A stretch of DNA of 36,223 nucleotides from a virus. Both the position numbers and the translations under genes were made by a program. Of this stretch, positions 1-36,223 are shown piece after piece. The stretch's first letter is position 1. The number at the start of each line of letters is the position of its first letter. The notes beneath the pieces were generated by a model. That model did no database searches, had not been told where the DNA came from, and worked only from the letters and a program-made list of their open reading frames with translations. The stretch lies in the UHGV virus genome UHGV-0136979. One strand, given 5' to 3'.

Positions 1-49
1 TGTTTTAGGGGCGTTTATTACTGTCTTTTTTATTAAAGGAGCTCAGGTA

Positions 50-292
50 ATGTATACCTATAAAATGATTCAGGTGCCGCCGAATATTTCTGTAAAAGCC
101 AAGGATAATAAGTCTGGTGTAGCTGCTGCATATCTTCAGGGGGTGGTCAATGAGCAGGCTGCTGAAGGTTGGGAGTTTCAGCGAGTTGATACCATTGGTA
201 TTGAAGAGCAGCCAGGATGTTTCAATGGAGGAAAGGTACAGGTTTTCCAGTACTATGTGATTACTTTTCGAAAAAAAGTGCCAGATGCTTAA
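50..292 (+). CDS. small protein of unknown function (DUF4177-like by eye); flanking or cargo gene
   Basis: 80-aa track ORF; AGGAG about 9 nt upstream of the ATG at 50; 8-nt overlap with the next ORF suggests an operon. Family assignment is from memory only. Confidence 0.5.
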   Translation: MYTYKMIQVPPNISVKAKDNKSGVAAAYLQGVVNEQAAEGWEFQRVDTIGIEEQPGCFNGGKVQVFQYYVITFRKKVPDA

Positions 293-518
293 ATGGGTTA
301 GTATTCGCCTGATTCTTTATTATCGCGCCCATGCGCCAGCAAGAATTCGTAACAGATGTCGTTATACTCCAAGCTGCTCAGCTTATACTTTGATTGCAAT
401 AAGGCGCTTTGGTTTTTTTGAAGGGTGGCGATTAGGCTTGAACCGGATTTATCGCTGTCGTCCGCCTAATGGTGGTGCTGATTATCCCCCGCATATTTGT
501 AAATATCGCAAATCGTGA
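285..518 (+). CDS. YidD-family small protein (putative membrane protein insertion efficiency factor-like)
   Basis: 77-aa track ORF with the RYTPSCSAY motif resembling the conserved Cys/Thr-Pro-x-Cys-S-x-Y core of YidD proteins; followed by an intrinsic terminator. Confidence 0.55.
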   Translation: MLKWVSIRLILYYRAHAPARIRNRCRYTPSCSAYTLIAIRRFGFFEGWRLGLNRIYRCRPPNGGADYPPHICKYRKS

Positions 519-533
519 GTGCGCAGGAAAAAG

Positions 534-568
534 AAAACCCGCAGTTTTTACGCTGCGGGTTTGTTGTT
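534..568. terminator. bidirectional rho-independent terminator
   Basis: Stem CCCGCAG (538..544) / CTGCGGG (553..559), loop TTTTTACG, flanked by an A-run upstream and TTTGTTGTT downstream; sits between convergent yidD-like (+) and hok-like (-) ORFs. Confidence 0.6.
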
Positions 569-647
569 CATGTCTGTGAGATAGGGTGCCACTTCAGCCA
601 ACCTTAGCAACCGATTGACGGGGGATCGCTCCCCCGTCGCGGTTTCC

Positions 648-788
648 TTACTGCTTACACTGTAAGAACGCCGCAAACTCCGCTCCCCAGAAGCTCATCC
701 GTATTTCACACAGCGAACCGTGCAGCATCCAGATGATGAGGATTGCCGTCACGCAGAACGTGATGGCCGTAAGCGATTTTTGCGACAT
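648..788 (-). CDS. Hok/Gef-family type I toxin-like small membrane peptide (46 aa), not in the ORF track
   Basis: Own translation: MSQKSLTAITFCVTAILIIWMLHGSLCEIRMSFWGAEFAAFLQCKQ. N-terminal hydrophobic helix plus the SLCEIR and E-x-AAFL-x-CK motifs recalled from HokA/Hok/HokE. GGAG lies 8 nt upstream of the ATG at 788 inside a possible CTCC/GGAG hairpin; a perfect 9-bp-stem hairpin (617..638) follows the stop. Confidence 0.6.
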   Translation of the reverse strand: MSQKSLTAITFCVTAILIIWMLHGSLCEIRMSFWGAEFAAFLQCKQ

Positions 789-979
789 AGCGCTTGCTCC
801 TTTGTTGGAGAGGCGCTAACCTATCACTTGCTTAAGGTAGATATGTTAGGGCCTCGGTTAAACAGAAATGTTTTCCGGGGCCTTTCCACATCTGGCCTTC
901 AGGTATTCCCTCCGACCATCAGCCGAAAGGCACCCGCGCGTAATCTAACGCTTTTTTGTTACTCCGGCAATTCTGCCTG

Positions 980-1240
980 TTAATTCTGAGGTAAAGGTAA
1001 GCTCATCTGATTGTTTCCCCTGTGTGAAGCTGGTAGCTCATGCCACGGGATACCTTCTGAAGAGTGAACGCCGGAGGCGTGTTTCGATGTGAATTTATGG
1101 AAAGCTTCCAGTGTTGAGAAGCATACGCCGCATTCCAGGTTGTTACACTGATAATACTTTTGCCGGACGGTGTTTGAATCATTTTCCGGGCGACTGGTGC
1201 GGATACGGGCAGACGCGCCACAAAGCGGACAACGAAACAT
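980..1240 (-). CDS. ogr: Ogr-type zinc-finger late transcription activator
   Basis: N-terminus MFRCPLCGASARIRTSR...YYQCNNLEC is the P2 Ogr/Delta Cys4 zinc-finger signature; position at the prophage end next to D is as in P2. The 86-aa track ORF is longer than P2 Ogr (about 72 aa), so the C-terminus is less certain. Confidence 0.85.
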   Translation of the reverse strand: MFRCPLCGASARIRTSRPENDSNTVRQKYYQCNNLECGVCFSTLEAFHKFTSKHASGVHSSEGIPWHELPASHRGNNQMSLPLPQN

Positions 1241-1597
1241 AGCAACCTCCCTTAATGTGGTGCTGTCGCTATTTTAAATTGTATTCGCAAATATGCAAAC
1301 TGACCGTCAGGTCAGTTTGAGGAACGGGCGTTTAATCATTAATAAAAATGTTCTCTGATGTTATTTATTATCTTGCCATTGTCAAATGATGATCTAATGA
1401 CTAATTATAACAAAAGAGTCTGTACATTATTTATATGTTTTGATAACTAGGTGTTTTTATATATTTATAGATTTAAAATATCATATAAAAATGTGTGTTA
1501 TAAAATCATCTGGTTTGAGTGAAAGGGCAGGAGGTGGATTTTTTCTGCCCTTTAATAATATAGTGCTAATGGAAACAATATCTATATACGAGTTATT

Positions 1598-2356
1598 CTA
1601 CTCTCTGTAAAATTCTGCGTGTAAAATTGAGGCCAGTGCTGATGGGTTTTCCCATGACATGGAATGTCCTGCTTTTGGCACTATTGCAACAGATATTCCT
1701 GATTCTTTTATATGCTGGAAATCATTGTCTGGCAATGATTGTTCGCCGAAAATTAGTGTACGTGAACAGGGCAGATTAAGGAAGATATCTCTCCATGATG
1801 GAGTGGCTCCATCAACCAGACTTTTGGCTCCTCGCCATATTGCCCATGGGGCTGCATTCTGGAGTTCACCTTTCCATGGGGATGTCTCTTGCTCCAGTAA
1901 TTCATCGTATATGTGTGAGATAAACTCTGCTTCTGGTTTCTCTATTATCTTACGACTATATGTACCTCCACCAGAGTGAAAATTAGGTTCAGAAACTACA
2001 AGCTTTCTTGTTCGTTCATGTAGTTGTCTGGCTACTTCAATCGCAATACTTCCTCCCATACTGTGACCATAAATATGGAACTGTGAGAGATTTAATGTTT
2101 CTACTACTTCAATAACAACTTTAGCTTGATGGGATATGCTGTAATCGAATCTTTTAGGCTTATCACTAAACCCATATCCAGGGAGATCTATCAATATTGC
2201 TCGTTGTCCACCAAATGCAGGGTCTGCAACAACCCGTGGATATTCATAAGAAGAAGAACAGCCAAGCCCATGAATAAAAATAACAGGAATACCCTGACCA
2301 GGTAAATCATGCCAACGTACATTTGCTCCGGCAATTAAAGAAAACAAACTGAACAT
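1598..2356 (-). CDS. alpha/beta-fold hydrolase (esterase-like; BioH/YbfF-like by eye), cargo gene
   Basis: 252 aa; HGLG oxyanion region, GHSMGG nucleophile elbow and C-terminal AGHSMSWENP histidine region; AT-rich flanks (1241..1597, 2357..2482) contrast with the phage backbone. Confidence 0.8.
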   Translation of the reverse strand: MFSLFSLIAGANVRWHDLPGQGIPVIFIHGLGCSSSYEYPRVVADPAFGGQRAILIDLPGYGFSDKPKRFDYSISHQAKVVIEVVETLNLSQFHIYGHSMGGSIAIEVARQLHERTRKLVVSEPNFHSGGGTYSRKIIEKPEAEFISHIYDELLEQETSPWKGELQNAAPWAIWRGAKSLVDGATPSWRDIFLNLPCSRTLIFGEQSLPDNDFQHIKESGISVAIVPKAGHSMSWENPSALASILHAEFYRE

Positions 2357-2482
2357 AATATGTACCTTTGCTTTTTCTTACAGGTATAACCTGTAACTCT
2401 GACTGTAAAGGATCTTCTATCCTTGTTCTTGCCTCGCTGTATCCAGAGAGTTTTTGTATATTAAATTAAACACCGAAGTTGC

Positions 2483-3592
2483 TCACTCTGTTTCTGCTAT
2501 CCATTCCGGGATTTTTGCTTCAAGCTCAAGCTGCGTGGTAAAACCGCTGTTATCAATGGTGTGCTCGGCTTTTGCAATAATCCAGTCCTGATTATCAATC
2601 TCGCTTTTAAATCCTGTTACCGTGCCATGCATTTCGGGGTAGAGTTCTGCGCGTCCGCGTGCCAGTGTGATGGAGAATGATGCGGCTCCGCGTTGTAGCT
2701 GCTGCCACTTTGCCGCCGCTGCGCGTCTTGCTGCCTGCTCGTTCTGATAAGTCTTGCGTAACACAAACACATTGCCTTCCGCACCTTCCATATAATCACC
2801 TTCACGGCTGCTGCTTTTCTCCTTTTTGGGTTTTGGCGGTTTGCGGCGTTTCACGCTGACTTTTTTCTTTTTCCCGTAATTAAGATCAAGCCAGTAAGCG
2901 CGTACCCCCGTATACGCTTCGCGGTCAGCAATGCGGAACTGATGTCGATCGCCACTGCTGCGCGTGATGGCGAACGAGGGCAACGGCTGGCCCTGCGCGT
3001 TCACGCCACCGCCTGGCATGATGAATAACAGATTACCGCTTTTTACCGTGGTGATTGCGCCCAGCATTTCCGCCATGCGCGTAAGGAAGGACATGTCGCT
3101 TTCTTCAGTCTGGTCGGCGTGGTCGATTTCGATATCCATCAGCATTTCGCTGATTTGCGGTTTCAGACCGTACCGATGAGCGATGGCGGATACCACGCGC
3201 TCAACGGTCACATCATGCCAGGACACTTCACGTTTAACGTTAAATTCATCCCGAAAATCTGCGCTTCTGGCTGAAACAGTCAGCCTGTCCGGCGGTCCTT
3301 CGTGTGCGATTTCATCAACAATGTAAGAGCCTTTTTCTGTCAGCGGTTCTCCTTTCCAGCCAATGAGAACCGTCAGGCGCGCGCCCCGTGGCGGTAGCTG
3401 CAACTGACCATCCGCATCATCCAGCGTGATGGTGAGCTGGTCCGCTTCAAATCCCCGGTTGTCGGTCAGTGACAGACTCATCAGGCGCTCTGCCACGCCG
3501 GACAGCCTTTTCCCCTCCGCGAGAATATCAAAATCCGGCATTTTCACGGGGTCTGTGCTTTGACTGAGCAATTGCATGGTGGTGTCGGTCAT
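2483..3592 (-). CDS. D: tail protein D (late control gene D family)
   Basis: 369 aa (P2 gpD is about 387 aa); lysine-rich central linker; strong RBS GGGAGGGA upstream of the ATG at 3592. Recognised by resemblance to gpD. Confidence 0.85.
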   Translation of the reverse strand: MTDTTMQLLSQSTDPVKMPDFDILAEGKRLSGVAERLMSLSLTDNRGFEADQLTITLDDADGQLQLPPRGARLTVLIGWKGEPLTEKGSYIVDEIAHEGPPDRLTVSARSADFRDEFNVKREVSWHDVTVERVVSAIAHRYGLKPQISEMLMDIEIDHADQTEESDMSFLTRMAEMLGAITTVKSGNLLFIMPGGGVNAQGQPLPSFAITRSSGDRHQFRIADREAYTGVRAYWLDLNYGKKKKVSVKRRKPPKPKKEKSSSREGDYMEGAEGNVFVLRKTYQNEQAARRAAAAKWQQLQRGAASFSITLARGRAELYPEMHGTVTGFKSEIDNQDWIIAKAEHTIDNSGFTTQLELEAKIPEWIAETE

Positions 3593-3748
3593 TCGTCCCT
3601 CCCTGTGCGGTATGGTCGCATGTGCGCACGGAGTGGGTTACTGCTTTTTGTTGTCGCCGTGGCGGGAGAACGGCGCAGGGGTGAGATTACGCGCGTGGTG
3701 GGTGATGATTGTTGCCGAATCATTTAACGGATACAAGGGGCTGAAGCT
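3593..3748. promoter_or_regulatory. divergent intergenic region between D (-) and FI (+); presumed late promoter region
   Basis: 156 bp separating two divergently oriented late genes, each with its own RBS; no clean TGT-N12-ACA Ogr box was found by eye. Confidence 0.35.
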
Positions 3749-4933
3749 ATGAGTGAAACTCGTTTTCATGGTGCCCGTGTTACGGAAAATACCGACCTGG
3801 TAACAGCGATTAACGATGTTGATTCCAGCGTTATCGGTATCGTGGCAACGGCGGATGATGCGGACGCGAAGCTGTTCCCGCTGAACAAGCCCACACTGCT
3901 GACCCGCGTCAATGACGTGCTGGGAAAATGCGGGACAACGGGGACGCTTTATCGTGCGCTTAAGGCCATCGCTGACCAGGTGAGCACAAAGGTGATCGTC
4001 GTTCGCGTGGCTGAACACAAAGAAGAAGACGGAAAGACGCAGGATCAACTGGTTATCGGTGGTTCTGAGGATGACGGCAGCTATACGGGGATGTATGCGC
4101 TGCTTGTTGCAGAGCAGGATGAAAGCATCGGATACCGTCCGCGTATTCTGGCCGCGCCGGAGCTGGACACGGAGGCGGTGACAAAATCCCTGTGCGTGAT
4201 TGCGGGTAAACTGCGCGCGTTTGTGTATGCCACATGTCATGGTTGTAACACGATGGCTGAGGCGATTACCTACCGCCAGAAATTCAACGAACGTGAGGTG
4301 ATGCTCTTATGGCCGGACTTCATCGCCTACAACCCGAAAAGTGGCAAAAACGAAACGTTCCCCGCGCCTGCCTATGCGTGCGGCCTTCGTGCGTACATTG
4401 ACCATGAGCAGGGCTGGCACAAATCACTGTCCAACGTTCCGGTTAAAAATGTGCTGGGGATGTCGAGGCATGTGTTCTGGTCGTTGCAGGCCGAAGACAG
4501 CGATGCCAACAGCCTCAACAACAAAGAAATCACGACCATTATTCGTCGCAACGGGTTCCGCTTCTGGGGCAACCGCACACCGGAAACGAACGCCTACATC
4601 TTTGAGGTGTATACCCGAACCGCACAGGTGCTGGCTGATTCAATTGCGGAAGCGCAGTTTGAAACCATCGACAGTCCACTGACGCCTGCGAACGTGAAGG
4701 ATGTTATCAGTGCCATCAGGGCAAAACTGGATTCACTGGTTACTGCCGGGAAACTGATTGGTGCGGAGTGCTGGTATGACGTGGTGGATAACGGCACCAC
4801 GAATTTACGTCAGGGACGTGTGCGTATTCGCTACAAATATACGCCTGTTCCCCCGCTGGAAGACATGGAGCTTTACCAGTCGTTTACTGATGAATTCTTT
4901 GGTCCCGCATTTGCGGTGCTGGGAGGTGCCTGA
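3749..4933 (+). CDS. FI: contractile tail sheath protein FI
   Basis: 394 aa (P2 FI is about 396 aa); N-terminal region resembles P2 FI (ADDADA..FPLNKP); immediately followed by the tube gene. Confidence 0.9.
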   Translation: MSETRFHGARVTENTDLVTAINDVDSSVIGIVATADDADAKLFPLNKPTLLTRVNDVLGKCGTTGTLYRALKAIADQVSTKVIVVRVAEHKEEDGKTQDQLVIGGSEDDGSYTGMYALLVAEQDESIGYRPRILAAPELDTEAVTKSLCVIAGKLRAFVYATCHGCNTMAEAITYRQKFNEREVMLLWPDFIAYNPKSGKNETFPAPAYACGLRAYIDHEQGWHKSLSNVPVKNVLGMSRHVFWSLQAEDSDANSLNNKEITTIIRRNGFRFWGNRTPETNAYIFEVYTRTAQVLADSIAEAQFETIDSPLTPANVKDVISAIRAKLDSLVTAGKLIGAECWYDVVDNGTTNLRQGRVRIRYKYTPVPPLEDMELYQSFTDEFFGPAFAVLGGA

Positions 4934-5445
4934 TGGCTGTACCAAAACATCTTCGCTTTTTTACGTTGTTTGTGGATGGTGAAAACGAAGTGGGTAAAGT
5001 GACATCCGTCACGCCGCCCAAACTGACGCGCAAAACCGACAGTTATCGTGGTGGTGGCATGATGGGGGCGGTAAGTATTGATCTCGGTCTGGACGACTCC
5101 GCGCTTGATGCGAGTTTTGTCATGGGGGGAGCTGTTCGTGCGCTGTTCCTTAAATATGGCGGCACGATTGACGGCACGCTGCTGCGTTTTGCGGGTGAAT
5201 ACTACACCGATGCAGAAAGCGATCTGTATGAAATCGAGATGCGCGGGCGTGTGACGGAAATTGATATGGGGGAAGCCAAACAGGGCGAAGCCACATCACA
5301 CACTTACGCTGTCAAAAACACCTACTACAAGCTGAGCGTTAACGATCGCCCGCTGTGGGAAATCGACCTGTTGAACCACATCTACCGGAAGGACGGCAAG
5401 GACATTGTGCCTGACCGTATCCGTTCCGCGCTCGGGCTTGGCTGA
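4933..5445 (+). CDS. FII: tail tube protein FII
   Basis: 170 aa (P2 FII is 172 aa); start overlaps the FI stop. Confidence 0.9.
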   Translation: MAVPKHLRFFTLFVDGENEVGKVTSVTPPKLTRKTDSYRGGGMMGAVSIDLGLDDSALDASFVMGGAVRALFLKYGGTIDGTLLRFAGEYYTDAESDLYEIEMRGRVTEIDMGEAKQGEATSHTYAVKNTYYKLSVNDRPLWEIDLLNHIYRKDGKDIVPDRIRSALGLG

Positions 5446-5500
5446 TAAGTAATATGCAGGCGGCACAGTGCGTCGCCTCTGACTGAAAAGGAGACAACTG

Positions 5501-5875
5501 ATGAAAGACATCGATACTGAAACCCGGAATAACACCGTGGCGGATGATGTGACGGCAGGTGAGGATATGGCTGTCGAACGTGGTGTAAAACTTTCCCGGC
5601 CAATTGAGCGTGGTGGCGAAAAAATCACGTATGTGGAGATCACAGGGGCTATTGAGCAGGCTGGATCCCTGCGTGGTCTGTCGCTGTCTGATGTGCTGAA
5701 TCTGAAAGCGGATACCATGTTCACGCTGTTGCCTCGCGTGACCTCGCCACGACTGGATGAAGTGATGATTAAAAAAATGTCGTCACGCGATTTTATTCAG
5801 TTGTGCGCTGCGGCTGTAAATTTTATGAGCGAGCCAGACTCTGGCGCGAAGAGCGTGCAGGAGACGGCAGCGTAA
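5501..5875 (+). CDS. E: tail assembly chaperone E (zero-frame product)
   Basis: Small ORF between tube and tape-measure genes; overlapped by a -1 frame ORF (E'), the conserved arrangement in P2-like phages. Confidence 0.7.
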   Translation: MKDIDTETRNNTVADDVTAGEDMAVERGVKLSRPIERGGEKITYVEITGAIEQAGSLRGLSLSDVLNLKADTMFTLLPRVTSPRLDEVMIKKMSSRDFIQLCAAAVNFMSEPDSGAKSVQETAA

Positions 5876-6039
5876 TCACCCTGGTGTGCTTTGAGCACAT
5901 CGAAGATCTGGTGGCGGATATTGCCGCCATTTTTAACTGGTCGCCCGCCGAAATCTTCATGATGACGCCCGGCGAAGTGGTTAGCTGGCGTGAGCGGGCG
6001 GCACTTCGCAGCGGGAATGCAGACAATGAAGACTCTTGA
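5776..6039 (+). CDS. E': E' extension of the E+E' fusion, reached by programmed -1 frameshift
   Basis: The -1 frame is open from 5773 (after TAA at 5770..5772) to the TGA at 6037..6039; an A7 run at 5771..5777 is the only slippery tract in the overlap; the E portion up to the tract is about 92 aa, matching P2 gpE (91 aa). Confidence 0.5.
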   Translation, partial: NVVTRFYSVVRCGCKFYERARLWREERAGDGSVITLVCFEHIEDLVADIAAIFNWSPAEIFMMTPGEVVSWRERAALRSGNADNEDS

Positions 6040-8833
6040 TATCCGGGTCGCTTTCAGCGCCGTTGACAGGCTGACCCGGCCTGCCGAAAACGCCCGCCGC
6101 CTGATGGGGCAGTTTGGTGACTCCATCCAGCGAACGCAGGGGGCGATCAAAAATCTCGAGCGTCAGGCGCGTTCATTTGAGCGCGCCCGCGACGCTGTCA
6201 GTAAAGCGGATGCGGGCATCGTGAAAGCACGACGCCAGCTTAACGCCCTTAATCAGTTACAACGCACGGGTACAGTGCTCAGCGAAAAACAACAAAAGCT
6301 GATGCAGCAGTTAAGCACCCGGCTTGAACGCCTGAATGAATCGCGCACACGGGAAATTCAGAAAATGCGGGAACTTGGCGGAGAACTGAAACGCCACGGC
6401 ATTTCCCTGACAGGCAGCGATAACACCATTCAGCAGGCCATCAGACGTACCGAACAGTACAACAACCAGCTTGAACGCGAACGGCAGGCGCTTGCGCGTG
6501 TAACGCGGGCGCGTGAGCGGTATTCGCGCGCGCAGGAAACAGCGGGAAAACTGAAAACAGGTGGTGCACTGGCAATTGGTGCGGCAGCGGCGGGCGGCTA
6601 TGCTGCCGGGCGTTTTTTGCAGCCTGCGATCGGGTTCGGCAAAGAGATGTCCCGCGTTCAGGCACTGACGCGAATCGACCAGAACAGCCCGCAGTTTAAG
6701 GCGCTGCGTGAGCAGGCGTTAAAACTTGGCTCTGAAACACAGTTTACTGCGAGTGATGCCGCCAGTGGGCAGAGCTTTCTGGCAATGGCTGGTTTTACTC
6801 CGCAGGCCATTCAGGCCGCATTGCCCGGTGTTCTTAATATGGCGCTGGCAGGTGGCGTCGAACTCGGCGAGACGGCTGATATAGGCTCCAATATCCTCAC
6901 ACAGTTCAACCTGACAGCCGATCAAATGGACCGGGTTGGCGATACGCTGACAGCGGCATTCACCCGGACCAATACTGATTTACGCGCGCTGGGCGAAACC
7001 ATGAAGTATACCGGTCCGGTTGCCGCAAAACTTGGTATCAGTCTTGAAGAAGCGGCAGCCATGGCCGGGATGCTTGCCAATAATGGTCTTCGCGGAAGCG
7101 ATGCTGGTACGGCCATGCGCGCAAGTCTGTCCCGCCTTGCATCACCGCCAAAAGCTGCGGCTGATGCGCTGAAAGAGCTGGGAGTGTCAGTTGCTGACGC
7201 CAGAGGCAAAATGCGCCCGATGGAGGATGTGCTGCTTGATCTCTATAAGGCGACACAAAAATACGGACAGGTGGACCAGGTTTCCTTCTTCAAGGACATC
7301 GCCGGAGAAGAGGCGTTCGTTGGTTTGCAGACGCTTGTTGCGGCGGCTGGTTCAGGAGAGCTGCAAAAACTGACCAGAGAATTGCAGGGGGCAAGGGGAG
7401 AGGCCGATCGCGTTGCAAAAGTAATGGCCGATAATCTTGATGGGGACCTGAAAAATCTCGACAGCGCATGGGAAGGTCTTCGTATTCGCATCAGTGATCT
7501 GGTTGACGGTCCGCTGCGTTCTGTCACGCAGTGGCTCACGCGGGTGCTTGAAAAAATCACCTCGCTGGCGCAGGCCCATCCGGTACTGACGCGCCAGCTA
7601 CTGATAGCAGGCGGTGCGTTGCTGGCAATGACTGCAACGATTGGCTCGTTGTCGCTGGTTATTGGGGTGCTTTACGGGAAGCTGGCCACCTTGCGTCTTG
7701 GTTTCGACATTCTTACCCGGTCAATGAATGTCATCAGGGTGTTGCCTGCGCTGTGGGGAATGGTGACGGGTTCTGTTTCTTTGCTGGGAGGCGCTATCGG
7801 GGCGCTGTTCAGTCCGGTTGGTCTTATCGTGGCTGCGCTTGCCGGAGCTGCCGTTCTTATCTGGAAATACTGGGATCCCATCAGGGTATTTTTTGCCGGG
7901 GTGTTCAGCGGGATTATGGAACGGCTGGCTCCGTTGCGCGAAACCTTTGAACGGTTTGGCCCTGTTTTTGACGCAATCGGAAGCGGGATCAGCCAGGTGT
8001 TTAACTGGTTTAAATCGCTGCTGTCACCGATGGAGTCCAGCAAGGAAACGCTGGATAAATGTACCAGTGCTGGCGAGATATTCGGTAACGTTCTTGGCGG
8101 TGCGTTACAGCTTGTTCTGACACCTGCAAAAATGCTACTGGATACGCTGGCGTGGATACTTGAAAAACTTGGCGTCCTTCCGGATGAAGCGGAAAGGGCG
8201 CGCAAGAAAATCGAAGACGCACAGCGTGCAGCCATTCTTCAGGACAAGGTTGCCTTGCTTCAGGGGGACCTGGCGAAAATCAATCCGCCGAAGCCTGTGG
8301 AAAATGGCAATGGCACCGGAGGTGATAAACCCAAAGACAACAAACCGCTCACAGACAGCAATACCGGGACGCTACGCAGACTCAGCAAAATTGCTGATAA
8401 CACAGGTAAGCTGGTTGATGAGACGAAAAAACGCATTGGCCCCGGCGATATTGTCTTTAAGAACCTGCCCCGCGCACTTGCTGTTCGTGGGGAGTGGCAG
8501 GAGCGGAAGATTGCGCATGTCAGTAAGCCTGCCCCCGCAATTAATATCACACCCGTGGTCCCGGCTCCGCTGCCTCCGGCGCTGGTCCCTGTTGTTGCGG
8601 CCAGCTCCCGCCCGGTGGCGGAGGCTATACGATCTCCAGTGGCATCAGTTCCTGTAACTTCCCGTAACCGGGAGCCTGTTGCCTCCGGATTTGGTGGTGA
8701 AATTCATGTTCATCTGCATAACGTTGTTACGCAGAATCCCCGCGAACTGGCGAAACTGGTCGGTGAAATGGTCAGGGCAGAAATGGAACGGCGCGCCCGT
8801 GCCGGGCGTGGCAGTTTTTACGATAAAGATTGA
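5990..8833 (+). CDS. T: tail tape measure protein T
   Basis: 947 aa, coiled-coil N-terminus, Gly/Ala-rich hydrophobic central segments, located after E/E'. Track start is GTG at 5990; ATG at 6017 or 6026 are alternatives. Confidence 0.9.
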   Translation: MSGRHFAAGMQTMKTLDIRVAFSAVDRLTRPAENARRLMGQFGDSIQRTQGAIKNLERQARSFERARDAVSKADAGIVKARRQLNALNQLQRTGTVLSEKQQKLMQQLSTRLERLNESRTREIQKMRELGGELKRHGISLTGSDNTIQQAIRRTEQYNNQLERERQALARVTRARERYSRAQETAGKLKTGGALAIGAAAAGGYAAGRFLQPAIGFGKEMSRVQALTRIDQNSPQFKALREQALKLGSETQFTASDAASGQSFLAMAGFTPQAIQAALPGVLNMALAGGVELGETADIGSNILTQFNLTADQMDRVGDTLTAAFTRTNTDLRALGETMKYTGPVAAKLGISLEEAAAMAGMLANNGLRGSDAGTAMRASLSRLASPPKAAADALKELGVSVADARGKMRPMEDVLLDLYKATQKYGQVDQVSFFKDIAGEEAFVGLQTLVAAAGSGELQKLTRELQGARGEADRVAKVMADNLDGDLKNLDSAWEGLRIRISDLVDGPLRSVTQWLTRVLEKITSLAQAHPVLTRQLLIAGGALLAMTATIGSLSLVIGVLYGKLATLRLGFDILTRSMNVIRVLPALWGMVTGSVSLLGGAIGALFSPVGLIVAALAGAAVLIWKYWDPIRVFFAGVFSGIMERLAPLRETFERFGPVFDAIGSGISQVFNWFKSLLSPMESSKETLDKCTSAGEIFGNVLGGALQLVLTPAKMLLDTLAWILEKLGVLPDEAERARKKIEDAQRAAILQDKVALLQGDLAKINPPKPVENGNGTGGDKPKDNKPLTDSNTGTLRRLSKIADNTGKLVDETKKRIGPGDIVFKNLPRALAVRGEWQERKIAHVSKPAPAINITPVVPAPLPPALVPVVAASSRPVAEAIRSPVASVPVTSRNREPVASGFGGEIHVHLHNVVTQNPRELAKLVGEMVRAEMERRARAGRGSFYDKD

Positions 8834-8839
8834 GGAGTC

Positions 8840-9334
8840 ATGGCCATGATGATGATCTACGGCATGTTTGTTTTTGAGCTGCGCACGCTGCCGCATCAGC
8901 AGTTACAGCAAAACAAAAGCTGGCGGCATGTGAAAAATGAACGCGTTAACCGTTCAGCAAGCTGGCAGTATATCGGTGCAGGTGATGATCGCATCGTTCT
9001 TTCTGGTGTGCTTTATCCTGAAATTACAGGTGGCGAAGTGTCGCTGTCGCTGCTGACCACGCAGGCGTATACAGGACGCCCCTGGCCTCTTATTGATGGC
9101 GTCGGGCAGATTTACGGCATGTATGTCCTGACCGAAACGAATACGACCCGTTCCGAGTTTGATCGCTACGGTAAGGCGAAAAAGATAGAATTTTCACTGA
9201 CCCTTGAACGCTGTGATGAGGATTTGCGGGAGCGCCTGCAATCCTCATCGTTCAGCGATATGCTGTCCGGCTTCAAAGATAAAGTGACATCATCCCTTAA
9301 CAGCGCGGCCAGTTCAGTTAAAGGGCTGTTCTGA
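8840..9334 (+). CDS. U: tail protein U
   Basis: 164 aa (P2 gpU is 159 aa); GAGGAG RBS; directly follows T. Confidence 0.85.
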   Translation: MAMMMIYGMFVFELRTLPHQQLQQNKSWRHVKNERVNRSASWQYIGAGDDRIVLSGVLYPEITGGEVSLSLLTTQAYTGRPWPLIDGVGQIYGMYVLTETNTTRSEFDRYGKAKKIEFSLTLERCDEDLRERLQSSSFSDMLSGFKDKVTSSLNSAASSVKGLF

Positions 9335-9341
9335 TTTAATG

Positions 9342-9381
9342 CTGGCCACTCATACCCTCATACCTGGTAATAAGTGGCCAG
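9342..9381. repeat. inverted repeat (9-bp arms CTGGCCACT / AGTGGCCAG, 22-nt spacer) just after U
   Basis: Read directly from the sequence; lies in the right-hand junction of the inverted tail block; could be a terminator-like structure. Confidence 0.5.
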
Positions 9382-9504
9382 TCTTAACACTCACCATTTG
9401 ATTGCACCAGTGTTAACGATTTGTTACTGGACATCAGACACGCTGGATAGCCAGTAGAAACATACCATTAAAATTATTACAATAATTGGTCACATGATTA
9501 TCTT

Positions 9505-10068
9505 ATGCTGAATAATAGAGATATGAATATTAATGAACTTAAAGATTGTATTCACTATGAAGTAATCGGTAGCGAGCGTCCTTTCTCCTGGCGAAAGGCA
9601 ATTGTTCGCGCAATAAAACATAGAAGAGTTCGTTATTTATTTTGGTGGCGCATAGCCAAATACCTTTTTGATAAAGGCGGATACTGTCGGAAGATTGCGG
9701 GGAAAATAGAACGTTTCATTCTTGATAAATATAATGTAACAGTCCCTTTAACTGTAAATATAGGGAAAGGCTTTGATATTTCTTATCTCAACAGTGTTGT
9801 TATCGGTCACAAAGTAACAATCGGTGAAAATTGTTCAATAAAACCAGGGGTAACTATTGGGCTGCGTGGTGATTTTAATGATATGGATATTGTTATAGGA
9901 CATAATGTGACCATTGGTTGTAATGCCACCATTCTTGGTGGCAAAGTGCGTATAGGAAACAATGTCACAATAGGTGCTCATGCATTGGTATTGCATGATA
10001 TTCCTGATGATTCAACATTCATCACTAAATTTCAGTCTGAAGTTATCTGCTCGTCCTCCCGCACATAA
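9505..10068 (+). CDS. hexapeptide-repeat (left-handed beta-helix) acyltransferase, cargo gene in the Z/fun position
   Basis: 187 aa with tandem [LIV]-G-x4 hexapeptide repeats ([22 protein letters not shown]...[33 protein letters not shown]); markedly AT-rich; 3' end overlaps G convergently by 37 nt. Confidence 0.75.
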
Positions 10069-10649
10069 CCCTGATTCATCAGCTCTGGCCATACGATATC
10101 CGGAGCTGTACTGGTGTCAATTCTACTCACTAATACTCTGTATTTTCTCCAGGAATCCAGTTGTGAATTTTCCTCGTTTGTTGCTATTTCAAGATTAACT
10201 GCATCCTGCAGAATTGCGATGTTATCTGTTGCTTCCTGGATCAACCTTGCCTTTTTCTCTTCCGCTTCCCGTATCCGAAACAGTTTTTCTGCTTCCTCAT
10301 CCTTCACCCAGGATACGCCGTCCCACTTCTGATACTCCCCTGCTGGCGACAACCAGGTGACATTCTCTGGTAGCGGTCCGGGTTCAGAAATAAACAACGC
10401 GTCCCCCGATGCCACGTCATAGACCGTTTTACCACGATGGTCTTCAACAATATTCCACGATTCATTTTCACTGTTAAAAACTGCCACAAAGCCAGCAGGA
10501 ATTTCCGGTGGGGCGATATCTGTAGAATTAGCTGGCAGCCCTGTATGAGGTGGAATATATGCGTCACCTTCACCAATAAACTCATTAGTTCCGGCCAGCA
10601 GGTTATAAATTTTTACAGTACGTGATTGTTTGCTCATTCTGAATGCCAT
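10032..10649 (-). CDS. G: tail fibre assembly protein G
   Basis: 205 aa directly after H; ATG at 10649 overlaps the H stop (TAATG). Confidence 0.8.
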
Positions 10650-13306
10650 TATGCAAGCCTCACAATATAATTAAATGCGATGTTTTTAACGGTGTTTTCC
10701 GCGTTACCAGCAGCGTTAACGGTGATGGTGTGTCCATGTGAACCAATCGCAACAGAGTGCGTATGAGCGCCAATACCAACAGTGTGTGCATGTGCCCCAG
10801 CACTTGTAGCGGTACCTGATACTGAGTGGGTATGTGCGCCAGAAGAAGGCACAGTTCCATTCCCCACCACCGTGCCACTTGATGCACCATCCAGCCAGTC
10901 GAAATTCATACCGCCACTGTTTGGTCTCCTTAATGGAACGGTATGAGTATGTGCGCCAGCACTATTTGCAGTACCAGATACATTGTGGGTATGTGCACCT
11001 GTGTTATTCGTTGATTTAGTACCGTAATCAAACGACGATGTGGTTTTCGTACCCAAATCCGTACTGGATGCGCTGGCACTGTGGGTGTGCGATTTAATGC
11101 CGTCCTGTTCCAGAGACAATACGGCCCGACCACTGGCGGGTTTGCCCTTGATTGTCCAGCCACGCATATCCGGGATCACGCCTGACGGATAAGCGACTGC
11201 AAGTTTCGGGTATGCAGATTTATCAAAAGTCTGTCCCTGCATCAGGGCGTAACCAGACGGCACAGTATCTGATGGCCACGGCAGCGGAACACCTGGCGGA
11301 AACGCTTCAATATTTGCCGAGCCGTCAAATTTTACGCCGTTAATTGTCCTTGCCGTTTTCAGCTTTGTTGCTGTAGCAGCATTGCCGGATAGTTCGCCTG
11401 AAAGACCACCGCTGAATGTCTGTTTCGCCGCCCATGTCTGAGCTTCGTCGATAATTGGCACACGTCTTGTCGTAATCGTGCGGCTTCCCGGATTTCCTGA
11501 AATGCGAACCATAAAAAAGCGGTAATTCGCTTTACTTACAGTGCTGCGCCATACATGCATTGAGCGCCCCGTACCGGAATCATCACTCGGACCAACTGCG
11601 ATGTTTATCAGGTTGCCATCAATGACGCCCCAGTCCATACCGTCGGGAATATTGGTCATGTTATCAAGCCGAACGGTTATCAGACTGCCCGGCACAAAAT
11701 CGTAGGTCTGCCAGTCCAGGCTGGTGAGTTTTGCCACTGCGCCACCGATCCCCATATTCAGGGGCAACGAAAAGGAGTTATACACTTCTCGCCATTCGGT
11801 CCATGTGCTCCCGGCGTAGACGCGCTCAAAAGTGCGCCCCTGTGTGGTTTCTGATTTCCCTGTGGTTGTGTAACGCTGCCAGACAGATACACCATCAAAA
11901 CGCCTGATTACTTCCAGTATCCCAAGCAATGTCGCCCCAGCAGCGTCCAGCATCGGACCGTTTGTCGCCTTTCCTGTAACACTGTAAATACCGGGGTCGG
12001 TTAGAACATTCAAATCACCTTCGTAATAACGGCTCTCTGACTGATGACCGACTCTTAACCACGGTTCCCACTGCGGATTTGATGCATCCCAGCTTGCCGC
12101 AAGGCAGCGAACGTACATATTCCCACGACGAGTGGTATAACGTTGCGTTCTTCCATAATTCCCGCCTTCGAGGATCTCAAGCGTCCCCTGAGCAAAGCCG
12201 CCTTCCTCTGGATAATTGCGTTCATATGAAGCTATAGCCGAGCTACTGTTACGCCATAAACCAAGATGCTCAGCGGCTCCAAGCGTATTCAGGTCTATAG
12301 TCGTACTCAAAGGGCGGGTAGCTGATTGAGTGTGACGCCATACGCCCCACGGACCATCAGTGCCATTCCACTTATTGGCGAGTTTACGCATGTATACATT
12401 GCCGTCTCTCGTGATAAAACGTTGCGTGCCTGCAAAATTGCCAGCTGCAAAAACCTCAAGCACACCGACAGCATTATCTTCCGGGAAATTTTTCTCCAGT
12501 GTTGCGTTGGTGGATGTTGCTTTAGACCAGATGCCAAGATAAGCCTTAACGGGACCAAATGTATTCAGGTCGGCATCAAGCGGCATTTCGCCATTATTTT
12601 TCATAAACGTCAGGCTGGTAACGCCAACATTGCCCAGAAAAGCGCCCTTATCTGGAATATCGTCACCGTTCTGGTCTTTCTGCAGACGTTTCTCAGCATT
12701 GTCATAGGCTGCTTTTACTGCCTTTGGCGTTGCCGCCAGCTTTTCACTGGTGCTGTTTGTTGCACTGCTTAACTGGGTAAAACCTTTTTCTGTCAGCGTG
12801 GCGTCAGGATGGCGGCGGGATTGCTCATGCTCTGCGATTTTGTCATCGACGTAATCCTGCGTCGCCATCACTGTGCTGGCATCAATACTCAGCTCAACGG
12901 ACGCCACGTTGCTGACAATAATAACCATGCGGCAGGTCTGCGCGCGCCCGGAGCCTTCAGCGAGTTCAGGTTTATAGCTTTCCGCCATGTTAGCGACCGC
13001 AATCAGTGTTCCGGCATCGTCATACAGACCCAGCTCACGCATCCAGAAGCCGCCCACTTCTGGCGGTACAACCAGTTCAGCCACGATATAGTTTTTATTC
13101 TTGTTATCCACGCTGACTTTATTCAGAGCGTGACGCCAGACCTCATGCACCAGTTTCGTCTGACCGGCATCCGGCACCGGCAATTTGCCATTACCGTCAC
13201 CCACGGCCATTGCAGACAGAGTTACTTTTTTCCCGCCGGGGACAGTGGCGGCTGCCAGCTTCGCGGCTCCGGCAGTAGTGATAACGGTTTTAAATTTCGT
13301 GCTCAT
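10649..13306 (-). CDS. H: tail fibre protein H
   Basis: 885 aa; conserved N-terminal region of P2/Mu-type fibres; C-terminal repeated GAHTH / HxH motifs typical of tail-fibre tip domains. Confidence 0.9.
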
Positions 13307-13316
13307 TGTTTCTCAC

Positions 13317-13877
13317 TTATCCGGGATAAACAGTAATAACATCACCATCACAGACCACACCGCCTGTATACAGATAGCCGGGAATGTCCTGGATAATGTT
13401 CAGGCCGATAAGGTGGCGACTTGCGGGTTTGGCATCGGCAATCAGCCGTTCCATTTCCAGATACATTTCCTCGGTCACACCACTGTCCAGCGTGCCAACA
13501 TCAACCTTGAATGTTCCGGGTTCGCCGTCGAACTCCCACCACTCAGACACACGAATGAGATATCCCAGCGGCTCAATGGCCCGGCGCAGTGCGCTGATGG
13601 TTCCCTTGTGTCGGTGTATCAGCCATGCATCACGAATCACCTGTCGCTTTGTCTCTTCCGGCCAGTTGCGATCCCAGCGGTCAACGGAAAATGCCCAGGC
13701 GAGATAAGGCAGCAGATGCACCGGGCAGGTGTCCGGCGACCACAGCGTGTTGAGGTCTACCGGAATGTCTGTAATGCGCGCTCCGACAGCTTCGGCGCAA
13801 CGCATGAAATTGCTGGCTGATGGCGGTAACAGTGAATTACTCATTACGCCCACCTTCGCTGATGGTGAATGACTCAC
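13317..13877 (-). CDS. I: baseplate/tail protein I
   Basis: 186 aa (P2 gpI is 176 aa); synteny J-I-H; overlaps J by 41 nt. Confidence 0.85.
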   Translation of the reverse strand: MSHSPSAKVGVMSNSLLPPSASNFMRCAEAVGARITDIPVDLNTLWSPDTCPVHLLPYLAWAFSVDRWDRNWPEETKRQVIRDAWLIHRHKGTISALRRAIEPLGYLIRVSEWWEFDGEPGTFKVDVGTLDSGVTEEMYLEMERLIADAKPASRHLIGLNIIQDIPGYLYTGGVVCDGDVITVYPG

Positions 13878-14733
13878 AGCGCGCCGCCTGTATGTCGCTG
13901 ATGGCCATATTCTGTGTGGGTTCGATTATCTCCACGCGTTGAACACCGTGCACATGCAATGCGGCAGCAATGGCGGACAACGCCACGTCCTGACCGATAA
14001 GCCCCTGCTCAGCCAGCCACTTCCTGAACGACGATTCAGCCGCAGCCAGAATAGGTTCGGATTCCGGGCCGGGATAAAAGTACAGTTTTGCATTCAGCCG
14101 CCATGTCACGATTCTGGCACTCTGTACGGTCAGGCGGTCGGCCACCGGGCGGGTATCCTCTGCATTCAGAACGGCACGAACGGTATTAAGCAACGCCTCC
14201 GTTGCTGTGCCGTCGCCTTCAGTGGACAGGATGGAAACCGTCACGTTGGCCGGAGACGGACTGATAGCCCGCGCATCACGCACCAGACCGCTGGCGCTGC
14301 GGGCAAAATACTCGTATGCACCTGACGGGCCAGCAACACTCAGGCCGTCGTACGCCCGCTGCGCCCGCAGTCTCAGCGAGGTGTCACTCTCCATCACCGC
14401 GTCGGTGGTATCCGTTGCCGGAGTGATGGTCAGGCGCTTTGTGTTCATATTGCCCGCGAGGTTGTCCAGGTCTGTCCCGGCGCTGTGGCTTAACATGCAG
14501 GCGCGTGCCCCCTCATTGACCCGCTGGCGTAACAGCATTTCACGAAACGCTGTTGTCTGGGCGATAACGTTCAGGGGTTCCGATTCCAGCTCCAGCGCGG
14601 CGGAGACGGCTTCACGCTGTTCGGCGGGATAAGCCGCAATCATCATGGCCTTTGTGTCAGCCAGAATTGCCTCAAAGTCAGGCTCCGCGATGATGGCGGG
14701 TTCCGGTAACTGTGAAAGGTCAACGGCGGGCAT
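13837..14733 (-). CDS. J: baseplate assembly protein J
   Basis: 298 aa (P2 gpJ is 302 aa); synteny W-J-I. Confidence 0.9.
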   Translation of the reverse strand: MPAVDLSQLPEPAIIAEPDFEAILADTKAMMIAAYPAEQREAVSAALELESEPLNVIAQTTAFREMLLRQRVNEGARACMLSHSAGTDLDNLAGNMNTKRLTITPATDTTDAVMESDTSLRLRAQRAYDGLSVAGPSGAYEYFARSASGLVRDARAISPSPANVTVSILSTEGDGTATEALLNTVRAVLNAEDTRPVADRLTVQSARIVTWRLNAKLYFYPGPESEPILAAAESSFRKWLAEQGLIGQDVALSAIAAALHVHGVQRVEIIEPTQNMAISDIQAARCESFTISEGGRNE

Positions 14734-14736
14734 GAT

Positions 14737-15087
14737 TTACTCCCTCAGCGTGATGGTTAATTCAACATTCTGCATGGTCTGCATGACAGTGCCCGACAGC
14801 GTCACCCCGGCGCGGCCTCCCGCTTTCCAGACAACGTCGATGGCATCCAGGGCAATGCGGGGTTCCCATCGTGTCAGCGCAATCACGGCAGCACTCATGC
14901 ATTGCAGACGCGTGGTGTTATTCATGGGTTCGTCAATCAAATCAGGCACAAGGCTGCCATATTCCCGTCGCATAACCCGGCTTGCCAGCGGGGTGGTCAG
15001 GATGTCCCTGACTGACTGTTTCAGGTGCTCCATATCGTTCAGGTTTCCCGTTCCGTCCGGGTTCATTCCTGTGTAGCGGGTTGTCAC
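14737..15087 (-). CDS. W: baseplate protein W (gp25-like)
   Basis: 116 aa (P2 gpW is 115 aa); synteny V-W-J. Confidence 0.85.
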   Translation of the reverse strand: MTTRYTGMNPDGTGNLNDMEHLKQSVRDILTTPLASRVMRREYGSLVPDLIDEPMNNTTRLQCMSAAVIALTRWEPRIALDAIDVVWKAGGRAGVTLSGTVMQTMQNVELTITLRE

Positions 15088-15665
15088 TGCGGGCCTCCTG
15101 TCGAATCGCTGCCACCTTTCACGCCACCGTGTTTATGCGTATGCACGGTAATGCCGTTTGAGGTGAAATTGCCGCCGCTGTGCGTGATATTGCCGCTCAT
15201 CTTTCCCCCTTTTGTGACGTCAAGCGTCGCCGTTCTCAGAAGGTTTGTGCATTCCACGACGGGCGTATCCAGTGTCACGCTGACGGATGCCTGCAGGGTG
15301 GCTGTTTTCATGCCGCTGGCGCTCAGTGCGCCTGCGTCCGCGTCGTAGCGGAACACCGCGCCATCCGGCGCGCTGACCACGATTTCTTTCAGGCTTTTGC
15401 CGGGGGCCGGACTGGCATCACTCCACAGGCTGCCAATTATCATGGCGGTTTCCGGGTTGCCGCCAATGCAGGCAATTACCACCTGTTCGCCTGGTGATGG
15501 CGGCAGCCACACATTGAAGGCTCCCGCGCGCGTGGTGTTCCAGCGCAGCCAGCCTGTTTCCAGTTCGCCGCTGCGAACGCGCACGCGCCAGGACTTCTCA
15601 TCAACTTCAGAGATGATCCCGGTGCGGATGATATTGCTCAGCAGTCGCATGAGTTCTGCGCTCAC
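15084..15665 (-). CDS. V: baseplate spike protein V
   Basis: 193 aa; position and size fit P2 gpV; 4-nt overlap with W. Confidence 0.85.
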   Translation of the reverse strand: MSAELMRLLSNIIRTGIISEVDEKSWRVRVRSGELETGWLRWNTTRAGAFNVWLPPSPGEQVVIACIGGNPETAMIIGSLWSDASPAPGKSLKEIVVSAPDGAVFRYDADAGALSASGMKTATLQASVSVTLDTPVVECTNLLRTATLDVTKGGKMSGNITHSGGNFTSNGITVHTHKHGGVKGGSDSTGGPQ

Positions 15666-16306
15666 CGTACAGCCTCCGCAATCCGGCCCAGCACCGTGTT
15701 ATAAATCAGGCGTTCATCTGCCTGACTGATGCCCAACAGCTCACGTACCGGGTAATCGGTGAAAATGCCCGGCGCAACCTGATCGCGCTCACCGAACTGA
15801 TGAACGCGTGCAATACGTGCGGCCACGCCGCTGTAACCCACCGTCACACCGGAAGCATCCGCACGGGCTTTCAGGTAGCGGGCGGTGCGCAGTTTTACGA
15901 ACATGGGGACGCGCTTTGTGCTGTCCTGGTTGATGCGCCGGGTGCGTATTTCCAGAAAGCGGTCGATGTCATCCCGGTAAAACGTGCGGATGCTGTTTTT
16001 ATCCTCATCCCACCCGGTGATGGTTCGCCCGTATTTCCCCGTGTCGTGATGCCAGTTTTTCAGCGTGCGTGCTTCGTTATTCCAGATAAAGCGAATACGC
16101 TCCTGTATCCGGGTTACGCGGCGTCTGCGTGGTGTCCATGCAGTCCCGTCCGGCGCTTTCTGTGACCGGATACGTGCCTGCTGGGCGCGACGTAAATCCT
16201 GTGCCAGCTTTCTGGCGATGTTATTGATGGCCTGCTGATTCAGGCTGTCGCGGATAGCCTCAAAGGTTTCATCCACGCGGGTGAATGCCTTATCCATCGC
16301 TTTCAC
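15662..16306 (-). CDS. virion morphogenesis / tail completion protein (S-position)
   Basis: 214 aa in the P2 gpS position between R and V; longer than P2 gpS (150 aa), so called by position and general resemblance only. Confidence 0.7.
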   Translation of the reverse strand: MKAMDKAFTRVDETFEAIRDSLNQQAINNIARKLAQDLRRAQQARIRSQKAPDGTAWTPRRRRVTRIQERIRFIWNNEARTLKNWHHDTGKYGRTITGWDEDKNSIRTFYRDDIDRFLEIRTRRINQDSTKRVPMFVKLRTARYLKARADASGVTVGYSGVAARIARVHQFGERDQVAPGIFTDYPVRELLGISQADERLIYNTVLGRIAEAVR

Positions 16307-16757
16307 CCCACGTCACATCCTGGAATACATGCGACCAGTCGCCTTCGGAAGATGGCAGACGGGGTTTTGGCTCCGGCAGGTGTTCTGCCTGCGGTGTCCC
16401 CTGACTGCTGCGCGTGATGCGAACGCGTTCCCGCAGAGGGAGCGTAAACAGGAGATCGGCGCTGTCATCGTCATTGATAACGGCGGAGAATTTGATGTCC
16501 TGATTACGCTCCGGATTGAGCAACAATTGCGGCTGATTTTCGGATAACCACGCCAGTAGCGGCAGCGTGAGGTCGTCCAGCTCCCCGGCGTAATCCATGA
16601 CAAACATCACCATCTGATAGCGGTAAACAAACGAGGGCGTTTCTCCGGTCGTTTCAATGTTGCCGCTCTCCACGAAAATGGTGAATTTTTCCGGGTTGGC
16701 CTGACACCATCGGCATGAACGGGTCATGGCTTCACGCAGGGAATCAGTTTTCAGCAT
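16290..16757 (-). CDS. R: tail completion protein R
   Basis: 155 aa, the same length as P2 gpR; synteny after the lysis genes. Confidence 0.8.
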   Translation of the reverse strand: MLKTDSLREAMTRSCRWCQANPEKFTIFVESGNIETTGETPSFVYRYQMVMFVMDYAGELDDLTLPLLAWLSENQPQLLLNPERNQDIKFSAVINDDDSADLLFTLPLRERVRITRSSQGTPQAEHLPEPKPRLPSSEGDWSHVFQDVTWGESDG

Positions 16758-17034
16758 GGTTGTTGTCCTCGTTGTTCAGTCGTTGCAGCCTGCGCTGTTC
16801 CAGTAATTCAATGGCCCGTTTATCCGCGTTACAGGTTTCCAGTGCATCCAGAAGGCGGTCGCCCCATATACCGAGATTTCCCCATGTGAGAGGGGCAGGG
16901 AAGGGGGGCGGCGTTACCGGAATGGTCAGTGTCTGCGGTATAAGCCGGACTGACGGCGCTGGCCGTGGCGCGTTCTGCGTGCCTGCGCAACCTGTCAGTA
17001 AAACGAGCGTCAGGCAAAGCGTGGGCGCATTCAT
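16744..17034 (-). CDS. lysC: o-spanin lipoprotein (LysC/Rz1-like)
   Basis: Internal start at 17034 gives MNAPTLCLTLVLLTGCAG with lipobox LLTGC, then a Pro-rich segment; lies in the +1 frame over the 3' half of the i-spanin gene. The track ORF starts further upstream at 17148. Confidence 0.7.
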   Translation of the reverse strand: MNAPTLCLTLVLLTGCAGTQNAPRPAPSVRLIPQTLTIPVTPPPFPAPLTWGNLGIWGDRLLDALETCNADKRAIELLEQRRLQRLNNEDNNHAEN

Positions 17035-17302
17035 CTTTTGCAATATCGTTGCGTAGCTGTTCACGTCTGGCCTCTCCGTCCTGATTTCGCTGTTGATTTT
17101 CCACGCGGAGTTGCGCCAGCACCTGCTGCATATCCTGTACCCCGGCACTGATGATATTCAGTGTGTCGACGGTACTTTTCAGGGTGCTGGCCTGTGCTTC
17201 GTTTCTGGCGTTCTCCCGGCCAAGCGACCATGACAGACGCATGGATGTTCCCCATGCGGCAATCAGAAGGAAAGCGACACCCAGCGTGGGCCAGAGCTTC
17301 AT
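16829..17302 (-). CDS. lysB: i-spanin (LysB/Rz-like)
   Basis: Start at 17302 (MKLWPTLGVAFLLIAAWG) gives an N-terminal transmembrane helix and coiled-coil periplasmic domain; start overlaps the endolysin stop; contains the o-spanin gene. The track ORF extends to 17446. Confidence 0.7.
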   Translation of the reverse strand: MKLWPTLGVAFLLIAAWGTSMRLSWSLGRENARNEAQASTLKSTVDTLNIISAGVQDMQQVLAQLRVENQQRNQDGEARREQLRNDIAKDECAHALPDARFTDRLRRHAERATASAVSPAYTADTDHSGNAAPLPCPSHMGKSRYMGRPPSGCTGNL

Positions 17303-17691
17303 GCCGGATAGGCTCCGTGTGGTAACTGAAAATGTGGTCCGTCTTTCAGTGTCTTCCAGTCGCCGCCCCATTCCACCGGAATATTCAGTTCCCGGCTGGC
17401 CTGTCTGAATGCTGCTGCGATTTTTTCGTACAGCGGCCATTCCCATGACACCTGGCTGCCGATATAAGCCACAACATCCACGGCATGCCCCGTAAGGTGG
17501 CGGCTGTTCATGGTCTGGCTCTTACCCGTGGCCACCAGTTGCTTCTGGCGGTAACGGCTGCGCAACCCTTCGGTGATACCAAAATCCACTTCCGAGATTT
17601 CCAGTGCCCGTCGGGTCACTTTCACCAGATCAGGATTTACGCCCTGCAAATTCTTTTCGCTCCGGCTGCTGAATTTAAATGTGTTGCTCAT
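17299..17691 (-). CDS. endolysin, peptidase M15-like
   Basis: 130 aa with HLTGHAVD and DGPHFQL motifs resembling the His..Asp..His zinc site of M15 peptidases; sits between holin and spanins. Confidence 0.7.
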   Translation of the reverse strand: MSNTFKFSSRSEKNLQGVNPDLVKVTRRALEISEVDFGITEGLRSRYRQKQLVATGKSQTMNSRHLTGHAVDVVAYIGSQVSWEWPLYEKIAAAFRQASRELNIPVEWGGDWKTLKDGPHFQLPHGAYPA

Positions 17692-18011
17692 TCGTCCTTC
17701 TCCTTCACCCTGCGATTAAAGGCCGCAATAACCTTGTCGCGTGCTTTCTCTGCACCCATAAAACCGATTGATGCGCCGATAAACGTCACGGCATCTTCAG
17801 GAAACCCGAAGAAGCGCAACGACCCGGCCACGGCCATGGCAAGAACGCCGCACGCCAGCGATCCCGTTACGGTCTGAACCAGTGTTCGTCCGTCATAAAG
17901 GCTCATCAGCGCGGAAATGCTGACCGCCGCGCCTACTGCATACACCGTTGGCAGGTGGTCAAAGAGCCACGCAATAACCTGCTCTGTGATCCCTGTTTGA
18001 ATGGTGCTCAC
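17688..18011 (-). CDS. holin (GTG start)
   Basis: GTG at 18011 preceded by GGGGGGAG; about 108 aa with two or three hydrophobic helices and a charged C-terminal tail; directly upstream of the endolysin. The track ORF runs to 18230 but would overlap X. Confidence 0.6.
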   Translation of the reverse strand: MSTIQTGITEQVIAWLFDHLPTVYAVGAAVSISALMSLYDGRTLVQTVTGSLACGVLAMAVAGSLRFFGFPEDAVTFIGASIGFMGAEKARDKVIAAFNRRVKEKDE

Positions 18012-18013
18012 TG

Positions 18014-18214
18014 CTACTCCCCCCACAACTGAATCATTTCTCGTTTCTTCTTCTCCGGCTCCGGCATCTCCACTTCCTGCCCGGCGTCCAGAAATACCTG
18101 CTGACAGAGTTCGGGGTTGGCATCCAGCACCTTTTCGGTGACGCCCTGCGTCGTGCCGTAGTACCGGAAACAGAGCGAATCCACGGTGTCGCCTTCCAGT
18201 GCCTTCACTTTCAT
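18014..18214 (-). CDS. X: tail protein X
   Basis: Start MKVKALEGDTVDSLCFRYYG at 18214 (ATGA overlap with the L stop); 66 aa, close to P2 gpX (67 aa). Confidence 0.7.
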   Translation of the reverse strand: MKVKALEGDTVDSLCFRYYGTTQGVTEKVLDANPELCQQVFLDAGQEVEMPEPEKKKREMIQLWGE

Positions 18215-18717
18215 CAGCACAACTCCGCAAAGATTCGCGGGCGGCACAGAATGTCAGAGATGGCCCAGCTCACATCGCGCCACAAATCCGATGTCTGTAT
18301 ATCCAGTGCGTCCGCCCGGCGGTCGCCCTTGTCCGTTGTGTCCGCATCGCGGTAACGCTCCAGAATCAGGGCGCGTGTGGCGGTGTAAACCGCATTGCGC
18401 CAGTGCCAGAGATTGACGCTTTCTCCGTTAATTACGGGTGCCGGAACATCGGCCAGCGTCTGATGGCCAGCCGCCTGCTGTTCCTGCTGCCACGCTTCCA
18501 GCTCGCGGGTAACGTGTGCCACGGCCCCGGTGGCGGTATGCAGCAGGCGGGAGGTGGTCACACGGCCCGGCAGTCGTACCGCCAGACGCAGTTCACGCAG
18601 CACAATATCCGGCCAGAATGCACCCGCTGAAATACGGGTATCACCATCATCGGTATCGGTGATGTCGTCCTCTGCGGGTCCGGGGTTGGTTCTGGCAACC
18701 ATACTCATGGGGTTCAC
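18214..18717 (-). CDS. L: head completion/stabilisation protein L
   Basis: 167 aa (P2 gpL is 169 aa); synteny M-L-X. Confidence 0.85.
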   Translation of the reverse strand: MNPMSMVARTNPGPAEDDITDTDDGDTRISAGAFWPDIVLRELRLAVRLPGRVTTSRLLHTATGAVAHVTRELEAWQQEQQAAGHQTLADVPAPVINGESVNLWHWRNAVYTATRALILERYRDADTTDKGDRRADALDIQTSDLWRDVSWAISDILCRPRIFAELC

Positions 18718-18809
18718 TCCTGAAAAAATCGGGCGGTGGGTGCGCGGTGTAAACGGTCACGGAGTCAAACCGGAACACCGCGCACGCCGCCCGCTGACGG
18801 GGTCAGTCG

Positions 18810-19610
18810 TTAACCGCGCTTCGCCTTCTGCGTCGCGGTGGTTTTTCGTGTTGCAGGCTTCCGCGTTGTCTTTTTACTTTTGCTGCTTTCGTCCTGCGCC
18901 TGCTGTGCGCTGGCGTCTTCTGGTGCGACTGCGGAATCGGCTTTTTTCAGGGCGCGGGAAAGGGTTGCAATCTCGCGTTTCACACCTGCGTTCGGGTTCA
19001 GGTGCATTGCTTCGCGCAGCAGCTTCAGTGATAAGGCCATGTTGTCTGCATCGCTCAGACCACGACGGGCAAAGGCGCATGCCTTGCATAATTTGGCGCG
19101 TACTTCGTCCGGCATGTCCTGGTCGGTGACAATCTCCCGGAGGGTGTCCAGTGGTTCGATAAAGGCGGACAAATCCGCGTCGGCATCCGTCCCGGCCTGC
19201 GTCAGCACTGGATTGCAGATTTCTTCGGTCAGCACTGTGGCAGCAGTACGGCCAAAGTTATCCGGCATGATGAGGTTGTGACGGACCACATACGCGCCGA
19301 TACGCAGCGCAAGCGGAAGATCGCCGCAGTCAATCGCCCACACCATCAGCGTGGCAATCACTTCATCCTGCTGCCCGCCGTCAGCCTCCAGTGTTCCCTC
19401 AATCCAGCCGGAAAAGTCCGGCAACAACTCTTTTTTGATGGCGGCTTTCGCGCTTCTGGCCTGTACGCCCTTAAGCCGGGCCTGTGCCAGACGCAGACGA
19501 TACAGCACCTCTTCATGCGCGGTACGCGCGGCGTGGTCCACGCCTTCATTTGCCCGGCCTGCGCGCTGTGCCATCACGTTCTGCCAGTGTTGCTGTGCAG
19601 GAGTAATCAT
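18810..19610 (-). CDS. M: terminase endonuclease subunit M
   Basis: 266 aa with a basic C-terminal tail; synteny O-N-M. Confidence 0.85.
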   Translation of the reverse strand: MITPAQQHWQNVMAQRAGRANEGVDHAARTAHEEVLYRLRLAQARLKGVQARSAKAAIKKELLPDFSGWIEGTLEADGGQQDEVIATLMVWAIDCGDLPLALRIGAYVVRHNLIMPDNFGRTAATVLTEEICNPVLTQAGTDADADLSAFIEPLDTLREIVTDQDMPDEVRAKLCKACAFARRGLSDADNMALSLKLLREAMHLNPNAGVKREIATLSRALKKADSAVAPEDASAQQAQDESSKSKKTTRKPATRKTTATQKAKRG

Positions 19611-19655
19611 TTTTTCTCTCCGTTACAGGCGGGCATGATGCCCGCCGTGAGTTGA

Positions 19656-20708
19656 TTAGCTGTCGGCGAACTTCAGGCCAGTGACCATCGCGCACTTGCC
19701 ATAGTCTTCAACGACATAAGCGTCATTGATGGACTGGTAGGTGGCGATGCGGTTGTATTCCGGTTCGTCTTTCATCAGACGACGCATTGAACCTTTCTGC
19801 CAGTAAATCGACAGGTTGTTGAACGAGGTGATCAGCATCGTTGAATCCGGGAAGAACGGCGCAAGGAACACGCCCAGCCCGCCAATGGTGCGCGATGACA
19901 GAATGAGCTGCCCGGCGAGTAATTCCGCATTGGGATTCTGGCCGCTGATGCTGTTCAGCACGGGCAGACGCAGCGAGTTAAACAGGTTGCGCCCCATAAT
20001 CACCACGAGGTCGTCAGCTTCCTTGTGCCATTCATCCAGCAGGGATGAGCGCGCGTCCTGTACCAGTGCATCAGCGTTCGCATACTTACCCGCGTGCGCC
20101 ACGGTGTTGTCCATGTTACGGGAGGTCAGCGTCACGTCATTCATAACGCGTTCGCTGGCGTCGGTTCTGATGTGCTCCAGCCAGCCCACGTTAACGTCCT
20201 GAAGCAGCTTGTTGGTGCTGAAGTTAGACTCATCCGCGTGAGACGTGCCGTTGAAACCGATCATGATGCGGTCAAGTGCCACCTGTCGGGCAATCTGTGC
20301 GCTGATGCGGGACTGAAAATCAGGGTGTGCCGCCCAGGCATCAAGCTGCGGATATGAAATAAACGTGTCGTAGTTCACCTGTTCGCACTGGTATTTGCGG
20401 TTTTTCAGATCAACCACGTTATTCGGGTTACGGCGTTTTGTGCCGTCATAACTGGTATTCGTGCGCGCAATCGGCCCGGTGGTATCCAGGAGGATTTTTT
20501 CGCCTTTCTGGTCGGTCACGCCGATCACGTTAATTCTTTTTGTAAATTCGGTGCTTTCCTTTGAGGCGTTTTCAAAACGCTGCTGTACCGAGGGTTCCAC
20601 GGTAAATCGCGATACCAGTGCGGAAATCGGGATATTGTTAAGCGACGCCTGCTGCGCCATATAACAACCCAGCTTGTTGCGGGTAATATCTGACATCACC
20701 AGATTCAT
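19656..20708 (-). CDS. N: major capsid protein N
   Basis: 350 aa (P2 gpN is 357 aa); synteny O-N-M. Confidence 0.9.
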   Translation of the reverse strand: MNLVMSDITRNKLGCYMAQQASLNNIPISALVSRFTVEPSVQQRFENASKESTEFTKRINVIGVTDQKGEKILLDTTGPIARTNTSYDGTKRRNPNNVVDLKNRKYQCEQVNYDTFISYPQLDAWAAHPDFQSRISAQIARQVALDRIMIGFNGTSHADESNFSTNKLLQDVNVGWLEHIRTDASERVMNDVTLTSRNMDNTVAHAGKYANADALVQDARSSLLDEWHKEADDLVVIMGRNLFNSLRLPVLNSISGQNPNAELLAGQLILSSRTIGGLGVFLAPFFPDSTMLITSFNNLSIYWQKGSMRRLMKDEPEYNRIATYQSINDAYVVEDYGKCAMVTGLKFADS

Positions 20709-20731
20709 AAAAAATTTGCTCCTTTGTCTTA

Positions 20732-21601
20732 TCAGAAGTCAGCCAGCTGGTCGGAGGCTGCGCCCGTTGCGGTGAACCGGTTCTGCGGATCGCCGTCCTG
20801 CGTGCGCAGTTTTTCCTTCAGTGCTGCCAGCTCTGTGGTCAGTGAAGTGATTTTCTGGCTGTCCTGCTGATGGCGGGTTTCCAGTGCATTAAAACGGTCG
20901 ATAATGTCGGCCTGTGACGTTGCGACGCCTTCCACCGCTTCCTGAATGCGGGAGAAACTGGCGTCATCCGCTTTGCGGCCACGGCCAATAATCCCCATTA
21001 CGCGGTTAAACCACTGGGTGCCTTCTTCCTGGCGTTGTTCTGCCATTTCGATGATTTCAGACTCGATGGCTTCGGAGATAAGCGGTGCTTCACCCTGGAC
21101 ACTGTTGAACGTCATCACCGCCTGACGTTGCTGTGCCGTGAATTTCAGGCGCTCAGTGCCCAGGCTTGCCGGGGTGTCGGTCATCGCCAGCCCGACCAGA
21201 TAGGCGCGCCCGTTAACGGAGAACTGCGGGTGCAGTTCGATACTGGAATAGATTTTCTTGCCGTCAGCGACAAGCTGCTTCATGCGCTCGGTCGGTTCGA
21301 TTTCTGCATACAGCGCAGTACGTCCGGCCAGCGGGCCTTCCGTAATATCTTCCGTACTCAGCGCGGTGACATCGCCCATTGCGGAAAATTCGCTTGACGG
21401 GCATGGCGAGAGATAGTGCTCAACGTTCACGCGGGCAGCGTAAACATCCGGGTTGAAGTTCTCGGCGGCTTCACGCAGATGTACCGGACTGATTTCGCGG
21501 CCATCAACAGTTGATCCGGAGACAGCCACGCGAAACTTTTTGCGGGATGTCTTTTTTTCATTAGCCATAGTTTTTGCCCCTCTGACTGGTTCTTCAGTCA
21601 T
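20732..21601 (-). CDS. O: capsid scaffolding protein O
   Basis: 289 aa (P2 gpO is 284 aa); first gene of the leftward late operon, divergent from P. Confidence 0.85.
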   Translation of the reverse strand: MTEEPVRGAKTMANEKKTSRKKFRVAVSGSTVDGREISPVHLREAAENFNPDVYAARVNVEHYLSPCPSSEFSAMGDVTALSTEDITEGPLAGRTALYAEIEPTERMKQLVADGKKIYSSIELHPQFSVNGRAYLVGLAMTDTPASLGTERLKFTAQQRQAVMTFNSVQGEAPLISEAIESEIIEMAEQRQEEGTQWFNRVMGIIGRGRKADDASFSRIQEAVEGVATSQADIIDRFNALETRHQQDSQKITSLTTELAALKEKLRTQDGDPQNRFTATGAASDQLADF

Positions 21602-21722
21602 GATGGCAAAGCGTAACAGGCTGATACAAAGGGCTTTTGTTGTAAGAAAACGGCCAGAACAGGGGGGTAAGGAGAACGGTTTCGCGCGCGGGTAATCTTC
21701 CTGTAATTACTCAGGGGGAGCA
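21602..21722. promoter_or_regulatory. divergent late promoter region between O (-) and P (+)
   Basis: 121-bp intergenic region between divergent late operons as in P2; only an imperfect TGT-N12-AGA dyad seen near 21641..21658. Confidence 0.4.
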
Positions 21723-23474
21723 ATGATTCAGGACGCTTTTGTGCGCCAGCGTGCGCGGCAACTTTACTGGCAGGGTTATCCGCCCGCAGAAATATCACGT
21801 CTGATGGGAATAAACCCGAACACGATTTATGCGTGGAAAAAACGCGACCAGTGGGATGAAACGCCACCCGTGCAGCGTGTCACGCAGTCCATTGATGCGC
21901 GCCTCATCCAGCTTACTGAAAAACAGAATAAAACAGGCGGTGACTTTAAGGAAATAGACCTGCTGACCCGGCAGCTTAAAAAGCTGCATGATGGCCAGCC
22001 GGATGTGATGGCCGCAGGAAAGAAAGGCCGGGCGAAAAAACTCAAAAATCATTTCACGCCGGAACAGATTGCCGCACTGCGGGAAAAAATCATCAGCAGG
22101 CTGGAGTGGCATCAGCGGGGCTGGTTTGACTCCCTGACCCTTTGCAGGGAAGCCGGGATACGTAACAGGATGATCCTGAAATCCCGACAGATTGGGGCGA
22201 CCTGGTATTTTGCACAGGAAGCACTGCTGATGGCGCTGCGTGACGATGTGGCGCAACCTTACCAGCGTAACCAGATTTTTTTGTCTGCGTCGCGTCGTCA
22301 GGCGTTCCAGTTTAAAAGCATTATTCAGAAGGCCGCGGCTGAAGTTGATGTGGAGCTGAAAGGGGGTGATAAAATCATCCTCTCCAACGGCGCAGAGCTG
22401 CATTTTCTCGGCACTTCTGCTGCGTCGGCACAGTCCTATACGGGCAATTTTTATTTTGATGAATTTTTCTGGGTCAGTCGCTTTGCTGAACTGCGCAAGG
22501 TGGCTGGCGCTATGGCAACCCTCAGCGGACTGCGGCGCACCTACTTCTCCACGCCATCCACCGAAACGCACGAGGCATACGCCTACTGGAACGGCGACCG
22601 CTGGAACGAGAAAAAGGCCTCGCATAAACGCCAGCGTTTTTCTGTGGACTGGAAAACGCTGCATAACGGACTTATCTGCCCTGACCGGACATGGCGGCAG
22701 ATTGTCACGCTGGAAGATGTGGTTAATCACGGCTGGAAACACACCGATATTGACGAAATCCGTGATGAAAACACCGAAGACGAGTTCCTCAATCTCTACA
22801 TGTGTGAGTTTGTCCGCGAAGGGGAATCGGCATTTAACCTGAATATCCTGATTGGCTGCGGCGTTGACGGATACGACGACTGGAAAGACTGGAAACCTTT
22901 TGCTCCCCGCCCGATGGGAAATCGTCCGGTATGGATTGGGTATGACGCAAACGGCAGCAGTGGCAACGGCGACAGCGGCGCTGTGTCCGTGGTGGTTCCT
23001 CCGGCTGTTCCTGGTGGCCGTTTTCGAACGGTGGAGACGCGACGCGTTCAGGGGCTGGAGTTTGAAGAACAGGCCAGAGTCATTGAAGAGTTCACGTGTC
23101 GCTACAACGTGGAACACATCGGTATTGATGTGACGGGCGGGAATGGGGAGGCTGTTTATCAGATAGTGAAACGGTTTTTCCCTGCTGCTATTCCGTACAC
23201 CTTCACGCTGTCATCAAAACGGTCGCTGGTACTGAAAATGCTGCAAATAATGCGTGCCGGGCGGTGGGAATACGATCGCGCCGAACGCGAGCTGGTCGCG
23301 GCCTTTAACGCCGTGCGTAAGGTGAAAACACCGGGCGGCTTTATCACTTACGAAACGGACCGCGCGAGGGGGATCAGCCACGGCGACCTTGCGTGGGCAA
23401 CCATGCTTGCTGTCATTAACGAACCGATTGGCGGCGAAGGAGAAAACGAGCGTTTCACGGTTATGGAGTTCTGA
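21723..23474 (+). CDS. P: terminase ATPase (large) subunit P
   Basis: 583 aa (P2 gpP is 590 aa); Walker-A-like KSRQIGATW; followed by the portal gene. Confidence 0.9.
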   Translation: MIQDAFVRQRARQLYWQGYPPAEISRLMGINPNTIYAWKKRDQWDETPPVQRVTQSIDARLIQLTEKQNKTGGDFKEIDLLTRQLKKLHDGQPDVMAAGKKGRAKKLKNHFTPEQIAALREKIISRLEWHQRGWFDSLTLCREAGIRNRMILKSRQIGATWYFAQEALLMALRDDVAQPYQRNQIFLSASRRQAFQFKSIIQKAAAEVDVELKGGDKIILSNGAELHFLGTSAASAQSYTGNFYFDEFFWVSRFAELRKVAGAMATLSGLRRTYFSTPSTETHEAYAYWNGDRWNEKKASHKRQRFSVDWKTLHNGLICPDRTWRQIVTLEDVVNHGWKHTDIDEIRDENTEDEFLNLYMCEFVREGESAFNLNILIGCGVDGYDDWKDWKPFAPRPMGNRPVWIGYDANGSSGNGDSGAVSVVVPPAVPGGRFRTVETRRVQGLEFEEQARVIEEFTCRYNVEHIGIDVTGGNGEAVYQIVKRFFPAAIPYTFTLSSKRSLVLKMLQIMRAGRWEYDRAERELVAAFNAVRKVKTPGGFITYETDRARGISHGDLAWATMLAVINEPIGGEGENERFTVMEF

Positions 23475-24520
23475 TGAGCAGAAAAAATAAAAAAGTGCGC
23501 ATGAGTTCACGCATTGATCTCGCTGATGCGCTCAGGAAAGAATCATCGCTCAGTGCATTCACATTTGATGGTCCTTATCGCCTGACCGGGCATGACCTGC
23601 TGGACAATATGTACTGTGCTGATAACGGGCGGTGGTATGAAACCCCGGTGGACTGGTACGGTCTGGCAAGAGCTGCCCGGCAAACGTCCTGGCATCAGTC
23701 TGCGCTTTACTTTAAGCGTAATGTATTGCTCGGCTGCTATATTCCGCATCCGCTGCTTTCCCGGCAGGATTTCTCGGCGCTGGCGCTGGACTGGTTTGTG
23801 TTCGGTAACGCATTCCTTGAGCTTCGGAGCAATATGCTCGGCGAACCGCTTAAATTACGGCACGCCCTGGCGAAATACATGCGACGCGGAAGCGATCTTG
23901 AATCATGGTGGTATGTGCAGGATGGCAAGGACGCGTTTCAGTTTCGCCCTGGCAAAGTGTGCCACCTGATGAATCCTGACATTAACCAGGAAATCTACGG
24001 CATGCCGGAATATCTCGGCGCATTACTCTCGGCCAGCCTGTCTCATTCGGCGGACATGTTCAGAAAACTGTATTACGACAACGGATCCCACGCCGGGTGT
24101 ATCATCTACATCGGTGCAGCGCAGGTAAACCGCGAAAGCATGGACTCCCTGAAAGAAACGCTACAGGGTGCACGTGGTGGTGGTGCGTTTAAAAACGTGC
24201 TCATTCATGCGCCCAACGGGGGCAAAGAAGGTGTGCAAATTTTGCCGTTCCAGCAGATCACCGCAAAGGATGAGTTCATGAATGTTAAGGCGGCATCCCG
24301 TGATGATGTGCTGGCTGCGCACCGCGTTCCGCCGCAACTGATGGGGGCGATGCCGGGTGAAAAAAGTGCGTTTGGTGATGTGGAAAAGGCCGCGCGGGTT
24401 TACGCAATTAACGAGCTGATGCCCGTTATGGAGGCCATGAAGCACATCAATGACTGGCTTGGCGAAGAGGTGATCCGTTTTAATTCTTATGCTCTTCTTG
24501 ATGAAAAAACAGCCCCGTGA
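23474..24520 (+). CDS. Q: portal protein Q
   Basis: 348 aa (P2 gpQ is 344 aa); start overlaps the P stop (ATGA). Confidence 0.9.
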   Translation: MSRKNKKVRMSSRIDLADALRKESSLSAFTFDGPYRLTGHDLLDNMYCADNGRWYETPVDWYGLARAARQTSWHQSALYFKRNVLLGCYIPHPLLSRQDFSALALDWFVFGNAFLELRSNMLGEPLKLRHALAKYMRRGSDLESWWYVQDGKDAFQFRPGKVCHLMNPDINQEIYGMPEYLGALLSASLSHSADMFRKLYYDNGSHAGCIIYIGAAQVNRESMDSLKETLQGARGGGAFKNVLIHAPNGGKEGVQILPFQQITAKDEFMNVKAASRDDVLAAHRVPPQLMGAMPGEKSAFGDVEKAARVYAINELMPVMEAMKHINDWLGEEVIRFNSYALLDEKTAP

Positions 24521-24535
24521 TGGGGCTGTCCTTTT
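24502..24535. terminator. bidirectional rho-independent terminator shared by Q and the convergent cargo ORF
   Basis: A6-ACAGCCCC (24508..24515), loop GTGAT, GGGGCTGT (24521..28)-CCTTTTT; the Q stop codon lies in the loop and the T-tract overlaps the 3' end of the convergent ORF. Confidence 0.7.
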
Positions 24536-25059
24536 TACCAGAGTTGAACCATTTTCTGGGTGCCGTCAGGCTTGAGATTATCAATTTCAGAGAGAACGTA
24601 ATATTGAATGGCTTCACAAACGGTGGTGTATGGTGAATTACCTTCTTTAAGTGGCACGATATTATTATTAACGCGAACCTGTATTTCATCGTTATACATT
24701 GCGATCGAAAGAGGAGTATGCACGAAGGCGACTTCGCCAGGTGTGTCGTCAACCACTGTCTCAATGCTGAAAATCAGTTTTCGCTCATCATTGCCGCCCC
24801 TTGCTTTGGGGGTAGCGGCAGGAATCTGAGATAAAGGCATTCTGCGAAACCCTTCAGCCGTTTCCAGTCCGCATGAAACGTAATGCTGGCGATTACCGTC
24901 GCTATCCGTCCATGTCTGTGATGGCAGCTCCAGAGAGATTTCATAAGCATCAACAATTCCCTGGGCAATGCGTACAAGCGGGGTCAGGTCTTCATTGCGG
25001 CGAAAACTCTCCTTTACCTGATCTCGTTTTTCTCGTAACTGCTTGTAATTAATGACCAT
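24535..25059 (-). CDS. hypothetical protein (cargo gene next to portal)
   Basis: Start at 25059 (MVINYKQLREKRDQ...) preceded by GGAGG; about 174 aa; no family recognised. The track ORF extends to 25098. Confidence 0.5.
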   Translation of the reverse strand: MVINYKQLREKRDQVKESFRRNEDLTPLVRIAQGIVDAYEISLELPSQTWTDSDGNRQHYVSCGLETAEGFRRMPLSQIPAATPKARGGNDERKLIFSIETVVDDTPGEVAFVHTPLSIAMYNDEIQVRVNNNIVPLKEGNSPYTTVCEAIQYYVLSEIDNLKPDGTQKMVQLW

Positions 25060-25161
25060 AGAACAGCCTCCATTGATTTCTTTGCTCGTATTTTGCACTT
25101 ATGAAGTGTGGTCGGCAAGGTGCCGCATCACTGACGCGCTTCGCTTGTCTGCTGCTTCGCC

Positions 25162-25184
25162 GGGGCATAAAAAATTTATGCCCC
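25162..25184. repeat. perfect palindrome GGGGCATAAA-AAA-TTTATGCCCC
   Basis: 10-bp arms with a 3-nt centre, in non-coding DNA; no adjacent U-tract on either strand, so not a canonical terminator. Confidence 0.6.
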
Positions 25185-25558
25185 GACTCTCCAGCTCCTG
25201 TATCAATCAGATAATTTCGCGACGTCTTCCGACTTATCGCTATCATCGACGGCCAGACTCTTACACAATCCCGCCGCGCTGACTGCATGTTCTCGCCGCC
25301 TCAGTGCGATTTTGACGGCCTTACCTTTCATCCCATCAAATCAGAACACCTTACGTCTTTTTCACGCTCAGCGTGAGCGATACAGCCATTTTGTTGTGTC
25401 GCTGCGACATCGTTCAGGGAATGCTATTTACCCCCTGAAACGCGGGCTGTTCCCCCGTCACCTGCGCGCAGAAAAAGCGTGTTTTTTTGTGCACGCACGG
25501 ATCCTTGGCGGATCCAGCCGCCACGCGGGCCGGAAGGGCAAAAAGTCGTTCAAAAAAA

Positions 25559-25585
25559 TTGTGCAAATTTGTGCACTATTGTGCA
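25559..25585. repeat. three tandem TTGTGCA repeats at exact 10-bp phasing
   Basis: TTGTGCA at 25559, 25569 and 25579, followed by an 8-bp-stem hairpin (25588..25611), just downstream of the operon stop at 25625. Confidence 0.6.
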
Positions 25586-25624
25586 GAAGGGCGATGTGCG
25601 ATTATCGCCCTGGTTTGAGGGGGA

Positions 25625-26215
25625 TCAGGTGTTATTTTTATCTGTCGTCAGTGGGCTAAACCATCCACAATTTACATCGCAGGACTGATGCGTTCTGTCC
25701 TCGTGTTTCTCCTGCCACAATGCTTTTCCGCCAGCCTTTATGATGGCTCTTTCAACATCCCGCTCGTATCGCAAGGGCTGAAATACGTCATTAATGAAAT
25801 ATTCGCTTATGTCCGGAAGCGATACTGCAAAATTATTTGTTTGTTGCGCCGTCCGGCTATGCAGCAAAGCGGCATACTTTAATGCGTCCTGTGCTTTCTG
25901 GAATTTAAGTGCATAGTCAGTGGCGATTTTTTCCAGTTCAGCGATTCGGTTGTCTTTGGTTTCCAGCCAATCAAGTAGCGCCAATACTTCAGGATCCCCG
26001 ACATCCAACACTGTTACGCGTGATTTTTCATAATGTTCGTCGGCAAGAGTTCGGCCAATTTTGAAATCTCCATCATCACCATAACCGGAGCAGGCATAAA
26101 CAACCTGTGCTCCAGATATTCGCTGAATTGACATTTCCTCGCCGCAAATAGGGCATTTCGGTACTGGCGCAGGTGAATAACGTTCGCGTAATGCCTGATA
26201 GTCAATCTTGCTCAC
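25625..26215 (-). CDS. hypothetical protein with N-terminal zinc-ribbon-like motif
   Basis: 196 aa; GTG start overlapping the upstream stop (GTGA) with AGGAGG upstream; CPICGEEM-x14-YACSGYG motif; last gene of the parM-led operon. Confidence 0.55.
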   Translation of the reverse strand: MSKIDYQALRERYSPAPVPKCPICGEEMSIQRISGAQVVYACSGYGDDGDFKIGRTLADEHYEKSRVTVLDVGDPEVLALLDWLETKDNRIAELEKIATDYALKFQKAQDALKYAALLHSRTAQQTNNFAVSLPDISEYFINDVFQPLRYERDVERAIIKAGGKALWQEKHEDRTHQSCDVNCGWFSPLTTDKNNT

Positions 26216-26736
26216 TGGTTGCCTCCTTTGTGTTGCGTCAGCTCTTCCTGCGCCTGCATCATGCGATTGACCTGAACGCGTGTGCGTCGAACGGCAAAAT
26301 TAAATTGAAACATGAGCCGGAACATTTCTGAGGCTTCCGTGTGAGCATCACGGAGAGGTGACAGTCGGTATAGTTCTGCCTCCGTAGCTTGTTGAATCAA
26401 TGACAGATCAAATTGAAGTGCGGGTCTGGTACATTTTGCACATCTGGCAGCAAGCTCCGGCATCAGTTTCTTAACGAAGGTGTTTTGCACCGCTTTGTTG
26501 AGTTGTGTCTGCATCCAAATCGCAAATTTCAGCGAACGCATAAGTTTGATAGCCTCGGGCAGCGGCAGATAGATCATGCTGGTAGATTTGGGGGGTTGGT
26601 GAATCATCTTCACGGATACGCGATTTCGCAGCGTTCGGAAAATCGTGTTCCCAACAACAGCTTCTACGGATACAGGACAGGGAGCCAGACCAGCCCGCAG
26701 TGCTTCTTTCATTAGCATGTATTCGTATTTTTTCAT
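26212..26736 (-). CDS. hypothetical protein
   Basis: 174 aa; GAGGAAA RBS; third gene of the parM-led operon; no family recognised. Confidence 0.55.
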   Translation of the reverse strand: MKKYEYMLMKEALRAGLAPCPVSVEAVVGNTIFRTLRNRVSVKMIHQPPKSTSMIYLPLPEAIKLMRSLKFAIWMQTQLNKAVQNTFVKKLMPELAARCAKCTRPALQFDLSLIQQATEAELYRLSPLRDAHTEASEMFRLMFQFNFAVRRTRVQVNRMMQAQEELTQHKGGNQ

Positions 26737-26796
26737 CGTGTTTTCCTCGTGCGGGGCGACAGTGCACCCCGATAAAATTAAAAGCCGTCAAATTCG

Positions 26797-27108
26797 TCAT
26801 TCAGGAAATAATGCCCGGATATTCCCTGCTATCTGACTGGTTATCTGTGCGGTTGGTACTGGCTGTGACACGGGGCGTTCTGTCCTGGTTTGTGTCACCG
26901 ATAACGCCTCATCGTCAGCCCATGCAGCCAGTCGGTAAGCCTCTGCTGGATTCATTTTCAGAAGTGCCAGCCCGGCCAGAAAAGCCACGCGTTGGCCGCT
27001 TTTGCGGGCTTCTGGTGTAAGGCTGTCCAGCCAGGCGCATGCTTCGCCTTCGTTCTTGACGGCGGCGGGCTTCAGATAGAAACTTATCCGTCTGGTTGGA
27101 GTCGTCAT
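26797..27108 (-). CDS. parR: ParR-like ribbon-helix-helix adaptor
   Basis: Start at 27108, 5 nt after the ParM stop, with AAGGAG upstream; 103 aa; RRISFYLKP...LAGLALL and C-terminal IRALFPE resemble plasmid R1 ParR as I recall it. The track ORF 26797..27243 is an upstream over-extension. Confidence 0.6.
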   Translation of the reverse strand: MTTPTRRISFYLKPAAVKNEGEACAWLDSLTPEARKSGQRVAFLAGLALLKMNPAEAYRLAAWADDEALSVTQTRTERPVSQPVPTAQITSQIAGNIRALFPE

Positions 27109-27112
27109 TGGT

Positions 27113-28072
27113 TTACTCCTTGTCCATTGCGTACAGCCCATTAACCAGAGCAAACTGTGGCACCCCGTCCGCGATGAAAGTCGCATTAACTCCGCAGGCT
27201 TCGCGGATAGCGGGTGCCACAATCTCCGCCCCGCCACCGACAACCATCACCCGCCCGTAACCCGAAAAACCCGCCAGCGCGCGGATCACGCGTTGTTTCA
27301 GTGTTTCTTCCTTTTCACGAATAACCGCCATCAGGTTGGCGTAATGCGCGTCATTGTGGATGTGCTGGCGCAGCCAGGCTTCATCATGGCGATGTTCGAT
27401 AATGGTATTGGCGATGTGGTGACTGGTGCGCATACCGTTAGTGGCCATCACCGACAGTACGGCATCGGCCATCAGAGAAACGCCTACGTGTGGATCGCAA
27501 AACACCTGGCTGATACCTGCCAGTTGCCCCTGAACCTTTGCCACATCCAGCGTGGTTCCGCCCAAATCCACAATCAGCAGGGATTCAAACGGACTCATGT
27601 CAGCCAGTGCTTTAAAGCCAGCCGGAATGGATTCAGGCATAACCCGTACGTTACGGATAGTGAATGCTTCGCCGTTCTGGTACTCCACCGGGCGCATAAC
27701 GTTCGCTTTTTTGCGGCTGATGTTAGCCATGTCCGGCTGTGCGTTTGTGTCGAAATACTCGCTCAGTGGCAGGGTGACAACCACATCCACCTCCTGTGGC
27801 GTGATGCCTGATTTGACCAGCGCGTGATGAATGGCAATGACATTCACATCGCTGTACTGGTATTGCGTGTCGGTCGTCTGGACAAAGCGATCGCTGACCG
27901 GATCAAAACCATAGCGCACGCCATCAAGCATGTAGTTCGCGGGCTGCGTACCACCGAACGGCGCAGACCATTCCGACTTGAAGCTGTTCGGGCTGATGGC
28001 GTTGCGGCGTTCGCCGTTCTCAGTCCATGCCAGCTTGATGTTGGTGGAACCGTCGTCGATACAAATTTTCAT
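27113..28072 (-). CDS. parM: ParM/StbA-family actin-like ATPase
   Basis: 319 aa; MKICIDDGSTNIKLAW (phosphate-1), LIVDLGGTTLDV (phosphate-2) and VMVVGGGAEIV (adenosine) motifs; near-collinear resemblance to plasmid R1 ParM from memory. Confidence 0.85.
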   Translation of the reverse strand: MKICIDDGSTNIKLAWTENGERRNAISPNSFKSEWSAPFGGTQPANYMLDGVRYGFDPVSDRFVQTTDTQYQYSDVNVIAIHHALVKSGITPQEVDVVVTLPLSEYFDTNAQPDMANISRKKANVMRPVEYQNGEAFTIRNVRVMPESIPAGFKALADMSPFESLLIVDLGGTTLDVAKVQGQLAGISQVFCDPHVGVSLMADAVLSVMATNGMRTSHHIANTIIEHRHDEAWLRQHIHNDAHYANLMAVIREKEETLKQRVIRALAGFSGYGRVMVVGGGAEIVAPAIREACGVNATFIADGVPQFALVNGLYAMDKE

Positions 28073-28100
28073 GTCGCTTTTCCTTATGTTGATTAATTAA

Positions 28101-28216
28101 TCGTTTACGGGATTCTGAAATCCCGTTTTTGCCTGTTTTGTGCGCGCTTCATATATCGCTGCGCGTTTTTTGCTCATTTACGGGATTCGTGAGTCCCGTT
28201 TCTGTCTGTTTTTTGT
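28101..28216. repeat. two copies of a 40-bp hairpin-plus-T-tract repeat, about 73 bp apart, straddling the A stop
   Basis: Copy 1 (about 28104..28140): TTTACGGGATTCTGAAATCCCGTTTTTGCCTGTTTTG; copy 2 (about 28177..28216): TTTACGGGATTCGTGAGTCCCGTTTCTGTCTGTTTTTTG, inside the 3' end of A. The T-tracts are on the + strand although both flanking genes are on the - strand. Confidence 0.65.
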
Positions 28217-30971
28217 TTCCACTGGTCAGGCCACCCCGCAGCAGGTCTGCTTTGCGGCGGGCGCGTTCAGTGGTTTCACTGATTCTCTGTGCGTGCTCTG
28301 CGTCACGGATGGCGCGCAGCATGTCAGAAAGCACGGTAACGGGTGTTTTCATGGTGTTCTGGTCCTGCTGAAGTGTGGATGCCAGGCGTGCGGCGGCTTC
28401 AGGGTCTGATGCCCCCAGCTGTTCCAGATAGCTGGCGACCGGGTTATGGCGGATCTCCGTGCTGCTTACGCCGTGATTACGGCTCAGGCGTTGCCAGAGC
28501 TGCGTGATCCGGCTGTCCGGGCGGGTATCCGGTTTGCGTACAATTTCAAATCCCTGCGGTGCAATGATGCTGCCGTCAACGTACAGACTGCCGCCCCGTA
28601 ACAGGTGCTGCATCTGTTGTTCACCGATATGCAGGCCGAGAGATTCAGCAGACTCCCGCCATTCTTTAGCGAGTAATTCGTGGTTATCAGGCAAAGGCCG
28701 CGGCTGTTTGCGGCTCTGTGTCCAGCTCTGCATTTCATCACTGCTGTTTTTTGCCTGTTTGTCACGAAGCGAACGCATCAGCGCCCGGCGTTCGTGCCGT
28801 TTCAGTGAGCGCATCCATTCGTTCACGTCAACGCCATCAGGAAGCTGCGGCCACGGTGCTGGCCGTTCTTCCGGCTGTTCTGTCCCGTTGTTGTCCGTTT
28901 CCTGTACACGGGGACAGTTATTGCCACGAGTCCAAGGGGCGGCAGGGCCGCCCTGAAGGTCAAAACCATTTTCGCGGGCGCTGTCTTCCGCTTCCGGTTT
29001 GCGTCTTACCAGCTTCCAGTTGTCCGGATGCGTGCATACGCGGGAAGACTCCCCGATGAGCGGTGACCAGATCCCGTAAATCTGTACGCTCTGTTCACCG
29101 TAATCGTTCAGCTCATCTGCGAGGTCGTAGGCGGTGCGAATCAGGTAGTCCTTGCGTGGAACAAGTACGCCGCCCTGTTTCTCTATGTAGGTGGCAAAAC
29201 ATCCGGCATCAGCGGCAGCAAGAACCGCGTCCATTGCGTCATCCTTCAGCCGTTGCGGTCCTTCCGGGTTGCGAGCCATCTGGCTGGCAAGGCGGCGCAG
29301 TTCACGCCACACCTGACGGGAGGGGATACCAAAGAACTGGAACTGGCGGACCCGGTGAAGGCGCGCCCAGCCGATGGCGCGTTCCACGCTCTCGGCCATT
29401 GATTTTCCGGTTTCGTGGTCAACGCGTGGCTTGCCCGTTTTCGGGTCGATGCCATCCACGGCACGGCTGTCCAGGTTTTTCCCGATGTAGGTGGCGATGT
29501 AGCTGGTCGGTGTGCCTTTTGAGCCGTCGACGTACTCCGCCTTAAAGCGTGGGGTAATATCATCACCCAGCTCGTGACGATCTTCCTGAATGGCAATATC
29601 GCGGGTGTGGGACACAATAGTGTCGATTTCTTCCGGATGAGCAAAGACCATCATATGCCAGTGCACGGTGCCGTCATGGTGAGGCTCCACCGTGCGGATG
29701 CCATACCAGCGCAGGCCGTCGCGGTTCAGTTTCTTGCGGACCGCCGCAAAAAACGTGTTAACCAGGTAATCGCTGGAGTCGCGCATGGTGGCCCCGTTCC
29801 ATTTGGGATTCGGATGACCGTTCTCCGTTGTTGCGTGGTATTTTGACGGGCAGGTGACAGTCAGAAACACCGCTTTGTCGCCACGGGCTTCGGCCAGAAG
29901 TTCCAGCCCCTTCATGGTGGCCATCATTTCTGCCTTACGGTGAACCGGGTTACTTACTCCCGCGTAATACACTGTCTCGAGATCAATCGTGAACCCATCT
30001 TCGTTTTCCAGCATGAAACTTTTCAGGAAATCGCGTGTTTTCTCGCGCTGTGCGCGAAACTCGCTTAATGCGTCCTGGCTCAGATAGGGCGATGTTTTTC
30101 TGGAAACCAGACAGGCGGCGCGGAGTTGTTCTTCTCTCCACTCGCAACGTAACAGCCACAGTTTGCGTTTCCACCATTCCGTACAGGTCAGGCGAAGGAT
30201 TGCGCCCGGCAGCAGCTCCGTGTCCGGTTCGTTCCTCCGGTCTTTATCTGTTGTCAGTGCGTCATAATGTGGAGGCATGATGTGCAGGTGTAACGCCATG
30301 CGGGCCAGCATCTGATACGCCTTCAGCGTTACATCCATGGTCAGTTCGCCATCGGTCGCGCCAAAGCCATCGCAGAGTTTTTCGAAGGTGCTGCTGAACA
30401 TCGCCGCCGTCATGGTGGCCAGCGTCTGTATCTGGTGCTTGTTGAGCTGCGGCAGGTAAAGCAAATCATCCAGGCGTTCGCGTCCGGCAAGGGAGCGATA
30501 ACCCGGTGTCAGCCAGCGATGGTCGGTGCGGTCCAGACGTTCGAATATTTTGCGCAGGGTTCCGCGCGCGTAGCGTTCAGCCTGCCAGCTCTTTTTGCCT
30601 TTCCGGCGATCGGCTTCCTGTTTTTTGCGCAGGAAGGAGAGGTGGCGAATAAGCGGATCGCGCAGATAGGACGGCAGCAGGCGCAGCGAGGCCATGGCTT
30701 CATCCACCGCACCGCGTACCTGTTTTCTGGCGTCTCCTGCCAGTGTGATGGTTTTGTCCTGTTTTTCCTGTGCGTCCAGGCTTTTATTAATCAGGTTGCC
30801 CAGCGGCGTGGCGGAGAACGCCGCATCAGCCATTTCCTGGCGGCGCTCGTTCTCTGCCCGGTAGGCATCCAGCCAGGAGGAAAGCGCGGATTCAGGAACG
30901 GGGATCCCCGTTCCTTCACGCCCCACTGCGTGGCGCGGTTGTTGCCAGTCCCTGATGTACTCTGCCGTCAT
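28149..30971 (-). CDS. A: replication initiation endonuclease A (rolling-circle, HUH type)
   Basis: 940 aa; HUH-like TVHWHMMVF and paired active-site tyrosines SYIATYIGK; conserved position. About 180 aa longer than P2 gpA (761 aa, from memory). Confidence 0.9.
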   Translation of the reverse strand: MTAEYIRDWQQPRHAVGREGTGIPVPESALSSWLDAYRAENERRQEMADAAFSATPLGNLINKSLDAQEKQDKTITLAGDARKQVRGAVDEAMASLRLLPSYLRDPLIRHLSFLRKKQEADRRKGKKSWQAERYARGTLRKIFERLDRTDHRWLTPGYRSLAGRERLDDLLYLPQLNKHQIQTLATMTAAMFSSTFEKLCDGFGATDGELTMDVTLKAYQMLARMALHLHIMPPHYDALTTDKDRRNEPDTELLPGAILRLTCTEWWKRKLWLLRCEWREEQLRAACLVSRKTSPYLSQDALSEFRAQREKTRDFLKSFMLENEDGFTIDLETVYYAGVSNPVHRKAEMMATMKGLELLAEARGDKAVFLTVTCPSKYHATTENGHPNPKWNGATMRDSSDYLVNTFFAAVRKKLNRDGLRWYGIRTVEPHHDGTVHWHMMVFAHPEEIDTIVSHTRDIAIQEDRHELGDDITPRFKAEYVDGSKGTPTSYIATYIGKNLDSRAVDGIDPKTGKPRVDHETGKSMAESVERAIGWARLHRVRQFQFFGIPSRQVWRELRRLASQMARNPEGPQRLKDDAMDAVLAAADAGCFATYIEKQGGVLVPRKDYLIRTAYDLADELNDYGEQSVQIYGIWSPLIGESSRVCTHPDNWKLVRRKPEAEDSARENGFDLQGGPAAPWTRGNNCPRVQETDNNGTEQPEERPAPWPQLPDGVDVNEWMRSLKRHERRALMRSLRDKQAKNSSDEMQSWTQSRKQPRPLPDNHELLAKEWRESAESLGLHIGEQQMQHLLRGGSLYVDGSIIAPQGFEIVRKPDTRPDSRITQLWQRLSRNHGVSSTEIRHNPVASYLEQLGASDPEAAARLASTLQQDQNTMKTPVTVLSDMLRAIRDAEHAQRISETTERARRKADLLRGGLTSGNKKQTETGLTNPVNEQKTRSDI

Positions 30972-30977
30972 AGTGAT

Positions 30978-31343
30978 TTACTTCGTCATGCCATTCAGGG
31001 TGTCGCGGCAGACGGCAGCCAGCCGCTGAATTTCCAGCACGGTGTCTTCTGTGTCGGCATGGCGATGTGTGATGCGGATGCTGTCGGCAATCACATCGAC
31101 GATTGCAGAGGATGGGCGCTGGTAAATGCCAATAACGGACGGGGTGCCACCTTCAATGCGGTAAAGCCTGTAATTTCCCTCGTGGCTGTCAATCATGTAG
31201 CGACCATCAATAACAATCTTTCCGTCAGCGAGCTGCGGTACAGGCAGGGATTTCAGGTACATGTCATAACGTTCACGCACGCGAACGGCAAGATCACGCT
31301 CTGTGTTGAGCAGGTATTCAAGAAAGTCGTTGGCGAGAATCAT
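30978..31343 (-). CDS. hypothetical early protein
   Basis: 121-aa track ORF immediately upstream of A in the early operon. Confidence 0.5.
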   Translation of the reverse strand: MILANDFLEYLLNTERDLAVRVRERYDMYLKSLPVPQLADGKIVIDGRYMIDSHEGNYRLYRIEGGTPSVIGIYQRPSSAIVDVIADSIRITHRHADTEDTVLEIQRLAAVCRDTLNGMTK

Positions 31344-31415
31344 TGCGGCAATCCTCTTGTTACAGATGTGCGAAGGCCTCCCGCCGCAAGGTGCAGGAAA
31401 GGCCCGGAACAGGAA

Positions 31416-31646
31416 TTAATGGAGTTTGTTTTGCTGCTGGATGAGATCCTGAAGAGACAGGAGGTCTTCCGCCAGATAGCTGAATACAGCGGCGCAGTAG
31501 TCGGCTGAAATAGTGCTGTTGAGTCTGTGCAATGTGTTGGATTGCATGATAAAGGCGACGTGTGCAGCGCGGGTGAGTCTGCGATCGATTTCAGTCTGGA
31601 TGTGACGACGCTCCGCGATAGCGCGGTGCTGTTTGCGGTCTGCCAT
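31416..31646 (-). CDS. hypothetical early protein
   Basis: 76-aa track ORF; no motif recognised. Confidence 0.4.
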   Translation of the reverse strand: MADRKQHRAIAERRHIQTEIDRRLTRAAHVAFIMQSNTLHRLNSTISADYCAAVFSYLAEDLLSLQDLIQQQNKLH

Positions 31647-31691
31647 GGTGTGGCCTCTTTGCTCGGTGATAGAAATAACTCACCATCCAGA

Positions 31692-31877
31692 GTTGAGAAT
31701 CTCGGGGTGGCGAGACGTACAGGGTTCTCAACACCGGAGAGCAAAGAATCCGGCCCGACCGAAGTCGGCCCCGTACGCCCCGCCATAATTCTGACGCGAA
31801 AAAGACGTGGCAATACAGTACGCACAAAAAAACCGCTTGCGCGGTTATGCGCTTTGCTCTGTATCGGGTTGAGAATC
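31692..31877. repeat. three copies of GTTGAGAA(T/C)C (two direct, one inverted) in a 320-bp non-coding early-region segment
   Basis: GTTGAGAATC at 31692..31701 and 31868..31877; inverted copy GTTCTCAAC at 31724..31732. Confidence 0.55.
31824..31846 (-). terminator. rho-independent terminator on the - strand within the early region
   Basis: On the - strand: AACCGC-GCAA-GCGGTT followed by TTTTTTTGTG. Confidence 0.55.
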
Positions 31878-31968
31878 CCGGCACCAGTTTTATGAGGTGC
31901 AGCGGAAATGTAACCTGACCGATTGAGGCATGGCAAGCGGTTTTTTTGTGTGTGCATGTTCTGGTTTC

Positions 31969-32268
31969 TTACTGGTTCAGAAAAAAATCAAAAACGTTAT
32001 CGATGCGTTGCAGCAGCTCTTGCTGCATTGCTTCCGGCGTTTCCGGTTCGCCAGGTGCCCCCAGCGTTGCGCAGAAATCAGCGATTTCATGATGGAGCGT
32101 GAGGCGAATGGCAGGAGCCGTGGTTCTGGCGTGCTCCAGCTGATCCAGCAGTGCCAGCACAGCAGACGGCGAGAGCATTGCGCGAAATGCCAGTAATTTT
32201 TGAGGCGTTGCCATTCGTTGCAGGGCAAATGCCAGTTCGCGTAGCTTCTGGTGGTTGATGGTGCTCAT
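31969..32268 (-). CDS. hypothetical early protein
   Basis: 99-aa track ORF; 4-nt overlap with the upstream gene. Confidence 0.5.
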   Translation of the reverse strand: MSTINHQKLRELAFALQRMATPQKLLAFRAMLSPSAVLALLDQLEHARTTAPAIRLTLHHEIADFCATLGAPGEPETPEAMQQELLQRIDNVFDFFLNQ

Positions 32269-32531
32269 GCTCTGGCTTCCTTCAGTAGCTGGTTAAACAT
32301 GTGAGTAAGTGAATTGCTACACCCGAACGGCATCGGGTTTACGTGGTAAGAAGCCTGTCCTCCAGTTTTGCGAGCGCGACCACCTGTGCTGCGGTTTGTT
32401 CTGATGACTAAGCCGCCGCGCCAAAGTTGGCGTAACTCAGCATTAATGGCTGTGGTTGGAGTATTCAGTGCTGCGGCGATCTCTCCGCCGCTACAACCCG
32501 GATGAGTAGCGATGTAGTCCAGAATGGTCAT
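32265..32531 (-). CDS. hypothetical early protein (possible winged-helix DNA binding)
   Basis: 88-aa track ORF; operon packing with 4-nt overlaps on both sides. Confidence 0.5.
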   Translation of the reverse strand: MTILDYIATHPGCSGGEIAAALNTPTTAINAELRQLWRGGLVIRTNRSTGGRARKTGGQASYHVNPMPFGCSNSLTHMFNQLLKEARA

Positions 32532-32731
32532 CTGCGTGGTTCCTGTACCTGTCGGATAAGATTCACCCGCGCCACGTTGGTGGCGCAGAAGTAAGTGCCG
32601 TCAGTGAGGTAGATGTGGTGTGCATCCTTTTCCGAACGATGTTTGTCGATAGTGGTAATCAGGCGTTCGTCGACCTCGTATTCGCGCCCTCTGGAGGTAA
32701 AGCGAACGACGGGAAAATGCTTAATTGCCAT
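32528..32731 (-). CDS. hypothetical early protein
   Basis: 67-aa track ORF. Confidence 0.45.
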   Translation of the reverse strand: MAIKHFPVVRFTSRGREYEVDERLITTIDKHRSEKDAHHIYLTDGTYFCATNVARVNLIRQVQEPRR

Positions 32732-32754
32732 TGCGCCCCCTTTGTCCAGTAACC

Positions 32755-33165
32755 CTATGCGTTAAATATGGTGTGTCGGGCGTCATCAATGAATGCAACT
32801 TGAGAGCGCTCTATCAGGCGGAGATTTGTCAGAAGCGCTGATTCCCTTATGGGGTGAGGAGTGATCAGGTATTTGTTCTGTAATCCGGCGATAATGGTGT
32901 ATCGCTGTGGCTCCGAGCCAATAGTGTAAATAAGGCGTCCGGTGTCAGATAAATCCAGTCCGGTGACTGGTTTAGTTTTGAGAAGCGCAAGTTCCACACC
33001 CTGTTTTTCGATGATTTTGGCAGCTTCTGCCGTGACTTTTGCGACTATCATTGTGTGGGTTGCGACGTCCATGTGAGCATTAGCCACGGCTTTTTTCGCT
33101 ACTTCGCTTTCCATCTTTGAAATTTCTTTCAGTGCTCTGATGATACCTTCTTCTTTTGCGTGCAT
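32755..33165 (-). CDS. hypothetical early protein
   Basis: 136-aa track ORF. Confidence 0.5.
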   Translation of the reverse strand: MHAKEEGIIRALKEISKMESEVAKKAVANAHMDVATHTMIVAKVTAEAAKIIEKQGVELALLKTKPVTGLDLSDTGRLIYTIGSEPQRYTIIAGLQNKYLITPHPIRESALLTNLRLIERSQVAFIDDARHTIFNA

Positions 33166-33258
33166 TTTTGTATCTCCGTTATTTGCGTGTGCGAATACCT
33201 CCGTTAATACGGATGGTTTTCACGTTTTCTTATTTAATTTGATGTTTTATTTGTATCG

Positions 33259-33372
33259 TTATTCATCAGAGAAAAAACGCTCGATCTTTTTCACTGAATT
33301 AATAATTCGCATAATCCCAATGGCGCAGGCCACCGAAATAATCAGAACAAGCCATGAGATAAATATACTCAT
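33259..33372 (-). CDS. 37-aa hydrophobic small protein, not in the ORF track
   Basis: Own translation MSIFISWLVLIISVACAIGIMRIINSVKKIERFFSDE; ATG overlaps the stop of the upstream gene (ATGA); one predicted transmembrane helix plus a charged tail. Confidence 0.45.
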   Translation of the reverse strand: MSIFISWLVLIISVACAIGIMRIINSVKKIERFFSDE

Positions 33373-33611
33373 GCGATATTCCCCAGCTTATACGGTTCAA
33401 TATGTTCTCCGCATTCTGCGGCACAGAGCAGCTCGGAAAGTTCGTTAAGTGCATCCAGATCATCAGCGTAAAAAGCCACGTCATACAGACTCCGGATTGC
33501 CCTGGTCAATGAGTCACGGGCTGCACGTTCAGCATGAACGCCTGATGCGCTTAAGCGAAAATAAAAACGCTCAAGTGCTTTGTTGATGAGTGTTTTATAT
33601 TCTTTGCCCAT
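33369..33611 (-). CDS. hypothetical early protein
   Basis: 80-aa track ORF. Confidence 0.45.
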   Translation of the reverse strand: MGKEYKTLINKALERFYFRLSASGVHAERAARDSLTRAIRSLYDVAFYADDLDALNELSELLCAAECGEHIEPYKLGNIA

Positions 33612-33631
33612 TGCATTTCCCCGGAAAACAA

Positions 33632-33886
33632 TTAAACAAAATCTCTTAATGGTTTACCTGATTCAATGCGCTCAATTGCATCGTTAATGGCCATGTATGC
33701 GGCGTGATCACCTGCATGGCATGCGCATTCCTGTAGTGACTTTAATCCGCTGATAATATCGCTTTTTGCTTCCGATAAAGGTTTTATCGTATTTAATGCA
33801 TCACGGGCATTATTATCTATGAGCCGGTGTATGATAAGAGTGTAGGCCGAGGCTATCTCTACCATGTTTTTTGTCGTTGTTGCCAT
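33632..33886 (-). CDS. hypothetical early protein
   Basis: 84-aa track ORF. Confidence 0.45.
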   Translation of the reverse strand: MATTTKNMVEIASAYTLIIHRLIDNNARDALNTIKPLSEAKSDIISGLKSLQECACHAGDHAAYMAINDAIERIESGKPLRDFV

Positions 33887-33889
33887 TGG

Positions 33890-34240
33890 TTAATTCCCCC
33901 GTGGATGCTGAAAACTACGACCTGCAATTAAGCGGTCAACCGTGCGAAGAGCTTCGTATAATGTGAAATCCTGCCCGAACTGATTGTCGCCGCTGCTCAG
34001 TGCAAAAATGCGGTTTCCGGTAAATGGGTTGCGGGGGCACCTGTGAACCACGATTCCAGCTTTCTCAATTAGCCAGGTGTGTTCGCCGATTTGTTTTACA
34101 GCGTGGCCATCCGGCGTTGCGTGTGTTTCGCTCAGGCTGTAGCGAGAGTTGCTACGTGATGCACTGGTAGCGAAACGGTTAGCATGGCGTTCCGCCCCGT
34201 TGCGGAAGCGCTGCTGTGAAGAATTGCGACGTTCCTTCAT
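33890..34240 (-). CDS. hypothetical early protein (position of P2 orf78 / 186 cII)
   Basis: 116-aa track ORF, basic and Ser/Arg-rich N-terminus; no family recognised. Confidence 0.4.
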   Translation of the reverse strand: MKERRNSSQQRFRNGAERHANRFATSASRSNSRYSLSETHATPDGHAVKQIGEHTWLIEKAGIVVHRCPRNPFTGNRIFALSSGDNQFGQDFTLYEALRTVDRLIAGRSFQHPRGN

Positions 34241-34277
34241 ATCAAAATACTCCGCCTAAAATGAATAATGGTTTGAG

Positions 34278-34703
34278 TTATGCTGCTTTACCGCTGATAT
34301 TTCTGTTTCGTCTGCCACTTGTTGGCTTAAACAAAAACAGACGGTTTTCCCAGTCGTGCCATTCCTGAGGTGCGTTTTCGATGAGGCGATCGCATGCTTC
34401 ATCCCACGCTTTTCTGTTGATGTAGAGTTCAGCGTTTCCGCCTGGTTTGAGAGGGTCCGCCATATACACCGCAGGTAGCTTTCCTGCTTTGGCCATGCTT
34501 ACGATGGCATCAACGGTCTTTCCGATATACATCGCAAATCCTTCTTTTGACAGGAGATGCGAGGGATTTTCTGAAAGTCGAATTTCTTCACGTTCACGTG
34601 CTTTACGTCCTGTTTTTTGATGCTCCCCTTCTGGCGTTTCTGACAGGTGATCGCATCGTGTTCCGCAAAGTGACTCAGGCGCGTTTTGAGTGCTTTCTTG
34701 CAT
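34278..34703 (-). CDS. cox: Cox/Apl-like excisionase-repressor, first gene of the early operon
   Basis: Divergent from C; the C-terminal 84 aa (MYIGKTVDAIVSMAKAGKLPAVYMADP...) are Cox-like. ATG at 34703 has a GGAGGA RBS; an alternative ATG at 34532 also has an RBS, so the true start is uncertain. Confidence 0.55.
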   Translation of the reverse strand: MQESTQNAPESLCGTRCDHLSETPEGEHQKTGRKAREREEIRLSENPSHLLSKEGFAMYIGKTVDAIVSMAKAGKLPAVYMADPLKPGGNAELYINRKAWDEACDRLIENAPQEWHDWENRLFLFKPTSGRRNRNISGKAA

Positions 34704-34811
34704 CTGATATCCTCCGCAATTGGTGCTTTCTTCTAACTAGCACCATTTAGAACTAGTTAGCGCAATTCGTTGTGTGTTAATTGATGTATAAACTAAGTGA
34801 GTTAACTTACT
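34704..34811. promoter_or_regulatory. immunity switch region (Pe/Pc promoters and operators) between cox and C
   Basis: 108-bp region between divergent cox and C starts; overlapping dyads GGTGCT(34722..27)/AGCACC(34739..44) and CTAACTAG(34733..40)/CTAGTTAG(34753..60); AACTAG direct repeat. Confidence 0.5.
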
Positions 34812-35111
34812 ATGTCAACTACCGTAGCTATGAAAATTCGCATCATGCGGAAGTCAGAAATGCTTACACAAGAAAAAATGGCAGAGATTACTGGGCTTAC
34901 TCTTGCTGCATTAAGGCAATATGAGCAAGGACGAAATGAACCCAACCTTGAGTCAACAAAAAAGCTTCTGAAAGCTCCCATGTTCCGTAAGTACCGCGAC
35001 TGGTTTTTGTTTGATGAAGTTGAACCCAAGGCCGGGCAGGTTGTACCGGCTCTCGCACACATTGGGCAAGACGAAGTGGAATCATCCCGCTCCGGCAAGA
35101 AAACTGGTTAA
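34812..35111 (+). CDS. C: P2 C-type immunity repressor
   Basis: 99 aa, the same length as P2 C; N-terminal HTH (IMRKSEMLTQEKMAEITGLTLAALRQYEQG) and C-terminal ...SGKKTG resembling P2 C; directly upstream of int. Confidence 0.8.
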   Translation: MSTTVAMKIRIMRKSEMLTQEKMAEITGLTLAALRQYEQGRNEPNLESTKKLLKAPMFRKYRDWFLFDEVEPKAGQVVPALAHIGQDEVESSRSGKKTG

Positions 35112-35141
35112 CGGTTCACCAGGCATTTATTTCCCAGAGCT

Positions 35142-36173
35142 GTGATCAAGATGATGTTTTCATTGGAGGGCTTCCTTATGTCGATTAAGAAGCTCGCTAA
35201 TGGCAAATTTTGTGTGGACGTGCGGCCTGCTGGATCAGAAGGAAAGAGATTCAGGCGGCGATTTGATACTCGTGGTGAGGCTGTTTTGTATGAGCGTCAT
35301 GTATTGCAGCATTACCACGACAAAGACTGGGTTGATAAGCCAACAGAACGGCGGTCGCTGAGGGAGCTGCTGGATTGTTGGTGGTTGTATCACGGTAAAA
35401 ATCATCCTTACGGTGCGATGGAGCGAGTGCGTATTGCTGCGGTCATTAGTGATCTTGAAAGTATTAATGTTACACGCAGTGATCAACTTACTCGTAAAAA
35501 CATAATTAATTATCGGTTATTGTTGCTTAACCGCGGAATAAAACAATCCACGGTTAATCGTTATTGCGCAATGATGAGTGGTTTTTTCACAAAACTAATT
35601 GACGCAGAGGAATATTCTGGGGCTAATCCGTTTCATGATGTGAAAAAACTTAATATCAAACAGCCTGAAATGGCTTATTTGTATCATGAAGATATTCCAC
35701 GATTACTGGAGTTGTTATCTGGTGATGAATTAAAAGCCGTCTTGTTGTGTCTGGCAACAGGTGGTAGATGGAGTGAAGTTGCAAATATCAAGGGGGAGCA
35801 TGTTATTAGCGGCAAAGTCATTTTTATGGAAACCAAAAATGGGAAGCGTCGCGTTATACCTATATCGTCAGAACTGGAGTGCATGATTAAAACAAAGGCC
35901 ACTGGTCGTTTAATTTATCCAAGTTATGCAGCTGTCAGATCTGCTATCAGAAAGGTGAGGCCCGATCTTCCTGAAGGGCAGTCGATACATGTTTTACGGC
36001 ATACCTTTGCCACTCACTTCATGATTAATGGTGGGAATATCATCACTTTGCAGAGAATACTTGGACATAGCACTATTCAGCAGACGATGACTTATGCCCA
36101 TTTTGCGCCGGATTATCTGCAGGATGCTGTGCGCTTTAATCCTGTGGCTGAGTTGTCCAGATATTGCCCATAA
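35142..36173 (+). CDS. int: tyrosine integrase
   Basis: 343 aa (P2 Int is 337 aa); C-terminal catalytic region with R...HVLRHTFATH...LGH...Y (tyrosine in TMTYAHF); last prophage gene at the window edge. Confidence 0.9.
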   Translation: MIKMMFSLEGFLMSIKKLANGKFCVDVRPAGSEGKRFRRRFDTRGEAVLYERHVLQHYHDKDWVDKPTERRSLRELLDCWWLYHGKNHPYGAMERVRIAAVISDLESINVTRSDQLTRKNIINYRLLLLNRGIKQSTVNRYCAMMSGFFTKLIDAEEYSGANPFHDVKKLNIKQPEMAYLYHEDIPRLLELLSGDELKAVLLCLATGGRWSEVANIKGEHVISGKVIFMETKNGKRRVIPISSELECMIKTKATGRLIYPSYAAVRSAIRKVRPDLPEGQSIHVLRHTFATHFMINGGNIITLQRILGHSTIQQTMTYAHFAPDYLQDAVRFNPVAELSRYCP

Positions 36174-36223
36174 AATAGGACTAAATAAGCCGACTTAAGA
36201 CTATGTGTATTGATGTAACTAAT

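What the first reader, a model, noticed from the sequence alone, without database searches (positions are those of the whole stretch)
600..980. Untracked Hok-family type I toxin gene at the prophage/chromosome junction
A 46-codon - strand ORF (648..788), below the track size cutoff, encodes a peptide with the Hok/Gef signature. Its Shine-Dalgarno sits in a possible CTCC/GGAG hairpin, a GC-rich 9-bp-stem hairpin and a bidirectional terminator lie downstream, and the upstream leader (789..980) could hold the antisense RNA gene. Such modules can stabilise mobile DNA or cause abortive infection.
Basis: partly seen in the sequence, partly recalled or inferred. Interest (0 to 1): 0.6.

Follow-up and report, generated by a model that had tools for sequence, protein, structure and literature searches.

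The report
Known Hok/Sok toxin locus in prophage
The small gene is a real Hok membrane toxin with its folded mRNA and probable antisense RNA antidote, carried near the end of a P2-like prophage, but the same locus is already annotated in about 1,500 E. coli genomes and the identical peptide has already been cloned and tested for toxicity, so it is ordinary.

Summary
ORF 648..788(-) encodes a 46-aa Hok/Gef peptide (Pfam PF01848, 29.9 bits against a cut-off of 22; PHROG 251, 80.6 bits). The SD hairpin, the 9-bp GC hairpin and the bidirectional terminator are all present.

The whole hok mRNA (about 935 to 530, minus strand) is recognisable:
- A 5'-3' end pairing (tac/fbi) is supported by compensatory changes across 19 homologous loci.
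- A Sok-like antisense gene is predicted at about 830..886(+).

None of this is new:
- The window is a P88-like (Xuanwuvirus) prophage, and phage P88 already annotates this CDS.
- The 413-nt locus occurs in 1552 of 5426 complete E. coli genomes, annotated "Hok/Gef family protein".
- The identical peptide is entry 72_1621 in a 2025-26 Hok survey. It was cloned there and, by that paper's text, is toxic.

- The locus is not at the chromosome junction. Prophage DNA runs at least 112 nt beyond window position 1, and two cargo genes lie between hok and att.
- No mok reading frame overlaps hok here, and none is conserved in this subfamily. This is the only mildly unusual feature.

Verdict: already known, low interest.

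The parts
965..970 (-). Predicted hok promoter -35 hexamer, TTGCCG
   Evidence: Read from the sequence. It lies 17 nt from the -10 hexamer and starts 10 nt after the ogr stop codon (982..980). It is not conserved in other genomic contexts. Inference.
942..947 (-). Predicted hok promoter -10 hexamer, TAGATT
   Evidence: TAGATT or TAGAAT is conserved in 17 of 20 aligned loci, at a fixed distance from the conserved 5' GGGUGCC. The pair of hexamers scores 8 of 12, below the 9 of 12 that the consensus scan requires, so the scan did not call it. Inference.
530..935 (-). Predicted full-length hok mRNA (about 406 nt)
   Evidence: The 5' end is placed by the Rfam RF01794 match starting at 935 and by the spacing from the -10 hexamer. 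The 3' end is placed by the intrinsic terminator. MFE -177.4 kcal/mol, z -8.99. The ends have not been mapped experimentally.
924..935 (-). 5' end-pairing element (tac-like): GGGUGCC 935..929 and UCG 926..924
   Evidence: It pairs with 584..596. RNAalifold predicted this long-range helix unprompted. Three of three pairs in the inner part show compensatory changes, and 95-100% of cells are paired.
584..596 (-). 3' fold-back inhibition element (fbi-like): GGCACCC 590..584 and 596..594
   Evidence: Partner of the 5' element.
832..891 (-). 19-codon upstream ORF (ATG 891, TAA 834..832); not a conserved mok
   Evidence: Its ATG is absent from the Salmonella and Klebsiella homologues, and its length varies between 15, 19 and 79 codons. 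It almost coincides with the Sok-complementary stretch.
850..882 (-). Leader hairpin GGCCCCGG...CCGAGGCC; on the other strand this is the Sok stem-loop
   Evidence: helix 5, 98% paired, 2 pairs with compensatory change.
810..855 (-). Alternative long hairpin GAGGC...GCCUC (the Sok-target stem-loop of the Rfam model), mutually exclusive with the SD hairpin
   Evidence: It matches the Rfam RF01794 consensus structure. Every intact homologue folds into it (-17 to -20 kcal/mol) although the inner stem sequences differ.
788..818 (-). SD-sequestering hairpin (UAGCGC/GCGCUA outer stem, CUCC/GGAG inner stem); SD AAGGAG at 802..797
   Evidence: helix 6, 99% paired, only G-U-compatible changes; z -3.99.
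648..788 (-). hok coding sequence, 46 aa
   Evidence: dN/dS is 0.12-0.41 against diverged homologues. The peptide is identical to 72_1621 of the Hok survey.
670..786 (-). Long-range helix inside the coding region: GUCGCAAA 786..779 and 776..773 pair with 683..670 (in the Glu-Phe-Ala-Ala codons)
   Evidence: helix 7, 12 pairs, 100% paired, 4 pairs with G-U-type changes and none compensatory. Protein coding constrains these columns, so this is weak evidence.
609..644 (-). Post-stop GC-rich hairpin (9-bp inner stem 638..630 with 625..617; outer stem AACCG with CGGUU)
   Evidence: (helices 11 and 12).
535..562 (.). Bidirectional intrinsic terminator: ends hok mRNA on the minus strand and the YidD-like gene on the plus strand
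   Evidence: called on both strands. Seven of its eight pairs show compensatory changes (helix 13). Homology to other P2-like prophages stops at 528.
794..822 (+). Predicted Sok promoter: -35 TTGCTC 794..799, 17-nt spacer, -10 TAACCT 817..822
   Evidence: Read from the sequence. It has the same position and layout as TTGCCT-N17-TAACCA of sokW, deduced from the primers of PMC8621323 Table 2. It matches the consensus poorly (3+3 of 12) and the scan did not call it. Inference.
830..886 (+). Predicted Sok-like antisense RNA (about 57-64 nt): 18-nt single-stranded 5' tail, a stem-loop of 10 + 5 bp, then UUUC
   Evidence: -21.5 kcal/mol, z -3.47. The ends are inferred from the promoter spacing and the hairpin, and the short U-tract makes the 3' end uncertain (886-893). 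No expression data.
980..1240 (-). Context: ogr/Delta late-gene activator directly upstream, with no terminator before hok
   Evidence: Pfam PF04606, 52.4 bits; one search finds no terminator in 936..980.

Best explanation
This is a hok/sok-type type I toxin-antitoxin locus. It belongs to the 46-aa Hok subfamily ('cluster 72' of the 2025-26 Hok survey). It sits as cargo after ogr in the right arm of a P88-like (P2-family) prophage.

Shown here:
- The peptide is a Hok/Gef family member under purifying selection.
- The roughly 406-nt mRNA is exceptionally structured.
- Its 5' end pairs with a 3' element just upstream of the terminator. This is the same end-pairing (tac/fbi) layout as hok of plasmid R1.
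- The SD and the A of the AUG sit in a conserved hairpin.
- The opposite strand can encode a roughly 60-nt RNA with a single-stranded 5' tail and a stable stem-loop, behind a promoter-like TTGCTC-N17-TAACCT.

Inferred by analogy with R1 hok/sok and hokW-sokW:
- The full-length mRNA is stable and is closed to both translation and antisense binding.
- Slow 3' trimming removes the fbi element, and the 5' end then refolds locally.
- The unstable Sok RNA pairs with the leader (830..886) and the duplex is cut by RNase III.
- When Sok is no longer made (prophage loss, host transcription shut-off, or induction), Hok is translated, inserts into the inner membrane and collapses the membrane potential.

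No mok frame overlaps hok here. Sok therefore probably acts through duplex-triggered decay, or by blocking the alternative GAGGC...GCCUC hairpin that would open the SD hairpin, rather than through mok-coupled translation.

The biological role is undecided between prophage stabilisation, exclusion of other phages, and help with lysis after induction.
For: Peptide:
- Pfam PF01848 above its cut-off; PHROG 251 at E 1.3e-22.
- 67 homologues, named Hok/Gef wherever the source gives a name.
- dN/dS 0.12-0.41.
- Identical peptide 72_1621 was cloned (LRP137). The paper states that 42 of 45 tested homologues were toxic, and 72_1621 is not among the three named non-toxic ones.

RNA:
- Rfam RF01794 gives a full-length match at 778..935(-), E 3.2e-9.
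- RNAalifold on 19 loci finds the 5'-3' end pairing and the SD, post-stop and terminator hairpins.
- 96.9% of cells are paired. 21 pairs change on both sides, against 11.5 +/- 1.9 in shuffles (0 of 500 reach it) and 3-6 in slid controls.
- Full-length MFE z -8.99.
- The truncated RNA refolds its 5' end into a local hairpin.
- The Sok fold has z -3.5.
- The alternative hairpin is kept in all intact homologues.

Related systems and context:
- hokW-sokW has been shown experimentally to be a type I TA system that depends on RNase III and Hfq.
- The same locus sits at the same place after ogr in many P2-like prophages.
Against: - The Rfam match is below the gathering score (46.9 against 59).
- NCBIfam HokA and Hok models are far below their cut-offs (34 against 89), so this is a distinct subfamily.
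- The Sok promoter hexamers are weak (3 of 6 each) and the scan does not call them. The Sok U-tract is only 3 nt.
- There are no transcript data for this subfamily.
- A defining R1 feature, the overlapping mok frame, is absent.
- Thermodynamic folding of the 3'-truncated RNA does not by itself open the SD hairpin, so the activation step is not reproduced in silico.
- Much of the covariation splits along one Escherichia/Salmonella divide, so it reflects few independent events.
Confidence: 0.88

Rival explanations
1. Role rival 1: a prophage addiction (post-segregational killing) module. Cells that lose or excise the P88-like prophage lose the short-lived Sok, keep the stable hok mRNA, and die. 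This stabilises lysogeny.
For: The subfamily sits repeatedly as the last gene before att at the edge of different mobile elements: P2-like prophages, lambdoid prophages, and next to a relaxase on a putative plasmid. The mRNA layout is that of the R1 killer system. The Hok survey finds hok enriched in prophages.
Against: No experiment on any member of this subfamily. In the one prophage hok/sok studied, deleting hokW-sokW did not affect growth under normal conditions and the reported role was in lysis. Chromosomal single-copy loss is rare.
Confidence: 0.35
2. Role rival 2: a lysis helper during prophage induction, as shown for hokW-sokW of Sp5. Sok disappears after induction, Hok is made before holin and endolysin, and phage release rises.
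For: hokW-sokW: sokW RNA vanishes after mitomycin C, HokW appears about 1 h before the endolysin, and released phage halves in the deletion mutant. Here hok lies directly downstream of the late activator ogr with no terminator between them, so read-through could raise hok mRNA during lytic growth. The window carries a derepression-protein module, and its close relative P88 was obtained by induction.
Against: HokW belongs to a different Hok cluster (cluster 35, HokD-like) and sits in a lambdoid phage. No data for P2-like phages. Read-through is inferred only.
Confidence: 0.25
3. Role rival 3: abortive-infection defence. A superinfecting phage shuts off host transcription, Sok decays, and Hok kills the cell before the invader completes its cycle.
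For: The hok/sok papers read here cite phage defence as a reported role of plasmid hok/sok. P2-family phages are known, from my own knowledge, to carry defence morons at variable loci.
Against: The Hok survey found no enrichment of hok near defence systems (section heading). No test of this subfamily.
Confidence: 0.2
4. Rival on identity: an inactive, decaying hok remnant or an orphan toxin gene without a working antisense RNA.
For: Weak Sok promoter hexamers and no mok frame. Some copies elsewhere (L102, L103) are clearly decaying, with a mutated 5' element and dN/dS 0.69.
Against: The ORF is intact. All RNA elements are intact and conserved, with compensatory changes. The locus is at 90-99% identity in more than 1500 genomes. 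dN/dS is 0.12-0.41. The identical peptide was tested for toxicity and is not among the three named non-toxic sequences. A constitutively expressed toxin without an antidote would not be tolerated.
Confidence: 0.05

Closest known systems
Hok 'cluster 72' (entry 72_1621) of Escalera-Maurer et al., bioRxiv 10.1101/2025.08.07.668861; same CDS as phage P88 SF19_gp52 and the RefSeq 'Hok/Gef family protein' entries
   Same: The peptide is 100% identical to 72_1621. Phage P88 DNA is 98.5% identical across 520..1000, and its gp52 differs by one residue. The position after ogr in P2-like prophages is the same.
   Different: Nothing essential. In this window two extra cargo genes (DUF4177 and a YidD paralogue) follow hok, as in P88, whereas in most prophages hok is the last gene before att.
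hok/sok of plasmid R1 (parB), the type I TA paradigm
   Same: Hok/Gef peptide with the SLCEIR...E.AAF core. An mRNA of about 400 nt with 5'-3' end pairing, an fbi element just upstream of the terminator, a hairpin after the stop codon, and an antisense gene in the leader whose RNA has a 5' tail and a stem-loop.
   Different: Only 30% peptide identity; 46 aa against 52 aa; an extra C-terminal Cys in LQCKQ. No overlapping mok frame. Located in a prophage, not a plasmid. The Rfam model scores below its threshold.
hokW-sokW of Stx2 prophage Sp5 / 933W (PMC8621323)
   Same: A prophage-borne hok/sok locus. The Sok promoter layout TTGC..-N17-TAACC. occupies the equivalent position. The Sok complementarity lies in the 5' UTR (71 nt in sokW).
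   Different: HokW is 51 aa and belongs to the HokD-like cluster 35. Its leader carries an AUG in the position of the R1 mok start (my reading of the primer sequences), which this locus lacks. Stx2 phages carry a separate copy of the 46-aa subfamily next to lom, 83% identical in DNA to this one.

Membership tests
Hok/Gef toxin family (Pfam PF01848) | Peptide matches the family profile above the curated threshold | tested here: met
   29.9 bits against a cut-off of 22, covering profile positions 5-42 of 42. PHROG 251 at 80.6 bits.
Hok/Gef toxin family (Pfam PF01848) | Small (about 45-55 aa) peptide with an N-terminal hydrophobic helix and the conserved Cys-Glu core | tested here: met
   46 aa, with the hydrophobic stretch AITFCVTAILIIWML. 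C27, E28 and E37 are invariant across 16 aligned sequences, including R1 Hok.
Hok/Gef toxin family (Pfam PF01848) | Toxic to E. coli on overexpression | not testable with these tools
   From the literature only. The identical peptide 72_1621 was cloned, and the text says all tested homologues were toxic except 19_179, 60_1482 and 69_1540. The figure itself was not seen.
HokA equivalog (NCBIfam NF007290) | Score above the equivalog cut-off | tested here: not met
   34 bits against a cut-off of 89. It is not HokA, nor any of HokA to HokE; it is a separate subfamily.
[quoted passage not shown] | Highly structured mRNA of about 400 nt whose 5' end pairs with a 3' fbi element | tested here: met
   The long-range helix has 3 of 3 compensatory pairs in its inner part, and the full-length fold has z -8.99.
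[quoted passage not shown] | Match to the Rfam hok-leader/sok model RF01794 at the gathering score | tested here: not met
   46.9 bits against GA 59. The match is full-length (model positions 1-157) with E 3.2e-9 on 851 nt.
[quoted passage not shown] | Cis-encoded antisense RNA (Sok) with its own promoter, complementary to the mRNA leader | tested here: inconclusive
   A promoter-like TTGCTC-N17-TAACCT and a tail-plus-hairpin RNA are present and are positionally homologous to sokW. The hexamers are weak, the scan does not call them, and there are no expression data.
[quoted passage not shown] | Overlapping mok reading frame whose translation is coupled to hok | tested here: not met
   No ORF starting with ATG, GTG, TTG, CTG, ATT, ATC or ATA overlaps the hok start in the window, P88, the Stx-phage copy, L005 or L006, and none is conserved across the 19 loci.
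[quoted passage not shown] | Activation by 3' exonucleolytic processing; RNase III cleavage of the Sok-mRNA duplex | not testable with these tools
   Modelling only. Removing the 3' 70 nt lets the 5' end refold locally.

The most novel reading that the evidence does not exclude
The 46-aa 'cluster 72' Hok subfamily, this locus included, may be a mok-independent variant of hok/sok. With no reading frame overlapping hok, the antisense RNA would control the toxin only through RNA structure and decay. It could lock the SD hairpin (818..788) by preventing the alternative GAGGC...GCCUC hairpin (855..810), and it could trigger RNase III cleavage. In the Escherichia branch, a short non-overlapping uORF (891..832) that coincides with the Sok target might act as a distant substitute for mok.
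Probability: 0.4. Interest if true: 0.35.

Novelty: already known. Interest (0 to 1): 0.12.

Why it matters
The finding adds little. It confirms that small type I toxin genes fall below size cut-offs in gene tracks and are worth recovering. It also shows that gene-boundary prophage trimming can cut off their regulatory 3' UTRs. The one point that could interest specialists is that this very common prophage-borne Hok subfamily has no mok frame. That would make it a convenient natural case for asking how Sok can control Hok without translational coupling. The role of hok/sok in P2-like prophages (stabilisation, exclusion or lysis timing) is still untested.

Tried and rejected
- Rfam at gathering thresholds found nothing in 1..3000. 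Only the permissive search gave the sok/hok-leader match. The other permissive hits (Leu, Thr and Trp leaders at 528..606) are just the terminator hairpin and were rejected.
- The consensus promoter scan did not call either the proposed hok or the proposed Sok promoter. They rest on position and homology only.
- I looked for att direct repeats between the two window ends and found none of 11 nt or more. The window ends inside the prophage on the left and about 50 nt after int on the right, so the junction had to be located in a complete genome.
- I looked for mok in all frames with seven possible start codons and found none conserved. An in-frame N-terminal extension of Hok is excluded by the TAG at 819..817.
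- The MAFFT columns of the alternative hairpin were not in structural register, so I did not count pairs on them. I folded each homologue separately instead.
- Folding the 3'-truncated mRNA did not open the SD hairpin, so the activation step could not be modelled.
- The IMG/VR scan returned only 100%-identical copies, which were useless for covariation. Diversity came from the look-up of encoding contigs.
- The genome-contig hits labelled Planococcaceae, Vagococcus and Xanthomonas are 72-98% identical to enterobacterial copies and are probably contamination. I did not use L004 or L008.

Full report
**1. The observation**

The minus-strand ORF 648..788 is real. It has an ATG start and encodes 46 aa: MSQKSLTAITFCVTAILIIWMLHGSLCEIRMSFWGAEFAAFLQCKQ.
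- It matches Pfam HOK_GEF above the curated cut-off (29.9 against 22 bits, E 4.1e-7).
- It matches PHROG 251, 'MokW-like host killing' (80.6 bits).
- NCBIfam's HokA and generic Hok models are hit only far below their cut-offs (34 against 89 bits). It is therefore a Hok family member but none of the named K-12 paralogues.

- The SD AAGGAG (802..797) lies 8 nt before the AUG, and its GGAG pairs with CUCC 810..807. This sits inside an outer stem, UAGCGC 818..813 with GCGCUA 793..788 (z -3.99).
- A 9-bp GC stem lies at 638..630 with 625..617 (z -4.68).
- A terminator at 535..562 is called on both strands.

**2. Where the window comes from, and the 'junction'**

The window is colinear, in reverse orientation, with almost the whole genome of Escherichia phage P88 (Xuanwuvirus, Peduoviridae, P2-like). 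Window 1..1280 matches P88 35716..34436 at 97.4%, and window 33933..36221 matches P88 2348..60. P88 was obtained by induction from E. coli K88.

The gene order on the minus strand is gpD (2483..3592), an alpha/beta-hydrolase insertion (1598..2356), ogr (980..1240), then hok. Two plus-strand cargo genes follow: a DUF4177 protein (50..292) and a YidD paralogue (285..518).

In E. coli FAM21845 the same prophage lies next to ytfP. There, P88-homologous DNA continues 112 nt to the left of window position 1 before it diverges. The window therefore contains no chromosome, and hok is about 760 nt inside the prophage end.

In most P2-like prophages, homology to this window stops at position 528, exactly at the end of the hok terminator, and core genes such as ihfA follow. 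Only 18 of 5426 genomes carry the DUF4177/YidD segment.

**3. What it is**

*The peptide.* A search of 5.8 billion proteins returned 67 relatives. Nearly all full-length ones are 46 aa, they come from Escherichia, Shigella, Salmonella and Klebsiella, and sources that name them call them 'Hok/Gef family protein'. Invariant residues include C27, E28 and E37, shared with R1 Hok. dN/dS against diverged homologues is 0.12-0.41.

*The RNA.* With permissive thresholds, the Rfam model RF01794 ('sok') matches 778..935 on the hok strand over its full length (46.9 bits, E 3.2e-9, below GA 59). The model consensus ends in an SD-like element followed by AUG, so in effect it describes the hok leader.

I aligned 19 loci from different contexts:
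- P2-like prophages of E. coli and Salmonella;
- a lambdoid Stx phage;
- a contig carrying a relaxase gene (probably a plasmid);
- tandem arrays in Salmonella;
- Klebsiella and E. albertii.

RNAalifold, unprompted, predicted the following:
- A long-range pairing of the 5' end (GGGUGCC 935..929 and 926..924) with a 3' element (590..584 and 596..594) just upstream of the terminator.
- The leader hairpin at 882..850.
- The SD hairpin.
- A helix between the first codons and the Glu-Phe-Ala-Ala codons.
- The post-stop hairpin and the terminator.

Pair counts support this structure.
- 96.9% of cells are paired.
- 21 pairs change on both sides, against 11.5 +/- 1.9 in shuffles (0 of 500 reach it) and 3-6 when partners are slid.
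- Compensatory changes occur in 3 of 3 pairs of the inner end-pairing helix, 5 of 9 of the post-stop stem and 7 of 8 of the terminator.
- Two caveats apply. The structure was derived from this same alignment. Much of the variation also splits along one Escherichia/Salmonella divide, so the number of independent events is small.

Folding results:
- The predicted 406-nt transcript folds at -177.4 kcal/mol, z -8.99.
- Without its last 70 nt, the 5' end refolds into a local hairpin, but the SD hairpin stays closed.
- All intact homologues can also form the alternative hairpin GAGGC...GCCUC (855..810) of the Rfam model, with different inner-stem sequences. This hairpin uses the 5' strand of the SD hairpin, so the two are mutually exclusive.

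*The antisense gene.* The plus strand has TTGCTC (794..799), a 17-nt spacer and TAACCT (817..822).
- An RNA starting near 830 would have an 18-nt single-stranded tail, then a stem-loop of 10 + 5 bp (850..882), then UUUC (z -3.5).
- The primers of the hokW-sokW paper imply a sokW promoter TTGCCT-N17-TAACCA at the equivalent position. Its -10 hexamer was the one mutated in their promoter-less construct (my reading of Table 2).
- The hexamers are weak, the consensus scan does not call them, and no transcript data exist. Sok is therefore predicted, not shown.

*The hok promoter.* It is likewise inferred: TTGCCG 970..965 and TAGATT 947..942. The -10 hexamer is conserved in the family, and the promoter starts right after the ogr stop codon.

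*No mok.* In R1, translation of hok depends on the overlapping mok frame.
- In the window, P88, the Stx-phage copy and two others, no ORF with any of seven start codons overlaps the hok start. None is conserved in the family.
- A 19-codon uORF (891..832) coincides with the Sok target. Its ATG is missing in Salmonella and Klebsiella, and its length varies. In E. albertii the same ATG opens a 79-codon frame that overlaps hok.

**4. How it most likely works**

Shown here: a Hok peptide under purifying selection, an mRNA with R1-type end pairing, and a sequestered SD.

Inferred from R1 and hokW-sokW:
- The full-length mRNA is stable and inert.
- 3' trimming removes the fbi element.
- The unstable Sok RNA pairs with 830..886 and the duplex is cleaved by RNase III.
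- Loss of Sok lets Hok be made, and Hok depolarises the inner membrane.

Without mok, I propose that Sok works by decay, by blocking the SD-opening alternative hairpin, or both. This is inference only.

Three roles remain open:
- Prophage addiction.
- Exclusion of other phages.
- Help with lysis after induction, as shown for hokW-sokW, where phage release halves in the deletion mutant. Read-through from ogr, which has no terminator before hok, would fit this role.

**5. Comparison with what is known, and novelty**

- Phage P88 already annotates this CDS (SF19_gp52, 'hok/gef family protein').
- The 413-nt locus occurs in 1552 of 5426 complete E. coli genomes, with up to 7 copies per genome. It was labelled 'Hok/Gef family protein' in all 11 listed hits covering most of the query. 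It also occurs in 34 plasmid records.
- The Hok survey (bioRxiv 10.1101/2025.08.07.668861) lists the identical peptide as 72_1621 in a high-abundance cluster. It was cloned as pAZ3-72_1621. The paper reports that 42 of 45 tested homologues were toxic, and the three named exceptions do not include it.
- HokW belongs to another cluster (cluster 35, HokD-like).
- The survey explicitly left Mok and Sok unanalysed. The absence of mok in this cluster may therefore be unreported, but it is a detail within a known system.

**6. Verdict**

The junction claim is corrected. The finding is already known. Interest 0.12.

Noticed in passing
window 31703..31900 (-), with ORF 31416..31646 (-): C4 antisense RNA (78.5 bits) and isrK (59.8 bits), both above their Rfam gathering scores, lie directly upstream of a 76-aa ORF that corresponds to the P88 'derepression protein'. 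This is a P1/P7-type c4-ant-like immunity module inside a P2-like phage. The P88 'hypothetical protein' gp13 CDS overlies these RNAs and is probably a mis-called gene.
   Followed up: partly
window 1281..2475; ORF 1598..2356 (-): A low-GC (0.29-0.44) insertion between gpD and ogr encodes a 252-aa alpha/beta-hydrolase (esterase/lipase-like, Pfam PF00561). It is absent from phage P88.
   Followed up: partly
window 50..518 (+): Two overlapping cargo genes lie between hok and the att end: a DUF4177 protein (below the Pfam cut-off; PHROG 12383) and a YidD paralogue (TIGR00278, 69 bits). This segment is found in only 18 of 5426 complete E. coli genomes.
   Followed up: partly
L095 3001..4487, L096 3001..4143, L099 3001..3631, L100 3001..3635: Salmonella chromosomes carry tandem arrays of two or three complete copies of this 46-aa hok subfamily, each with its own leader and terminator, next to DUF4875 and DUF1131 genes.
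   Followed up: partly
IMG/VR loci L014, L016, L020, L022 and about 50 others: More than half of the 80 IMG/VR contigs returned end exactly 3 nt after the hok stop codon. Gene-boundary trimming of predicted prophages therefore removes the hok 3' UTR (the fbi element and terminator) and understates the prophage end.
   Followed up: no
L007 2852..3285 (E. albertii); window 832..891: In the E. albertii copy, the ATG at -103 opens a 79-codon frame that overlaps hok (mok-like). In the window, the same ATG (891) stops after 19 codons at TAA 834..832.
   Followed up: partly
L102 and L103, 2852..3285: Two E. coli copies have a mutated 5' end-pairing element (GGACACC), an altered Sok hairpin region and dN/dS 0.69. 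They are probably decaying loci.
   Followed up: no
L004, L005, L008 (genome contigs): Copies 72-98% identical to this hok sit in assemblies labelled Planococcaceae, Vagococcus and Xanthomonas pisi. Two of the three (L004, L008) are short contigs. They are probably enterobacterial contamination or mislabelling.
   Followed up: no

Follow-up and report, generated by a model that had tools for sequence, protein, structure and literature searches.

Several new anti-phage systems have already come from the hotspots of P2-family phages. The described hotspots of P2, old/tin near cos and Z/fun within the tail genes, combine variable cargo with fixed boundaries and conserved flanks (PMC9122126), and the hotspots of the family are rich in defence systems (PMC9122126; PMC13586616). 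A slot between tail gene D and ogr in the 36,223-nt virus genome UHGV-0136979 (the whole of which is called the window below) shares these properties and, like the P2 hotspots (PMC9122126), holds AT-rich cargo that is swapped among related phages and in many cases has an obscure function. It is neither Z/fun, which runs from the tail-fibre genes to FI, nor old/tin, which is flanked by A and the portal gene in the vicinity of cos. The slot differs from the P2 hotspots (PMC9122126) in its position, between D and the ogr promoter, and in its lineage, P88/Xuanwuvirus, where the tail operon is split and inverted, unlike that of P2. Its nine alleles are moreover all single genes, none matching a known defence model, and it is mostly empty. 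As far as the literature on P2-family hotspots was available to us, this swap-site is not described at this resolution: ogr is not mentioned in PMC9122126 (Rousset 2022) or in the 2026 NAR survey PMC13586616, and the accessible part of the iLund4u preprint names no finer position, no ogr and no hydrolase cargo. The region reported in that part of the preprint, its third hotspot, may include the D-ogr slot, at coarse resolution.

Variable cargo between D and ogr

The earlier note on this DNA had framed the phage as P2-like. Its gene order is not that of P2, with FI-FII-E-T-U on the strand opposite to D, and it belongs to the P88/Xuanwuvirus group (Peduoviridae) rather than to P2 proper. In P2, ogr does directly follow D, as had been proposed, with an 81-bp gap between them that contains the annotated ogr promoter. 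The corresponding gap in the window is 1242 bp long (1241-2482), whereas only 42 bp separate D from ogr in empty sites of the P88_4B11 type. In alignments to such empty-site relatives, homology with the window stops at 1281 and restarts at 2476, bearing out the proposal that cargo had been inserted here. The insert thus delimited (Table 1) agrees with the AT-rich stretch of about 1.2 kb said to separate ogr from D: it has a GC content of 37.1%, vs. 52.3% for the window, with the spacer 1320-1597 at 26.6%, and third codon positions are 27% GC in the hydrolase gene it carries, vs. 58% in D.

The boundaries are marked by a repeat of about 10 bp, present as a single copy (TTCTAAGTTG) in empty sites and on both sides of every cargo allele. 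On the ogr side, the end of the cargo provides the -35 element of a promoter-like site for ogr and the -10 element sits on the conserved boundary, so that the slot spans from the stop codon of D to the -10 element of the ogr promoter. A hairpin at this end of the insert overlaps the -35 element; since it is not kept in the M8 allele, which differs at 1297-1306 and 1316, its function is doubtful.

Table 1 Features of the D-ogr region, in window coordinates.
Feature	Position	Strand	Basis
ogr, late-gene activator	980-1240	-	Pfam Ogr_Delta; conserved left flank of slot
ogr promoter-like site, TTTGCA-17-TAAAAT	1271-1299	-	consensus scan; boundary alignment; P2 ogr promoter in equivalent gap
Boundary repeat, left copy, TTTTAAATTG	1272-1281		boundary alignments
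Cargo insert, ~1.19 kb, 37% GC	1282-2475		breakpoints vs. P88_4B11 and 4 other alleles; composition
Hairpin, 10-bp stem, ogr-proximal insert end	1296-1319	-	inverted-repeat search; fold z -2.9
Terminator-like hairpin, 9-bp stem AAAGGGCAG/CTGCCCTTT, 14-nt loop	1522-1553	-	inverted-repeat search; RNA fold; M8 comparison
252-aa alpha/beta-fold serine hydrolase	1598-2356	-	ORF; Pfam; invariant columns; AF2; dN/dS
Interrupted inverted repeat TTACAGGT-ATA-ACCTGTAA, candidate regulatory site	2378-2396		sequence; window uniqueness; allele comparison
Boundary repeat, right copy, ACCGAAGTTG, directly after D stop codon	2472-2481		boundary alignments
Tail gene D	2483-3592	-	Pfam Phage_GPD; conserved right flank of slot

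Among 40 evenly sampled junctions of related E. coli prophages, 29 are empty and 11 occupied. Nine distinct single-gene cargoes were seen at the junction, the hydrolase and eight others, with breakpoints at the same bases, and it is because nine different cargoes share their boundaries that we regard the junction as a real swap-site. Variable content, empty sites between the same flanks and a composition unlike that of the surrounding phage genes mark the insert as hotspot cargo, in line with the suggestion of a cargo locus at this position; one conserved gene at the junction, the pattern that would have spoken against it, is absent from the relatives. The flanks themselves, ogr and D, are 96-97% identical in 1492 E. 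coli genomes. Given that slot content varies within the same boundaries and next to the ~10-bp repeat, the most likely route of cassette exchange is recombination within the flanks, D and ogr, which are nearly identical. The other alleles encode a PIN_12 protein, a protein with a weak match to HEPN_RiboL-PSP, a SEC-C protein and several unknowns, and a PADLOC search of all eight returned nothing except weak partial E2 matches for the SEC-C protein.

The hydrolase and its relatives

The 252-aa serine hydrolase with a GHSMGG motif predicted in the earlier note is encoded by an intact ORF and matches Pfam Abhydrolase_1 (E 4e-21, 76.2 bits, cut-off 25.8) and Abhydrolase_6 (E 4e-17, 64 bits, cut-off 26.3, residues 25-242). 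Its AF2 model has a mean pLDDT of 94.4 and a pTM of 0.92 and matches 1589 PDB chains at E <= 0.001, which are alpha/beta-fold enzymes throughout among the matches listed. Pfam and structure search thus agree on the alpha/beta-hydrolase fold superfamily. The candidate catalytic residues are Ser99 in GHSMGG, His231 in AGHSMSWENP and Glu123 in SEPN, each preceded in the AF2 model by a strand (93-98, 222-226 and 116-122, respectively). G97-H-S99-M-G101, H231 and E123 are invariant in 32 relatives, in which D210, at the canonical position of the acid after strand beta7, is less than 90% conserved. We infer a Ser99-His231-Glu123 triad, in which Glu123 is the likely acid, judged only by its conservation and its position relative to the strands. 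In DhaA-type enzymes the acid directly follows strand beta6, and the alignment offset puts the invariant Glu of the prophage enzyme at this place; a Ser nucleophile means that it is not itself a dehalogenase. The motif SEPNFHxGGG is specific to the family. A lid domain is present, and the protein is cytoplasmic, with no signal peptide or membrane segment.

The closest characterised enzymes are only distantly related. The top Foldseek matches are esterases, an aryl esterase, DhaA and AHL lactonases, and lid-bearing hydrolases such as the P. fluorescens aryl esterase (1va4), metagenomic Est1 (6eb3, 8v16), AidH (4g5x), Est816 (5egn), DhaA (1cqw) and CumD (1iun) superimpose at TM 0.7-0.8. They share with the prophage enzyme the nucleophile elbow and a His after the last strand, but at 15-22% identity no single enzyme stands out, and PDB sequence and fold searches return generic relatives only. 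Named equivalogs (MenH, PcaD, RutD, BioH, haloalkane dehalogenase, MhpC/BphD and 16-membered macrolide esterase) all fall far below their NCBIfam cut-offs; the best matches score 67-21 bits against cut-offs of 167-570, with only the N-terminal half aligned. The only PHROG families matched, phrog_789 and phrog_23613, are esterase/lipase genes of mycobacteriophages and so also phage-borne alpha/beta hydrolases; the match covers the N-terminal half alone at 33-38% identity, and there is no relation in host, in genome position or in likely role.

The cassette is rare, occurring in 6 of 5426 complete E. coli genomes. The exact protein is found in 159 blocks of the assembly collection, and the P88-like prophages that carry this protein are integrated at several places in the chromosome. 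The closest relatives, at 69-78% identity, come from other settings: one end of a different prophage; Salmonella plasmids, where a Tn3 resolvase is adjacent; Yersinia, where the gene neighbours an island integrase; and Citrobacter, where it is flanked by fryA and ypdC. IMG/VR yielded the same prophage type only, plus one contig-end match at 60% identity, and the phage collection holds distant partial matches and no close relative in sequenced phages. Across the contexts examined there is no conserved partner or sensor gene and no shared neighbour. That the family moves among prophages, Tn3 plasmids and islands without a partner gene argues for a benefit which the enzyme confers on its own.

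More distant relatives, at 50-63% identity, are chromosomal genes of Enterobacter, Klebsiella and Kosakonia; a canonical LexA box precedes their start codons by 32-41 nt. The pattern CTGT-N8-ACAG is present within 60 nt upstream in 25 of 54 homolog loci, vs. 3 occurrences in the other 554 kb. These LexA-box genes match their hosts in GC content and are mostly syntenic beside srfCB, and the clusters of chromosomal relatives comprise 940 and 1078 member sequences; their neighbours are unrelated housekeeping genes, with no functional partner among them. The stable chromosomal relatives, in these three genera and in others, are apparent members of the SOS regulon, a link for which we found no report in the literature. 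The link might not extend to the prophage copy: there is no LexA box in the insert (the sole match in the window is at 28902), and the local repeat, ACAG-N7-CTGT, has its half-sites in the reverse order.

A precedent that would account for the LexA boxes of the chromosomal hydrolases is sbmC/gyrI of E. coli, which is induced in the SOS response and gives protection from microcin B17, a gyrase poison (cited in PMC10414762). Here a gene under LexA control acts against a toxin that damages DNA, and not in DNA repair. The comparison is no more than an analogy: the folds are unrelated and the prophage hydrolase has no LexA box. AlbD of Pantoea dispersa is a serine hydrolase, an amidase, that cleaves albicidin. 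An AlbD-type role for the present enzyme, prompted by the SOS link, is an idea only, and of the 120 closest relatives listed for a homolog on a Pantoea plasmid, none bears the AlbD name or comes from P. dispersa.

Expression signals and constraint on the cassette

Transcription of D probably starts in the divergent D/FI region (3593-3748). In the 126 bp upstream of the hydrolase no sigma-70 promoter passes the scan (TTTACA-15-TATACC, picked by eye, is poor), and no terminator is predicted between D and the hydrolase. An Ogr-type late promoter was considered, as TGT-N12-ACA is present at 2455-2472, yet the window holds 7 matches to this pattern where 8.6 are expected. The two divergent late regions of the window, 3593-3748 and 21602-21722, have no exact TGT-N12-ACA and share TTGTTGT...GGAGAACGG, a motif absent from the insert. 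Downstream, a terminator-like hairpin begins 45 nt past the hydrolase stop codon, and the paired stem positions 1526 and 1549 are both changed in the M8 allele in a compensatory manner that keeps the stem. A small RNA or peptide in the AT-rich 357-bp spacer was also rejected, with no Rfam match, no coding-strand ORF of at least 20 aa and about 25% divergence between alleles.

These signals would allow the hydrolase to act as a late phage function, co-transcribed with D and ogr on induction and aiding the lytic cycle, for instance by hydrolysing lipids or the envelope or by a part in host takeover. All three genes have the same orientation, nothing resembling a promoter lies upstream of the hydrolase or a terminator between it and D, and transcription of the P2 F operon runs on past ogr to a terminator. 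Such a role would also mirror the timing of the LexA-controlled relatives, whose boxes imply expression on DNA damage, a condition that commonly induces prophages. We nevertheless consider it unlikely: about three quarters of the related prophages have no gene in the slot and the rest have unrelated genes, so that the hydrolase is dispensable for phage growth; sequenced phages in the phage collection lack a close relative; the protein has no signal peptide or membrane segment with which to reach the envelope; and the motifs common to the two divergent late-promoter regions are missing from the insert.

The earlier note placed a perfect 15-bp palindrome at 2379-2393, just upstream of the hydrolase start. 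A repeat does exist there, but the 15-bp core, ACAGGTATAACCTGT, occupies 2380-2394 and is not a perfect palindrome, because its central ATA is not self-complementary. We describe it as an interrupted inverted repeat whose 8-bp arms are 3 nt apart and which stops 21 nt short of the ATG. By a hand estimate that allows some ten spacer lengths, an 8+8 repeat would arise by chance in the 126-bp upstream spacer with a probability of about 0.02. The repeat is unique in the window, the one other match having 3 mismatches and being at chance level, and it lies inside 2377-2403, the longest run free of differences between two alleles whose upstream spacers differ at 21 of 126 positions. It is identical in the M8 allele and in all loci with the exact allele, and absent from all other gene contexts. 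Taken together, the chance estimate and the conservation within an undiverged run are suggestive, although not decisive. An intrinsic terminator of D was rejected since no T-run follows the repeat on either strand, and the lack of a second copy in the window speaks against the operator of a phage regulator. The candidate operator of the earlier note is on balance neither strengthened nor weakened, the repeat being conserved in the second prophage allele but in no other context of the gene, with no convincing sigma-70 promoter beside it. By eye the core, GGT-N3-ACC, resembles a FadR/GntR-type site, an observation to which we give no weight.

The hydrolase gene itself is under purifying selection. 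Its dN/dS is 0.10 against the M8 allele (dS 0.22) and 0.065 against Enterobacter sp. 638; with an intact ORF and invariant Ser and His, a pseudogene with disrupted catalytic residues is excluded. It is thus highly improbable that the cassette is a functionless passenger, recently captured and kept by linkage alone, even if its rarity in complete E. coli genomes, its foreign composition and the absence of a promoter in the scan would fit. The low dN/dS contrasts with 17-25% divergence in the non-coding parts of the insert between the two prophage alleles, the compensatory change maintains the terminator stem, and the exact protein recurs in the assembly collection.

Role of the cassette and meaning of the slot

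The reading we prefer, at a probability of about 0.5, takes the insert as an accessory cassette of one gene that occupies a recombinational swap-site in a P88-like prophage and encodes a stand-alone small-molecule hydrolase. The enzyme would need no partner to hydrolyse its small substrate, an ester, amide or lactone, and would benefit the lysogen as a moron-type accessory gene rather than serve virion production; judging by the LexA-box relatives, the normal job of the family may be tied to DNA damage. Expression is most simply pictured as read-through from a D late transcript that continues into ogr, as in the P2 F operon, with the inverted repeat as a possible secondary control element. Read-through from a late promoter alone would mean expression in lytic growth, which is a poor fit with a benefit to the lysogen. 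Also counting against the accessory-hydrolase reading, no NCBIfam match comes near the cut-off that would assign an enzyme subfamily, and the PIN_12 and weak HEPN-like alleles of the slot have the flavour of defence rather than metabolic cargo.

The same alleles, all single genes and including several unknowns, raise the prospect that the hydrolase is a single-gene anti-phage or abortive-infection factor, much like what the two known hotspots of P2 carry, and that it shields the lysogen from other phages through hydrolysis of some molecule of the phage or the host. The hydrolase gene consists of foreign, AT-rich DNA and sits in a prophage hotspot, the kind of location in which P2-family defence systems abound (PMC9122126; PMC13586616). 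Weighed against this, PADLOC-DB v2 gives 0 families at E <= 1 for the hydrolase, there is no partner or sensor gene, and its relatives in Enterobacter, Klebsiella and Kosakonia (the 940- and 1078-member clusters) are stable syntenic chromosomal genes of host-like GC, unlike patchy defence genes. A defence role is therefore, in our view, possible but rather doubtful.

Viewed alone, the prophage hydrolase is nothing out of the ordinary, an accessory gene at a hotspot. A broader and tentative idea, to which we give a low probability, is that the D-ogr slot is an unrecognised reservoir of single-gene anti-phage or stress functions outside current catalogues. The hydrolase allele would then be a mobilised, LexA-box-free copy of an undescribed SOS-regulated family of Enterobacteriaceae, whose job might be the destruction of a DNA-damaging small molecule (cf. 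sbmC and microcin B17) or a new enzymatic defence. A slot with fixed boundaries, about one quarter occupied in the sampled P88-like E. coli junctions, is a cheap and well-defined hunting ground for new functions, and the nine alleles seen, PIN and HEPN-like proteins among them, are uncatalogued. If the SOS membership of the chromosomal relatives is true, clinically important genera would have one more enzyme in their response to DNA damage.

A cargo site between D and ogr

In the window, a 252-aa hydrolase ORF lies between tail gene D and the late activator gene ogr, with matches to two Pfam families well over their cut-offs (Table). As an earlier sequence-only note had claimed, the inserted DNA (1282-2475) is AT-rich, with 37.1% GC vs. 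52.3% for the window; GC3 is 27% in the hydrolase ORF vs. 58% in D, and the spacer at 1320-1597 has 26.6% GC. The same note was correct that ogr directly follows D in P2, where the gap is 81 bp and contains the annotated ogr promoter; the P2 terminator beyond ogr also serves the F operon. The gene order here is unlike that of P2, because FI-FII-E-T-U (3749-9334) are plus-strand genes and D is a minus-strand gene. The nearest sequenced phages are P88 and P88_4B11 (Xuanwuvirus), phiSM, 500465-2 and 520873, with 94-96% identity over the D/ogr flanks. P88_4B11 has an empty slot, with 42 bp from the D stop to the ogr start. Homology between it and the window ends at 1281 and restarts at 2476, and five other alleles have their breakpoints at the same bases. 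A sequence of ~10 bp, TTCTAAGTTG, is present as a single copy in the empty site and on both sides of every cargo.

Table. Features at the left end of the window, and loci of related features
Feature	Position	Strand	Description
DUF4177 ORF, 80 aa	within 50-518	+	weak match
YidD-like ORF, 77 aa	within 50-518	+	membrane protein insertion efficiency factor family, E 4e-18
hok/gef-family toxin ORF of hok/sok module	648-788	-	just past ogr
ogr	980-1240	-	Ogr_Delta
Boundary repeat, ogr-proximal copy	1272-1281		TTTTAAATTG
Spacer, hydrolase ORF to ogr			357 bp
Hydrolase ORF, 252 aa	1598-2356	-	GHSMGG; Abhydrolase_1 and Abhydrolase_6
Spacer, D to hydrolase ORF			126 bp
Boundary repeat, D-side copy	2472-2481		ACCGAAGTTG
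Tail gene D	2483-3592	-	Phage_GPD (Pfam)
Eight other slot cargoes (E. coli prophage loci)	L002:2031-3053, L003:979-1377, L005:2244-2933, L015:925-2064, L016:724-1794, L017:800-1405, L018:883-2280, L019:847-2001		
LexA-type boxes, examples (homolog loci)	L012:5964-5979; L042, L036, L053; homolog loci L034-L083		32-41 nt upstream of hydrolase start

Both flanks are present in 1492 of 5426 complete E. coli genomes, and the hydrolase insert in only six, at 93% identity. Among 40 junctions with both flanks, taken evenly spaced down the ranking of E. coli matches, 29 are empty (spans 1591-1600 bp) and 11 are occupied, with the same boundaries. The annotation of occupied sites shows nine distinct cargoes, each a single gene, in one or the other orientation; relatives thus do not share one conserved gene here. 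Besides the hydrolase, the cargoes encode proteins of 340 aa (weak HEPN_RiboL-PSP match), 356 aa (PIN_12) and 379 aa (SEC-C/YecA family), and five of 132, 201, 229, 384 and 465 aa that have no Pfam domain. PADLOC models give no match among the slot cargoes, save weak partial ones to the SEC-C protein. The eight other cargoes are candidates for new defence or toxin genes; for the hydrolase itself we consider a defence function unlikely. P2/P4 defence hotspots have been described near cos, at Z/fun, around the integrase and inside the tail-gene region (Rousset et al. 2022, PMC9122126; 2026 NAR survey, PMC13586616). Neither study names ogr. The third hotspot of the iLund4u preprint could, on a circular map, include D-ogr-att-int-C. 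We regard the slot as at most coarsely noted in the literature. Both the accessory cassette and the finely bounded prophage swap-site that holds it are real.

Several other observations concern the rest of the prophage. RefSeq records D of many E. coli prophages as a truncated 266-aa protein ('VgrG/Pvc8 family'; L001:4578-5431, same place in L005 and L016-L020) together with a pseudogene fragment of 93 nt. Both the window and phage records have an uninterrupted ORF of 369 aa, and the short form is probably an annotation artefact. The divergent late-promoter regions D/FI (3640-3690) and O/P (21625-21690) have TTTTGTTGT and GGAGAACGG in common, which may be the P88-type Ogr recognition pattern; neither region contains the TGT-N12-ACA dyad of P2 late promoters in its exact form. 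The hok/gef ORF and a sok antitoxin RNA match (778-935; 46.9 bits, under the gathering score of 59) are kept at the same place (648-935) in all P88-like relatives inspected. Beyond hok, where the prophage end carries two small plus-strand ORFs, the sequence looks like another variable region, since P88_4B11, 500465-2 and locus L025 differ there. A 187-aa hexapeptide-repeat acetyltransferase (9505-10068), possibly a surface-modifying conversion gene, is encoded between U and the gene for tail-fibre assembly, a location that may correspond to the Z/fun-type hotspot. The early region of this integrating prophage encodes a 319-aa ParM/StbA-type actin-like segregation protein (27113-28072, E 4e-82).

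Fold, catalytic residues and selection

A confident AlphaFold2 model of the hydrolase (pLDDT 94.4), built on a 32-sequence alignment, shows the strands in canonical order, with residues ~123-197 forming a helical lid. A Foldseek search of the PDB gives numerous hits among esterases, aryl esterase/perhydrolases, AHL lactonases, CumD and DhaA at TM-scores of 0.7-0.8, with identities of just 15-22% and no single enzyme standing out. Every NCBIfam match is far under its family cut-off. In the alignment Ser99, His231 and Glu123 are invariant but Asp210, which stands where the acid is usually found after beta7, is not; this suggests a Ser-His-Glu triad (Ser99/His231/Glu123). Glu123 lies in a SEPNFHxGGG motif directly after strand 116-122, and the putative acid would resemble that of enzymes placing it after beta6. 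There is no signal peptide, since the first strand of the model begins at residue 2. The ORF is not decayed: compared with a second prophage allele, from E. coli M8, dS is 0.22 and dN 0.022 (ratio 0.10), and the non-coding parts of the same insert are 17-25% different; in the prophage the gene is under purifying selection.

LexA boxes of chromosomal relatives and control of the cassette

Relatives with ~50-63% identity are widespread in Enterobacter, Leclercia, Lelliottia, Kosakonia, Klebsiella, Raoultella, Pluralibacter, Pseudocitrobacter and Buttiauxella. A strict CTGT-N8-ACAG lies ≤60 nt upstream of the start codon in 25 of the 54 fetched homolog loci, nearly always at 32-41 nt; elsewhere in these loci (554 kb) there are only three, a 1400-fold enrichment. 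The consensus, TACTGTATAAAAACACAGT, matches the E. coli LexA box. The spacer around the box differs by genus and the box itself stays. Genes with the box have host-like GC (56-62%) and most are syntenic, convergent with srfC-srfB; in Buttiauxella the box is present in a different context. These upstream sequences suggest an SOS-regulated alpha/beta hydrolase, of which we found no report for these genera in the open-access literature. The mobile clade including the window is without the box, at 41-51% GC.

In its place the window has an inverted repeat with 8-bp arms, TTACAGGT-ATA-ACCTGTAA (2378-2396), ending 21 nt before the ATG. The earlier note had called this a perfect 15-bp palindrome and candidate operator; the symmetry is real and extends to the arms, but the 15-mer lies at 2380-2394 and its ATA centre is not self-complementary. 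As a LexA site the repeat was rejected, as it reads ACAG-N7-CTGT. It is a single copy in the window, and no other context of the gene has it except the M8 allele, where it is identical and lies inside the longest difference-free run (2377-2403) of a spacer with 21 differences in 126 positions. No sigma-70-like promoter upstream of the hydrolase passes the scan, and there is no terminator-like site between D and the hydrolase. A hairpin at 1522-1553, 45 nt past the stop codon and with its stem kept in the M8 allele via a paired change at 1526 and 1549, is taken as the putative terminator of the cassette; a second, at 1296-1319, is not conserved. A promoter-like site, TTTGCA-17-TAAAAT, has its -10 within the ogr-proximal boundary copy and its -35 from the cargo end. 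Most economically, transcription would start at the D promoter, cross the cassette and continue towards ogr; the first hairpin would attenuate read-through, and the ogr promoter would be rebuilt at the cassette end. The hydrolase gene may also have its own weak promoter that the repeat controls. A late lytic function of the hydrolase is an improbable reading.

Mobility and likely role of the gene

The exact protein occurs in 159 blocks of the assembly collection, and in each of the six loci shown its gene is flanked by the D and ogr genes of a P88-like prophage; the prophages occupy several chromosomal insertion places. IMG/VR holds the same prophage type only, and the phage collection searched has no close relative. 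Relatives with 69-78% identity are found at the far end of another type of prophage, after its tail-fibre assembly gene (Enterobacter sp. 638), adjoining an island integrase (Yersinia canariae), near an integrase fragment (Y. frederiksenii), between fryA and ypdC (Citrobacter) and followed by a beta-lactamase-family gene (Serratia silvae, L071; 76%). The closest outside E. coli (78%) immediately follows a Tn3-family resolvase on Salmonella plasmids of 193 kb (NZ_CP034710, NZ_CP034699; L009-L011). Across these contexts homology covers the coding sequence and a ribosome-binding region of ~20 nt only, and there is no common neighbour gene, so the protein must work alone. The cassette encodes an active-looking, selectively maintained, stand-alone serine hydrolase, and we give roughly even odds (about 0.5) to a role in which it acts on small molecules to the advantage of the lysogen. 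As hotspot cargo in a P2-family prophage it is of an already known kind; worth pursuing are the position of the slot, the uncatalogued genes that singly fill it and the SOS control that chromosomal relatives of the hydrolase appear to be under.

Follow-up and report, generated by a model that had tools for sequence, protein, structure and literature searches.

The window, a stretch of 36,223 nucleotides presented as virus genome UHGV-0136979, is a complete P2-like prophage with a Peduoviridae tail and late module, in which FI, FII, E, T, U and D each have a homologue and an Ogr/Delta zinc-finger activator is encoded. Gene identities and strands, assigned via PHROGs, Pfam and tblastn with P2 proteins, revealed that the genes from FI to U (3749-9334) lie on the + strand, as opposed to D, ogr and G-H-I-J-W-V on the - strand, such that G and H, with I, J, W and V beyond H, converge on the F block. 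The sign of the GC skew flips at ~3500 and ~10000, in keeping with these strand switches.

Table 1. Genes, predicted regulatory elements and cargo around the D-FI junction, with a comparator dyad elsewhere in the window.
Feature	Position	Strand	Evidence or remark
ogr (ogr/delta-type late activator, 86 aa)	980-1240	-	Pfam PF04606 Ogr_Delta E 5e-14; 41.5% identity to P2 Ogr
Sigma-70-like promoter match, directly upstream of ogr	1299-1271	-	
Low-GC cargo island between ogr and D	1282-2475	-	GC 0.31-0.42
Alpha/beta-hydrolase gene in the ogr-D island	1598-2356	-	Pfam Abhydrolase_1 E 4e-21
D (baseplate hub / late control D)	2483-3592	-	PHROG 52 E 9e-166; Pfam Phage_GPD; 48% identity to gpD of P2 (tblastn)
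D-FI spacer	3593-3748		Exactly 156 bp, divergent
Predicted pD core	3612-3629	-	GC box GTGCGCAC 3622-3629; -10-like GACCAT 3612-3617
Ogr-type activator dyad GTTGT-N12-AGAAC	3650-3671		Centre 3660.5
Predicted pF core	3681-3709	+	GTGAGAT 3681-3687; -10-like GATGAT 3704-3709
FI, tail sheath	3749-4933	+	PHROG 23 E 1e-124; 45% identity to P2 FI
FII, tail tube	4933-5445	+	PHROG 55 E 1e-58; 42% identity to P2 FII
E, tail assembly chaperone (E/E' region)	5501-5875	+	PHROG 103 E 1e-36; 35% identity to P2 E
T, tape measure protein (uncertain start codon)	5990-8833	+	PHROG 28 E 2e-218; 33% identity to P2 T
U, tail protein, final gene of the inverted block	8840-9334	+	Pfam Phage_P2_GpU E 6e-39; 46% identity to P2 U
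Hairpin directly after U, start of the variable cargo region	9340-9382	+	Inverted repeat I17
Hexapeptide-repeat acyl/acetyltransferase cargo gene, Z/fun-equivalent position	9505-10068	+	Pfam Hexapep E 1e-12
G, tail fibre assembly	10032-10649	-	PHROG 105
H, tail fibre	10649-13306	-	N-terminus 85% identical to P2 H
Comparator dyad GTTGT-N12-AGAAC, divergent O-P spacer	21639-21660		

The canonical P2 order, in which FI through U and D form one operon on the strand of V through G, was not found in the window. The P2 record NC_001895 places V-W-J-I-H-G, FI-FII-E-T-U-D and ogr on a single strand, with U overlapping D, and the late genes of Fels-2 and phiCTX are likewise collinear, which bears out the P2 orientation on which the original prediction was based. 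Because P2 has all of these genes on one strand, the FI-FII-E-T-U block is truly inverted here, as had been proposed, and FI does diverge from D across the spacer. Since D and FI diverge, the F operon cannot end in D, and the proposed uncoupling of D from that operon therefore stands.

Low-GC cargo adjoins the D-to-U block at both ends. Between ogr and D, the window stops being homologous with P88, PhiR44_2 and a Salmonella prophage at 1281 and matches them again from 2476. Beyond U, the hexapeptide transferase gene (GC 0.36-0.40) overlaps the 3' end of G by 37 bp, and the exact junction at this cargo gene was found in 134 complete E. coli genomes. U had been described as facing this cargo gene, which is wrong, as the gene is codirectional with U and convergent with G. 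The hairpin between them (MFE -22.5 kcal/mol, z -4.4) was matched in stability by 0 of 200 shuffles and is a possible terminator.

Evaluating relatives, we found the divergent D/FI junction in the Xuanwuvirus phages P88, PhiR44_2, 500465-2, P884B11 and Citrobacter phage Shae_phiSM, all of which, together with a Salmonella prophage, align with the conserved block from D through U (2476-9339) in a single piece at 91-96% identity; phage 520873 is collinear with the window from D through U in the same way. Strands in these phages are as in the window, with D on -, FI-FII-E-E'-T-U on + and G-H-I-J-W-V on -, and the annotations of P88 and PhiR44_2 likewise have FI through U converging on G/H. The flanks differ: after U, P88 carries a DNA invertase and an alternative tail-fibre segment and PhiR44_2 almost nothing, whereas the window carries the acetyltransferase there and the hydrolase island between D and ogr. 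The ICTV genus criterion is ~70% nucleotide identity over the full length; nucleotide identity to P88 is 93% over 2476-9339 and 97% over 1-1280, for these parts only, with the tail-fibre and cargo segments differing. Classification by tblastn agrees, in that the divergent D/FI junction seen in Xuanwuvirus is present in the window. The identical divergent order also occurs in the Reginaelenavirus Klebsiella phage 3LV2017, which belongs to another genus and is only ~67% identical to the junction probe at the DNA level, but whose 153-bp spacer has its dyad in the same place, there as a perfect TGT-N12-ACA.

The arrangement is also common among bacterial genomes. With a 956-bp probe, counted where collinear over at least 80% of its length, the inverted D-FI junction was carried by 1356 of 5426 complete E. 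coli genomes (about a quarter), and the junction was collinear in 1358 of 1386 matching records. Inverted prophages among the sampled loci span more than 20 genera of Enterobacterales. Across 78 classifiable loci, arrangement followed relatedness, such that every D at least 61% identical to that of the window was in an inverted locus and every D at most 54% identical was in a canonical one. The original prediction had allowed that the same order in independent assemblies of relatives would make it a lineage trait, and that is what two ICTV genera, the E. coli genomes and 50 prophage loci show; the unusualness that it implied was not supported. It had also named an assembly artefact as an alternative, in which the block was flipped through misassembly at the two junctions. 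Only the departure from P2 speaks for such an error, which is ruled out for practical purposes by the identical junction in independently sequenced isolated phages, complete E. coli genomes and prophages of other genera, and the junctions hold no repeats able to mislead an assembler. The flipped block from the sheath gene to gpU is thus the normal, ancient and fixed order in P88, Xuanwuvirus and their relatives, which makes the arrangement unremarkable in this prophage rather than an error of assembly.

A second way to account for the orientation is a recent or reversible inversion by a site-specific invertase of the Gin/Cin/Hin tail-fibre switch type. In P88 the DNA invertase gene directly adjoins the U end and Fels-2 has one beside FI, and with invertases at this cargo position an enzyme acting on pseudo-sites could have caused the original event. 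The window, however, carries the hexapeptide transferase at that position and no invertase. Nor do inverted-repeat crossover sites join the junctions, in agreement with the absence of common inverted repeats noted originally: exact inverted matches between them reach 8 nt at most, 79 of 200 shuffles gave 8 nt or more, and none of the 25 longest inverted-repeat pairs connects the two junctions. Only one orientation is seen, in 1358 of the 1386 matching E. coli records and in 50 of 50 clade members, and the block is therefore fixed rather than switching, which makes a recent or reversible flip highly improbable. A recombination scar of the inversion event was not found. The D N-terminus and the U C-terminus were considered as breakpoint scars and set aside, since these termini vary in both arrangement types and are therefore uninformative about breakpoints.

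Phylogenetic analysis placed all 50 inverted loci in one exclusive clade with no canonical member inside, in simple neighbor-joining trees of D and FI that were rooted on phiCTX, carried no support values, and sampled Enterobacterales plus one outgroup. Such exclusivity indicates, as far as these sequence trees go, a single old inversion that has since been fixed. Module replacement, in which an F block from another P2-like lineage was inserted in reverse without inversion in situ, is an alternative origin that draws on the mosaicism of P2-like phages and on the cargo and recombination hotspots next to both ends of the D-to-U block; the tail-fibre region is itself mosaic, with I at 68% and the H N-terminus at 85% identity to P2, where most other late genes have 33-55%. 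These two and S (26%) are the outliers in a late gene set shared with P2 (Peduovirus), Fels-2 and phiCTX at 26-85% overall, and the 33-55% range holds on either side of the breakpoints, which speaks against the module being foreign. Divergence from P2 is on a par for FI, FII, E, T and U (33-46% identity) and for D, V, W, J, N, P and Q (42-55%). Further against replacement, the tree of D, outside the block, and that of FI, inside it, recover the same exclusive clade. We regard replacement as improbable, if somewhat less so than a switching invertase, and consider it very probable that this is a P88-type (Xuanwuvirus-like) prophage in which FI through U, together with pF, was inverted once in the common ancestor of a large Enterobacterales peduovirus clade and then fixed. 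Under this single inversion, the first breakpoint would have fallen at the Z/fun cargo position, immediately ahead of pF, and the second at the U/D boundary; FI through U would then form a five-gene late operon convergent with the O...G late genes at the cargo hotspot, with D, and ogr downstream, as a separate leftward unit.

The D-FI spacer provides a candidate promoter region for D. Its dyad resembles P2 pF (GTTGT-N12-CCAAC), P2 pP/pO and the window's own O-P spacer, and its core, TGT-N12-AGA at 3652-3669, departs by one mismatch (AGA for ACA) from the Ogr-type consensus TGT-N12-ACA. PMC3931495 gives this consensus and describes a single shared PP'/PO' site in phage Smp131. In late promoters that depend on Ogr or Delta, such a dyad is expected to be centred ~55 nt upstream of the start. 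Exact TGT-N12-ACA occurs 7 times in the window against 8.6 expected by chance, and in neither the D-FI nor the O-P spacer, while the extended form GTTGT-N14-AAC has 4 matches where chance would give 1.4, and two of these fall in the divergent D-FI and O-P spacers. Across the inverted clade, spacers are 140-164 bp long with a single dyad each, and TGT-N12-ACA with at most one mismatch was present in 43 of 46. The dyad centre lies 88 nt from the FI ATG in the window (clade range 78-88, median 82), compared with 82.5 nt in P2 and 79-85 nt in canonical loci; towards the D ATG, its distance in the clade is 55-82 nt, with a median of 71.

On the FI side, GTGAG/GTGAT and GATNAT elements are positionally conserved in the clade alignment, and the predicted pF, starting at ~3716-3717, agrees in geometry with P2 pF, which has a mapped start at 17626. 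On the D side, 32 of 45 inverted loci carry a CGCGCG/GCGCGC box at a distance of 27-36 nt from the centre of the dyad. The box is degenerate in the window (GTGCGCAC) and is not present on the equivalent strand in 20 canonical pF regions; the -10-like elements there are weak consensus matches but occupy the same alignment columns as those on the FI side. Alignment by dyad centre puts the predicted pD start at ~3604-3605, with a predicted D leader of only ~13 nt. The P side of the window's O-P spacer, with CGCGCGCG and TAATCT, has the same layout as this D side. A generic sigma-70 scan of the D-FI spacer gave nothing convincing, as expected for activator-dependent late promoters. Conservation between related sequences such as these may overstate functional constraint.

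A single dyad with a conserved D-side CGCGCG box and -10-like element at matching distance suggests that the spacer is a bidirectional late promoter, pD/pF, like P2 pP/pO, where divergent late genes ~150 bp apart flank one dyad-symmetric site roughly midway; the annotated P2 activator site is shared, with its centre 55.5 nt from each start site. The P2 pair is experimentally mapped according to its annotation, whereas pD and pF here are read from sequence only. D would accordingly be transcribed from a late promoter sharing one Ogr-type dyad with pF, and the spacer would fire in both directions in an activator-dependent manner from the two predicted starts. D could instead be under an independent promoter, constitutive or with a separate activator site. 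The weakness of the D-side -10-like elements, a dyad-to-D distance more variable than that to FI and a CGCGCG box without an established role all fit that alternative, but each spacer has only one dyad, the elements on its two sides are equidistant from it and the layout mirrors pP/pO, which share one site; we therefore consider independence unlikely, though with an appreciable chance of being right. Returning to the shared dyad, the broader proposal is that regulatory exaptation rendered the inversion viable, with the Ogr dyad of pF also driving a divergent D core promoter. The inversion would then be a clade-defining character, found as it is in two or more ICTV genera and in prophages of over 20 enterobacterial genera. 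We judge the chances of this proposal to be even. If it holds, the pP/pO design would have been recreated and the classical F operon split into two co-regulated units.

The gene order itself can be read from the annotations of P88-like phages. A description of the inversion was not found in the literature on P88, on global P2-like diversity or on C. rodentium prophages, nor in a hotspot preprint, a Xenorhabdus tailocin paper or an ST131 preprint. Xenorhabdicin xnp1 was considered as a described example and rejected, as its sheath gene adjoins the tail-fibre variable region, the canonical arrangement.

For annotation, these observations mean that P2-like prophages in which the genes from sheath to U are flipped need not be flagged as misassembled, and that the flip reliably marks the P88/Xuanwuvirus-Reginaelenavirus clade. 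For P2 biology, they show that the classical F operon can vary and that the inversion makes late transcription converge at the cargo hotspot. The D-FI spacer also offers a natural test case, at a second locus, for the use of one Ogr-binding dyad by two divergent promoters.

Tblastn with all P2 proteins, together with PHROGs and Pfam scans, revealed that the 36 kb window is a complete P2-like prophage running in reverse of the conventional P2 map, with H followed by I, J, W, V, S, R and onward to O (-), then P and Q (+), A and cox (-), and C and int (+). In the annotated P2 record V-W-J-I-H-G, FI-FII-E-E'-T-U-D and ogr all share one strand and U overlaps D, whereas here FI to U lie opposite to D, ogr and V to G. 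The original prediction was therefore right about the flipped orientation of the tail block compared with P2 and about the separation of D from the F operon, but not in reading this as an anomaly, since it is a fixed lineage trait. Nor does U face the cargo gene at the Z/fun position, as had been proposed; that gene shares U's direction of transcription and is convergent with G. GC skew changes sign at ~3500 and ~10000, as the strand switches predict. Separately, at 15084-16757 the genes R, S, V and W abut or overlap one another, and S meets V without intervening sequence. This lineage seems to have neither the separate pV promoter nor the orf30 insertion found between S and V in P2.

Features around the inverted block, with amino-acid identity to P2 for D and the block genes
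Feature	Position	Strand	Identity to P2 (%)	Remark
ogr	980-1240	-		late activator
alpha/beta-hydrolase	1598-2356	-		cargo
D	2483-3592	-	48	
D-FI spacer	3593-3748			156 bp
D-FI dyad	3650-3671			GTTGT-N12-AGAAC, sole dyad in spacer
FI	3749-4933	+	45	
FII	4933-5445	+	42	
E	5501-5875	+	35	
T	5990-8833	+	33	
U	8840-9334	+	46	
Hairpin after U	9340-9382			-22.5 kcal/mol, z -4.4
Hexapeptide acetyltransferase	9505-10068	+		cargo
G	10032-10649	-		
H	10649-13306	-		
O-P dyad	21639-21660			GTTGT-N12-AGAAC, same form

Comparison of window 1500-12500 with deposited phages by megablast showed that 2476-9339, spanning whole D to whole U with the divergent junction, aligns as a single collinear piece with Xuanwuvirus-type phages (P88, PhiR44_2, 500465-2, 520873, P884B11 and Citrobacter phage Shae_phiSM; 91-96% identity). 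Annotated strands in PhiR44_2 and P88 (genus Xuanwuvirus) are identical to the window's, and FI to U and D are arranged likewise in Klebsiella phage 3LV2017 (genus Reginaelenavirus). A 956-bp probe with the D-FI spacer at its centre matched 1386 records; in 1358 of them, belonging to 1356 of 5426 complete E. coli genomes, at least 80% of the probe length was collinear. The exact U/acetyltransferase/G junction occurred in 134 complete genomes. Independent relatives thus share the arrangement, which the original prediction had named as the mark of a lineage trait. Both an assembly artefact and a switchable inversion are excluded as explanations, and the inverted block is a fixed trait of the lineage rather than a peculiarity of the window.

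A D-protein alignment, run against a single genome from each bacterial species, yielded 80 loci, which were classified with their 10-kb flanks by tblastn with window and P2 tail proteins. In every locus whose D reached 61% identity or more to that of the window, FI to U lay opposite D, and V-W-J-I shared its strand (hosts: Salmonella, Trabulsiella, Symbiopectobacterium, Edwardsiella, Serratia, Erwinia, Enterobacter, Pantoea, Citrobacter, Kosakonia, Pectobacterium, Izhakiella, Brenneria, Klebsiella, Xenorhabdus, Providencia, Dryocola, Photorhabdus, Rouxiella, Hafnia, Morganella and Yersinia), and at 54% or less the order was canonical and collinear wherever FI was detectable. Canonical order is also seen in Fels-2 and in phiCTX, a distant phage of Pseudomonas, so that order is ancestral. 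Neighbor-joining trees of D and FI, rooted with phiCTX, placed the 50 inverted loci in one exclusive clade without canonical members. Tblastn identity to P2 was 33-55% for most late genes, inside the block and outside it (V 47, W 44, J 55, N 42, P 44 and Q 47%), with S lower (26%) and clearly higher values confined to I (68%) and the H N-terminus (85%), owing to tail-fibre mosaicism. Taken together, strand survey, trees and identities indicate a single old in-situ inversion, since fixed, and argue against a foreign module, recurrent inversion events or an orientation switch.

Two surveyed loci of canonical type, in Yersinia sp. HM-2024 (L061) and Yersinia nurmii (L075), have lost most tail genes between baseplate genes and D, running from V-W-J-I directly to U-D and from V-W-J to D, respectively; lacking H, G, FI, FII, E and T, with U noted only in L061, they are probably decayed prophage remnants. 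Locus L005 (NZ_JBQPOM010000071.1) has a D 98% identical to that of the window, an E. coli-type prophage, but its 226-kb contig bears the label of a Firmicute, 'Vagococcus sp. WN89Y', an assembly likely contaminated or mislabelled.

In Xuanwuvirus relatives conservation covers exactly 2476-9339, with homology lost on either side, where GC falls to 0.31-0.42 (0.50-0.59 within the block) and cargo varies: P88 carries a DNA invertase and alternative tail-fibre segment, and PhiR44_2 almost no cargo. A stable hairpin follows U. As originally noted, no inverted repeat beyond chance links the two junctions, and no breakpoint scar is recognisable at the U C-terminus or D N-terminus, since these termini vary in both arrangement types. 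The original inversion could have been caused by an invertase that used pseudo-sites, given that P88 and Fels-2 have an invertase at the cargo position, though this is unsupported here. The ~1.2-kb low-GC (0.31-0.42) island between D and ogr (1282-2475), holding the esterase/lipase-like hydrolase gene, is absent from P88 and PhiR44_2, in the latter of which ogr directly follows D, so the gap between D and ogr looks like a further cargo hotspot; D-ogr spacing also exceeds 1 kb in three surveyed loci (L005, L037 and L040). At the Z/fun-equivalent position, the 3' ends of the hexapeptide-repeat acyl/acetyltransferase gene (GC ~0.36) and of G, the oppositely oriented gene for tail-fibre assembly, overlap by 37 bp, a junction identical in those 134 E. 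coli genomes, and a role in lysogenic conversion, such as surface polysaccharide acetylation, is possible.

In P2, Ogr binds to a TGT-N12-ACA dyad in the late promoters (PMC3931495), and the P2 record annotates a single site for the divergent promoters pP and pO, its centre by our count 55.5 nt from each mapped start. The window's D-FI dyad has one mismatch to this form; P2 pF reads GTTGT-N12-CCAAC. With at most one mismatch, a dyad occurs in 43 of 46 inverted-clade spacers, its centre 78-88 nt (median 82) from the FI ATG and 55-82 nt (median 71) from the D ATG. The FI distance is the same in canonical relatives (79-85 nt; dyad in 21 of 24 loci) and P2 (82.5 nt), so pF, the FI-side late promoter, was carried along intact with the block. 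The extended form GTTGT-N14-AAC has two further, intragenic matches, in the L homologue (18335-18356) and FII (4965-4986), maybe by chance since ~1.4 are expected at random in the window; the former could be an internal late promoter. Two Providencia spacers (L031 and L040) hold a perfect dyad of another half-site at the usual position (GTTCTC-N10-GAGAAC, or TCT-N12-AGA), and the Xuanwuvirus site is a hybrid, TGT-N12-AGA, which suggests co-evolution of half-site specificity with the Ogr homologues.

Aligning spacers by dyad centre revealed conserved GTGAG/GTGAT and GATNAT elements on the FI side. On the D side, 32 of 45 loci have a CGCGCG/GCGCGC box at a distance of 27-36 nt from the centre. 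A -10-like element comes next, in register with its FI-side counterpart. All this conservation is among relatives and hence not independent evidence. In 20 canonical pF regions the corresponding strand lacks the D-side pattern and often has terminator hairpins in its place. The P side of the window's O-P spacer has the same layout (CGCGCGCG and TAATCT). From the dyad position, the conserved elements on both sides and this likeness, we propose that the D-FI spacer may be a bidirectional late promoter with one activator site serving pF and a D-side promoter, pD. Transcription would start at ~3604-3605 (-) for D and ~3716-3717 (+) for FI; the window's own D-side GC box is degenerate and the predicted D leader merely ~13 nt.

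The inverted block itself is already known and ordinary for the lineage, being visible in annotated public records of the classified phages P88 (KP063541/NC_026014) and 3LV2017 and very common in E. coli. The searchable literature held no description of the inversion or its regulatory consequence; rearranged tail operons have been reported in another P2-like phage, Smp131 (PMC3931495). The clade-wide distribution of the inversion and the proposed shared-promoter model are modest additions to knowledge.

Follow-up and report, generated by a model that had tools for sequence, protein, structure and literature searches.

A gene encoding a protein with a predicted hexapeptide-repeat, left-handed β-helix (LbH) acyltransferase fold lies beside the tail-fibre genes of an E. 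coli-type prophage, and LbH gene, tail-fibre assembly gene (tfa) and fibre tip have been co-transferred as a block across three phage backbones. Sequence comparisons indicate that the LbH protein is functional and under strong purifying selection (dN/dS about 0.02-0.08), in a clade in which Tyr replaces the catalytic His of related enzymes. Our preferred reading, to which we assign a probability of roughly 40%, is that it may be a lysogenic-conversion transferase that acts on a precursor of an envelope glycan.

Genomic position of the LbH gene

The window, that is, the whole analysed stretch of 36,223 nucleotides (UHGV-0136979), is a P88-like, E. coli-type prophage (genus Xuanwuvirus, Peduoviridae), and its positions 2483-9334 are 93-96% identical to phages 500465-2, P884B11 and P88. 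From left to right its genes run ogr(-), alpha/beta hydrolase(-), gpD(-), FI-FII-E-T-U(+), LbH(+), tfa(-), H(-), I/J/W/V(-) and onward; P2 itself has G(+), a terminator and fun(Z)(-), and after these FI through U, D and ogr, each of them (+). Compared with P2, the operon FI-FII-E-T-U lies the other way round. This inversion is present in every long-enough locus among 80 IMG/VR loci as well as in phage P88, and a local event was rejected because it is genus-wide. Searches for inverted repeats that could explain it returned only short chance-like matches, none of them at the block ends.

Because the sheath-to-gpU operon is inverted in Xuanwuvirus, the LbH gene sits between gpU and tfa. The last gene of the inverted operon, gpU (8840-9334, + strand; Pfam Phage_P2_GpU, E = 5.5e-39), forms the left boundary of the slot, and homology among sister prophages with differing cargo stops at about 9339-9371. 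On the other side, tfa (10032-10649, - strand; Caudo_TAP, E = 1.6e-39), the equivalent of gpG, converges with the LbH gene, the two reading frames sharing 37 bp. Its homology with other alleles of tfa ends at 10085, so the final ~17 codons of tfa lie in cargo-derived DNA. Beyond it, the C-terminal receptor-binding tip of tail fibre H (10649-11308, - strand, ~219 aa) is of the lambda Stf type, with 68-70% identity to the lambda Stf C-terminus, and completes the mobile block. The initial annotation had placed the slot at the junction of tail-fibre genes and sheath block, which is incorrect, as the real neighbours are gpU and tfa. Its assignment to the Z/fun locus fits on one side: the gene is convergent with tfa just as fun(Z) faces G, but on the other flank gpU takes the place of the sheath gene FI, because of the inversion of the tail operon. 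Like the LbH gene, P2 fun(Z) is directly distal to the fibre-assembly gene, convergent with it, non-essential, AT-rich and variable among relatives. Its product has 528 aa and no evident relationship to the LbH protein.

The 187-aa open reading frame described initially is intact and spans 9505-10068 (+). Translation probably begins at the second ATG, position 9523, which gives a protein of 181 aa: this is the start chosen by PGAP in a 100%-identical E. coli copy, and homologues of the protein start at the same Met. We therefore number LbH residues from 9523.

Positions 9335-9522, from the end of gpU to the LbH start, are intergenic. Directly 3' of the gpU stop lies a strong hairpin (9341-9382, +): the RNA fold of 9330-9400 has an energy of -22.5 kcal/mol (z = -5.46), and none of 200 shuffles was as stable. 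No T-run follows the hairpin, which is a candidate terminator or insulator. It is part of the cargo segment, being found also in the module copy of a sister prophage (L039). A sigma-70-like promoter candidate (TAGAAA-17-TACAAT; 9455-9483, +) with 9 of 12 consensus matches is located ~40 nt 5' of the ATG at 9523; it is a weak signal, as the region has 6 such sites against 3.5 +/- 1.7 expected.

The LbH gene has a GC content of 0.374 (GC3 0.29) in a window of GC 0.523. This corresponds to z = -2.7 and places it within the lowest 2% of 546-bp windows, as one of the two lowest-GC islands across the window. The gene had been called AT-skewed, which is right in the sense of AT-rich but not of skew proper, the A-versus-T skew being ~0. 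Low GC characterises the entire protein family (0.32-0.48 across nine loci, regardless of location) and so is, taken alone, weak evidence for the recent acquisition that the composition had been thought to suggest. Better evidence comes from the ~94-100% identical copies found in three unrelated phage backbones.

A CysE-type fold with a replaced active site

Profile and structure searches agree on the identity of the fold. The protein matches Pfam Hexapep (PF00132) with E = 1.1e-12 and 47.5 bits (cut-off 27), and it matches PHROG phrog_2154, a family of unknown function, over its full length (E = 4e-79, query residues 5-186 aligned to positions 2-184 of a 185-position profile). An AlphaFold2 monomer model built from 85 homologues (mean pLDDT 91.7, pTM 0.83) shows a β-helix preceded by four helices at the N-terminus (residues 3-69). 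Foldseek returned 91 PDB matches at E <= 1e-3, of which the best 50 are all LbH serine acetyltransferases, with TM scores over the query of 0.62-0.76 (0.70-0.76 for the top ones). Serine acetyltransferases are also the best sequence matches among solved structures (E = 6e-12). On the strength of the model and these matches we are confident that the protein has a left-handed β-helix acyltransferase fold of the CysE type, as the initial annotation had proposed in part. Enzymes with this fold are acyl-CoA-dependent trimers.

The family within this fold is less conventional. The top NCBIfam models are EpsC (80.7 bits, cut-off 150), CysE (TIGR01172, 70.5 bits, cut-off 210.65) and WcaB (62.2 bits against 196 and 59.8 against 194.65 for its two models), each far under its cut-off, and PRK11132 scores 44.2 against 397. 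This set of top models corresponds to a short polysaccharide-type branch. The protein is not orthologous to a housekeeping acetyltransferase, its identity to CysE and WcaB being ~25-27%.

CysE (EC 2.3.1.30; PDB codes 1T3D, 6WYE and 7RA4) resembles the LbH protein in having an N-terminal helical domain followed by a left-handed β-helix, and GenBank and RefSeq name the protein a serine acetyltransferase. A genuine serine O-acetyltransferase that boosts cysteine synthesis would account for this name and for CysE proteins being the best PDB matches in both sequence and fold. We find this explanation barely credible, and the protein is probably not what its name says, to judge from its residues and domains. 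It is 25-27% identical to CysE, with a score of a third of the NCBIfam cut-off; its helical domain measures ~70 aa against ~140 in CysE; and the C-terminal CysK-binding tail is absent. The residues on which CysE relies are also replaced. In ungapped, well-anchored alignments to CysE and WcaB, from which the active-site residues were read, the general base His158 of CysE corresponds to Tyr88, its partner Asp143 to Thr73, the serine-binding Asp157 to Ser, and Arg192-His193, which bind the serine carboxylate, to Met121-Asp122.

These replacements follow clades. In the close clade (53-100% identity) the base position is Tyr in 8/8 members and the partner is Lys, Thr or Val. In the next clade (39-49% identity) the base is His in 5/5 and the partner Asp or Glu in 5/5, while distant homologues have His in 69/72 and Asp at the partner position in 43/72. 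All of the ~60 species-level relatives from GTDB genomes carry Asp/Glu and His. Beside the invariant Tyr88, the Tyr clade conserves Met121, Asp122 and Pro108 (7/8 each). Its other His residues (H96, H127, H153 and H158) are variable across the clade or are common to the His-type relatives. A 2011 paper described the catalytic His as shared by every LbH transferase crystallised by then (PMC3046976). The replacement of this general base by Tyr throughout the close clade makes textbook O-acetylation doubtful, and with both members of the His/Asp pair replaced, the simple soluble O-acetyltransferase of the initial annotation is a less safe reading. LbH N-acetyltransferases described later, QdtC and WlbB among them, do without such a base.

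Selection on the gene could be estimated from two close pairs, as dS is saturated below ~75% amino-acid identity. Compared with the allele of a 47-kb plasmid, the gene has dN 0.002 and dS 0.115 (dN/dS 0.021), and compared with that of a P1-like plasmid dN 0.022 and dS 0.296 (dN/dS 0.073). Given this purifying selection and the conservation of the residues of the Tyr clade, the site looks rebuilt and constrained, and the gene does not look like one in decay.

We considered whether the protein might be a catalytically dead pseudo-enzyme that retains the LbH trimer and its ligand groove and acts by binding: it might, for instance, tie up acyl-CoA or a nucleotide-sugar, or join a host LbH enzyme in mixed trimers that are inactive. 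The joint loss of the catalytic pair (His to Tyr; Asp/Glu to Thr/Lys/Val), with a partner position that is no longer conserved, would be explained in this way, as would the strong purifying selection that still acts on the protein. However, conservation of the replacements themselves, at Tyr88 and at Met121-Asp122, fits a rebuilt site better than decay, and QdtC and WlbB are active although they have no such base. We consider the pseudo-enzyme improbable.

WcaB, of colanic acid synthesis, and EpsC are of similar size (160-190 aa) and have the same architecture as the LbH protein. WcaB keeps the His, in an "IHHG" motif that aligns to "ISYL" of the LbH protein, as well as a partner Glu, neither of which the LbH protein has. 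The LbH gene is also found in a phage, with gpU and tfa as neighbours, rather than in a polysaccharide gene cluster. We nevertheless favour WcaB/EpsC as the functional analogy.

A hypervariable slot in sister prophages

A survey of the same position in related prophages, which the initial annotation had called for, covered 80 IMG/VR loci with 99-100% identical gpU. It showed that the slot 3' of gpU is hypervariable, with at least five occupancy states. In L020, L030 and L079 there is no cargo, and tfa follows gpU directly. The commonest state where the slot is visible is a Pin/Cin-type invertase (Pfam Resolvase, E = 1.5e-51) with one to several alternative fibre-tip/tfa cassettes, and the type phage P88 shows this same invertase/fibre-cassette state. 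Another locus (L007) encodes a 402-aa, GT9-like protein (GC 0.33) whose only family matches are LPS heptosyltransferases (PF01075, E = 3.9e-6; TIGR02193 and RfaQ, ~1e-4), and five loci (L015, L050, L052, L056 and L081) have the same 1.4-kb spacing and tfa allele. In L082 a SAM-dependent methyltransferase lies inside the invertase region. The LbH gene itself occupies the slot in 6 of the 80 loci (L022, L048, L049, L053, L058 and L075), which bears out its description as accessory cargo in a variable, fibre-adjacent position. A further locus, L039, has tfa and H at 99% identity and a copy of the LbH gene with a 341-bp internal deletion, so the LbH gene is dispensable.

Such a slot raises the possibility that the gene acts alone, either against phages inside the cell or in competition between elements: once infection has occurred, its product would acylate a protein of phage or host, a nucleotide or a metabolite, and adsorption would be unchanged. 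P2 has fun(Z), a gene that blocks T5, in the slot beside G, and occupancy of the slot turns over fast. In P2-like phages, intracellular defence genes are known from the fun(Z) position (PMC9519451), and many hotspot genes of unknown function turn out to be defensive (bioRxiv 10.64898/2026.02.27.708500). However, no PADLOC-DB v2 family of known anti-phage defence proteins matches the LbH protein at E <= 0.1. We know of no defence system built on a lone CysE-fold LbH protein, which also counts against this explanation. Moreover, the slot in Xuanwuvirus holds mostly fibre-switching genes and not defence genes, and the repeated pairing with tfa across backbones, described below, points to receptor biology over generic defence. 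A defence role thus seems rather unlikely to us.

Co-transfer of the LbH gene with tfa and the fibre tip

The LbH gene is not confined to P2-like prophages. A 734-nt query was present in 184 of 5,426 complete E. coli genomes, at 159 chromosomal and 59 plasmid places, and in 58 PLSDB plasmids. In these records the shared DNA extends over the neighbouring genes. Positions 9244-12766 of the window recur at 94% identity in the 47-kb RepA phage-plasmids and in the phage record vB_EcoM-613R2, and the copy in these records includes the last 29 codons of gpU, which we take as the footprint of an origin in a Xuanwuvirus-like phage. IncY P1-like plasmids share 9435-11281 at 94.8%, comprising the LbH gene, tfa and the last ~210 residues of the fibre. 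The tfa gene is 98% identical in both plasmid types.

The same unit can be recognised within the prophages. Two of the sister loci (L048 and L075) have only the LbH gene, tfa and the tip in common with the window, and their fibre shafts differ; LbH sequence is present in 7/7 IMG/VR loci that have the tfa allele of the window. Approximate counts for E. coli are 186 records for the LbH gene, 212 records for a 1,759-nt query of LbH, tfa and tip covered to at least 80%, and ~169 records at >=95% identity for a query of tfa and tip. The 37-bp overlap with tfa could by itself account for this co-inheritance in E. coli. In the P1-like plasmid L004, no cin or pin was found beside the LbH gene, and the adjacent 1-kb gap is GC-rich, non-coding-looking DNA.

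Recurring association of distant relatives with tfa

The pairing with tfa is older than the allele of the window. Relatives at 37-53% identity are convergent with tfa and a fibre gene, 3-43 bp apart. They include a relative in Hafnia phage yong2 (53% identity), which is of the Thr/Tyr type, one in Citrobacter phage phiNP (40%), and two in Punavirus: "sacF" of JL22 (37%), convergent with tfa-stf, and a relative in Ro157c2YLVW (38%). Relatives in a Buttiauxella P2-like prophage (L125), where the gene occupies the true G/FI slot, and in a Salmonella prophage (L131) are likewise convergent with tfa, and in another Salmonella locus (L100) a tfa-like ORF lies directly downstream of the LbH relative. 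Family members adjacent to tfa have a GC content of 0.32-0.41, against ~0.43-0.57 in their downstream flank. SacF of JL22, a P1-like phage-plasmid (PMC9603915), belongs to the same protein family as the LbH protein, but it keeps the Glu/His pair and lies inside a cin-controlled invertible region.

The association is not exclusive. About 50 of the 60 species-level relatives are in heterogeneous non-phage neighbourhoods, and we conclude that the family is not exclusively fibre-linked. A search for common partners among 125 neighbours of ~55 of these relatives found 146 Pfam families with none dominant, and the idea that the family is strictly bound to phages or to polysaccharide clusters was dropped on this account. 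Among the neighbours are a small number of GT2, GT17 and UDP-glucose dehydrogenase genes, and Caudo_TAP was hit just twice. Three homologues with 68-75% identity (P0007-P0009) are on contigs of 0.9-2.1 kb, on which no tfa was detectable; one of them adjoins a UDG gene and a protein that looks to us like an IS3-family transposase. The surroundings of two others (P0014 and P0022) are not phage-like.

Most of the species-level relatives are solitary genes in varied chromosomal contexts, which would fit the acylation of a small molecule unrelated to phage receptors, such as the inactivation of an antibiotic or toxin or a metabolic tweak. So would weak NCBIfam similarity to Vat, CatB, LacA and Maa types (E = 1e-5 to 1e-7). 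These xenobiotic matches, however, span only the generic C-terminal coils (residues ~127-170) and fall more than 10-fold below the cut-offs, and both the N-terminal helical domain and the fold match the CysE type rather than the Vat/LacA type. As acylation of a small molecule also leaves the pairing with tfa without explanation, we judge it highly unlikely.

The tight and recurrent adjacency to tfa, with gaps of -37 to +43 bp in several phage types, could instead mean that the enzyme modifies the phage's own fibre or its Tfa chaperone by acylation of a virion protein, or aids fibre assembly. We hold this to be very improbable for several reasons. The LbH gene is always opposite in strand to the late fibre operon. 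The sister phages L020, L030 and L007, whose tfa is 60-80% identical, are wholly without an LbH gene, and L039 keeps tfa and H at 99% identity despite its internally deleted copy. Finally, the nearest enzymes, CysE, WcaB and EpsC, act on small molecules or sugars and not on proteins.

Proposed function

Our preferred reading, action on an envelope glycan precursor, draws on WcaB and EpsC as the nearest functional neighbours of the LbH protein, on the heptosyltransferase-like gene that occupies the same slot in sister prophages, on the precedent of NeuO, and on the use of LPS core or OmpC by fibres of this class. LPS core is the receptor for the fibres of P1, Mu and P2; for lambda Stf and T4 gp37 it is OmpC or LPS. 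The strand of the LbH gene, opposite to the late fibre operon as in P2 fun(Z), and the promoter-like site 5' of it also speak for this reading, as do the physical linkage to tfa and the receptor-binding tip and the age of that association.

We envisage an accessory ("moron") gene of the prophage, probably expressed in the lysogen from its own promoter. The product would be a soluble cytoplasmic CysE-fold enzyme, presumably using acyl-CoA, with an active site made of a different, clade-conserved set of residues: Tyr88, Met121-Asp122 and Pro108. Its most likely acceptor would be an amino-sugar or other sugar in an intermediate of an envelope glycan, assembled at the cytoplasmic face of the inner membrane, with LPS core, O-unit, ECA and colanic acid as candidates. 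Modification of this acceptor would change the surface structure that Stf/Tfa-class fibres use. The lysogen would thereby gain protection against superinfection, and virions, once released, would fail to re-adsorb.

A precedent for such a role is NeuO, the polysialic acid O-acetyltransferase of prophage CUS-3 (PMC3046976), an LbH acetyltransferase that is carried by a prophage and changes a glycan at the cell surface. NeuO comes from another branch of LbH proteins, and the 53 PDB sequences that match the LbH protein at E <= 1e-3 do not include it. NeuO uses His119 and Trp143, its host phage is P22-like, and it is phase-variable by a heptanucleotide VNTR at its 5' end (PMC3046976). The LbH gene, unlike NeuO, has no tandem repeat in or before it: TRF detected no NeuO-like phase-variable repeats within the gene or 5' of it, and only two copies of an 8-mer in the LbH region, both inside the upstream hairpin.

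A bolder form of this proposal is that phrog_2154 is a cytoplasmic LbH transferase that partners Stf/Tfa-type fibre modules specifically, in temperate phages of enterobacteria, and chemically masks the receptor glycan, likeliest the LPS core, recognised by the accompanying class of fibre, that its Tyr88/Asp122 clade is His-independent, and that tip, chaperone and masking enzyme form one exchangeable host-range and exclusion cassette among P2-like, P1-like and other phages. In the Tyr88/Asp122 clade, the chemistry might be N-acylation of an amino-sugar or a catalysis assisted by Tyr/Asp, with a new acceptor specificity. Taken as a whole, this form is doubtful, and we put it forward tentatively.

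The gene is already known in the sense that it is annotated in hundreds of records, and we found a single passing mention in the literature: the paper on JL22 mentions sacF and calls its role unknown (PMC9603915). In our literature searches we found no description of the His-to-Tyr clade, of the unit of LbH gene, tfa and tip across P2-like, RepA-plasmid and P1-like elements, or of the recurrence of the family beside tfa.

The residues argue that the name "serine acetyltransferase", carried by hundreds of database entries, is wrong, and a conserved His-to-Tyr swap under purifying selection offers a clean test case for non-canonical LbH catalysis. Of complete E. coli genomes, ~3% carry the block. 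Should the enzyme mask the receptor of its own fibre, the block would be a self-contained cassette, mobile between P2-like prophages, P1-like phage-plasmids and other elements, that lets a phage infect and then lock the door, which would bear on the prediction of phage host range, on resistance in phage therapy, and on variation in LPS and serotype.

The tail operon is inverted throughout the genus

The FI-FII-E-T-U tail operon of the window (3749-9334) is inverted relative to the flanking segments 2483-3592 and 10032-16306: in P2, these genes lie in the opposite orientation. As a result of the inversion, gpD and ogr are separated from gpU, and FI and gpD are divergent. A search of the window for inverted repeats flanking the FI-U block found none. 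The inverted order is shared by all sufficiently long loci among the 80 IMG/VR loci with identical gpU, as well as by phage P88, and it is thus a trait of the genus Xuanwuvirus rather than of this prophage.

On its left side, the cargo block is edged by a stable hairpin on the plus strand (9341-9382; -22.5 kcal/mol, z -5.5). The hairpin starts 7 nt past the gpU stop codon, is not followed by a T-run, and carries two copies of the 8-mer CTCATACC in its loop.

Sister prophages carry other cargo in the same slot

The position held in the window by the LbH gene, which encodes the acyltransferase-fold protein, is occupied in the sister prophage L007 by a minus-strand gene (6592-7800, GC 0.33) for a 402-aa protein weakly related to LPS heptosyltransferases (GT9). 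This GT9-like protein is a second candidate for an envelope-modifying cargo. Its gene adjoins a tail-fibre assembly (tfa) allele with 77-80% identity, and the same cargo was assigned to L015, L050, L052, L056 and L081 by identical spacing. In many sister prophages (L019, L024, L028, L040, L063 and L064, at about 6500-11000), a Pin/Cin-type invertase gene precedes as many as four or five cassettes of fibre tip and tfa, which occur in both orientations. This multi-tip region is shufflon-like and larger than that of P88, and in L082 a SAM methyltransferase gene is embedded within the invertase and fibre-cassette region.

In the IMG/VR prophage L039, a 341-bp internal deletion at 6777/6773, corresponding to window 9617-9957, inactivates the LbH gene, yet tfa and the tail fibre gene H remain 99% identical to those of the window. 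The P1-like plasmid pET6.1-IncY (L004) has, upstream of its LbH gene and at the place of cin in P1, a GC-rich stretch of roughly 1 kb (about 6065-7000) that appears to be non-coding. This stretch yielded no invertase gene and, judged by eye, might be a fragment of a group II intron.

Accessory genes elsewhere in the prophage

The LbH gene is not the only AT-rich cargo of the window: a second such gene (GC 0.41, GC3 0.27) is located between gpD and ogr on the minus strand (1598-2356). It encodes a 252-aa alpha/beta-fold hydrolase (Abhydrolase_1, 4e-21; PHROG esterase/lipase). The gene is rare: among 5,426 complete genomes of E. coli, only 6 have it, at 88-89% identity, and it is not present in the LbH-bearing genome NZ_CP148378. 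Matching to the annotations of NZ_CP148378 and P88, together with reading of the sequence, placed two minus-strand genes at the left end of the prophage: a hok/gef-family toxin ORF (about 655-789) and an ogr/Delta zinc-finger gene (about 990-1247).

The accessory position that holds old/tin in P2, flanked by replication gene A and the portal gene, is occupied by a ParM/StbB-type plasmid partition pair on the minus strand (26797-28072; StbA_N, 3e-81; Plasmid_stab_B, 4e-24). The LbH region is also found at 100% identity in NZ_CP148288, which was deposited as a plasmid of 34,461 bp. The phage of the window may persist as an episome too.

Follow-up and report, generated by a model that had tools for sequence, protein, structure and literature searches.

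Phages P2 and 186 and the satellite P4 carry cos sites with 19-nt 5′ cohesive ends and a shared 55-bp core (Ziermann & Calendar 1990, cited in PMC9122126 and PMC5694545). This site is the sole homology between P4 and P2 (PMC9122126), and P2-type phages can package monomeric circles, as described for P4 (PMC2231350). In P2-like phages, the region that separates cos from the portal gene is recognized as a hotspot of insertion (PMC5694545, citing Dodd & Egan 1996 and Nakayama 1999). When the P2 and 186 sequences were inspected here, cos was located 170 to 190 bp past the portal stop codon, after a terminator.

We analyzed a 36,223-nt stretch of viral DNA (hereafter, the window) in which a block at positions 25060–25624 had been singled out as a repeat-rich non-coding region that might hold a cos site, a centromere, or an RNA gene. 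Nucleotide searches assign the window to a P88-like prophage (Xuanwuvirus, P2 family, Peduoviridae), and the gene order near the block is the P2-family order in reverse (Table 1). The block matched 1,146 of 5,426 complete Escherichia coli genomes, i.e., about a fifth. Since the left cargo gene starts with the codon at 25059–25057, the block begins directly after a gene; the right neighbor ends at 25625. All features listed in the original prediction were found in the sequence, including the dyads TCACGCT/AGCGTGA (25362–25376), TGTCGC-T-GCGACA (25398–25410), and TGGCGG-N6-CCGCCA (25506–25523). Judged from homology edges, the block is a composite of a cargo leader, a hairpin, a lineage-specific spacer, a conserved core, and a right-hand cargo hairpin. 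Elsewhere, in the early region of the window, Rfam matches at gathering score were obtained for C4 antisense RNA (31703–31790, minus strand, 78.5 bits) and, adjoining it, isrK (31826–31900, minus strand, 59.8 bits).

Table 1. Features of the block and its surroundings (window coordinates unless a locus is named).
Feature	Position	Strand	Remarks
Small terminase, gpM-like	18810–19610	−	Pfam Phage_term_smal
Capsid and scaffold genes	between small and large terminase in gene order	−	
Large terminase, gpP-like	21723–23474	+	
Portal	23474–24520	+	
Terminator-like hairpin, bidirectional, shared by cargo gene and portal	24509–24529		overlaps portal stop
Inserted cargo gene, 174 aa	24535–25059	−	RefSeq annotation of a 99% identical locus
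Cargo gene leader and probable promoter	25060–25125	−	RBS GGAGG 25071–25067; part of insertion
11-bp-arm palindrome	25161–25185		hairpin after portal stop in P88; position of tQ (P2) and tW (186)
Non-coding spacer particular to the E. coli P88 lineage	25186–25425		small palindromes 25362–25376, 25398–25410, 25413–25439
Probable cos core, P88-type packaging signal	25426–25586	−	same orientation as P2 top strand
Predicted cosN	25444–25464	−	19-mer GGTGACGGGGGAACAGCCC (25462→25444), predicted 5′ cohesive end
Fourth TTGTGCA (TGCACAA on −)	25487–25493	−	exactly 72 nt from third copy
Spacer of fixed length and variable sequence	25494–25558		GGATCC repeats, TGGCGG/CCGCCA dyad, A7 tract 25552–25558
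Three TTGTGCA repeats, 10-bp phasing	25559–25585	−	outer edge of probable cos; counterpart of three TGCAT in P2/186/P4
Hairpin AGGGCGAT/ATCGCCCT	25588–25611	−	variable right cargo module, just downstream of ead/Ea22-like gene
ead/Ea22-like gene	25625–26215	−	Pfam Ead_Ea22
Two ead/Ea22-like genes (the preceding one included), ParR-like gene, ParM, replication endonuclease	beyond the block	− (all)	
P4-like satellite	L123 1–12700; L303 6100–18700 (E. coli NZ_CP033635.1); L106		

The conserved core in the right-hand part of the block has sharp boundaries. Its right homology edge fell at 25584 to 25588 in 127 of 155 loci (161 viral loci minus those cut by the locus end), and among the matches listed for the 1,147 E. 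coli records, most ended at 25585 or 25586. Past 25586, diversity climbed from pi 0.02 to 0.47–0.65. The left homology edge was at 25123/25131 in P88-like loci and at 25431 to 25450 in 28 loci of other lineages. Positions 25441–25585 were recovered at 70 to 78% identity between unrelated flanks in 12 species-genome matches from at least seven other named genera, and also in Enterobacter phage phiT5282H (Novemvirus), where the flanks are likewise unrelated. Copies were found in Citrobacter, Pantoea, Mixta, Kluyvera, Erwinia, Enterobacter, and Apirhabdus; overall, prophages from at least eight genera of enterobacteria contain the core, and both flanks change. One locus (L240, NZ_JBQPOM010000071.1) from a Firmicute-labelled assembly, Vagococcus sp. 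WN89Y, contains an E. coli-type core with 95% identity, which likely reflects assembly contamination or mislabelling.

The cross-genus alignment contains three nearly invariant stretches: CTGTTCCCCCGTCACCTGCGCGC (25447–25469), TTTTTGTGCA (25484–25493), and TCAAAAAAATTGTGCAAATTTGTGCACTATTGTGCA (25550–25585). Between the second and the third, ~55 nt vary in sequence and are constant in length. The cross-genus loci were retrieved by patterns located inside the core, and the pattern bases are therefore conserved in part because they were searched for; the first invariant stretch, the bases that the patterns left unspecified, and the constant spacing are unaffected by this bias. When species genomes were scanned with a degenerate pattern, just 13 of the 120 matches were true cores, and most matches were unrelated sequences such as a Bryobacteraceae repeat.

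The core co-varies with terminase type. The window and phiT5282H, which share the core, have large and small terminase subunits (TerL and TerS) that are 78 and 57% identical, respectively. The corresponding values are 47 and 40% for the window and P2, whose cos sequence differs, and 88 and 70% for P2 and 186, whose cos sequences are nearly identical. The core is also shared with a ~12-kb P4-like satellite located by tRNA-Arg, where it has identical internal spacing. This satellite encodes an integrase, an AlpA-type HTH regulator, an Icd-like protein, a toprim primase, a second integrase, an Ogr/Delta zinc finger protein, and MazEF, as well as a P2-family major capsid protein (423 aa) and a 236-aa coiled-coil protein; it has neither a portal nor a terminase. 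Fifty-five complete E. coli genomes contain it; of the 12 that were listed, 11 carry an additional copy of the queried stretch.

The three TTGTGCA repeats that had been described at exact 10-bp phasing are indeed present, at 25559, 25569, and 25579, and a fourth copy, at 25487, had been missed. There are five copies of TTGTGCA in the 36-kb window, four of them on the same strand within 99 bp. The array is nearly invariant across genera, including bases free of the search pattern, and homology to all relatives ceases directly after the third repeat. The 72-nt spacing between the third and the fourth copy was also found in P2, 186, P4, phiT5282H, and 24 metagenomic copies. The spacer in between contains a semi-conserved GGGCNGGANGGG(C/T)A at 25527–25540; in the satellite locus L123, its sequence differs and the spacing is kept.

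The layout itself was compared using the degenerate unit TGCAY. In P2, 186, and P4, exactly four such units are found within 180 nt to the right of the nick; with the third set to 0, they lie at −22/−23, −10, 0, and +72. On the minus strands of the window and of phiT5282H, four units are located at −20, −10, 0, and +72. The pattern TGCAY-N5-TGCAY-N67-TGCAY occurs once in the window versus 0.01 expected from shuffles. The five-element pattern TGCAY-N5..8-TGCAY-N5-TGCAY-N67-TGCAY-N24..26-GGYGA, in which three units and a fourth at +72 are followed by a G-rich end, occurs a single time in each of three sequences: P2, where it ends on cos nucleotides 1 to 5, the window (25585→25458), and phiT5282H. 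Its span is 128 nt in all three. This TGCAY layout was derived here from the sequences and is not confirmed as a published defining feature of P2-family cos sites. In Klebsiella Reipivirus phages (ST16-OXA48phi5.4, L301 1890–2030; L302), TGCAC is followed by GGTGACGGGGGG 31 nt further on, as in the window; their outer repeats are degenerate, in that TGCAC and TGCAA are separated by 11 nt and a third copy is not clearly recognizable.

Phased short repeats in direct orientation close to parMR genes are reminiscent of the parC centromere of plasmid R1, and binding of a ParR-type protein to 25559–25585 had been proposed. According to this reading, the TTGTGCA repeats would be a parC-type centromere for the ParR-like protein encoded 1.2 kb away and would serve plasmid-style segregation of the phage; the 10-bp phasing and the proximity of ParM (27113–28072) and of a Plasmid_stab_B/ParR-like gene (about 26797–27135) speak for it. 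However, the array is intact in phiT5282H, a 32-kb genome without annotated ParM or ParR, and therefore TTGTGCA should not be regarded as a ParR centromere. It is also intact in the P4-like satellite, which lacks annotated parMR, and an equivalent TGCAT array is found at the cos sites of P2, 186, and P4, with no ParMR annotated where checked. An R1-type parC is located upstream of parM. The array here is misplaced by comparison, being 1.2 kb downstream of parR and not upstream of parM, and contains only 3 + 1 copies; iterons directly upstream of parM and co-inherited with parMR, as in R1, are not what the array represents. A more plausible candidate for a ParR-binding centromere is the inverted repeat TTTACGGGATTC-N-ATCCCGTTT, two copies of which (28104–28131 and 28178–28205) occur shortly upstream of parM, overlapping the replication endonuclease gene at its 3′ end. 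We consider a centromere role of the TTGTGCA array extremely improbable.

Repeated short sites in helical phase are also typical of regulator binding, and GTGCAC is palindromic. The core could then be a transcriptional control region whose TTGTGCA units act as operators or activator sites for cargo or late genes. Yet, the array stays invariant among relatives that differ in the content and orientation of the genes on its right. Neither a promoter-like site nor a match to the Ogr/B activator sites (TGT-N12-ACA) was found in the core. Regulation of these genes would explain neither the retention of the element in a satellite that lacks them nor its equivalence with the P2/186/P4 cos, and we judge such a function very unlikely. 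The distribution and layout of the TTGTGCA array are better explained if the repeats are part of a cos site, where they probably are the recognition sites of the small terminase subunit.

If the core is a cos site, its spacing allows the position of the cohesive end to be predicted (Table 1). In the chosen register, GGTGACGGGGGAACAGCCC is identical to the P2 cohesive end at 13 of 19 positions. A match of 13/19 or better is reached at 7 of ~72,000 window positions, one of which fits the place predicted from spacing. Anchoring on the fourth repeat alone yields a 10/19 match to the P2 end, and 13/19 requires a 2-nt shift; the predicted nick positions are therefore uncertain by ~2 nt, and the 19-nt length of the overhang is assumed. 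The predicted cosN lies within the longest nearly invariant cross-genus stretch that is free of search patterns and has a diversity of pi 0.002. Its GGTGA start follows the first TGCA by 123 nt and the fourth by 31 nt; in P2, these distances are 123 and 29 nt. The mapped end of phiRSA1 begins with GGTGA as well (PMC5694545).

No similarity to the 55-bp core of P2, P4, and 186 was found beyond this 13/19 in-place match. A blastn comparison with the P2 and 186 cos junctions returned nothing significant, and an nhmmer search of the whole P2 genome with the core profile gave no match at the cos junction. The original prediction had reported that the P2/186 19-mer could not be matched convincingly by eye; in agreement with this, it has no match in the window at ≤3 mismatches, and no P2/186-type cos was found elsewhere in the window. 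Thus, the proposed alignment to the P2 and 186 cos regions failed at the level of sequence and succeeded at the level of the shared repeat layout. A first weak lead, GCGTGGCGG at 25518–25526, was dropped as this segment is variable across genera.

A search for physical ends of the DNA revealed none: the 24 metagenomic copies read through the site without exception, as did every viral contig (IMG/VR loci). Contig ends near 25430 and 25586 are consistent with assemblies breaking where a repeat common to co-resident elements begins or stops. The linear record of P88_4B11 (NC_049391.1/LR595891.1) has its nt 1 at window position 25540/25541, 78 nt from the predicted nick; since the authors set nt 1 “relative to reference genomes” (PMC6969025), we ruled out this start as a physical end. 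No paper mapping a P88-type cos was found in the literature. A cos feature is annotated in none of the records inspected, and P88 and the RefSeq copy have small hypothetical ORFs called at this place.

Overall, the synteny, the sharp conservation, the tracking of terminase type, the presence in a satellite, the shared layout, the predicted 19-mer, and the lack of any other candidate lead us to conclude that the right-hand ~160 bp (25426–25586) are very probably the cos site of this P88-like, P2-family prophage. The cos option of the original prediction thus stands for this segment and falls for the rest of the block. Its location was also anticipated correctly: in the window, as well as in P88, phiT5282H, and Klebsiella Reipivirus, the core is found between the end of the portal gene with its terminator and the accessory or replication genes. 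In the mechanism that we propose by analogy with P2, the terminase, composed of a gpM-like small and a gpP-like large subunit, would recognize the core after excision and replication of the prophage. Recognition would occur via the four same-strand TGCA repeats, the three outer ones at 10-bp phasing and the fourth 72 bp inward. Staggered nicks would then be introduced in the invariant G-rich segment ~30 nt past the fourth repeat, leaving the 5′ overhang GGTGACGGGGGAACAGCCC, and the DNA would be threaded through the portal. The remaining parts of the block (the cargo leader, the operon-end hairpin, the lineage spacer, and the terminator of the right cargo) would be mere context.

The left part of the block is shaped by an insertion. 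The 174-aa cargo gene is missing from P88; it sits between portal and cos, is convergent on the portal gene, and encodes a product without a match in Pfam or PADLOC. It had seemed puzzling that cos was expected in this part of the prophage and yet the portal gene abuts a convergent cargo gene. The puzzle is resolved by the fact that a cargo gene with its own terminator has been inserted between portal and cos. Homology to P88-like phages restarts at 25123–25131 in 102 of 161 loci, and about a dozen bases at 25123–25135 resemble the 3′ end of the P88 portal gene. The cargo module (24490–25135) replaces the final ~10 portal codons and supplies its own bidirectional terminator. A promoter scan of the cargo leader returned nothing above threshold, and the promoter listed in Table 1 is one that we infer.

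An alignment that includes Chuche shows that the conserved block of P88 sets in at the portal stop codon and opens with a hairpin. In the window, this hairpin corresponds to the palindrome described in the original prediction, which is perfect as stated but has arms of 11 rather than 10 nt (25161–25171 and 25175–25185) around a 3-nt loop. Diversity around it is very low (pi 0.003 to 0.028 over 25140–25219 in 103 relatives). The palindrome probably ends the late terminase-portal operon, a role that we infer since it is a hairpin without a T-run. At the opposite end of the block, the reported hairpin AGGGCGAT/ATCGCCCT is present at 25588–25611. This hairpin is probably the terminator of the leftward ead-like unit and, judged by its position past the homology edge, belongs outside cos.

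Between the palindrome and the core, the spacer 25186–25425 is replaced in other lineages by ~250 nt of unrelated sequence and shows no conservation with phiT5282H. Within it, the 20-nt bin 25300–25319 is nearly invariant among 103 relatives. The statement that the block has no credible ORF was borne out by the substitution pattern and by disruption of a 42-aa ORF (25203–25331, minus strand), which is annotated in both the RefSeq and P88 records. The variable sites of this ORF are distributed 18/15/11 over codon positions 1/2/3, i.e., there is no third-position excess; the reading frame is interrupted in 14 of 103 close relatives, and 39 distinct proteins would be encoded. On the grounds of substitution pattern and frequent disruption, both this ORF and a 50-aa ORF were ruled out as genes.

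A sequence that is kept in P88-like prophages yet is not coding-like might instead specify a structured non-coding RNA, transcribed from the minus strand of 25186–25425 and acting as a regulator or as a cargo-gene leader. The fold z-score of 25126–25440 was −5.3 on the minus strand (−119 versus −93 kcal/mol) and −3.4 on the plus strand. However, the low energy of the spacer stems from short perfect palindromes with 1-nt centers, which are better suited to protein binding or DNA structure than to hairpins in RNA. Compensatory changes were observed at just four to five pairs, a number equaled by a slid control. No Rfam 15 family matched within 25000–25700 at gathering score or at E ≤ 1, no promoter was found for such an RNA, and sister lineages carry unrelated sequence in its place. 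The RNA-gene option thus gained little support from the Rfam search and the weak covariation, and we consider it improbable.

The core is a lineage-specific version of a well-known element, and a P2 specialist would expect it here. The annotation of P88-like records would be corrected by marking 25426–25586 as cos and adding the predicted cohesive end. The core is a fixed point flanked on either side by a hotspot of cargo-gene insertion, and the P88-type cos provides a handle for helper-satellite pairing, with one satellite family carrying it in 55 genomes. Two broader propositions were also considered: that the four-site TGCA/72-bp layout is a conserved small-terminase code of the P2 family, or that 25186–25425 encodes a previously undescribed structured RNA particular to P88-like phages. 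That one or the other is correct seems to us possible but rather doubtful. A four-site code, if it exists, would have outlasted divergence of the surrounding sequence beyond detectable homology, and the repeat unit alone could then suffice to predict cos sites and helper-satellite pairings throughout Peduoviridae. Most worth following are the four-repeat geometry that recurs in P2, 186, and P4, and the P4-like satellite; the latter, which has its own P2-type capsid gene but borrows portal and terminase, may merit separate study.

Among known packaging systems, the cos site of phage lambda (cosQ-cosN-cosB) serves as a working analogy. There, phased R sites located by the nicking site are bound by the small terminase gpNu1; in contrast to the core described here, lambda has an unrelated sequence and terminase family, 12-nt ends, and a concatemer as the packaging substrate. 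The cos of Ralstonia phage phiRSA1 is closer. Its mapped end, 5′-GGTGAGGCGGGGTCCAAC, has GGTGA and a G run like the predicted GGTGACGGGGG, and cargo genes are located between cos and the portal homologue (PMC5694545). phiRSA1 belongs to a different host clade, however, and the match is limited to the first 5 nt and the G run.

The closest counterparts are the cos sites of P2, 186, and P4. They differ from the P88-type core in having no detectable sequence homology to it, so that the likeness is one of layout and not of alignable sequence. Their repeat unit is TGCAT, compared to TTGTGCA here; the distance from the core to the portal stop is ~330 nt in P88 versus ~170 nt in P2; and the terminase proteins of the window are just 40 to 47% identical to those of P2. 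As in P2 and its relatives, the P88-type core lies beyond the portal gene and a terminator, borders an accessory-gene hotspot, and combines three TGCA repeats with a fourth 72 nt off and a GGYGA G-rich segment 123 nt from the first. Finally, P4 shares its cos with the helper P2, and the satellite described here likewise shares the P88-type core.

Follow-up and report, generated by a model that had tools for sequence, protein, structure and literature searches.

A probable ParMRC-like DNA-segregation cassette of P88-like phages and the variable cargo slot beside it

Why should phages that integrate into the chromosome carry a plasmid-type actin segregation machine which they should not need while integrated, and yet keep it under purifying selection? 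The question is raised by a minus-strand locus in the viral genome UHGV-0136979, the whole 36,223-nucleotide stretch of which was analysed and is referred to here as the window. The machine in question is present in about a quarter of complete Escherichia coli genomes, including those of UTI89, ST131 and O157:H7 strains. An earlier reading of the window, made from the sequence alone, had described a compact operon of four genes encoding a ParM-like ATPase, a ParR-like protein and two unknown proteins, and had offered three explanations: a system for defence or superinfection exclusion built on an actin-like filament, a module that partitions the phage in an episomal or excised state, or a captured plasmid par locus with passenger genes. 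We propose that the region is probably composed of two separate things, namely a ParMRC-like DNA-segregation cassette of P88-like phages and an independent, cos-proximal cargo slot.

All four open reading frames were found at the coordinates previously given for them. They and the features around them are:

35142-36173: tyrosine integrase gene, encoded by the same phage
28149..30971, minus strand: gene A, replication endonuclease of 940 aa (PF05840, E 1.4e-131), the upstream neighbour
28174..28215, minus strand: repeat 1, the first of two 42-nt copies in the cassette leader; a candidate operator, or parC-like site for the binding of ParR
28101..28142, minus strand: repeat 2, the second 42-nt copy; likewise a candidate operator or site for the binding of ParR
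27113..28072, minus strand: parM, 319 aa, actin-fold segregation ATPase
26797..27108, minus strand: parR, 103 aa from the ATG, adaptor protein
26212..26736, minus strand: orf174, 174 aa, an orphan in the cargo slot
25625..26215, minus strand: orf196, 196 aa, GTG start, Ead/Ea22-like
25560..25606, minus strand: terminator-like hairpins that close the transcription unit right before cos
25522..25541, no strand: inferred cos site, at which the mature genome has its right end and the cargo slot its border
24535-25098: a further ORF (phrog_5091), beyond cos from the cargo and missing from the earlier description
21723-24520, plus strand: terminase and portal genes, on the other side of the cargo slot from gene A

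Each of the four starts is preceded by a Shine-Dalgarno-like motif (AAGGA, AAGGAG, GAGGA and AGGAGG), in agreement with the good ribosome-binding sites that had been ascribed to them. A 4-nt gap separates the parM stop codon from the parR ATG (the mechanical ORF list extends the parR start to a TTG at 27243), the intergenic region between A and parM is 76 bp long, and the orf174 stop does overlap the GTG start of orf196, as GTGA. The cos site was inferred from the linear end of phage record LR595891, which maps to window position 25541, and the stretch flanking it (25131-25585) is conserved in relatives. A search for the exact cos sequence of P2, allowing up to three mismatches, found nothing; the inferred site is one that we take to resemble the cos sequence of P2 and 186. 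Because of the positions of gene A and of the terminase and portal genes, together with the inferred cos at about 25522-25541, we assign the locus to the A-to-Q, cos-proximal hotspot, and the sequence-only reading was therefore right to place it where P2 carries tin and old.

Co-transcription of the genes, as had also been suggested, is likely, since they lie on the same strand with no terminator between them: none was found on this strand between A and parM, nor between parR and orf174. A sigma-70 promoter scan predicted no promoter in the parM leader or ahead of orf174, and parM and parR would probably be transcribed together with, or right after, the replication gene A. The terminator region before cos consists of an 8-bp GC-rich hairpin followed by a short hairpin and U7, with a folding z-score of -2.74.

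The assignment of the first gene as parM was upheld by profile-HMM searches, with Pfam, PHROGs and the PDB in agreement. The protein matched PF06406 (E 4.2e-82, 274 bits) and PF21523 (E 1.1e-68, 231 bits), for which the Pfam cut-offs are 24.6 and 27.4 bits, fell into phrog_691 (E 7e-90) and aligned over its full length (residues 2-316) with the R1 ParM structure 1mwk (E 1.4e-92), the nucleotide-binding motifs DDGSTNIK, DLGGTTLD and GGGAE being kept relative to R1 ParM. A search of NCBIfam gave sub-threshold matches to ParM only. Values of dN/dS for parM were between 0 and 0.17, which indicates purifying selection. A scan of genome contigs with ParM recovered three loci only, because that collection holds one genome per species.

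Profile searches likewise bore out the identity of ParR, which belongs to PF10784 (E 1.6e-24; 85.9 bits against a cut-off of 25) and to phrog_2515 (E 2.8e-58); phmmer found no match to it among PDB sequences. The protein is conserved at its N-terminus (RRISFYLKP...) and in its C-terminal tail, NIRALFPE, and varies in the linker. Two allelic types of ParR exist, about 53% identical and differing mainly in the linker, and in both of them the tail is conserved as NI(R/Q)ALFPE, which matches the NIKNLFPD of an IncF plasmid ParR. An N-terminal strand and a C-terminal NIxxLFP(E/D) motif are common to the phage protein and this plasmid ParR.

Ahead of parM lies a direct repeat (D1) whose two 42-nt copies are 81% identical at a spacing of 73 bp. 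Repeat 1, which carries the palindrome ACGGGAnnnnnnnnTCCCGT, sits inside the last codons of gene A, and repeat 2, with the same 20-bp palindrome, lies within the A-parM intergenic region; the palindrome occurs twice in the window against 0.01 occurrences expected. The leader was detected in every one of the 78 IMG/VR loci that have upstream DNA, with 137-143 of its 143 nt aligned, and among 87 leaders read (53 distinct variants) the arms of the palindrome are less variable than its loops. An array of iterons was looked for in the leader and not found; it has the two palindromic repeats instead. We infer that these repeats are candidate parC-like or operator sites for ParR. No co-variation of ParR allelic type with palindrome sequence was seen, and this counts against a partition reading in which ParR acts at the palindromes. 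The palindromes were also considered as sense-strand terminators, which was ruled out as they are followed by no U-run on the minus strand.

The two repeats, parM and parR make up a conserved module of P88-like phages (Xuanwuvirus, of the P2 family). Of 5,426 complete E. coli genomes, 1,307 have it, the places being chromosomal in 1,453 cases and on plasmids in 2, and it is joined to a P88-type A gene in 1,287 of the 1,372 genomes that match the A-parM junction. Phages P88, phiSM, 520873 and P884B11 have the cassette DNA in the same place at 94-100% identity, annotated as ParM or partition genes, and the ORFs that we checked are uninterrupted, even in a degraded O157:H7 prophage. Its edges can be located by comparison. 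In one locus (L006) the A gene is of a different type, only 31% identical, whereas ParM is 97% identical, and the homologous DNA starts precisely with the left edge of repeat 1 and runs on through parR; the cassette is therefore delimited, at 26797-28215, and the repeats are placed inside it. At the far end, the sequences of relatives part right at the parR stop codon, and again at about 25585.

What such a cassette might do is suggested by the plasmid system to which it is homologous, and it would most likely handle the phage genome, while this is a free circle, in the manner of ParMRC. Partition in an episomal or excised state was among the explanations offered earlier; it now appears the most plausible role, and the features of ParM and ParR support it. 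The mechanism as a whole is modelled on R1 ParMRC by homology. Dimers of ParR would bind the leader palindromes through the conserved N-terminal domain, the C-terminal tail NIRALFPE would capture ParM-ATP filaments, and growth of the filaments would then move or separate copies of the circular phage genome. The cassette would matter only while phage DNA is free, either between infection and integration or, once it has been excised, during replication, and such DNA would only rarely be in a plasmid state. That the free circle of a P88-like phage can be abundant enough to assemble follows from the existence of pZ1323PEC0009-2, a circular record of 34,461 bp that is a complete P88-like genome. 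Replication of the P2 type depends on A, and by analogy with P2 the A gene should be repressed in lysogens, which counts against a partition role. We count as further points against it that the leader departs from the parC of R1, that it contains no predicted sigma-70 promoter, and that only 2 of the 1,455 places in complete E. coli genomes are on plasmids.

A narrower version of this proposal, which we put forward only tentatively, is that the cassette may be an early-phase cytoskeletal device of an integrating phage of Gram-negative bacteria, expressed with gene A, that moves or separates free circular genomes in the manner of AlpAC (considered below) and has no part in plasmid maintenance. 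If this is true, the benefit would be a higher efficiency of replication or packaging, or a phage genome for both daughter cells before integration, and the two palindromic repeats would act as a minimal centromere.

Among the alternatives the one that survives best, although we consider it unlikely, is that P88-like phages lysogenise as low-copy plasmids, with ParMRC serving mainly for stable inheritance of the plasmid-prophage. This suggestion has been published (Rousset et al., 2022; PMC9122126); the homology of the cassette with a true plasmid-stability system agrees with it, as does the deposition of one complete P88-like genome as a 34.5-kb circular plasmid. However, that circular record could be merely excised, replicating phage DNA, and the few plasmid records are mostly prophages that have integrated into large plasmids, or mis-assigned replicons. 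The phage moreover encodes a tyrosine integrase, no plasmid-type replicon was seen, and the 1,453 chromosomal places in complete E. coli genomes stand against the 2 on plasmids.

It would also be conceivable that ParR and ParM of the prophage disturb the partition of plasmids or related phages that enter the cell with similar sites, resulting in incompatibility or exclusion. The conservation of the cassette in chromosomal prophages and the two allelic types of ParR are the only hints in this direction, but identity to the plasmid homologues is about 52% or less for ParM and about 20% for ParR, and the cis sites do not look alike. Known plasmids are for these reasons unlikely to cross-react, and we regard the idea as very improbable.

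The remaining two alternatives also involve the genes that follow parR, which the evidence separates from the cassette. The slot between the parR stop and cos holds variable, swappable cargo, distinct from parMR: 27 length classes were counted among 58 IMG/VR loci, in which orf174 and an Ead gene occur together three times, orf174 without Ead three times and Ead without orf174 twelve times, and other annotated cargoes in the slot include Phd/Doc, ClpX-type zinc-finger, XF1762 and DUF4760 genes. In the window, orf174 and orf196 are a translationally coupled pair of accessory early-type genes and are not partners of ParMR; genes of this kind would be exchanged with lambdoid phages. A strict pairing of orf174 with Ead, considered on the basis of three metagenomic homologues, was dropped, as three IMG/VR loci have orf174 and then other small genes.

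For orf174, no family was found in Pfam, PHROGs, NCBIfam or PADLOC, and tblastn against 50,697 phage records gave no match. It forms 8 clusters in 5.8 billion proteins, and a profile search recovered 3 clusters only among 1.84 billion representatives. The second cargo protein had been taken as unknown, which was wrong: orf196 belongs to the Ead/Ea22-like family PF13935 (E 7.6e-32; 111.2 bits against a cut-off of 27; residues 2-140). Its N-terminal module is Cys-rich and resembles a zinc ribbon, its centre is a coiled coil and its C-terminal module is small, and in its 511 homologues the N- and C-terminal modules are interchangeable. The structural search that the sequence-only reading had proposed for both proteins could be carried out for one of them. 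The AlphaFold model of orf174 (pLDDT 46) was too poor for a fold search; that of orf196 (pLDDT 65) has a long helix at 75-123, and Foldseek found nothing in the PDB for it at E 0.001 or below, the best value being 0.67.

These findings bear directly on the possibility that the four genes are one defence or superinfection-exclusion system with an actin-like filament, to which we now give hardly any credence. The locus does lie in the A-to-Q hotspot of P2, where defence systems abound, and the four genes are on one strand with no terminator dividing them. Against this, a scan of PADLOC-DB v2 returned no match at E values up to 1 for ParM, ParR, orf174, orf196 or orf187, and ParM and ParR keep all the sequence features of a partition pair. 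The four-gene unit itself does not hold together, since parMR is invariant while the downstream genes are freely swapped, the four occur together in only 3 of 58 IMG/VR loci and 25 of 5,426 genomes, and homology breaks at the parR stop. In the supplement of Rousset et al. (PMC9122126), a search of the files placed StbA and Ead_Ea22 in the locus tables only, so that the systems tested by those authors were without either.

As for a plasmid origin, the family is best known from plasmids, and the exact block is present on an IncHI2A plasmid, though inside an integrated prophage there. Among the 5,000 best-scoring records, six from plasmids carry a ParM at least 95% identical and all other plasmid ParMs are below 60%; the ones inspected of those six are P88-like phage DNA. 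With ParR, tblastn found 7 plasmid records only, and it did not detect the phage ParR in ordinary plasmids: the records inspected are again P88-like phage DNA and the rest show only the same A-side parM/parR annotation. Given this gap in identity, the strong purifying selection on parM and the intact ORFs that were checked, a recently captured plasmid par locus with passengers, or a decaying relic without current function, is very improbable, and capture as a recent event is not supported.

The ParM/ParR cassette of P88-like prophages has been annotated and published before. In Cell Host Microbe, Rousset et al. (2022; PMC9122126) reported a putative plasmid partitioning system in about a quarter of P2-like phages, proposed plasmid maintenance for it, and listed in their Table S5 'StbA + Plasmid_stab_B + hypothetical (WP_000759755) + Ead_Ea22'. 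This is the same cassette in the same arrangement, with no substantive difference, and what the earlier reading took for a new four-gene system had thus been reported and catalogued. New in the present analysis are the boundaries of the cassette including the leader repeats, its linkage to gene A, the allelic types of ParR, the analysis of selection and the distinction made between cassette and cargo slot.

With ParMRC (StbA/StbB) of plasmid R1 and IncF plasmids the cassette has in common full-length ParM homology, the order parM then parR, cis repeats upstream of parM, and a PF10784 ParR with the N-terminal strand and NIxxLFP(E/D) tail. It differs in sequence, identity to the plasmid versions being about 52% or less for ParM and about 20% for ParR, and the leader is unlike a canonical R1-type parC of direct iterons that include the promoter; where T-rich iterons of roughly 10 bp form an array in the IncF relative, the phage has two palindrome-bearing 42-nt repeats. 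The carrier is also different, here being an integrating P2-family phage with the genes directly after replication gene A. In contrast with phage-plasmids of the P1, N15 and SSU5 types, which are extrachromosomal, have their own plasmid replicon and usually do not integrate, this phage has a tyrosine integrase and 1,453 of 1,455 E. coli places are chromosomal.

The cargo has its own relatives. Ea22 of lambda and Ead of P22, early genes of the exo-xis region, belong with orf196 to PF13935 and have the same three-part layout, described for Ea22 as a coiled coil between a short N-terminal part and a C-terminal domain; a 48-bp stretch at the 5' end of orf196 is common to many lambdoid and Stx phages. 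However, orf196 is found in a P2-family phage beside cos, its N-terminal module is Cys-rich and zinc-ribbon-like, and its model has no significant match to any PDB entry, among them the lambda Ea22 C-terminal domain, which has been solved by NMR. A pro-lysogenic effect has been reported for the lambda protein.

For the cassette, the system that we liken to it on the basis of its published description is AlpA/AlpC of the CGP3 prophage of Corynebacterium glutamicum (Donovan et al., 2015; PMC4446434), which is likewise an actin-like protein and a DNA-binding adaptor in an integrated prophage, with a site upstream of the AlpC/AlpA operon to which AlpA binds. AlpA and AlpC act on excised circular phage DNA and, although host and phage type differ from those considered here, both have been shown experimentally to be needed for efficient replication of the phage (PMC4446434).

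The window is collinear with P88-like genomes and also codes for Ogr, a Hok/Gef peptide and a tyrosine integrase; from this collinearity and gene content, the integrase included, we assign it to the P88 (Xuanwuvirus) type of integrating P2-family phages. All four minus-strand ORFs described in the sequence-only reading were present at the positions claimed, each behind a Shine-Dalgarno-like motif as that reading had also stated, and they do lie in the A-to-Q, cos-proximal hotspot, with gene A on one side and the terminase and portal genes on the other. A 4-nt gap separates the parM stop from the parR ATG, and the proposed overlap of the orf174 stop with the orf196 start was confirmed as GTGA; these last two genes are translationally coupled. 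Since window position 25541 corresponds to the end of the linear phage record LR595891, cos is probably at about 25522-25541, some 90 bp past the orf196 stop. The features discussed here are as follows.

50-292, DUF4177-like ORF
285-518, YidD-like ORF (PF01809, E 4e-18)
648-788, Hok/Gef toxin peptide (E 4e-7)
1598-2356, minus strand, alpha/beta hydrolase of 252 aa (PF00561, E 4e-21)
21723-24520, plus strand, terminase and portal
24535-25098, minus strand, orf187 (187 aa; phrog_5091, E 8e-66)
25625-26215, minus strand, orf196
26212-26736, minus strand, orf174
26797-27108, minus strand, parR
27113-28072, minus strand, parM
28101-28142 and 28174-28215, minus strand, two 42-nt leader repeats
28149-30971, minus strand, gene A (PF05840, E 1.4e-131), directly upstream of parM

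Profile searches of Pfam and PHROGs upheld the ParM-like and ParR-like identities. ParM matched both ParM Pfam domains (E 4.2e-82 and 1.1e-68) and phrog_691, and R1 ParM structures align with it over its full length (E 1.4e-92), with DDGSTNIK, DLGGTTLD and GGGAE kept. Likewise, ParR matched PF10784 (E 1.6e-24) and phrog_2515. In R1 ParR the N-terminus binds DNA and the C-terminus binds ParM, and the layout of the phage protein fits this adaptor design: its N-terminal region and its tail, NI(R/Q)ALFPE, are conserved, the linker between them varies, and the tail has its counterpart in an IncF plasmid ParR (NIKNLFPD). There are two ParR allelic types, about 53% identical to each other and set apart mainly by the linker, across which ParM is 98-99% identical (window 26797-27054 and the relatives' loci L003 and L011); recombination breakpoints fall inside parR at query positions 167 and 258 when the parMR probe is compared with E. 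coli genomes. Because pairwise dN/dS for parM is 0-0.17 (nine copies), the ParM protein is maintained by selection. L003, from E. coli O157:H7 F1273 (NZ_CP038376.1 3310743-3321837), is a degraded P2-like prophage with a frameshifted tape-measure gene and an IS3 element directly after parR that nonetheless has intact A, parM and type-2 parR; its 81%-coverage pattern recurs in many O157:H7 genomes.

The four genes had been described as one compact operon; as a four-gene system they fail the co-occurrence check set by the sequence-only reading, because the contents of the slot between the parR stop and cos vary. A search with just the parMR stretch matched 1,307 of 5,426 complete E. coli genomes (1,453 chromosomal and 2 plasmid places). 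A probe across the A-parM junction matched 1,372 genomes and was unbroken in 1,287 of them; the whole four-gene block occurred in only 25 genomes of the complete set. Alignments with relatives break off at the stop codon of parR (query positions 3-5) and pick up again near 25585, within the conserved stretch around cos. Among 80 IMG/VR loci with ParM at least 98% identical, 58 had both slot boundaries, and in these the slot fell into 27 length classes, from 539 to 3,719 bp; 3 loci had both orf174 and Ead, 3 had only orf174 of the two, and 12 only Ead. Annotated relatives carry Ead alone, or a ClpX-type zinc-finger gene with Phd/Doc; UTI89 has a ClpX-type zinc-finger gene, an XF1762-family gene and hypothetical genes, P88 itself a ClpX-like gene and a hypothetical gene, and other relatives DUF4760 or next to nothing. 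We conclude from these comparisons that the locus is two separate things, a parMR cassette and a cargo slot.

Of the cargo pair, both called unknown by the sequence-only reading, orf196 is in fact Ead/Ea22-like (PF13935, E 7.6e-32), whereas orf174 indeed matched no family in four libraries (Pfam, PHROGs, NCBIfam and PADLOC). Relatives of orf174 numbered 8 clusters in 5.8 billion proteins and, by profile search, 3 clusters in 1.84 billion representatives; tblastn against phage records gave no match, and its AlphaFold model is unreliable (pLDDT 46). The Ead/Ea22 genes are very early genes of lambdoid phages and the family is strongly mosaic, with exchangeable N- and C-terminal modules flanking a coiled coil; lambda Ea22 is reported to promote lysogeny. 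A 48-bp stretch across the orf174 stop and orf196 start (26183-26230) matches over 100 records of lambdoid, Stx and P22-like phages at 94-100% identity, and is probably a conserved linker for recombination of ead/ea22 modules between unrelated phages. Our guess is that the pair might serve as an accessory early module that influences host physiology or the lysis-lysogeny choice.

Other cargo was also seen. The ORF orf187, which matched no Pfam family, is an insertion between the end of the portal gene and the cos region, and marks another small cargo slot across cos from the first; P88 and pZ1323PEC0009-2 lack it, and a Salmonella relative (95% aa identity) and several IMG/VR loci have it. The hydrolase ORF lies in a low-GC (~40%) insert at 1282-2475, between ogr and gene D, that the P88-like reference circle lacks and that resembles a moron. 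Three small genes occupy the left end of the window (50-788); the matching end of pZ1323PEC0009-2 carries Dam/Com genes, of which the window has no counterpart.

Each 42-nt leader repeat contains the palindrome ACGGGA-N8-TCCCGT, which occurs twice in the 36-kb window, both times in the repeats, against 0.01 expected. The leader was found in 78 of 78 IMG/VR loci having upstream DNA, and the palindrome arms are less variable than the loops (87 leaders, 53 distinct variants, all loci). In P88-type phages the first repeat falls inside the last codons of gene A. In L006, a P2-like phage on a 79.8-kb ENA metagenome scaffold with the same par cassette and a different A gene (768 aa), the A protein is only 31% identical to that of the window and ParM 97%; DNA homology with the window sets in precisely at the left end of one 42-nt repeat and runs on through the second repeat 73 bp downstream, then parM and parR. 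Its cassette is followed by a longer row of small genes: SSB, a ClpX-type zinc-finger gene, an orf174 homologue, a short Ead and two unknown genes. We infer that the two repeats are a candidate ParR-binding site, parC-like or operator. As no minus-strand terminator was found between A and parM, and a sigma-70 promoter scan of the leader predicted none, it is plausible that parMR is transcribed by read-through from the early operon via A. The parR-orf174 interval had no terminator on this strand either; hairpins resembling terminators come after orf196, at 25560-25606.

Capture of a plasmid par locus had also been proposed, but a gap in ParM identity speaks against a recent one. Among the 5,000 best-scoring records, six plasmid records had ParM at least 95% identical, those inspected being prophages carried by large plasmids, "plasmids" of doubtful status or a circle of free phage DNA, and all other plasmid ParMs were less than 60% identical (best ~52%). 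Phage ParR found only seven plasmid records by tblastn, and those inspected were P88-like phage DNA. The sequence comparisons thus place the cassette in a distinct lineage of the ParMRC family, one associated with phages. One P88-like prophage with ParM 97% identical (L012) lies on a contig labelled Gram-positive (Vagococcus sp. WN89Y), and is most likely enterobacterial DNA contaminating that assembly.

A putative partition system has already been reported in about a fourth of P2-like phages by Rousset et al. (PMC9122126), whose Table S5 lists StbA, Plasmid_stab_B, a hypothetical protein (WP_000759755) and Ead_Ea22. That accession is the annotated orf174 counterpart in pS2122_1, 99% identical to the window's orf174 protein. 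ParM and partition proteins are annotated in GenBank records of P88, phiSM and others, and a paper on phiSM names the gene among fitness factors; no functional study was found in the literature searched. Given that report and the GenBank annotation, the cassette is a known feature.

The best reading is a ParMRC-type machine whose substrate is the phage genome in its free circular form: ParR would occupy the two leader palindromes, its tails would capture ParM filaments, and the filaments would push or position phage DNA. A better fit than stable plasmid lysogeny is a role during the free phases of the genome, before it integrates or once it has been excised; stable lysogeny as a plasmid, suggested by Rousset et al. 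(PMC9122126), is unlikely as the main use because 1,453 of 1,455 cassette places are chromosomal and the phage carries an integrase. Readings of the cassette as a relic, an anti-plasmid device or the defence system first hypothesised have little or no support, and PADLOC defence models matched no protein of the locus. A free circular form, on which the preferred machine would act, does exist, since a single 34,461-bp circular record is a complete P88-like genome. The phage cassette differs from an IncF plasmid relative in having two palindromic repeats instead of a classical array of short T-rich iterons. A precedent for a prophage actin-like protein and adaptor serving a free genome is provided by CGP3, in which AlpC and AlpA are required for efficient replication (PMC4446434).

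What the first reader, a model, noticed from the sequence alone, without database searches (positions are those of the whole stretch)
28101..28216. Tandem hairpin repeats between parM and A, one copy inside the A coding end
Two 40-bp units about 85 percent identical, each a dyad (ACGGGATT..AATCCCGT or ACGGGA..TCCCGT) followed by a T-rich tract on the + strand. Neither flanking gene is on the + strand, so as terminators they would act on antisense transcription; alternatively they are iterons for the ParR-like protein (a parC-like centromere upstream of parM) or relate to the replication origin that P2-type phages carry inside A.
Basis: seen in the sequence. Interest (0 to 1): 0.5.

Follow-up and report, generated by a model that had tools for sequence, protein, structure and literature searches.

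The report
Predicted centromere of a prophage ParMR system
The two hairpin-like repeats are most likely the DNA site (centromere, parC) that the neighbouring ParR protein grips so that the actin-like ParM can move the DNA; it belongs to a plasmid-type partition cassette carried by a very common P2-like E. coli prophage, and is an uncharacterised but unsurprising part of a known kind of system.

Summary
Two 42-bp direct copies (28101-28142, 28174-28215) are 81% identical and 73 bp apart. Each holds the dyad ACGGGATT-N4-AATCCCGT. Copy 2 lies in the last 22 codons of replication gene A.

The window is a P88-like (Xuanwuvirus) prophage. The genes downstream are an intact R1-type parM and parR.

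The repeats travel with parMR, not with A:
- A par-less relative loses homology at ~28248.
- Another phage has both repeats behind an unrelated ORF.

Hafnia and Plesiomonas P2-like phages (ParM 62-63% identical) keep GGG-N9-CCC cores at two sites 73 and 72 bp apart. They lose the T-rich tails and any stable hairpin.

Across 70 distinct P88-like haplotypes, every stem change is one-sided and none is compensatory.

The region has the strongest 10.5-bp A-tract phasing in the window, as the R1-type parC region does.

Best reading (about 0.7): a split, parC-like ParR-binding centromere. It differs from R1 parC in three ways: dyad sub-sites, overlap with the end of A, and no recognisable promoter.

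The terminator and ori readings are not supported. ParR binding itself is untested.

The parts
28174..28215 (-). Distal 42-bp repeat unit (copy 2) of the predicted parC. It contains dyad 28180-28199 and lies inside the last 22 codons of gene A.
   Evidence: The majority allele in relatives is the perfect dyad ACGGGATTCACAAATCCCGT. The GGGA-N6-AA-N-CCC core is invariant in the Hafnia and Plesiomonas phages.
28143..28173 (-). 31-bp spacer between the two units. It holds the A stop codon (28149-28151) and a short GC-armed, AT-centred stretch. No sigma-70 promoter is detectable here.
   Evidence: In R1 the equivalent 39-bp core holds the par promoter. The same scan found that promoter in the R1-type control but found none here.
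28101..28142 (-). Proximal 42-bp repeat unit (copy 1) of the predicted parC. It contains dyad 28107-28126, 33-52 nt upstream of the parM ATG.
   Evidence: The CGGG-N8-A-N-CCC core is invariant across three genera. The central G/C pairs are invariant in 70 haplotypes.
28073..28100 (-). parM leader. It holds the ATTAAT(T/C)AA block, conserved in the Hafnia and Plesiomonas phages, and the Shine-Dalgarno sequence AAGGA 7 nt before the ATG.
27113..28072 (-). parM, the actin-like segregation ATPase (319 aa).
   Evidence: Pfam StbA_N 4e-82 and the ParM C-terminal domain 1e-68. It is 40-52% identical to plasmid ParMs.
26797..27108 (-). parR, the ribbon-helix-helix centromere-binding adaptor (103 aa). 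It is the presumed binder of the repeats.
   Evidence: Pfam Plasmid_stab_B 1.6e-24. It aligns with R1-type ParR, with a conserved N-terminal RRISFYLKP strand and a C-terminal NxxxLFP tail. The family profile hits pB171 ParR, PDB 2JD3, at E=6e-19.
28149..28247 (-). The last ~33 codons of replication gene A. They are supplied by the par cassette, not by the conserved A gene.
   Evidence: Homology with the par-less relative MS20654 stops at ~28248. In L057 homology with the window starts at ~28213 behind an unrelated 155-aa ORF.

Best explanation
The 115-bp stretch 28101-28215 is the cis-acting site of a type II (ParMRC) partition cassette carried by this P88-like P2-family prophage. In other words it is a parC-like centromere.

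Inferred mechanism:
- ParR is a ribbon-helix-helix protein encoded two genes downstream. ParR dimers bind the two 20-bp dyads (cores CGGGA...TCCCG), probably as dimers of dimers. They may extend cooperatively over the helically phased AAAC/A-tract sub-sites in each 42-bp unit.
- The two clusters sit 73 bp apart, about 7 helical turns, so they face the same side of intrinsically curved DNA. They could close into one ParR-DNA complex whose clustered C-terminal tails capture the growing end of a ParM filament.
- No promoter is recognisable, and the A reading frame runs through the distal unit. parMR is therefore probably co-transcribed with the early operon through A.
- Bound ParR could dampen read-through into parMR as a roadblock, rather than by promoter occlusion as in R1.

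Shown here: the repeat anatomy, intact ParM and ParR, linkage of the repeats to the cassette, conservation of cores and spacing, A-tract phasing, and the lack of compensatory stem changes.

Inferred only: ParR binding, stoichiometry, the roadblock idea, and any role in the phage life cycle.
For: (1) Position and partners. The repeats lie directly upstream of an intact parM-parR pair. ParR keeps the N-terminal beta-strand and the C-terminal ParM-binding-type tail, and its family profile hits the solved pB171 ParR.

(2) Linkage to the cassette.
- Par-less P88-like prophage MS20654 shares A up to ~28248 and then has dam plus an AAA ATPase and no repeats.
- L057 has a different A allele and an unrelated 155-aa ORF, yet carries both repeats and parMR from ~28213 on.
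- About 1355 E. coli genomes carry this A 3' part and 1285 carry the repeats.

(3) Deep conservation of the cores, not of the hairpins. Hafnia and Plesiomonas P2-like phages have ParM 62-63% and ParR ~36% identical. They align without internal gaps (one single-base gap in Plesiomonas). They keep GGGA-N6-AA-N-CCC and CGGG-N8-A-N-CCC at spacings of 73 and 72 bp. The A/T-rich flanks are only 19-38% identical.

(4) Stem census. Over 70 distinct haplotypes there are 25 dyad variants. All changes are one-sided, none is compensatory, and the central GG/CC pairs are invariant.

(5) DNA physics. This is the strongest 10.5-bp A-tract periodicity among 3610 windows of the 36 kb (shuffles 0-5 per 500-2000). 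The same signature appears upstream of R1-type, IncL/M and IncF parM genes. AAAC occurs 7 times in 136 bp against 0.7 expected, at spacings near multiples of 10-11 bp.

(6) Geometry. The 42+31+42 bp layout parallels R1 parC, which is 55+39+55 bp (PMC2241845). Split centromeres upstream of parM are the norm for type II systems (PMC5016525).
Against: No binding or stabilisation data exist for this cassette. The assignment is purely comparative.

Characterised ParRs are reported to bind direct repeats (PMC9426499), whereas the strongest signal here is a dyad.

There are only two strong sites, against ten iterons in R1.

No sigma-70 promoter is found in or near the element, so the autoregulated-promoter feature of R1 parC is missing.

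Within P88-like phages the repeat region is not less polymorphic than its neighbours: pi is 0.03-0.08 against 0.014 in parM and 0.045 in A.

The prophage is almost always chromosomally integrated (1418 of 1420 places). What a centromere would segregate is therefore unclear.

The Serratia and Enterobacter P2-like cassettes use a quite different repeat, a 19-20-bp inverted repeat, so the architecture is not universal.
Confidence: 0.7

Rival explanations
1. The two hairpins are Rho-independent terminators acting on + strand (antisense) transcription. They would shield A and the early operon from convergent transcripts.
For: In this window both sites fit the terminator template on the + strand: an 8-bp stem, a 4-nt loop and a T-rich tail. 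Stem energies are -10 to -11 kcal/mol.
Against: - There is no + strand gene or detectable + strand promoter upstream.
- The convergent late P-Q operon already ends in a stronger terminator at 24509-24529.
- A frequent P88-like allele (GCGGGATTTAAAAATCCTGT) reduces the + strand hairpin of copy 1 to -5 kcal/mol, z -0.14.
- The homologous Hafnia and Plesiomonas sites fold no better than shuffles and have no T tail.
- The T-rich flanks are only 19-38% conserved while the GGG/CCC cores are invariant.
Confidence: 0.07
2. The dyads act as RNA hairpins in the - strand A-parM mRNA. They could be a processing or stability element, or could modulate parM translation.
For: The - strand RNA also folds (-9 to -11.6 kcal/mol, z about -3). 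Copy 1 lies in the parM leader. The two common copy-1 polymorphisms give G-U wobbles on this strand.
Against: All polymorphisms in copy 2 break pairing on the - strand (C-A mismatches). No compensatory change is seen in any of the 16 pairs. In Plesiomonas only a 4-bp stem with a 10-nt loop remains. No Rfam family matches.
Confidence: 0.08
3. The repeats are binding sites for some other protein (a host nucleoid protein, A, or a phage regulator), or a functionless duplication left by the recombination that inserted the cassette.
For: ParR binding is untested. The region is as polymorphic as its surroundings. Cassette junctions fall at or near the distal repeat.
Against: A relic would not keep two cores and a 72-73-bp spacing across genera in which ParR is only ~36% identical. 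The sites co-occur with parMR in three different upstream contexts and are absent from the par-less relative. The dyad occurs nowhere else in the prophage, which does not suit a general regulator.
Confidence: 0.12
4. The repeats belong to the P2-type replication origin that lies inside gene A.
For: Copy 2 is inside the A reading frame. From memory, P2-family origins lie within A.
Against: The last ~33 codons of A, including copy 2, are replaced in a relative with the same A gene. In L057 and in Hafnia the repeats lie behind or inside unrelated ORFs, not in A. The deletion derivative L106 keeps only copy 2.
Confidence: 0.02

Closest known systems
parC of plasmid R1 (type II ParMRC; two sets of five 11-bp iterons flanking the par promoter)
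   Same: - It lies immediately upstream of parM-parR.
- ParM and ParR are homologous (Pfam StbA and Plasmid_stab_B; ParR aligns along its whole length with R1-type ParR).
- It is split into two repeat clusters with a 31-39-bp core.
- It has strong 10.5-bp A-tract phasing (R1 parC is reported to be strongly curved).
- Its A-rich/C-rich sub-motifs (AAAC......CCC) resemble the R1-type AAACCC iterons seen in L008.
   Different: - The conserved cores form a dyad (CGGGA-N-TCCCG) rather than five direct 11-bp iterons per cluster.
- There are only two strong sites.
- No promoter is found in the core.
- The distal cluster and spacer are translated as the tail of the upstream replication gene.
- It sits in an integrating phage, not a plasmid.
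pB171 par1 / pSK41 ParR-parC complexes (solved ParR structures; 10-bp or 20-bp repeats bound by RHH dimers or dimers of dimers)
   Same: The ParR family profile matches pB171 ParR (2JD3) at E=6e-19. A 20-bp unit bound by a dimer of dimers (pSK41; PMC5016525 and PMC9426499) fits the 20-bp dyads here.
   Different: The sequences are unrelated. Those repeats are direct and tandem (continuous in pSK41). Binding here is inferred, not shown.
parMR cassettes of other P2-like prophages (Hafnia, Plesiomonas, Serratia, Enterobacter; found here)
   Same: They occupy the same slot between gene A and the portal gene. Hafnia and Plesiomonas share the two-site GGG-N9-CCC layout at 73 and 72 bp and the ATTAATCAA leader.
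   Different: The Serratia and Enterobacter cassettes (ParR strand RKISFYL instead of RRISFYL) instead have a 19-20-bp inverted repeat, AGGAACGAAATAGAAAAAT, with 28 bp between the arms.
Intrinsic (Rho-independent) terminators
   Same: A GC-containing 8-bp stem, a 4-nt loop and a T-rich tail on the + strand.
   Different: There is no transcription unit to end, and neither the hairpin nor the tail is conserved in homologues.

Membership tests
Type II partition centromere (parC of ParMRC loci) | Lies next to (normally upstream of) a parM-parR operon | tested here: met
   The repeats lie 29-143 bp upstream of the parM ATG, and parR follows parM after 4 nt.
Type II partition centromere (parC of ParMRC loci) | Cognate actin-like ParM and RHH adaptor ParR are present and intact | tested here: met
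   Pfam StbA_N 4e-82 plus the ParM C-terminal domain, and Plasmid_stab_B 1.6e-24. The ParR N-terminal strand and C-terminal tail are conserved. The profile hits PDB 2JD3 at E=6e-19.
Type II partition centromere (parC of ParMRC loci) | Array of repeated units (iterons), continuous or split in two clusters | tested here: inconclusive
   There are two direct 42-bp units 73 bp apart and 7 phased AAAC motifs. However, the conserved cores are dyads and only two strong sites exist. Classical parC sites have 4-10 direct repeats.
Type II partition centromere (parC of ParMRC loci) | Repeats co-inherited with their ParR across contexts, and co-varying with it | tested here: met
   They are present with parMR behind A, behind a 155-aa ORF (L057) and behind a 167-aa ORF (Hafnia). 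They are absent in par-less MS20654. Phages whose ParR strand is RR[IV]SFYL share the GGG-N9-CCC cores, while RKISFYL phages have a different repeat.
Type II partition centromere (parC of ParMRC loci) | ParR binds the repeats specifically and cooperatively | not testable with these tools
   This needs EMSA, footprinting or ChIP.
Type II partition centromere (parC of ParMRC loci) | Stabilises a replicon in cis and exerts incompatibility | not testable with these tools
   This needs plasmid-loss and incompatibility assays.
R1-type parC specifically | The par promoter lies between the two iteron clusters and is repressed by ParR | tested here: not met
   No sigma-70 match of at least 8/12 occurs on either strand in 27950-28270. 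The same scan finds TTGACT-16-TAAACT in the R1-type control. The spacer instead holds the A stop codon.
R1-type parC specifically | Helically phased A-tracts (intrinsic curvature) | tested here: met
   The best period is 10.5 bp. The region ranks at the top of 3610 windows, with shuffles 0/500 to 5/2000. The R1-type, IncL/M and IncF regions show the same.
Rho-independent terminator | Stable GC-rich hairpin followed by a U tract on the transcribed strand | tested here: met
   Met on the + strand of this window only.
Rho-independent terminator | Sits at the end of a transcription unit on that strand | tested here: not met
   There is no + strand gene or promoter upstream, and the late operon terminates at 24509-24529.
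Rho-independent terminator | Hairpin and tail maintained in homologues (pairing kept by compensatory change) | tested here: not met
   No compensatory change occurs in any of the 16 pairs. A common allele abolishes the + strand hairpin, and the Hafnia and Plesiomonas sites fold no better than shuffles. The tails are 19-38% identical.
P2-type origin of replication inside gene A | Part of the conserved A gene and present wherever that A gene is | tested here: not met
   The region is swapped out in MS20654 although A is ~95% identical up to ~28248. In L057 and Hafnia the repeats lie outside A.

The most novel reading that the evidence does not exclude
A very common integrating P2-like prophage, present in about a quarter of complete E. 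coli genomes, carries a complete and functional actin-type segregation machine. Its centromere is built from dyad sites, is fused to the end of the replication gene, and has no promoter of its own. The machine would then be switched on only with the early (lytic or establishment) operon. It would act on extrachromosomal phage circles: spacing replicating genomes, or making sure both daughter cells inherit a copy before integration. That would be a phage use of ParMRC rather than a plasmid one.
Probability: 0.2. Interest if true: 0.7.

Novelty: new variant of a known kind. Interest (0 to 1): 0.4.

Why it matters
If ParR does bind here, this defines the centromere of a ParMRC family found in roughly 1300 of 5400 complete E. 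coli genomes, as well as in Salmonella, Citrobacter, Hafnia and Plesiomonas phages.

It would also show a parC layout that departs from the textbook one: dyads instead of direct iterons, no internal promoter, and overlap with an upstream coding end.

It sharpens an open question as well: what does a plasmid-partition machine do for a phage that integrates? The same prophage also carries a hok/gef-type toxin gene, another plasmid-maintenance module.

Practically, the result warns annotators that these terminator-looking hairpins should not be read as terminators.

Tried and rejected
- **Rfam.** Scans at the gathering threshold (whole window) and at E up to 10 (27900-28400) gave nothing for the region.
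- **Plasmid search with the 188-bp region.** It found only P88-like prophage copies and no plasmid parC relative.
- **Locus scans with the single ParM protein.** Scans of genome and viral contigs returned only 97-100% identical copies, useless for deep comparison. Intermediate relatives had to be reached through the protein search plus contig look-ups.
- **phmmer of ParR alone against the PDB.** It found nothing. The family profile was needed.
- **Third partial copy.** The 13-mer TTTTTGCCTGTTT at 28748-28760 looked like a third partial copy. It is also present in the par-less A gene, so it is unrelated to the cassette.
- **Promoter hunt.** A search for a parM promoter or an antisense promoter found no candidate on either strand. 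The conserved ATTAAT(T/C)AA block has T at position 2 and I could not assign it.
- **Long-range pairing of the two dyads.** The folded 146-nt RNA pairs them (z about -4). That follows trivially from two similar palindromes, so I did not use it.
- **Lower polymorphism in the repeats.** I looked for reduced polymorphism as a sign of constraint and did not find it.

Full report
**What is there**

The window is a P88-like (Xuanwuvirus, Peduoviridae) prophage. The 2.2 kb around the finding are 98.3% identical to phage P88, and 1266 of 5426 complete E. coli genomes hold at least 80% of that stretch.

On the - strand the gene order is:
- replication gene A, 28149..30971 (Phage_GPA, 1.4e-131);
- parM, 27113..28072 (StbA_N 4e-82 plus the ParM C-terminal domain);
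- parR, 26797..27108 (Plasmid_stab_B, 1.6e-24);
- cargo ORFs, then the portal and terminase genes converging on the + strand.

The repeat finder gives two 42-nt direct copies, 28101-28142 and 28174-28215. They are 81% identical and 73 bp apart. Each holds a 20-bp dyad (28107-28126 and 28180-28199). The dyad pattern occurs nowhere else in the 36 kb.

The A stop codon is at 28149-28151, in the 31-bp spacer. Copy 2 is therefore translated as part of the A tail.

**Whose repeats are they?**

- E. coli MS20654 has a P88-like prophage with the same A gene (95% identical). Downstream it carries dam plus an AAA ATPase instead of parMR. Homology with the window stops at ~28248, so both repeats and the last ~33 codons of A are missing.
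- IMG/VR contig L057 has a different A allele (783 aa) followed by an unrelated 155-aa ORF. From ~28213 onward it has both repeats, the same stop codon and parMR.
- L106 is a deletion derivative that lost parMR and copy 1 and kept copy 2 as the end of A.

About 1355 genomes hold this A 3' part and 1285 hold the repeats. The repeats are therefore the upstream end of the par module. The A frame simply reads into them, which also disposes of the ori idea.

**Deep comparison**

Plasmid ParMs are at most ~52% identical. The intermediate relatives all turned out to sit in P2-like phages in the same slot, between A and the portal gene: Hafnia (62%), Plesiomonas (63%), Serratia (57-58%) and Enterobacter (54%).

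The Hafnia and Plesiomonas upstream regions align with the window essentially without gaps. Three-way invariant positions are:
- GGGA-N6-AA-N-CCC in the distal site;
- CGGG-N8-A-N-CCC in the proximal site;
- an ATTAAT(T/C)AA block before the Shine-Dalgarno sequence.

The site-to-site spacing is 73 bp in Hafnia and 72 bp in Plesiomonas.

The A/T-rich flanks make the sites look like terminators in E. coli, but they are only 19-38% identical. The antisense-strand sequences of these homologues fold no better than shuffles and have no T tail. In Plesiomonas the distal site again lies inside the end of A. In Hafnia both sites overlap the end of an unrelated 167-aa ORF.

The Serratia and Enterobacter cassettes have a ParR strand reading RKISFYL rather than RR[IV]SFYL. 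They use a different element, a 19-20-bp inverted repeat with 28 bp between the arms.

**Hairpin or protein site?**

I collected 70 distinct haplotypes of the region from 85 P88-like loci plus the window. The 16 stem pairs show 25 dyad variants. Every change is one-sided, none is compensatory, and the two central G-C pairs of each dyad never vary.

Wobble-preserving changes favour the - strand in copy 1 and the + strand in copy 2, so neither RNA is consistently protected. A common allele of copy 1 (GCGGGATTTAAAAATCCTGT) drops the + strand hairpin to -5 kcal/mol, z -0.14.

On the transcription side:
- The late P-Q operon has its own strong terminator at 24509-24529.
- No + strand promoter or gene lies upstream of the repeats.
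- No Rfam family matches.

This is the pattern of a sequence-specific DNA site, not of a selected hairpin or terminator.

**Resemblance to known centromeres**

ParR aligns over its whole length with R1-type ParR. It has a conserved N-terminal strand (RRISFYLKP) and a C-terminal NxxxLFP tail. A profile of the family hits pB171 ParR (PDB 2JD3) at E=6e-19. ParR alleles that are only ~55% identical overall keep exactly these two ends, and they keep the same repeats.

R1 parC is 159 bp: two sets of five 11-bp iterons around a 39-bp promoter core. It is strongly curved (PMC2241845). Type II centromeres are repeat arrays upstream of parM, either continuous or split (PMC5016525).

Here the layout is 42+31+42 bp. 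The region has the strongest 10.5-bp A-tract periodicity of 3610 windows in the 36 kb (shuffles 0-5 per 500-2000). The same signature appears upstream of R1-type, IncL/M and IncF parM genes and in the Serratia phage. AAAC occurs 7 times in 136 bp against 0.7 expected, at spacings close to multiples of 10-11 bp.

**Differences and caveats**

- Characterised ParRs are reported to bind direct repeats (PMC9426499). Here the conserved cores form a dyad and only two strong sites exist.
- No sigma-70 promoter is found on either strand, although the same scan recovers the R1-type promoter. parMR is therefore probably read through from A. Any ParR feedback would have to work as a roadblock, which is my inference.
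- The repeat region is not less polymorphic than its neighbours.
- The prophage is almost always chromosomal: 1418 of 1420 places. What is being segregated is unknown.
- I found no paper in the held library that describes this parC. P88 and phiSM papers list the par genes only as cargo, or do not mention them.

**Verdict**

The best explanation is a split, dyad-based, promoterless parC-like ParR-binding region belonging to the phage's ParMRC cassette (about 0.7).

| Rival | Estimate |
|---|---|
| Other protein site, or a functionless relic | ~0.12 |
| mRNA hairpins on the - strand | ~0.08 |
| Antisense (+ strand) terminators | ~0.07 |
| Part of the ori inside A | ~0.02 |

It is a new variant of a known kind. 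Interest is moderate, and comes mainly from how widespread the cassette is and from the unexplained role of ParMRC in an integrating phage.

Noticed in passing
window 31703-31790 (-) and 31826-31900 (-): Rfam hits above gathering score: C4 antisense RNA (78.5 bits) and, directly next to it, isrK Hfq-binding RNA (59.8 bits). They lie in the early region upstream of A.
   Followed up: no
window 648-788 (-): A 46-aa ORF (MSQKSLTAITFCVTAILIIWMLHGSLCEIRMSFWGAEFAAFLQCKQ) matches Pfam HOK_GEF (29.9 bits, cut-off 22). A Hok/Gef gene is annotated at the equivalent place, near ogr, in NZ_CP148288.1. The prophage therefore carries a second plasmid-maintenance-type module besides parMR. No Sok-like RNA was reported by Rfam at the gathering threshold.
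   Followed up: partly
L105 = NZ_CP148288.1 (34,461 bp, circular): A complete P88-like phage genome, from integrase to ogr and including parMR and the repeats, is deposited as a circular 'plasmid' of a complete E. coli assembly. Phage records CP025923 and CP025874 also have CP-type accessions. This may reflect an extrachromosomal form or spontaneous induction. By contrast, 1418 of 1420 places in E. coli genomes are chromosomal.
   Followed up: partly
window 26797-27054 (parR 3' half); L107, L109: ParR is mosaic. Alleles only ~55% identical overall keep the N-terminal ~45 residues and the last ~9 residues, but have an unrelated middle and C-terminal half. Many BLAST matches to the window break at ~27054, inside parR.
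   Followed up: partly
window 24509-24529 (+): A strong terminator-like hairpin (9 pairs, 6 of them G-C, then a T tract) overlaps the stop of the portal gene. It is presumably the real terminator of the late P-Q operon.
   Followed up: no
window 25469-25494 and 25551-25576: Two 26-nt direct copies 82 bp apart (CAGAAAAAGCGTGTTTTTTTGTGCAC and CAAAAAAATTGTGCAAATTTGTGCAC), the second overlapping a palindrome. They lie in the region between the portal gene and the cargo genes, where cos or a cargo promoter might be.
   Followed up: no
window ~32960-33140 (-): The second-strongest 10.5-bp A-tract periodicity in the window, between the divergent ORFs 32755..33165 (-) and 33140..33448 (+). It may be the immunity or early control region.
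   Followed up: no
L100, L101 (Serratia), L102 (Enterobacter), about 50-120 nt upstream of parM: These P2-like phage parMR cassettes have a different candidate centromere: a 19-20-bp inverted repeat (AGGAACGAAATAGAAAAAT / ATTTTTCTATTTCGTTCCT) with 28 bp between the arms, plus phased A-tracts. In L102 parM follows a methyltransferase gene and a 71-aa ORF rather than A.
   Followed up: partly
L106 (E. coli CUVET19-1704) and L112: Decay forms of the locus. L106 has lost parM, parR and copy 1 but keeps copy 2 as the end of A, fused to the ead/Ea22-like gene. L112 has A split into several ORFs and IS fragments downstream of parR.
   Followed up: partly
window 1598-2356 (-): A 252-aa alpha/beta-hydrolase-fold protein (Abhydrolase_1, 4e-21) lies between the ogr end and the tail genes. 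It is an unusual cargo gene for a P2-like phage.
   Followed up: no
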